From Aquificota bacterium (lineage in GTDB: Bacteria > Aquificota > Aquificia > Aquificales > Aquificaceae), in contig CP076324.1 of NCBI GenBank assembly GCA_018771605.1, forward strand, positions 1,317,700 to 1,341,699: DNA of 24,000 nt, written 5' to 3'. How positions within the stretch are numbered: the stretch's first letter is position 1; each line of letters starts with the position of its first letter. The position numbers were made by a program, and so were the translations under genes. The notes beneath the pieces were generated by a model, which saw only the letters and a program-made list of their open reading frames with translations, had not been told where the DNA came from and did no database searches. Of this stretch, positions 1 through 24,000 are shown in pieces.

Positions 1-36
1 AAAGAGTTTGGTATTACAAAAACAAGGCCACCAAAG

Positions 37-1161
37 GTGGCATACATAACAGATACTTATCACCATATAAACGGCGTTGCAAGAAGCGCTAAGCTTGTAA
101 GGCAGATAGCCATGGAGGAAGACCTGCCCTTTACAGTCCTTATATCCAGCTCAAGCATAAGGGAAGAGGAAGGCCTCATAAACTTAAGGCCTTTGGTGGA
201 AATTCCCACACCCTTTTATGAGGAGCTTAAGATGGGCCTTCCCAACTTCCTTGACCTTGTGGACCTCTTAGAAAAAGAAGGCTTTACGCAGGTTCATATA
301 GCCACGCCGGGGCCTTTGGGCCTTTTGGGCCTTTTGGCAGGGAAGATTTTGGGCCTTAGAATAACCTTTGCCTTCCACACAGACATACCCACCTATGCAA
401 GGACCTATACAGGAGACCCAGACTTGGAAGAACTCCTTTGGAAGGCCTTTGTGTTTATAGGAAATATGTCCCACAAGTTCTTTGTGCCTTCTGAATACTA
501 TAAAAAGGTCTTTGTAAATAAGGGGCTAAGCTACGGAAAGATAGGTATATTTAAAAGGGGTGTGGACACAGACCTCTTCTCACCGGACAAAAGGGAAGAT
601 GGCTTTTGGGCAAGAAGGCTTGGCATAAAGAAACATCAAAGGGTCATACTCTATGTGGGAAGAGTCTCAAAGGAAAAAGGCTTGGATAACTTTTTGTATG
701 TGGCAAAGTGTTTCCCGGAAGACACCTTTGTAATAGTGGGCGATGGCCCATATAGAAAGGAAATAGAGGCCAAAAGGCCAAAAAATGTACATCTTACCGG
801 CTATATGGTGGGTGAAGAGCTTGCAAAGGCCTACGCCAGCTCCGATGTCTTTCTCTTCCCTTCCGAGACGGAGACCTACGGTCAGGTGGTGCTTGAAGCC
901 ATGGCAAGCGGTCTTCCTGTTATAGTTAGCTCTAAGGGTGCTTCCCATGAGCATGTACAAGAGGGTGTAAACGGCTTTATAGCCACAAGGCCAGAGGAGT
1001 ATGTGGAAGCTCTATCTTTGCTCCTTTCTAACGAAAACCTAAGGAGAAGTATGGCCCAAGAGGCCCTATACAGCGCCAGAAGGCTTGATTTGAGAAAAAG
1101 CTATATAGATTACATGCTTGCCATAGCAGGCCTTGGGAGGTTAGTGTATGAAGTTGATTGA
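37..1161 (+). CDS. Glycosyltransferase, GT4 family (GT-B fold, retaining type)
   Basis: The N-terminus (MAYITDTYhhINGVA) and the C-terminal GRVSKEKG ... E(T)ETYGQVVLEAMASGLPVI motifs are typical of GT4 enzymes. The start is GTG at 37. There is no in-frame stop between nt 1 and 37, so the ORF could extend left of the window. Confidence 0.85.
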   Translation: MAYITDTYHHINGVARSAKLVRQIAMEEDLPFTVLISSSSIREEEGLINLRPLVEIPTPFYEELKMGLPNFLDLVDLLEKEGFTQVHIATPGPLGLLGLLAGKILGLRITFAFHTDIPTYARTYTGDPDLEELLWKAFVFIGNMSHKFFVPSEYYKKVFVNKGLSYGKIGIFKRGVDTDLFSPDKREDGFWARRLGIKKHQRVILYVGRVSKEKGLDNFLYVAKCFPEDTFVIVGDGPYRKEIEAKRPKNVHLTGYMVGEELAKAYASSDVFLFPSETETYGQVVLEAMASGLPVIVSSKGASHEHVQEGVNGFIATRPEEYVEALSLLLSNENLRRSMAQEALYSARRLDLRKSYIDYMLAIAGLGRLVYEVD

Positions 1162-2263
1162 TATAACACCCTATTTTCATAGCAAGAGTGGTGGCATAAA
1201 AAGGTATCTTTTGGAAAAGGCAAAGTTTTTACGGGATAAGGACATAGAACATGTGATCATAATACCAGGCAAAAAAAGGAGGGAATACTACATAGAGTCC
1301 TCCAAAGTATATGAACTTCCTTCCTTTCCCCTTCCACTCACGGGAGGCTATAGGTTCTTTTCCTCTTTGAATGAGATAAAAGAGATACTCAAAGAAGAAG
1401 GCCCAGAGGTGGTGGAGCTTGGCGGAACCTACCAGCCCATCCCTTTTTTAAAGTCGGAAGGCTACCTTCTTAGCGTTTTTTATCACTCGGATGTAAGGAC
1501 GGACCTTTCCCTTCTTCCTGCACCGAACAAGCTAAGGAAAAGGCTTTTGGAACACACCATAAAGAAAAGGCTATCAAAGGCAGACCTCATCATCACCCCG
1601 TCAAAAAGGCAAGAAGAATTCTTAAGAAGCTTTGGGCTTGAAAAGGTTATCACCATAAACTTGGGTGTGGATACAAACATCTTCAACCCAAACAAAAGAA
1701 ACCCTTACTTTGAAAAGGCCCTTGGTGTAGAAAAGGACAAGTTCAAAATAGTCTATGTGGGAAGGCTTTCCCCAGAAAAGAACGTAGGGCTTTTACTTGA
1801 GGTCTTTCAACATCTTGACCCCACTCTCTTTCATCTTATAGTGGTAGGAGATGGACCCCTAAGAAAGAGGGTGGAAAATCTCTCCAAGAAGCTTCCAAAC
1901 TTAACCTACCTTGGATATATAGAAGATGAGAAGGAGCTTGCCCAGATTTATGCCAGCTGTGATATATTCCTTAGCGCCTCTCTTGGAGAGACCTATGGTC
2001 TTTCCTTCCTTGAGGCGCAAGCCTGCGGATGCCTCCTTGTGGCCTTTGATATGGGTCTTGAGACACAACCCTTTAAGGAGTTTTTGGCAAAGGAGAAAAG
2101 CCCGGATGCGCTTTACGACGCCATAGTAAAAGCATGCCATTCTTTAAACCTTAGTATGAGAGAAAGAATAAGCTCTTATATTGCGCAAAACTTCTCTTGG
2201 AAATCCACCTTTGAAAAACTAATAAACCTTTACGCCGGCTCTCTTGCGGGTGCTTGTTCTTAA
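1148..2263 (+). CDS. Glycosyltransferase, GT4 family (second, paralogous)
   Basis: GRLSPEKNVGLL ... GETYGLSFLEAQACG is the GT4 EX7E-type C-terminal domain. It overlaps the upstream GT gene by 14 nt, so the two are probably co-translated. Confidence 0.85.
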   Translation: MKLIDITPYFHSKSGGIKRYLLEKAKFLRDKDIEHVIIIPGKKRREYYIESSKVYELPSFPLPLTGGYRFFSSLNEIKEILKEEGPEVVELGGTYQPIPFLKSEGYLLSVFYHSDVRTDLSLLPAPNKLRKRLLEHTIKKRLSKADLIITPSKRQEEFLRSFGLEKVITINLGVDTNIFNPNKRNPYFEKALGVEKDKFKIVYVGRLSPEKNVGLLLEVFQHLDPTLFHLIVVGDGPLRKRVENLSKKLPNLTYLGYIEDEKELAQIYASCDIFLSASLGETYGLSFLEAQACGCLLVAFDMGLETQPFKEFLAKEKSPDALYDAIVKACHSLNLSMRERISSYIAQNFSWKSTFEKLINLYAGSLAGACS

Positions 2264-2299
2264 CCAAATCTTAACAATTTTTCTTTAAATTATTTTTTT

Positions 2300-2506
2300 A
2301 TGAAAGACAGAATAGAAGATTTATTGAGGGAGATTGAAAGGGAAAAAGCTTCTTACAACAGGCTTCTTAAAAAGGGTGAAAAGGTAAGAAGGCGTGAGAG
2401 AGATACCTTTTTAACAGAAAAGGACAGGACCATCCTTATAGAATCTTTTGTAGTTGGTGGCCTTATAGAAAACCTTATAACAAAGGCTATAAATAGAATC
2501 TTTTAA
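2300..2506 (+). CDS. Hypothetical small protein (68 aa, charged N-terminal half, hydrophobic C-terminal helix)
   Basis: The evidence is an ORF with host-like codon style only. There is no recognisable Shine-Dalgarno (upstream is an A/T run) and no family is recognised. Confidence 0.3.
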   Translation: MKDRIEDLLREIEREKASYNRLLKKGEKVRRRERDTFLTEKDRTILIESFVVGGLIENLITKAINRIF

Positions 2507-2641
2507 CACTTGGTAAGGAATCCATTCGCCGTATACCATGCCCTTGTTTGTCTCATTTATTTTTAGCAAAAAGTGATAGTGGCCTCACGTTGCTTAATAC
2601 ATTTCTCACTCAAGGTATGTTGCAGATAATTATAAAAACCT

Positions 2642-2995
2642 CTAAAACACTTTCTCTATAGCACTTAAAACCCTTTTATAGTTTCCATATATCTTTACCC
2701 TTCCCTCAAGGATATACCTCAAAAGCCTTGAAGGCTTCTCAATAACTCTAATAAGGTCCTTGTAGTTCAAAACTATTCTGTCTTCCACCTGCAGTGGCTT
2801 TGGAGTGTGGTTTATGCCCTCTTGGCTTATAAGGAAGTGTTCCATTTGTCCGTTGGGAAGCTCCACCGTTAGAAGTATGGGGCTTTTTAGCTCTCTTAGG
2901 GCTTGGCCATGCTCTTCTTGTAGGTGGTGTGCCAGTAGCTTTAGCTCTCTAAGGTAGTCTTCAGTATTCGCTTTCAATGTGTATGATCCTCTCAT
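2642..2995 (-). CDS. SCP2 (sterol-carrier-protein-2)-like lipid/hydrophobic-ligand binding domain protein, last gene of the ATPase operon
   Basis: The pattern ILLTVELPNGQMEHFLISQEG...IVLNYKDLIRVIEKPSRLLRYILEGRVKIYGNYKRVLSAIEKVF follows the SCP2 consensus (..F.l.g.ggg.w.ld...g.......d..i....edf..l..G.l.....f..Gklk..Gd...a.k...lf). It overlaps the upstream gene by 35 nt. Confidence 0.6.
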   Translation of the reverse strand: MRGSYTLKANTEDYLRELKLLAHHLQEEHGQALRELKSPILLTVELPNGQMEHFLISQEGINHTPKPLQVEDRIVLNYKDLIRVIEKPSRLLRYILEGRVKIYGNYKRVLSAIEKVF

Positions 2996-3218
2996 CCCTT
3001 GATAGCCTCCCTATTATGTCCTCAAGCACCTCAAAGGCCTTCTCCTCTGTGGAATAGATGCCAAGGACAGCAGGAAGGAGAGGCTGGCTCATGTAGGCCA
3101 CCACCTTATAAACCAGCCTCTTTTTACCTTCCACCTCTATCTTTGCCTCTTCCACCGAAAGGGATATAACGTGAAGAGTATTAAGATACCTTCCACTTCT
3201 TGTCCTCAAAAAGTTCAT
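2961..3218 (-). CDS. Hypothetical 85-aa soluble protein of the ATPase operon
   Basis: The ORF has a 4-nt ATGA overlap with the upstream gene and a 35-nt overlap with the downstream gene. No family is recognised. Confidence 0.5.
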   Translation of the reverse strand: MNFLRTRSGRYLNTLHVISLSVEEAKIEVEGKKRLVYKVVAYMSQPLLPAVLGIYSTEEKAFEVLEDIIGRLSRDERIIHIESEY

Positions 3219-3496
3219 GCCTCTTCCTTCTTTTCCTCCTCTTTGAGGGCCTTTTTGGCACCCTCTACTGCACCTTCCACCGAGTATCTGACCACCCTTA
3301 AGGCCTTCTCTCCTATCTCCGCAGTGGTCTTTACTATCTCCTTGCTAACCTCCATTACCTTGGATAGGGCTTCTGCTGGCAATTCTTTTAGGCTTTTCTC
3401 TTCGGCCATTCCAAGCTTTTTCTTTAGCTCTTCCAGCTCTGCCTTGATCTTTTCAAGCTCTTGGGCCAAATCCTTTTTTTCTTCCATGACTTTCAC
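3215..3496 (-). CDS. Soluble coiled-coil / amphipathic-helix protein (93 aa, phasin- or YtxH-like in style), ATPase operon
   Basis: Heptad-like E/K/L sequence (DLAQELEKIKAELEELKKKL...). A near-consensus SD (AAGGAGGTGA) lies 5 nt before the ATG. The ATGA overlaps the ATPase stop. No TM segment is present. Confidence 0.65.
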   Translation of the reverse strand: MKVMEEKKDLAQELEKIKAELEELKKKLGMAEEKSLKELPAEALSKVMEVSKEIVKTTAEIGEKALRVVRYSVEGAVEGAKKALKEEEKKEEA

Positions 3497-5568
3497 CTCC
3501 TTTTGATTGAATATAATCCTAAAAGCAAAGTAGCACCATTGTTTATAAGGGTTGAGACTGATGGTCCTATGAGCCCAAGGGCAGAGCCCAAAAGGCCAGC
3601 AGTATTTATAAGGTTGTTCAATCTATAGACTCTTTTAAGCCTTTCCATAGTCTCCTGAGCTATATCCACCACATCCAATAGGTGCCAAAGGCTATCTCCT
3701 ATAACAATGTCCGCCACCTCTATGGCTATGTCCGTGCCACTCCGTAGAGATATGCCCACATCTGCAGAAGTCAAAGCGGGAGAATCGTTCACACCATCAC
3801 CTACAAAGGCAACAACCCTACCTTGTTTTTTAAGCTCTTCCACCACCCTTGCCTTTTCCGCGGGAAATACCCTTGCATAAAACTCCTCTATGCCCAGCTC
3901 CCTCGCCATGTGGCTTGCAATGCCCTCGTTGTCTCCAGTGCAAAGCACCACCCTTTTACCCCTCCTTTTTAGCTCAGCCACCACATCCTTTGCCTCTTCT
4001 CTAAGAGGGTCCCTAAAGGTAAGAAGGCCCACTATCTTCCGGTCTTTTACCAAGTATAGAACGGACTTTGCCTCCGAGTGAAACTTATCCACAAGGCCTT
4101 TTATCTCTTGGCTTATCCTTATCCTTTTACTCTGCATAAAGCGAGTGCTTCCAAGCATAAACTTTTGGCCCTCAATTTCTCCCTCAATTCCAAGGCCTAT
4201 GTGGTATTTGGAGTTTTCCCTTGGCAAAAGCCTAAGGCCCCTTTCCTCCGCCAGTCTAACTATGGCCCTTGCCACAGGGTGGGTAATTCTTTGCTCCAAA
4301 GAGGCAGAGTAAAGAAGCACATCCTCTTCCGACATTTCTAATCCTACCACATCCTCCACCTTGGGATGGCCTACCGTTAGGGTGCCCGTCTTGTCCATCA
4401 CAAAGGTATCCACCTTTGAAAGGGTCTCCAGCTTTCCACCGCTCTTTATGAGTATGCCATGAGTTGAGGCCTTGGCTATTCCAGACAGCACGTTGAGAGG
4501 GGTGGTAAGGTGTATGCCCGTGTGGTAGTCTATGATAAGAGTGGAGGTAAGCCTTCCTATGTTTCCGCTAAGCATATAGGAGGAAAGGCCAATACCTATG
4601 GTGGGCAATACCATCCTGTTTGCCCACTCTTCCGCCATCCTTTGCACCCTTATGGGTTCTTTTATGCTCTCTTCCACAATCTTTGCGATCTTTGCCACAA
4701 CCGTGTTTTCTCCCACCTCCTCCACTCTTACATAGAGCTTTCCATCCTCCACAAAGGTGCCCGCATAGACCTTGTCTCCCACCTTTTTATGCACAGGGTT
4801 TGACTCTCCCGTAAGGCTTGCCTGGTTTACCAAGGCATCACCCTCTTCCACCACGCCGTCCACCGGTATCTTTTCACCCGCATACACTACAATAAGCTCT
4901 CCCTTTTTAAGGTCCAAGGCCTTTACCCTTATGGCTTGGCCATCACCCACAACCAGCCACGCCATATCCTCCTTGTAAGAGAAAAGCCTTTCAATCTTCT
5001 CATAGGCCTTTCTTTCAACCCTTTCGGAAAGGTAGTCTCCAAGAGCAAGCAAGAAGACCATAGTGTGAGCAGAGAGGGGACTTTCCGTAAGGCTTGCCAG
5101 CACTATGGCAGAAGAGTCAAGGAAATGGACATCAAGCCTTCTTTCTCTTAGAGAACTTAAAGCCTTGTCAAAGATAGGCTTGGAAAGAAGTAAGGTCATG
5201 CCGGCCAGCAATGGATTTGGAAGGATGCTTCTAAAAAGGTAAGGGATAAAGCCAAAAGAGGTAAGCACAAGCCACCTTAAAGCTCCCTTTTCTTCCTTTT
5301 GCACCTTTGGCCTTTCCCTTGAGAGGTCCTCAAGGAACACATCCCTTGGCGTGTTTTCTATGTGGTTTAAAAAGTCTATTAGGTCAAAGCTGTCTGGGTC
5401 ATACTCAAGGGTAAGCCTTCCCGATGCTTTGGAGTATTTTACCCTCCTTACTCCGCCAAACCTTGAAAAGTAGGACCTTAATGTTTCTTCCGGATGGTGA
5501 AGGTATTGGAAAAGGTAAGAAGTTAGCCTTATCCTTCCCGGCGATAGCCTCTCTATCTTGTAGCTCAT
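3493..5568 (-). CDS. P1B-like (heavy-metal-type) P-type ATPase with N-terminal Cys-free HMA-like (HMA_2-type, PGRIRL) domain; non-canonical transmembrane ligand set
   Basis: Motifs present: TGES (A domain), DKTGTLT (phosphorylation site, D392), THP in the N domain, LCTGDN, GDGVNDSPAL. The 8-TM P1B topology has only 2 TMs after the P domain. TM4 reads IIDYHTGIHLTTP where CopA/ZntA have CPCALGLATP. There is a single Cys in 691 aa. Confidence 0.9.
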   Translation of the reverse strand: MSYKIERLSPGRIRLTSYLFQYLHHPEETLRSYFSRFGGVRRVKYSKASGRLTLEYDPDSFDLIDFLNHIENTPRDVFLEDLSRERPKVQKEEKGALRWLVLTSFGFIPYLFRSILPNPLLAGMTLLLSKPIFDKALSSLRERRLDVHFLDSSAIVLASLTESPLSAHTMVFLLALGDYLSERVERKAYEKIERLFSYKEDMAWLVVGDGQAIRVKALDLKKGELIVVYAGEKIPVDGVVEEGDALVNQASLTGESNPVHKKVGDKVYAGTFVEDGKLYVRVEEVGENTVVAKIAKIVEESIKEPIRVQRMAEEWANRMVLPTIGIGLSSYMLSGNIGRLTSTLIIDYHTGIHLTTPLNVLSGIAKASTHGILIKSGGKLETLSKVDTFVMDKTGTLTVGHPKVEDVVGLEMSEEDVLLYSASLEQRITHPVARAIVRLAEERGLRLLPRENSKYHIGLGIEGEIEGQKFMLGSTRFMQSKRIRISQEIKGLVDKFHSEAKSVLYLVKDRKIVGLLTFRDPLREEAKDVVAELKRRGKRVVLCTGDNEGIASHMARELGIEEFYARVFPAEKARVVEELKKQGRVVAFVGDGVNDSPALTSADVGISLRSGTDIAIEVADIVIGDSLWHLLDVVDIAQETMERLKRVYRLNNLINTAGLLGSALGLIGPSVSTLINNGATLLLGLYSIKRR

Positions 5569-5771
5569 TGTCCTTCTGTCTTTTCTTCCTTTAGCTTTAG
5601 CTCAAGGGCCTTTACCATAGCTTCAATCTCCCTTTGCGTCTCCTCAAGCCTTTTCTTTTCTCTTGCCCTGTCAAGCATATAAAGGGCAAGCACTCCAAGG
5701 CCAAAGCCAAGGGCAAAGCTAAAGGGACCGGAGCATACAATCCTGCCAAGTATGGACCCTATTTGGTTCAT
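5565..5771 (-). CDS. Small single-pass membrane protein (68 aa): Gly-zipper TM plus charged coiled-coil tail
   Basis: N-terminal GSILGRIVCSGPFSFALGFGLGVLALYML is followed by REKKRLEETQREIEAMVKALELKLKEEK. A strong SD (AAGGAGGT) is present. Its stop overlaps the ATPase ATG (ATGA). Confidence 0.65.
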   Translation of the reverse strand: MNQIGSILGRIVCSGPFSFALGFGLGVLALYMLDRAREKKRLEETQREIEAMVKALELKLKEEKTEGQ

Positions 5772-5783
5772 CCTTCTACCTCC

Positions 5784-6098
5784 TTACAGTCTTTCTTTTA
5801 TTCTCTGCAATATCTCCTGCTGTTTCTGGAGTATCTCCAGCTTTTTCTCCACCTCAAGCCTGTAGAGGTGCTTGGCCTCTGAGACCACATCCTCCCAAAA
5901 CTCCTTACCCTCCTCCAGATTTCCTGTGAGCCACTGCTGGAAGGCTATAACTTCCTTTGTAGCAGATACAAGTAGTGGCCTTGAGTCCTTCATTACCTTG
6001 CTGAGGACCACAAGGCCTGCAAGGGCGCCAAAGCCGTATAGCATCATGTTGGTGGATAGGCATCCACCTATGGTAGTAGGAAGGCTAAAATTTAGCAT
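5784..6098 (-). CDS. Small single-pass membrane protein (104 aa): GxxxG TM plus long helical/coiled-coil cytoplasmic domain
   Basis: The TM segment MMLYGFGALAGLVVLSKVM is followed by an amphipathic tail ending in the coiled coil EVEKKLEILQKQQEILQRIKERL. A strong SD (AAGGAGGT) lies 5 nt before the ATG. Confidence 0.65.
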   Translation of the reverse strand: MLNFSLPTTIGGCLSTNMMLYGFGALAGLVVLSKVMKDSRPLLVSATKEVIAFQQWLTGNLEEGKEFWEDVVSEAKHLYRLEVEKKLEILQKQQEILQRIKERL

Positions 6099-6109
6099 CC
6101 TTTACCTCC

Positions 6110-6481
6110 TTATAGCTTTGTTTTTAAATAGGGGACCAAAAGCATACTGCAAAGGGCAAAGGAAATAAGGCCCGCACCCCAGCCAAGGAAAGCAAGGCTC
6201 ACGACAAGCTTCACTCCAGGGTGTTTTAAAAGGTGCTGAAGGTAGAAATGTATATCTTCCTTCTCCAGCCTTTGAACCGGTTTATGCTTTATGTTCTCAA
6301 CAAGGTAGTGGAAAAAGCTCCCTTCTTTGAACCTTACAAGAAGGGTTTTTGTGTTTTCTTTGTATTCCACCCCCATAACCCCCTCCATCCCGCCCATACC
6401 ACGCAAGAAAAGGTCCCTCTCCTCTACGCTTGAAAAGTAAAGCCTCGCTTCACCTTGCCTCAGAGATACATACTCAATCAT
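6110..6481 (-). CDS. Membrane-anchored HMA-like (HMA_2-type, Cys-free) domain protein, first gene of the ATPase operon
   Basis: The N-terminal approx 70 aa (IEYVSLRQGEARLYF...GMEGVMGVEYKENTKTLLVRF...FFHYLVENI) parallels the ATPase N-terminus (IERLSPGRIRLTSY...RFGGVRRVKYSKASGRLTLEY...LIDFLNHI). The C-terminal TM is VVSLAFLGWGAGLISFALCSMLLV. I prefer ATG at 6481; the track start at 6499 is a TTG. Neither start has a good SD. Confidence 0.6.
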   Translation of the reverse strand: MIEYVSLRQGEARLYFSSVEERDLFLRGMGGMEGVMGVEYKENTKTLLVRFKEGSFFHYLVENIKHKPVQRLEKEDIHFYLQHLLKHPGVKLVVSLAFLGWGAGLISFALCSMLLVPYLKTKL

Positions 6482-6504
6482 AGGCAAACATTGTAGCAAG
6501 CTAT

Positions 6505-6547
6505 TGTTAAGATTTGGTTAAGAGGAATTGTGTTATAATTACTTAAC
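6505..6547. promoter_or_regulatory. GTTAAG repeat cluster in the divergent intergenic region (two direct copies 11 nt apart plus one inverted copy)
   Basis: GTTAAGA occurs at 6505-6511 and 6516-6522. GGTTAAG (6515-6521) and CTTAACC (6541-6547) form a 7-bp inverted repeat around the putative panC -10. Confidence 0.3.
6530..6538 (+). promoter_or_regulatory. Putative extended -10 promoter (TGTTATAAT) for panC-ribH-nusB
   Basis: An exact TATAAT at 6533-6538 is preceded by TGT. It lies 20 nt upstream of the panC ATG at 6558. I found no good -35. Confidence 0.4.
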
Positions 6548-6557
6548 CTGTGAAGCC

Positions 6558-7418
6558 ATGCCAACGCTCTTTAGAAAGATAAAGGAGATAAGGAACTACA
6601 TAAGGTCTGTTAAGTGTGAGAACAAGCATACTATAGGCTTTGTTCCTACCATGGGCTATCTGCACGAAGGCCACAGAGAACTAATAAAAAGGTCAAAGAT
6701 ACAAAACGACATTACCATAGTGAGCATATACGTAAATCCGCTTCAATTTGGGCAAGGTGAAGACTTTGACAGATACCCAAGGGACCTTGAGAGGGATATA
6801 AGCATATGCGAAGAGGAAGGCGTAGATGTTGTCTTTGCACCCCTTGACGAAGAAATGTACCCAGAAAAGCCTCTCATAAACATAGAGATAAAAGGCCTCA
6901 CAGACATACTGGAAGGGCAGTTTAGACCGGGACACTTTAACGGCGTTTGTACTGTAGTTCTTAAGCTCTTCAACATAATACAGCCAGACAGGGCCTACTT
7001 TGGTGAAAAGGACTACCAACAGCTAAAGGTAGTAGAAAGGCTTGTAAAGGACCTTAGCATCCCCGTAGAGATAGTGCCAGTGCCTACGGTAAGAGACAAG
7101 GATGGCCTTGCCCTTAGCTCAAGGAATACATACCTAAGGCCAGAGGAAAGAGAATCTGCCCTCTCTCTATATAGGTCCTTTTTGCTTGCGGAAAAGCTCC
7201 TTAGAAACGGAAACAAGGATGCCCAGACTCTTAAGGAAGCTATCAGAGAGTTTATAACAAGGCATCCACATGTGAGAAAGATTGATTATGTGGAGATAAC
7301 CGATGAGAACCTAAGGCCCGTGCAAGAGGTAAAGGAGGGTGATAGAATACTCCTTGCTGTGTGGATTGGAAATACAAGGCTCATAGACAACTGGAGGATA
7401 GGAGATGCAGAACTTTGA
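6558..7418 (+). CDS. panC: Pantoate--beta-alanine ligase (pantothenate synthetase)
   Basis: Supported by [17 protein letters not shown] and the HxGH-type nucleotidyltransferase motif, [16 protein letters not shown] and ALSSRN. The start is moved to ATG 6558 (MPTLFRKI...). The track start at 6528 would lie inside or upstream of the -10 element. Confidence 0.93.
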
Positions 7419-7866
7419 AGGCCTTTTAAAGGCGGAAGGTTTTAGCTTTGGTATAGTTGCCAGCAGGTTTAATCACCTTCTTGTAGACAGGCTAATAGAA
7501 GGTGCCATAGATTGCCTTGTAAGGCATGGAGCTTCAAGAGAAAGCATCTATCTTGTAAGAGTGCCGGGTTCTTGGGAGCTACCAATTGCGGTAAAGGAGC
7601 TAATAAACAAAAGAAAGGTGGACGGTGTGGTAGCCCTTGGCGTTCTCATAAGAGGGCAAACGCCTCACTTTGATTATATAGCCAGTGAGGTAGCAAAGGG
7701 CTTAGCATTGGTAAGCTTGGAAACTGGCAAGCCGGTTAGCTTTGGGGTCATAACTGCGGACACACTTGAACAGGCCATAGAGAGGGCTGGAACAAAGCAA
7801 GGAAACAAAGGCTGGGAAGCTGCCCTCTCTGTTATTGAAATGGTAAACCTTTTGAGAAGTCTTTAA
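7405..7866 (+). CDS. ribH: 6,7-dimethyl-8-ribityllumazine synthase
   Basis: [20 protein letters not shown]...VPGSWELP...[14 protein letters not shown] is diagnostic. It overlaps panC by 14 nt. Confidence 0.93.
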
Positions 7867-8285
7867 TGATATACAAACCACAAGCAAGGAAGGACGCCTT
7901 TTTAGTCCTTTATCAATGGGATATGAAAGGGGAACCTATTGAATCACTCATAGAAGAATACATATCCGCCAACAACATATCCCTCCAAGATAGAAGAAGG
8001 TATATGAGAAAGTTGGTAAGGACCTTCATGGAACATTCAGTAGAAATAGACAAGCTCATAGCCGAGTATTCGGAGAAATGGGACATAGATAGGGTAGGTT
8101 TTATAGAAAGAAATATACTTAGGATAGCCATAGCCGAACTTTTGTATATTTCAGCAAAGAACCCCAAAATTACTATATCTGACTACATAAAATTGGCCCA
8201 AAAGTATGCAGGGAAAAACTGCGCAAGGTTTGTCAATGGTATACTGGGGAGAGTATTGAGGGAGAAGTTGGGCATACAGGATTAG
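7866..8285 (+). CDS. nusB: Transcription antitermination factor NusB
   Basis: ARKDAFLVLYQWD...ERNILRIAIAELLY...FVNGILGRV is the NusB signature. It has a TAATG junction with ribH. Confidence 0.9.
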   Translation: MIYKPQARKDAFLVLYQWDMKGEPIESLIEEYISANNISLQDRRRYMRKLVRTFMEHSVEIDKLIAEYSEKWDIDRVGFIERNILRIAIAELLYISAKNPKITISDYIKLAQKYAGKNCARFVNGILGRVLREKLGIQD

Positions 8286-8479
8286 GGCTTTTCCTTTTCT
8301 TTTATCTCTTGACCATTTACCTCCTTTACCTTTTCTTCCTCTCCAGATATAGCCTTTTTGAAGTTTCTTATACCTTCACCCAAAGCTCTACCGACCTCTG
8401 GAAGTTTGCCAGCGCCAAAAAGCACAAACACCACAAAGAGTATAAGAAGGATTTCTGTGAAGGAAAAATGAGGAATCAT
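8282..8479 (-). CDS. tatA: Twin-arginine translocase subunit TatA/E (65 aa)
   Basis: A short N-terminal TM ([34 protein letters not shown]) carries the FG hinge and an amphipathic helix. Confidence 0.88.
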
Positions 8480-8652
8480 GCCTGCTCCTTCTTCTCGGGC
8501 TTTTTCTCCTCTTCTTCTCCAGAGAGGGCCTTTTTGAAGTTTCTTATGCCTTCACCAAGCCCCTTACCAAATTCAGGCAACTTTGAAGCTCCAAACATAA
8601 CAAGCACAACCAAAAGTATAAGTATCAACTGCCAAGGTAACGGGAAATGCAT
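8476..8652 (-). CDS. tatA: Second TatA/E paralog (58 aa), not in the supplied ORF track (below its size cut-off)
   Basis: My translation of the minus strand is [58 protein letters not shown]. Its stop overlaps the downstream tatA start (ATGA at 8476-8479). It is 177 nt long. Confidence 0.85.
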
Positions 8653-8688
8653 CTTTCACCTCCTTTTAATAAATTATAACCCTACCCC

Positions 8689-8717
8689 TTGACATAGGCA
8701 AGGTTATGGACTATGAT
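8689..8717 (+). promoter_or_regulatory. Near-consensus sigma70-type promoter for the cold-shock gene (TTGACA-N17-TATGAT)
   Basis: TTGACA at 8689-8694, a 17-nt spacer, then TATGAT at 8712-8717. This predicts a 5' UTR of about 75-80 nt before the ATG at 8801. Confidence 0.6.
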
Positions 8718-8800
8718 TATAGGTAGGCAAGTAAGGAAAGGGAGGGCGCCTTACCTTTCTAAGCTTGCTAAGTAATAATTTTTAAGGAGGTTTTTGTTCC

Positions 8801-9010
8801 ATGCCACTCACAGGTACAGTCAAATGGTTCAGCAAAGAAAAGGGTTATGGTTTTATAACCCGTGATGATAATCAGGGGGATGTGTTTGTACACTTCTCCG
8901 CTATACAGCAAAGAGGCTTCAAGACACTTCAGCAAGGTCAAAGGGTTGAGTTTGAGGTAGAACAGGATACAAAAGGTTTAAGAGCTAAAAACGTAAGAGT
9001 TATCTCCTAA
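8801..9010 (+). CDS. csp: Cold-shock domain protein (CspA family)
   Basis: [15 protein letters not shown] (RNP1) and DVFVHFSAI (RNP2) are present. It is 69 aa with an SD of AAGGAGG. Confidence 0.95.
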
Positions 9011-9018
9011 GGCTGATA

Positions 9019-9036
9019 AGCCCCCTTCCGGGGGCT
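9019..9036 (+). terminator. Stem-loop downstream of csp (AGCCCCC-TTCC-GGGGGCT)
   Basis: A 7-bp GC-rich stem with a 4-nt loop starts 9 nt after the csp stop. It is followed by an A/T-rich tract but not a clean U-run. Confidence 0.5.
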
Positions 9037-9049
9037 ATAATTAAACTTT

Positions 9050-10276
9050 ATGCGTGTTTATGACCTTTATAAGGGTAAAGACTACCACATAGTTCCAACC
9101 TTAGAAAGAATAGAAAGGGCCGTAGATTATCTTGGTTTAAAGCCTTCCTACGCATCTATTCAGGTGGGAGGGACCAACGGTAAAGGTTCTACCTGTGCCT
9201 TCATAAGCAATCTATTGCAACATCACGGTTATAAAGTTGGCTGGTTTGTATCTCCACACCTCTTTGATGAAAGGGAAAGGTGGAGGATTAACGGAAGGAA
9301 AATACCGGAAGAAAGGCTATCCGACTTAATAAAAGAGCTTAAAAATGTTTTTGAAAGGTTTGAACTTACCTATTTTGAGGCATGCACTCTTTTGGCGCTA
9401 AGATTCTTTGAAGAGGAAGGGGTTGATCTTGCAGTCTTTGAAGTGGGCATGGGTGGAAGGTGGGATGCCACAAAGGTGTGCTTGCCAGAGGTGTGCGTAA
9501 TAACAAACATACAGAGGGACCATACAAAGTGGCTGGGTGCAGACTGCGAGAGTAGGGCCGTAGAAAAGCTTGGTATATACAGAAGGGGAAAGCCCTTGGT
9601 CCTTGGAAGTATGAGGTACCCACTATATCCCAAGGCTTTGGAAATGTGCAGGGAGGAAGACCTTTATGTGGCGGGCATTGACTTTTTTTCTTACGGAAGG
9701 GTGGAGGGGCTTACCACTTTGATGGACTTTTACAAAGATGATGCTATGGACATAAAAGAGGTGGAGCTTGGCCTATGGGGAAGGTATCAGATAGACAACG
9801 CAAGCCTTGCCCTAAGGGCCACAGGCCTTTTGATAAAACTTGAAGAACAAAGGGTAAGAAGGGCGTTGAAAAATACAAGATGGGAAGGCAGGATGGAGAT
9901 AGTAAGGAAGGACCCTCTACTCATACTGGATGGCGCTCACAATCCCGATGGTGTGGCCAGGGTTGTAAAAGAGGTTAAAAGCCACCTTGGAGGCCTTACA
10001 CCAGTTTTTACAGCCTTACGTGAAAAGGAATGGGACCTATCTCTAACATACCTTAGAAGCCTATCGGACAAGCTTTACCTTGTTCCCATAAAACACCATA
10101 GAGGAGAAGATATACAAAAGGTCTATCAGAAGGCAAAAGAATTGGGCTTTAAGGAAATCCATCTTCTTGAAGAGGCACGCCAAGCCTTGGACCTTCAGGA
10201 GGATATAATAGTCCTTGGGTCCCTTTACCTTATAGGAGAAATAAAGGAAATACTTGAGGGAGTGCATGAAGGTTAA
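9050..10276 (+). CDS. folC: Bifunctional folylpolyglutamate synthase / dihydrofolate synthase
   Basis: Mur-ligase-type P-loop VGGTNGKGST, plus TNIQRDHTKWLG and DGAHNPDG. Confidence 0.9.
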   Translation: MRVYDLYKGKDYHIVPTLERIERAVDYLGLKPSYASIQVGGTNGKGSTCAFISNLLQHHGYKVGWFVSPHLFDERERWRINGRKIPEERLSDLIKELKNVFERFELTYFEACTLLALRFFEEEGVDLAVFEVGMGGRWDATKVCLPEVCVITNIQRDHTKWLGADCESRAVEKLGIYRRGKPLVLGSMRYPLYPKALEMCREEDLYVAGIDFFSYGRVEGLTTLMDFYKDDAMDIKEVELGLWGRYQIDNASLALRATGLLIKLEEQRVRRALKNTRWEGRMEIVRKDPLLILDGAHNPDGVARVVKEVKSHLGGLTPVFTALREKEWDLSLTYLRSLSDKLYLVPIKHHRGEDIQKVYQKAKELGFKEIHLLEEARQALDLQEDIIVLGSLYLIGEIKEILEGVHEG

Positions 10277-10803
10277 GTTCGTTGGTAGTTTTAAGAAGGA
10301 CTTTCCTAAGGATGAGAGAAGGCATGTGGTCTTTGCAGGAAGGTCCAACGTAGGTAAATCCTCCCTTATAAACATGGTGGTGGGGCAGGATATAGCAAGG
10401 GTGAGCAAAGAACCCGGAAGGACAAGGAGCGTTAATTTTTTCCTCCTTGAGGATTATGATGTTTATCTTGTGGACCTGCCCGGCTATGGCTTTGCAAAGG
10501 TCTCAAAGGCAGAAAGGGAAAAGTGGCGTGCAATGATAGAAGATTATTTTAAAAGCTGTTGGGAGAATATAAGGGTTGTCTTTTTGCTTATAGATAGCCT
10601 TGTGGGACCTACGGATTTGGATGTGCAAGCCATTGAATGGTTTGAGGGCTTAAGGCTTCCATATATTATAGTTCTTACCAAGTGTGATAGAGCTACACAG
10701 AAGGATATACACCAAGCTATCAAAAAGGTAAAGGAAGTCTCCTCAGCCACAGTTATACAGACTTCTTCAAAAGAGGGAAGAGGAAAAAAGGAGATTTTAA
10801 AGT

Positions 10804-10817
<14 letters not shown>
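10266..10817 (+). CDS. engB: Ribosome-biogenesis GTPase EngB/YsxC
   Basis: VVFAGRSNVGKSSLIN (G1), DLPGYGFAKV (G3) and TKCD (G4). I prefer ATG 10266, preceded by GAGGGA, over the track's TTG at 10254. Confidence 0.9.
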
Positions 10818-12656
<1,839 letters not shown>

Positions 12657-12676
12657 GATATAATTTTATATAGATA

Positions 12677-12749
12677 CGGGGTGTAGCTCAGGTGGCAGAG
12701 CGTTGGCTTTGGGAGCCAAAGGTCGCAGGTTCAAGTCCTGCCACCCCGA
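12677..12749 (+). tRNA. tRNA-Pro (anticodon UGG), CCA not encoded
   Basis: Manual cloverleaf: acceptor CGGGGTG/CACCCCG, D arm GCTC-8nt-GAGC, anticodon stem TTGGC/GCCAA with loop TTTGGGA, 5-nt variable loop, T arm GCAGG-TTCAAGT-CCTGC, discriminator A. Total 73 nt. Confidence 0.9.
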
Positions 12750-12823
12750 GGGTCCGTAGCTCAGCTGGACAGAGCAAGGGATTTCTAATCCCTAGGTCGG
12801 GGGTTCGAGTCCCTCCGGACCCG
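12750..12823 (+). tRNA. tRNA-Arg (anticodon UCU), CCA not encoded
   Basis: Manual cloverleaf: acceptor GGGTCCG/CGGACCC, D arm GCTC-9nt-GAGC, anticodon stem AGGGA/TCCCT with loop TTTCTAA, T arm GGGGG-TTCGAGT-CCCTC, discriminator G. Total 74 nt. It starts on the nucleotide right after the tRNA-Pro discriminator. Confidence 0.9.
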
Positions 12824-13438
12824 CTTTTCTTCATCCACGGATGGGGATTTAGTTCAAGAGTCCTAAAAAACATACCATCCATAGACTTACCCTTTCATGG
12901 AAGAAGTACCCTTGAATACAAGGACCTTTGGAGTCTTGCAAGGGATATAGCCTTAAGGGTGGAAAAGGGTTCCCTTCTGATAGGTTGGTCGCTGGGCGCA
13001 AGCTTGGCTCTTATGATGGCATATATGTTGCCAGATAGGTTTAGGGGGCTTTTGCTCATTGGGGCATGTGCATGCTTCTCTTGTGCTTGGCCAGAGAAGA
13101 ACCTTAGAGGTTTTATGCTAAGGCTTGAAAGGGACAGAGAAAGCTTTCTAAAAGAGTTCAGGGCCTTAGCCTATCCCAAGCCTTTTGAGGATAGCCTTAA
13201 CCTTGAGGGTGCAAGGGAGATGTTAAAGGATTATATGAAATTGGACCTAAGGCCCATACTACCATACATAAGACAAAGGACCATAATCTTGCACGGCACA
13301 GAGGACCCCATAGCACCCTTTAGCTCATCCCTTGCCCTTTACAACATGATAAAAAGGTCTAAATTAATAACCTTCTTAGGAGGACATTTCCCAAAGGATG
13401 AAAGTCTTATCTTTAAAGTTCTCAAGAGCGTGCAATAG
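12824..13438 (+). CDS. Alpha/beta-hydrolase, probable pimeloyl-ACP methyl ester esterase (BioH-like by context); start codon unresolved
   Basis: FFIHGWGF (oxyanion-hole HG), GWSLGAS (nucleophile elbow), LHGTEDP and GGHFP give an S-D-H triad. It lies directly upstream of and overlapping bioC. There is no ATG/GTG/TTG in frame between the tRNA-Arg 3' end and the HGWG motif. The track ORF (from 12692) reads through both tRNAs. Confidence 0.6.
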   Translation, partial: LFFIHGWGFSSRVLKNIPSIDLPFHGRSTLEYKDLWSLARDIALRVEKGSLLIGWSLGASLALMMAYMLPDRFRGLLLIGACACFSCAWPEKNLRGFMLRLERDRESFLKEFRALAYPKPFEDSLNLEGAREMLKDYMKLDLRPILPYIRQRTIILHGTEDPIAPFSSSLALYNMIKRSKLITFLGGHFPKDESLIFKVLKSVQ

Positions 13439-14054
13439 CTACGAAGATTGGGCTCTGCCCCAAAGGTACTCTGCAGAAAGGCTAAAAAGAATTGAAGATA
13501 TAAAAGGGTCTGTGCTTGATGTGGGCTGTGGCACTGGCCTTATGAGTCAAGGATTGCAAGAGGTGATGGGTGTGGATATTGCCATGGGTATGGCAAGGGT
13601 ATATAAGGAAAGGTTTGGGAAGGTGGTGCTTGGAGATGCCCATAATTTACCCTTCAAGGATAAAAGCTTTGACTGTGTGGTTAGCAACTTCGCCCTTCAT
13701 TGGACAGACATAAATAAAAGCCTGCCGGAGGCTTTGAGGGTTTGTAAAAGGCTTTTTTTATGTGCTTTGCCAGTGGAAGGTAGCCTCCCACAAACAGGCT
13801 TCCCCTTCCCAAAGGTAGAGGAAGTAGGGTCCATTCTTGAAAGTAAGGCGACAATAAAGAGTTTTTTTGTTGAGGATATTCTTATCCCCTTTCAAGGCTG
13901 GGATTTGATACGGTTTTTCCACTATACGGGTTCTTCCTATAATCCTCTCCTCAAAGGTGGTATAATCTCAAAGAGGAGGCTTGAAAGTATGATAAAAACG
14001 ATTGACAAGCCCCTTTTTAGGGTCCTATTCTTTTCCTGTGAGGTAAAAGGATGA
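13398..14054 (+). CDS. bioC: Malonyl-ACP O-methyltransferase BioC (class I SAM methyltransferase)
   Basis: N-terminal FSRACNSYEDWALPQR (BioC-type), SAM motif I VLDVGCGTGL, and SNFALHW. Confidence 0.8.
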   Translation: MKVLSLKFSRACNSYEDWALPQRYSAERLKRIEDIKGSVLDVGCGTGLMSQGLQEVMGVDIAMGMARVYKERFGKVVLGDAHNLPFKDKSFDCVVSNFALHWTDINKSLPEALRVCKRLFLCALPVEGSLPQTGFPFPKVEEVGSILESKATIKSFFVEDILIPFQGWDLIRFFHYTGSSYNPLLKGGIISKRRLESMIKTIDKPLFRVLFFSCEVKG

Positions 14055-15460
14055 AGAGGAGGTTAAAGATGCTATCCTTCTTATCGGTTTTTTTCTTGCT
14101 TTCTTCCCTGTTCTTTAGCTGCAAAGCACAGCAAAAGGAAGCCCAACCTACAAAAGAAGAAAAGCCTGTAATAACCTCCAACGTGCTTTCTCAGTTTGAA
14201 CAGGAGCTTACCACCATAGTGGAAGCCGTATCCCCTTCTGTGGTAACCATATTTGCAACGCAAGAAGTATCGGGCATAGAAGTTCCCTTCCCCTTCCCAT
14301 TCCAAATACCACCACAGGAGAGAAGGTCCCTTGGTTCTGGTGTAATAATAGACCACAAAAAGGGTAAGTTTTATATACTTACCAACAGTCATGTGGTACA
14401 GAATGCCAGGGCAATAACTGTAAGGTTTGATAAGCACACAGAAAAAAAGGCAAGGATAGTTGGCACAGACCCCAAAACGGATGTGGCTGTGATAGAGGTG
14501 GATGATAAGGATATACCAGACCCCCAAAGTAGGATAGCCAAGCTTGGAGATTCTGACAAACTAAAGGTTGGACAATTGGTAATAGCCATAGGAAATCCTT
14601 ATGGTTTGGAAAGAACTGTAACCGTTGGCGTGGTGTCTGCCCTGAGAAGGGCCATAGGTATTACCCAGTATGAAAGCTTTATACAAACAGACGCAGCCAT
14701 AAACCCGGGCAACTCTGGCGGACCCCTTGTAAATATAAAAGGCGAGGTAATAGGTATAAACACGGCCATTTTGGCAGAAGGTCAAGGCCTTGGCTTTGCC
14801 ATACCCATAAACTTAGCCAAGTGGGTGGCGGACCAACTTATAGAAAAGGGTAAGGTGGTAAGAGGATGGCTTGGGGTGGTAATACAGGACATAACGCCAG
14901 AAATGGCAGAAAGCCTAGGTGTGAAAGAAGGTGTAATAATAGCACAGATTATGCCAGGAAGCCCTGCAGATAAGGGAGGTCTTAGGGTAGGGGATATAGT
15001 GGTGGAGATAGATGGTCAAAAGGTTAATGAGGTGAGGGAGCTACAATTTAAGATAATGAGAACACCGCCTGGTAAAGAAGTTAATATGAAGGTCATAAGG
15101 GAAGGTAAGGAGATAAGCCTTAGGGTAAAAGTGGGTGAGATGCCAGAAGATAGGCAGGTGGGAGAGCAGGACCAAACACAAACAGACATAGGTCTTATGC
15201 TAAGAGAGCTTACACCTGAGGAAGAAAAAAGGTTTGGTGTTAAGGGTTTGCTTGTGGTTGGTGTGGCGCCCAACAGCCTTGCCATGCAAAGCGGTATATT
15301 GCCAGGTGATATAATACTCCAAGTGGGCAACAGACCTGTATACAGTGTAAAGGACTTTCAACAAAGTATAGAAGCCTTAAGGCAGGGGGGTAAAAATAGC
15401 GTCCTCCTACTCATAAGAAGGAGAGGGAATAACCTCTTTTTAGTCTTAAGGTTGAGGTAG
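14051..15460 (+). CDS. htrA: Periplasmic serine endoprotease, HtrA/DegP/DegQ family, two PDZ domains
   Basis: Signal peptide, the trypsin-like catalytic triad context (TNSHVV, TDVAVI, GNSGGPL) and two PDZ-like repeats (GVIIAQIMPGSPADKGGLRVGDIV; GLLVVGVAPNSLAMQSGILPGDII). It has an ATGA overlap with bioC. Confidence 0.92.
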   Translation: MKRRLKMLSFLSVFFLLSSLFFSCKAQQKEAQPTKEEKPVITSNVLSQFEQELTTIVEAVSPSVVTIFATQEVSGIEVPFPFPFQIPPQERRSLGSGVIIDHKKGKFYILTNSHVVQNARAITVRFDKHTEKKARIVGTDPKTDVAVIEVDDKDIPDPQSRIAKLGDSDKLKVGQLVIAIGNPYGLERTVTVGVVSALRRAIGITQYESFIQTDAAINPGNSGGPLVNIKGEVIGINTAILAEGQGLGFAIPINLAKWVADQLIEKGKVVRGWLGVVIQDITPEMAESLGVKEGVIIAQIMPGSPADKGGLRVGDIVVEIDGQKVNEVRELQFKIMRTPPGKEVNMKVIREGKEISLRVKVGEMPEDRQVGEQDQTQTDIGLMLRELTPEEEKRFGVKGLLVVGVAPNSLAMQSGILPGDIILQVGNRPVYSVKDFQQSIEALRQGGKNSVLLLIRRRGNNLFLVLRLR

Positions 15461-15465
15461 GAAAG

Positions 15466-16398
15466 ATGATACCAGATACAGAGCAAGAGATCATAAACCA
15501 ATACCTTAAAAAGGTTTCCAAAATACCCCTCCTCACTCCCGAGGAGGAGAAGGAAGTGGCCAGAAGGGCAAAGGAAGGCGACCCACAGGCCTTTAGGAGG
15601 CTTGTGGAGGCAAACCTAAGATTTGTTATAAGCATAGCCAAACAATACCTTGGGTATGGTCTTCCCCTTTCCGAATTGATCGCCGCTGGCAACCATGGAC
15701 TAATAGAGGCGGCCAAAAGATTTGACCCAGATAGGGGCGTAAAGTTTATATCTTATGCCGTTTGGTGGATAAGGCAGGCAATTATGCAGGCACTTTCCCA
15801 ACAAACGGGAGCAGTGAGAATACCAATAAAACAATCCCATCTTATAAACCGTATTAGCAGTATATACAGCAGGCTATACAGGGAGTTTGAAAGGGAACCA
15901 ACTTCTGAAGAGATAGCCTATGAATATACAAAGGAGATACTTCAAAAGGAGCTTGAAAAGGAGCTTGGAAGGGAGCCAACCGAGGAAGAGATAGAAAAAA
16001 GGATAAAAAAGGAAGGTTATAAGATAAGCCCGGAGGAAGTGGAGAAGTGTTTACAGCTTTGCAGGGTTCCTCTATCCCTTGATGCGCCAGTGGGCGAAAA
16101 CGAGGATACTTCCTTTGTGGACTTTTTGAGCCAACACGGCACTGCGGACGTGGAAGAAAAGATAATAAACGAAGTTTTGGAAAAGGAGATAGAGGACCTG
16201 TTGGATAAACTTCCCGAAAAGGAAAGAAGGGTTATAGAGCTTAGGTTTGGTCTAAGGGGTGAGGAGCCAAGGACGCTAAGGGAGATAGGTGAAATTTTGC
16301 AGATATCAAGGGAAAGAGTGCGTCAGCTTGAGACAAGGGCGCTTAGAAAGCTAAGAAATATGGCTATGAAAAGGCATCTTAAAGACTTTTTAAGCTGA
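15466..16398 (+). CDS. RNA polymerase sigma factor, sigma-70 family group 1/2-like (RpoD/RpoS-like, no region 1.1)
   Basis: Region 2 (RLVEANLRFVISIAKQY, FISYAVWWIRQAI), region 3 (GREPTEEEI...) and region 4.2 (LREIGEILQISRERVRQLETRALRKLR). Confidence 0.88.
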   Translation: MIPDTEQEIINQYLKKVSKIPLLTPEEEKEVARRAKEGDPQAFRRLVEANLRFVISIAKQYLGYGLPLSELIAAGNHGLIEAAKRFDPDRGVKFISYAVWWIRQAIMQALSQQTGAVRIPIKQSHLINRISSIYSRLYREFEREPTSEEIAYEYTKEILQKELEKELGREPTEEEIEKRIKKEGYKISPEEVEKCLQLCRVPLSLDAPVGENEDTSFVDFLSQHGTADVEEKIINEVLEKEIEDLLDKLPEKERRVIELRFGLRGEEPRTLREIGEILQISRERVRQLETRALRKLRNMAMKRHLKDFLS

Positions 16399-17261
16399 TG
16401 CTTTCTGGAATACTCCTCGTAGACAAGCCAAAGGGCATGACCTCTATGGAAGTGGTGGAAGGCATTAAAAAAAGGTTTAAAGTAAAAGCTGGGCATAGTG
16501 GAACCCTTGACCCAATAGCCACTGGACTTTTGCTTGTCCTTATAAACGAGGCCACAAAGTTTTCCCAGTTTTTCACAAGCTTGGATAAGGCATATATCAC
16601 TGTAGCAAAGCTTGGTGAGATAACAGATAGCTATGACGCAGAAGGAGAAATATTGGAAACAAGGCCAGTAGAAATATCTTGTGAAGATGTAAAAAATGCT
16701 TTAAAAAGCCTTACTGGTACCATACTCCAAACACCACCGCCTTTTTCGGCAAAGCGTGTGGGGGGAAAAAGGGCCTATGAATTGGCAAGAAAGGGCCTAA
16801 AGGTGGATATAAAGCCGGTAGAGGTGCATGTTTACAAAGCAGAATTGAGAGAATGCAACCTACCACATGTTAGTCTATACTTTGAGGTATCTTCCGGCAC
16901 CTATATAAGGAGCTTGGTTCATCAGCTTGGCCTTGACCTCTCCTGCGGAGCCCATGTGGTAGAGCTAAGAAGGTTAAGGATTGGAAATTTTGGCGTGGAG
17001 AAGGCTATAAGCTACCATAGGCTTATGTCCCTTGAGGACCTCGCCGGGCTTTTGATACCCATAGGGGATGCCCTTGATTTTCTGCCAAGGATAAGCCTAA
17101 GTAGAGAACTTTCAAGAAGGATAAGGCACGGCATGCCTATAAGGCTTGAAAGGCCTTATGAAAGAACCTTTCTCAGACTGTATGAGATGGATAACTTTTT
17201 GGGTGTGGGCCTTATAGAGGATAATATGCTAAAGCCTTACAGGCTTATGCGAGAGCTTTAA
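16398..17261 (+). CDS. truB: tRNA pseudouridine(55) synthase
   Basis: [13 protein letters not shown] and the catalytic [14 protein letters not shown] motif, with [15 protein letters not shown]. It has a TGATG junction with the sigma gene. Confidence 0.92.
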
Positions 17262-18317
17262 GCTTTTCTTCTATATCGTGTTCTATAAGGGCCTGTATAA
17301 TCTCATCCAGCTTTCCTTCCAATACATCTTGTAGCCTGTAAAGGGTAAGGTTTATCCTGTGGTCTGTAACCCTATTTTGAGGAAAGTTGTAGGTTCTTAT
17401 CTTTTCGCTCCTCTCTCCAGTGCCTACCTGTTGTCTTCTTTCCCTTGCCAATTCTTCTTCCTTTTGTCTTTCAAAAAAGTCCTTTAGCCTTGCATAGAGT
17501 ATTTTTAGGGCCTTCTGCCTGTTTTGGAATTGGGACCTTTCATCTTGACAGGAGACGGTTATACCAGTTGGAAGGTGGGTTATCCTTACTGCCGTTTCTG
17601 TAGTGTTTACATACTGGCCTCCCGCACCGCTTGCCCTAAAGGTCTCTATCTTAAGGTCCTTTGGGTCTATCTGTATTTCTGTTTCATCCGTTTCTGGGAG
17701 GACTGCCACGGTAGCCGTTGATGTATGTATTCTACCGCCCGCCTCCGTTGCTGGCACCCTTTGAACCCTATGAACGCCGCTTTCAAACTTAAGCCTTGAG
17801 TATGCTCCCTCACCCTCAATAAGGGCTATAACCTCCTTATATCCACCAAGGCCCGTTTTGTTGGCAGAGAGTATGCTAAACTTCCATCCCTTTTCTTCCG
17901 CATACTTTTGGTACATATGCAATAGGTCTGCCACAAAAAGAGCAGCCTCTTCACCACCCACACCAGCCCTTATCTCAAGGATAACGTTTTTGCTATCCTT
18001 TGGGTCTTTTGGTAGCAACAGAATTCTTATCTCCTTTTCTACCTTTTCCAGCTCTTTGGTAAGCCTTTCCACCTCTTCCTTTGCCAGTTCTTTTAGCTCT
18101 TCATTCTTTAAAAGTTCCCTGGCTTGTTGTAGGTCAGAAAGGATCTTTTTGTAGTTTTTGTACGCATTGTAAAGCTCCTCAAGCTCTTTTAGCTCCTTTC
18201 CAAGCTTTGTAAGCTTTTCTCTGTCAGAAACTACCTCTGGACTACTAAGTTGGTATTGAAGCTCCAAATACCTCTGTTCGGCTAACTTTAACTTCTCTTC
18301 AAGTTCCTGGCTAAGCA

Positions 18318-18318
<1 letters not shown>
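17245..18318 (-). CDS. prfA: Peptide chain release factor 1
   Basis: The GGQ motif ([23 protein letters not shown]) and the RF1-type PxT tripeptide (PATE). Confidence 0.95.
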
Positions 18319-21160
<2,842 letters not shown>

Positions 21161-21190
21161 TTATTGTAGAGGTTGATGGATTAGACAAAA

Positions 21191-21574
21191 TCACCAAAGA
21201 CCCATATAGACCCAGTCTAAAAATCGCCCGGTCCTTTGGTCCAAACCCACAAAAGAGGAAAGGGAGACCTTAAGAAATCTTTCCTTTTTCCAGTTCCACT
21301 CGGAGGGCAAAAGTTCCCATAACAACTGCCAAGGTATTAAGCTATAAAACATGGCAGTATCCTTTAGGGCTGAGAGGTTTTTCTCGGAGGTCAGAGGCAC
21401 CTTGTCAGGAAATACCACTTCCTTGACCTGTCCGTCATCAGAAATGCCCACCACAAGCCCAGTTTTTCCGTCCACCAGAACCCTAAAGCCTACGGGGGAG
21501 CCTTCATAAGGAAAGTTTGCTTTTATCTTTTCAACCCTCCCTCCAGGGAGGGCAACCCTCAAGCTTAGTTCCAT
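21191..21574 (-). CDS. Stand-alone 127-aa ORF resembling the N-terminal (3' DNA-binding) domain of primosomal protein N' (PriA); possibly a truncated remnant
   Basis: MELSLRVALPGG...GFRVLVDGKTGLVVGIS...ALKDTAMFYSLIPWQLLWELLP follows the PriA N-terminal pattern (V.VALP....Y.....G.RV.VPFG....G.VV........L..i.......p......l..wla.yY..p.g.vl...LP). No helicase domain follows. The start is trimmed from the track's 21748 because 21606-21748 is hsdM coding on the other strand. There is no SD. Confidence 0.4.
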   Translation of the reverse strand: MELSLRVALPGGRVEKIKANFPYEGSPVGFRVLVDGKTGLVVGISDDGQVKEVVFPDKVPLTSEKNLSALKDTAMFYSLIPWQLLWELLPSEWNWKKERFLKVSLSSFVGLDQRTGRFLDWVYMGLW

Positions 21575-21605
21575 GTTTTTAAAATAGTATAAGGAGGGCT
21601 TGAGG

Positions 21606-24000
21606 ATGAAATTAACCCTAAAACAGCTTGAGACACATCTTTTCAAAGCGGCAGACATACTGAGAGGGAAGATGGACGCCAACGAGTATAAGGAGTATAT
21701 CTTTGGCATGCTCTTTTTGAAAAGGCTCTCCGATGTTTTTGAGGTCAAAAGGGAAGAGCTAAGAAAGAAGCTTAAAAGCGATGGCTACTCGGACGAGGAC
21801 ATAGAGGAACTCCTTGAGGACCAACAATTATACGGAAGCACCTTTTTTGTGCCAGAAAAGGCACGATGGAACAACCTTTTGAACCTAAAGGAGGATGTGG
21901 GAAGCCAGCTAAACAAAGCCCTATCCGCCATAGAGGAGGCAAACCCAGAGCTTGAGGGAGTTTTAAAACACATAGACTTTAACGCCCAAAAGGGAAAAAC
22001 ACGGCTAAAGGACCAACAGCTTATAGACTTGATCCACCACTTTAACAAGTATCGGCTTACCAACGAAGATTTTGAGTTTCCAGACCTTTTGGGTGCAGCC
22101 TATGAGTATTTGCTTAAAGAGTTTGCAGACTCTGCGGGCAAAAAGGGAGGAGAGTTTTACACGCCTCCGGGAGTTAAAAAGCTTATGGTTATGCTTGTTA
22201 GACCACAGGAAGGCATGAGCATATACGACCCAACGGTGGGTTCCGGCGGCTTTCTCATTTCCGCCCGGCAGTATGTGGAAGAGCAAGGACAGGACCCCAC
22301 CAGATTATCCCTTTATGGGCAAGAGCTTAACGGTCTTACTTGGTCCATTTGCAAGATGAACATGATCCTTCATGACATAACCGACGCCCACATAGAAAAC
22401 GAAGACACACTAACCAACCCAATGTTTGTGGAGAATGGCTATATAAAGCAGTTTGATATAGTCCTTGCCAACCCGCCCTTTTCCCAAAATTACAGCCGGG
22501 CTAATATGAGATTTCCAGAACGATTTAAGTATGGCTGGACCCCAGAAACTGGCAAGAAGGCAGACCTAATGTTTTTACAGCATATGATCGCAAGCTTAAA
22601 GGAAGATGGCACCTTGGCAACAGTTATGCCCCACGGTGTTCTCTTCCGTGGAGGTGTAGAAAAGGAAATAAGAAAGCAGATCGTAGAGGATGACCTAATC
22701 ACCGCCATAATTGGCTTGCCCGCCAAACTCTTTTACAATGTGGGCATACCCGCCTGCATAATAGTCATAAACAAAAAGAAACCGCCAGAGTTAAAAAACA
22801 AGATACTTTTTATAAACGCAGACAGGGAATACGGAGAGGGAAGAAACCAAAACTACTTGCGACCCCAAGACATAGAAAAGATCGCCACAGTTTTTCACGA
22901 AAGGAGAGAGATCCCCAAGTATTCACGGCTTGTTTCCCTTGAAGAGATAAGAGAAAACGACTACAACCTGAACATAAGAAGGTATGTGGATAATTCACCA
23001 GACCCAGAGCCAGAGGATGTCCATGCCCACCTTTTGGGAGGTGTGCCAAAAAGGGAATTAGAAAGATACAGAGGGCAAATGCAAAAGTTTAGCTTTTCTC
23101 CAGACAAGCTTTTAAAGACAAAGGACGAGCATTACATGGAGTTCATCCAAGACCTAAAGGAAAAAAGCCAAATAAGGCAGATAATAGAGCAAGACCAAGA
23201 GGTGGAAAAGGTCATTTTAAGGCACAAAGAGGAGTTAAAAACATGGTGGCACCAAGTAAAGCCCCAAATTGAAAACTTCCCCCACAAAACCAACAAAGTT
23301 CTGTGGGACTTCAAAGGCACAGCCTTAGCGGAGCTAAAACAAAGGCTTGGACCTCTTGGAGTTTTGGACGAGTTCCAGATCGCGGGAATTTTTGCCAATT
23401 GGTGGGAAGATTTAAGGTATGAATTTAAAAGCGTAGTCTCCAGCGGTTGGGACAGAAATCTGGTGGATGAAGAGGACCTAAAAGAAAGGTTCTTTAAAGA
23501 AGAAACCCAAGAGATAGATGAGCTAAACCAAAAGTTGAGCGAGCTTGAGGGAGAACTGAACGAGATCTTAGAAGAGGTGGAAGATTGGGACGAAGAAGAG
23601 CAGGGAGAAAAGACCCTCAAGAATGTAAAGGGCTATTTAAAGGAAATGCTAAAAGACCTAAAGGACTCCCAAACCGCCCAAGAGATAAAAGGGCTACTTT
23701 CAAGAATTGAAGAGAAAGAAAGAGAGATAAAAGCCATAAAAAGGACACTAAAAGAAAAAGAAGAACAGATTAAAAATAGCTTGGAAGCGAAAAGACAACA
23801 GCTAACAGAAGATGAAGCAAAGGAGCTAATCATAGGCAGGTTTTACAGGGTTATAGAGTCTTACCTTGAAAAGGAGCTAAACAACGAAAAAAAGGCACTT
23901 ATAAAAATCTTTGAGAACTTTTGGGACAAATACCAAACTTCTTTGGAGGAACTAAAAGAAGAAAGAGACCAAGAGGTGAGAAAGTTGGAGGAGTTTTTGG
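21606..24000 (+). CDS. hsdM: Type I restriction-modification system DNA methyltransferase subunit HsdM (N6-adenine), 3'-partial (runs off the window)
   Basis: This gene is not in the supplied track. I translated 21606-24000 by hand and found 798 codons without a stop. An SD (AGGAGGG) lies 8 nt upstream. The HsdM N-domain reads [49 protein letters not shown] motif I is [15 protein letters not shown] and catalytic motif IV is LANPPFS. A long charged/coiled-coil C-terminal region follows. Confidence 0.9.

Follow-up and report, generated by a model that had tools for sequence, protein, structure and literature searches.

A conserved P1B-type ATPase gene module with predicted phosphate-starvation control in an Aquificota bacterium

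The locus described here lies within a stretch of 24,000 nucleotides from an Aquificota bacterium (referred to below as the window), and carries a real, conserved gene module that is an uncharacterised but testable variant of a recently discovered type of system. Our preferred reading, to which we would assign a probability of roughly 0.55, is that it specifies a Fez/PacL-type membrane platform in which a P1B-ATPase works with several other subunits, and that phosphate starvation induces its expression. A preliminary description of the same DNA had already proposed that the genes form one operon centred on a non-canonical P1B ATPase, a view supported by synteny in several phyla, and had drawn analogies with the fez and PacL systems, which prove to be the right neighbourhood given that FezB proteins are among the nearest relatives retrieved from beyond the ATPase's own clade and that one of its partners is distantly related to DUF6110. 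It was also correct in stating that the operon contains neither a CxxC chaperone nor a regulator gene; however, the phrase "no regulator" overlooked cis-regulatory Pho boxes that would place the module in the phosphate-starvation regulon, and it is this predicted membership, hidden by that phrase, that is the main new clue.

Gene order, start codons and conservation

All seven minus-strand open reading frames (here G1 to G7, in the order of transcription) were found, tightly packed, at the coordinates originally given, with two of the starts revised. Five of the six junctions likewise stand: as read from the sequence, GGAGGT lies within both the 11-nt gap between G1 and G2 and the 12-nt gap between G2 and G3; ATGA overlaps join G3 to G4 (5565-5568), thereby coupling G3 translationally to the ATPase, and G5 to G6 (3215-3218); and G6 and G7 overlap by 35 nt, the ATG of G7 at 2995 having GGAGG 9 nt upstream. 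The remaining junction, given as an overlap at 3493-3496, is really a 5-nt gap, since the N-termini of homologues put the start of G5 most likely at ATG 3487 (MEEKKD..., 90 aa), 5 nt past the ATPase stop and preceded by AGGAGGTGA, rather than at GTG 3496. Similarly, G1 most likely starts at ATG 6481 (MIEYVSL...) and not at TTG 6499, because 9 of 13 homologues start at or beside that Met and because the TTG falls inside a predicted -10 element.

The module in fact comprises eight genes rather than seven, G8 (2300..2506, plus strand) having been missed. This gene is convergent to the operon and encodes a 68-aa helical protein with no family match, in which a basic patch (RRRERD) is combined with an amphipathic C-terminal segment (ILIESFVVGGL). 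Every lineage has a homologue adjoining the cluster (L204 included), although its position and orientation differ from one to another.

The same gene order is seen in Aquificaceae, Hydrogenothermaceae, Desulfurobacteriaceae, Thermodesulfobacteriota and one deltaproteobacterial MAG, so that synteny of seven or eight genes persists across phyla amid different flanking contexts. When other genomes were checked, the small genes were indeed conserved beside this type of ATPase: homologues of the six small proteins, with the same position and order, occur at 8-11 independent loci from several phyla (phmmer E 1e-13 to 1e-61), which puts these genes far beyond chance ORFs. The suggestion that the small flanking ORFs might be spurious is refuted by this cross-phylum conservation of sequence and order.

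The ATPase and its co-encoded proteins

G4 (3493..5568, minus strand; 691 aa) is a P1B-type ATPase whose N-terminal domain is R-rich and CoBaHMA-like (PGRIRL; the CoBaHMA domain is the same as HMA_2). Its catalytic motifs (DKTGT, TGES, HP and GDGVND) are intact, it scores 486 bits against TIGR01525, for which the cut-off is 346, and it falls below the CopA and ZntA equivalog cut-offs; to judge from its sequence, it is an intact P1B pump carrying all the catalytic motifs of the cytosol-to-outside type. In a phylogeny it fell in a clade of its own (bootstrap 100%), outside a separate FezB clade (98%), and its motifs, DYHTG in TM4 and NNGAT in TM6, differ from the D[Y/F]SCA and HNxxT of FezB, which sets it apart from P1B-6/FezB. 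The nearest relatives retrieved from beyond its own clade nonetheless include genuine FezB proteins (33-37% identity over the full length), as well as a DxGTG group, and the R-rich CoBaHMA/HMA_2 N-domain is common to G4 and FezB (97.8% by hhalign). The earlier view that the ATPase is non-canonical stands, but not that its type is wholly undescribed, as Aquificae DYHTGIH/NNGxT ATPases are set out as a separate group in Supplementary Table 1 of Grant & Komeili. Invariant polar residues are Asp347 (TM4), Asn651/655 (TM5) and Asn676/677 (TM6), with no Cys; in a motif survey the third position of the TM4 motif was taken by H, Y, N or G, and the TM4 His may therefore not be a ligand.

Always encoded alongside the ATPase are three small single-pass membrane proteins, G1, G2 and G3, each of which has one strongly hydrophobic segment, while none was found in G5-G8. 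G1 (6110..6481, minus strand; 123 aa), kept in 13 loci, combines an N-terminal CoBaHMA/HMA_2-like domain with a C-terminal hydrophobic anchor that contains GxxxG (predicted transmembrane segment, residues 92-110). Its designation as HMA-like is poorly served by Pfam, in which HMA_2 matches only 4 of 14 family members (E >= 0.005), and fares better in profile-profile comparison, where hhalign gives 88% (E 3e-6) with the FezB N-domain and 60% with that of G4 itself. This architecture, a detached CoBaHMA-like domain plus a membrane anchor, resembles that of FezC, which has been described as an HMA domain with transmembrane helices; the statement that fez clusters have no detached HMA_2 domain was wrong, as stand-alone HMA_2 proteins are also encoded at two genuine FezB loci (L012 and L022).

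G2 (5784..6098, minus strand; 104 aa) and G3 (5565..5771, minus strand; 68 aa) bear out their first description, the former as a GxxxG (GALAG) transmembrane helix with a cytosolic coiled coil and the latter as a glycine-zipper (GFGLG) transmembrane helix with a charged coiled coil. A homologue of G2 lies upstream of the genuine DYSCA FezB at L012 (phmmer E 1.7e-13), and hhalign relates G2 at 83% (E 8.6e-6) to the partner family of Firmicute FezB, which is Pfam DUF6110, the partner proteins having an xxDxxxEAK motif in common. DUF6110, a FezA-like partner, is co-encoded with P1B6 pumps and is a relative of PacL/DUF1490 (PMC9374683). Although G2 has no direct Pfam match, it is thus probably a distant relative of DUF6110, and as such a FezA/PacL-like scaffold. 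The homologies of G1 and G2 have profile-profile scores of 83-88%, without matches to curated models. G3 is kept in 11 loci, including those of Hydrogenobaculum type, and matches no Pfam family (neither DUF1490 nor YtxH); genuine fez loci hold merely architectural analogues of it (70 aa at L012, 90 aa at L022).

To these the DYHTG clade adds four soluble or peripheral proteins, G5 to G8. G5 (3215..3487, minus strand) is soluble, highly charged and amphipathic helical (90 aa; maximum hydrophobic moment 0.68), and the DYHTG-clade loci that keep it number at least 11, the profile search giving 9 and synteny adding the genes of L081, L083 and L204; it has no family match, and no homologue was found at Hydrogenobaculum-type or FezB loci. 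G6 (2961..3218, minus strand; 85 aa), an antiparallel beta-sheet with a C-terminal helix in its AF2 model, has invariant TRSGR and PLLPAV motifs and just 54 relatives in 5.8 billion clusters, every one "hypothetical"; the predicted fold is confident (pLDDT 95.7), and nothing in the PDB matches it significantly (best E 0.19, TM <= 0.41). The identification of G7 (2642..2995, minus strand; 117 aa) as SCP2-like is confirmed, all 11 family members matching Pfam SCP2 (best E 8.4e-8), the family profile matching SCP2 chains in the PDB, and Foldseek giving for its AF2 model (pLDDT 88.7) 38 matches at E <= 0.001 (best 3.7e-7), all to SCP2-fold proteins or SCP2 domains and including UbiJ and alkylsulfatases. 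It is accordingly an SCP2-fold protein, predicted to bind lipid or another hydrophobic ligand, with just 17 relatives among 1.84 billion representatives. For G3, G5, G6 and G8, no relatives of known function were detectable.

Predicted Pho boxes and their genomic company

Both the operon and G8 are preceded by an identical Pho box, CTTAACCAAATCTTAAC, a 17-mer that occurs exactly twice in the window as against 0.22 copies expected by chance. The operon copy (6506..6522, minus strand), which reads CTTAACCA-AAT-CTTAAC(AA), has two 8-bp direct repeats separated by a 3-bp linker and fits, in spacing as well as in sequence, the SphR/PhoB consensus published as CTTAACCT (PMC1906773); the other (2259..2275, plus strand) precedes the start codon of G8 by 24 nt. 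A predicted extended -10 element, TGcTACAAT (6490..6498, minus strand), was read from the sequence 10 nt downstream of the operon box and only 8 nt ahead of the G1 ATG, which would imply a leaderless or near-leaderless transcript; the geometry of box, 10 nt and hexamer is common to the operon, the G8 promoter and the pstS promoter of L119.

A scan of 11 own-clade loci found a Pho box in 9, and H. thermophilus has one too; the box is kept upstream of G1 in L001-L004, L009 and L204 and has equivalents ahead of G8 in L003, L009, L204 and L007. In D. atlanticum, L005 and the Hydrogenobaculum-type loci, the sequence upstream of the module yielded none. Tandem YTTAAY units precede the module in Aquificaceae, Hydrogenothermaceae, Thermodesulfobacteriaceae and the deltaproteobacterial MAG, as compared with 0 of 67 FezB loci. 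The same box lies upstream of pstS-pstC (identified by PstS/PstC equivalogs) in L004, on the contig that carries the module, and ahead of pstS in four unrelated metagenome contigs (L119, L162, L141 and L096). On the evidence of these predicted sites, the operon and G8 would be under phosphate-starvation control of the PhoB/SphR type.

The company kept by the module includes pstSCAB-phoU-HisKA, PhoU, a pyrophosphatase and genes for the synthesis of phosphate-free lipids. In the window, the 3' part of a glycosyltransferase operon (37..2263, plus strand; GT4 genes, by Pfam) provides context outside the pump module; in relatives this operon has a DUF2334 gene at its head and four tandem Pho-box units (L001, L003, L009), while in S. 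azorense OlsB/PlsC-like acyltransferases, DUF2334 and GT4 genes adjoin the module.

A possible mechanism and its alternatives

If the locus does encode such a platform, exhaustion of phosphate would cause a PhoB-type activator to turn on the operon and G8, alongside pstSCAB and genes of glycolipid synthesis, and translational coupling would deliver the subunits in fixed proportions. G1-G3 would join the pump and stabilise it in a specialised membrane patch, for which the models are the Fez proteins with FezB and PacL with CtpC, which PacL stabilises within membrane foci. The pump would then export from the cytosol a divalent cation, held by Asp347 and the invariant Asn residues of TM5 and TM6; as these are hard ligands, with no Cys among them, Fe2+, Mn2+, Mg2+, Ca2+ or Co2+ would be likelier than Cu+ or Zn2+. 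G5-G8 may handle lipids or provide a coat on the cytosolic side of the membrane, and the module as a whole may serve to remove or sequester cations that phosphate starvation has left without their buffer of phosphate or polyphosphate. We have a slight preference for a platform of efflux or metallation in the plasma membrane over a closed mineral compartment, because a ferrosome-type iron-phosphate mineral would use up the limiting nutrient. Known PacL efflux platforms, however, manage without as many as four additional soluble proteins, one of them a lipid binder, and this keeps alive the idea of a compartment, the preliminary description having favoured membrane remodelling or sequestration over simple efflux.

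One form of the compartment idea, for which the evidence is contextual and which we regard as unlikely but worth taking seriously, is that phosphate starvation induces some other intracellular compartment or mineral store, not of iron phosphate, perhaps a cation store or a lipid-remodelling domain for which G5-G8 would supply coat and lipid-transfer factors. The combination of CoBaHMA domain and glycine zipper is seen again in intracellular biomineralisation, for instance in calcyanin, and a related DxGTG-type pump in Nitrospira stands beside HMA_2-DUF454, a Ca2+/cation exchanger, a carbonic-anhydrase-like gene and a ParA-like ATPase, but the Aquificae modules have no adjoining carbonic anhydrase or cation exchanger. 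Equally, while the four conserved soluble proteins (SCP2 lipid binder included) and the adjoining Pho-regulated glycolipid and ornithine-lipid-type genes would suit such a compartment, G5, G6 and G8 are unlike any known membrane-shaping protein.

That the locus is a true ferrosome (fez) cluster, in which the ATPase would load Fe2+, as FezB does, into lipid-bounded cytoplasmic iron-storage granules, seems to us distinctly improbable. The kinship with FezB, the shared R-rich N-domain, the GxxxG and glycine-zipper membrane proteins, the detached CoBaHMA-plus-anchor protein and the G2 homologue adjoining a genuine FezB all argue for it, and vesicle formation would suit the SCP2 and amphipathic proteins; against this, both of the motifs that define P1B-6 are missing and the ATPase lies outside the FezB clade. 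The surroundings differ also, as Fur genes precede 11 FezB loci but the own-clade loci examined are flanked by neither Fur nor Feo nor any other iron genes, while Pho boxes are present here and at none of the 67 FezB loci, and an iron-phosphate mineral sits poorly with induction by phosphate starvation. Finally, an ordinary heavy-metal resistance pump of the CopA/ZntA kind, with small ORFs that are unrelated or spurious, is very improbable indeed, since despite the public and NCBIfam labels ("heavy metal translocating P-type ATPase" or "Cu2+-exporting ATPase") and the fact that CopA and ZntA are the closest solved structures, the ATPase scores below both equivalog cut-offs, the locus is, as first claimed, unlike the cop/znt type in having no CPC/CPH/SPC motif, CxxC domain or metal-sensing regulator, and the small genes are conserved across phyla, both in sequence and in order, and accompany the pump into different genomic surroundings.

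Operon layout, conservation and an eighth gene

The locus encodes a Fez/PacL-type assembly, in which a P1B pump (G4) is combined with conserved small membrane partners (G1 – G3) and four clade-specific soluble proteins (G5 – G8), behind Pho boxes. Seven consecutive minus-strand ORFs are present between 2642 and 6499, as the preliminary description had it, and the junctions read from the sequence are also as earlier described: G1 and G2 are separated by an 11-nt gap and G2 and G3 by one of 12 nt, each containing GGAGGT, while the G3/ATPase and G5/G6 junctions are both ATGA overlaps, and G6 and G7 overlap by 35 nt, with GGAGG preceding the G7 ATG. What does need correcting is the position of two starts. 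The TTG at 6499 from which G1 had been taken to begin falls within a predicted -10 element, and the start is most likely the ATG at 6481 (the Met of MIEYVS), at or next to which 9 of 13 homologues begin; for G5 it is most likely the ATG at 3487 (MEEKKD), as in homologues, 5 nt past the ATPase stop. The operon claim is unweakened by either change. Scans of the region for intrinsic terminators and sigma-70 promoters gave counts no better than those from shuffled sequence, and Rfam found no riboswitch or sRNA at the locus, its only matches in the window being two adjacent tRNA genes elsewhere (12677-12823 (+); 71 and 70 bits). These overlap the 5' end of a mechanically called ORF at 12692-13438 (alpha/beta hydrolase), the true start of which must lie further downstream. 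Elsewhere in the window, at 8282-8652 (-), there are two tandem small genes with TatA-like sequences, as judged from translation only.

Loci for comparison were gathered using a one-genome-per-species scan with the ATPase-clade alignment, which yielded 11 loci of the same clade, and by individual homologue look-ups, from which came those of Sulfurihydrogenibium azorense and Desulfurobacterium atlanticum, that of a deltaproteobacterial MAG and that of Hydrogenobacter thermophilus, whose genome is complete. Aquificaceae, Hydrogenothermaceae, Desulfurobacteriaceae, Thermodesulfobacteriaceae/-ota and the MAG all have the genes in the order G1-G2-G3-ATPase-G5-G6-G7, the syntenic proteins being homologous at the protein level (E 1e-13 to 1e-61), so that conservation of the seven-gene neighbourhood, on which the earlier proposal depended, is found both among families of Aquificota and in other phyla. 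The flanking genes vary between genomes (panC/ribH in the window, an amino-acid ABC transporter in H. thermophilus, the pst operon in S. azorense), implying that the gene set moves as a unit.

An eighth gene, G8 (68 aa; 2300-2506 (+)), has homologues adjoining the cluster in every lineage. In Aquificaceae, S. azorense and the deltaproteobacterial MAG they are downstream of it and convergent, whereas those on its own strand lie upstream in the two Thermodesulfobacteriota loci and downstream in D. atlanticum. Since this adjacency is conserved despite rearrangement, G8 is regarded as part of the module. In public annotation all of the module's small proteins are "hypothetical". A shorter version is seen in loci of the Hydrogenobaculum type, which have only G1 – G3 and a pump whose TM4 carries DYNTN, the next gene being for a predicted multi-pass membrane protein. 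In two contigs of this type (L010, 6736-16025, and L011) there is also an extra R-rich protein of 118 aa, and the multi-pass protein has five predicted TM segments and is itself followed by a KdpB-like P-type ATPase; neither G5 – G8 nor a Pho box was found at these two loci.

The pump and its partner proteins

G4 is an intact P1B pump, with its DKTGT, TGES, HP and GDGVND (GDGxNDxP) motifs all present and a TIGR01525 score of 486 bits (cut-off 346). It does not reach the equivalog cut-offs for either CopA or ZntA, and the closest solved structures are those of CopA and ZntA (E 5e-84 to 6e-68); its current annotation as a copper exporter is a mislabelling. With the copA-copZ-csoR and zntA-zntR loci the module shares the P1B catalytic core and overall topology, but a CPx motif, a CxxC metal-binding domain or chaperone and a metal-sensing repressor are all missing, and in their place it has seven conserved accessory genes and Pho boxes. 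In G4 TM4 reads LIIDYHTGIH and TM6 LINNGAT; in roughly 100 members of the clade these helices follow D[YF][HY][TS]G and NNG[STA][TS], with Asn676, Asn677 and Gly678 invariant throughout this DYHTG clade, and the next relatives (37-40% identity) carry D[YF]GTG.

P1B-6 pumps are defined by D[Y/F]SCA in TM4 and HNxxT in TM6 (Grant & Komeili, bioRxiv 10.1101/2020.01.10.902569), so that G4 departs from both defining motifs, and the module is for this reason not a P1B-6/fez system in the strict sense. Genuine FezB proteins, which are 33-37% identical to G4 over their full length, carry D[YF]SCA and HNxST. A neighbour-joining distance tree with bootstrap and few outgroups places G4 in a clade of its own, separate from FezB. 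The DYHTG clade (100%), FezB (98%) and the DxGTG pumps (99%) form three well-supported sister groups, while the union of all three against CPC-type pumps is weak (59-71%), as is the deep branching order generally. The DYNTN pumps of Hydrogenobaculum fall outside in this tree, probably as a result of long-branch attraction. The clade as such is already known: Aquificae DYHTGIH/NNGxT pumps are a separately coloured group in Supplementary Table 1 of Grant & Komeili (bioRxiv 10.1101/2020.01.10.902569), and must therefore be considered catalogued. No characterisation of the clade or of its neighbours was found in the literature searched, and what appears to be new, in the sense of being undescribed in that literature, is the eight-gene module with its four orphan proteins and its Pho control.

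The N-terminal 85 or so residues of G4 include an R-rich motif (RxR), PGRIRL, at residues 10-15, of a type that FezB has in common with related non-FezB pumps, and by profile comparison this domain is homologous to the N-domain of FezB (hhalign 97.8%, E 1e-12). Against Pfam HMA_2 it scores only E 0.03, and some clade members do carry the Pfam match. HMA_2 corresponds to what the literature calls CoBaHMA (PMC8890360; bioRxiv 10.1101/2024.07.07.602159), marked by an HMA-like fold in which basic residues of beta1 (GRxRxR) are conserved and CxxC is lacking. Like the CoBaHMA proteins described there (calcyanin, HMA_2-DUF454), the module pairs glycine-zipper or hydrophobic segments with what is probably an HMA-superfamily domain, one that has conserved basic residues but lacks CxxC, and related DxGTG-type pumps are encoded together with HMA_2-DUF454 proteins; unlike them, it has the domain fused to a P-type pump and, in degenerate form, to G1. 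The triple GlyZip repeat of calcyanin is absent from the module, as is any calcium or carbonate gene context from the Aquificae loci. The co-encoded case is a Nitrospira MAG (L205, 1721-11994), in which a DYGTG-type pump occurs with a DUF5132-like protein of 76 aa, an HMA_2-DUF454 protein, a TMEM175 channel, a Na/Ca exchanger, an LCIB-type carbonic-anhydrase-like gene and a ParA-like ATPase, a context reminiscent of intracellular carbonate biomineralisation loci.

G1 itself consists of a CoBaHMA-like domain and an anchor. Its family matches HMA_2 weakly (4 of 14 members), the window protein retaining only GEARL, a degenerate form of the basic beta1 motif, and its N-domain gives hhalign 88% against that of FezB and 60% against that of the window's own ATPase. 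With an N-domain followed by a C-terminal hydrophobic segment it has, as predicted from its sequence, the architecture reported for FezC, which is also that of stand-alone HMA_2 proteins in genuine fez loci. G2 and G3 carry GALAG and GFGLG respectively, and both end in Lys/Glu-rich coiled coils with 0-1 His and one Cys each, the Cys lying within the helix; a motif for metal binding at the C terminus (such as DLHDHDH) is absent from either.

In one deltaproteobacterial MAG (L012) a G2 homologue (E 1.7e-13) is encoded just upstream of a FezB that is genuine, with DYSCA. This locus (8001-12133), where two tandem FezB-type ATPases stand behind G2-like, G3-like and HMA_2-plus-transmembrane genes, bridges the gap from genuine fez clusters to the window module. 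The G2 family also aligns with 61 small proteins that precede Firmicute FezB (hhalign 83%, E 8.6e-6, 53 columns) and that constitute Pfam DUF6110, although hmmscan of G2 against DUF6110 gave no match; on the profile alignment, G2 would be a distant relative of DUF6110, a family related to DUF1490/PacL and typically encoded with P1B6 pumps (PMC9374683). A short motif is common to G2 (EFWEDVVSEAK), DUF6110 (ENAEDILAEAK) and the DUF5132-like partner in Nitrospira (EQFKDLLAEAK). No such relationship to DUF6110 was found for the G3, G5, G6 or G7 profiles, comparison of G3 with the Nitrospira DUF5132-like protein gave nothing, and in genuine fez loci G3 has architectural analogues only. Pfam and NCBIfam scans of G2, G3, G5, G8 and their families, which covered the YtxH and DUF1490 models named earlier, matched neither of these nor DUF6110, yielding no consistent family and only one stray DUF5132 match, and for G2 and G3 the absence of DUF1490 extended to each of 20 family members.

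Among the soluble proteins, the earlier description of G7 as SCP2-like holds: all 11 members of its family match PF02036 (SCP2; best E 8.4e-8), and the AlphaFold model (pLDDT 88.7) gave 38 Foldseek matches with E <= 0.001, all of them SCP2-fold proteins or domains (TM 0.46-0.70), among them SCP2 itself, UbiJ-SCP2 and the SCP2 domains of alkylsulfatases (lowest E 3.7e-7). It is a putative lipid binder. In the very confident G6 model (pLDDT 95.7) a single helix packs against an antiparallel sheet; TRSGR and PLLPAV are invariant motifs of the protein, and the solved structures include nothing that the model matches significantly. Neither G5, an amphipathic helix rich in charge, nor G8, a helix bearing a basic patch, matches any family. 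The families are small, that of G6 comprising 54 clusters among 5.8 billion and that of G7 17 representatives among 1.84 billion.

Pho boxes and the possible role of the module

When the sequences upstream of G1 were aligned, a direct repeat stood out as conserved, which in the window reads CTTAACCA-AAT-CTTAACAA, followed by 10 nt and then TACAAT. The exact 17-mer CTTAACCAAATCTTAAC occurs in two copies in the window and nowhere else within it (0.22 expected), one at 6506-6522 (-), 24 nt before the G1 ATG, and the other at 2259-2275 (+), likewise 24 nt before the G8 ATG; a predicted -10-like hexamer lies 10 nt past each (TGcTACAAT for G1, TAAATT for G8). The Pho box of Synechocystis SphR/PhoB comprises tandem 8-bp CTTAACCT repeats with a 3-bp linker, giving an 11-bp period, and in E. 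coli Pho boxes lie 10 bp upstream of the -10 (PMC1906773). The window boxes match the published Pho box in both consensus and geometry, making them candidate PhoB sites.

Evidence that such boxes accompany phosphate genes comes from several contigs. In a relative (L004) the same box precedes two genes whose scores are those of PstS and PstC equivalogs, and the contig is the one that carries the module. A metagenome scan with the exact 17-mer returned 120 loci, most of them unrelated to the module, which were screened for PstS and module genes; the 17-mer was found before pstS operons in four unrelated contigs of GC 36-58% (L119; L162, 10335-10351; L141, 2320-2336; L096, 3549-3565), from which it follows that the sharing of this CTTAAC-type Pho box extends well past cyanobacteria and Aquificota. 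When loci were scanned for tandem YTTAAY units of 11-bp period up to 700 nt upstream of the module, a site was found in 9 of the 11 DYHTG-clade loci scanned and in H. thermophilus, as against none of 67 genuine FezB loci. There are four tandem units in Thermodesulfobacteriaceae, three in the deltaproteobacterial MAG together with a set before G8, units before both G1 and G8 in H. thermophilus, and tandem units again in S. azorense. In the last of these (L081, 5464-6054) the units are found some 570 nt upstream of G1 and precede two tiny ORFs (46 and 61 aa) that may be extra operon members or a leader region. The S. azorense module lies between pstSCAB-phoU-HisKA and phosphate-free lipid genes, and that of D. 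atlanticum is followed by a pyrophosphatase and PhoU.

Iron regulation can be rejected, as own-clade loci lack Fur and iron genes: none for Fur, Feo or iron homeostasis was found beside the module in the window, L001-L009, L081-L083 or L204, while 11 genuine FezB loci have Fur-family genes upstream. The pump may face either the periplasm or a closed compartment. The proposal that the module is a classical ferrosome cluster has several resemblances in its favour. Like fez clusters (a FezB P1B-6 ATPase with FezA, a GxxxG protein, and FezC, an HMA/transmembrane protein; Grant & Komeili), the module has a pump of the same R-rich-N-domain superclade, small GxxxG/glycine-zipper membrane proteins directly upstream of it, a detached HMA_2-like domain on a membrane anchor and a similar operon organisation, quite apart from the G2 homologue beside FezB. 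Against it, the P1B-6 motifs are missing (DYHTG/NNGAT in place of D[Y/F]SCA/HNxxT, in separate clades), the iron context is absent, and the Pho boxes suggest induction when phosphate is scarce; moreover G5, G6, G7 and G8 have no counterpart in the fez loci examined, and the DUF4405, FeoA and DUF2202 described for fez clusters were not seen at the module.

Comparison with the PacL-CtpC metal efflux platforms of Mycobacterium (DUF1490; PMC9374683) gives a similarly mixed picture. In architecture, though in that only, the likeness is close, with a single-TM protein, its cytosolic part helical, charged and of Glu/Ala type, that is encoded directly before a P1B6-like ATPase in one operon, and a scaffold or stabiliser role would be expected by analogy; G2 may in addition be tied to DUF1490 through DUF6110, as the PacL authors connect these two. 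The differences are that G2 and G3 have no DUF1490 or DUF6110 Pfam match and no C-terminal metal-binding motif, that CtpC has a CPC motif where the module pump has no Cys in TM4, and that PacL systems are metal-induced two-gene pairs, not eight genes with Pho boxes. The module is thus not a DUF1490 PacL system either, and its core is, judging by profile and architecture, homologous to both fez and PacL. That it does more than efflux is suggested by its four extra proteins, and by the recurrence of CoBaHMA and glycine-zipper parts in intracellular biomineralisation.

A possible course of events can be put together from these observations. Phosphate starvation would lead a PhoB-type activator to induce the module, because the promoter geometry is that of pstS. 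G1 – G3 would scaffold and stabilise the pump, on the analogy of PacL and Fez proteins, and the substrate would be a hard divalent cation, because the site consists of Asp, Asn and Thr with no Cys; the third position of the TM4 motif is variable, so the His may not be a ligand. G5 – G8 would act on the cytosolic face, with G7 binding lipid. It may be, with odds of perhaps one in five, that these thermophilic chemolithoautotrophs (Aquificota, Thermodesulfobacteriota) build a membrane-bounded cation store or specialised membrane domain of a kind not seen before on phosphate starvation, evolutionarily related to ferrosomes yet with a different pump subtype and cargo and with four new accessory proteins, one of them of a fold having no PDB match. 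If true, the ferrosome/CoBaHMA family of organelles would have a second branch, one under Pho control.

Three recent systems, each described separately (ferrosomes, PacL effluxosomes and the carbonate inclusions of CoBaHMA/calcyanin), have a common theme, namely a pump or membrane protein having an R-rich HMA-like domain together with small glycine-zipper proteins. The module stands between them, having parts common to all three as well as four conserved proteins with no assigned function, and extends the accessory-protein principle past strict P1B-6 pumps. Its regulatory handle is clear and unexpected: Pho boxes identical to those of pstS point to phosphate limitation as the condition in which its function might be sought in the culturable H. 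thermophilus and S. azorense, and would tie metal handling to phosphate starvation in deep-branching thermophiles.

Other genes headed by Pho-box units

Pho-box units also head a DUF2334-glycosyltransferase operon, a gene for a zinc-binding CZB-domain protein and an operon containing a Ras-like GTPase. The first of these (DUF2334, a PHP-like/GT4 protein of about 750 aa and a GT4 glycosyltransferase) occurs in relatives at L001 11175-15251, L003 9766-13843 and L009 11178-15243, headed by four tandem units, and only its 3' part lies within the window, at 37-2263 (+); it probably serves phosphate-free glycolipid synthesis under phosphate starvation. The CZB (chemoreceptor zinc-binding) protein is Cys-rich, of 125 aa, and has its own Pho box (L003 4845-5222 (+)); its gene is directly upstream of G1 in some Aquificaceae, with homologues in L129 and L179. 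The Ras-like operon (L003 447-1652 (-); L004 2550-7036 (-)) encodes an unknown of 130/162 aa, a protein of 149 aa, a small GTPase of Ras/Arf type (177 aa), an unknown of 412 aa and an EAL-GGDEF protein. In L004 it is divergent from G1, and Robl_LC7 and Arf-like genes are likewise found near the module of D. atlanticum.
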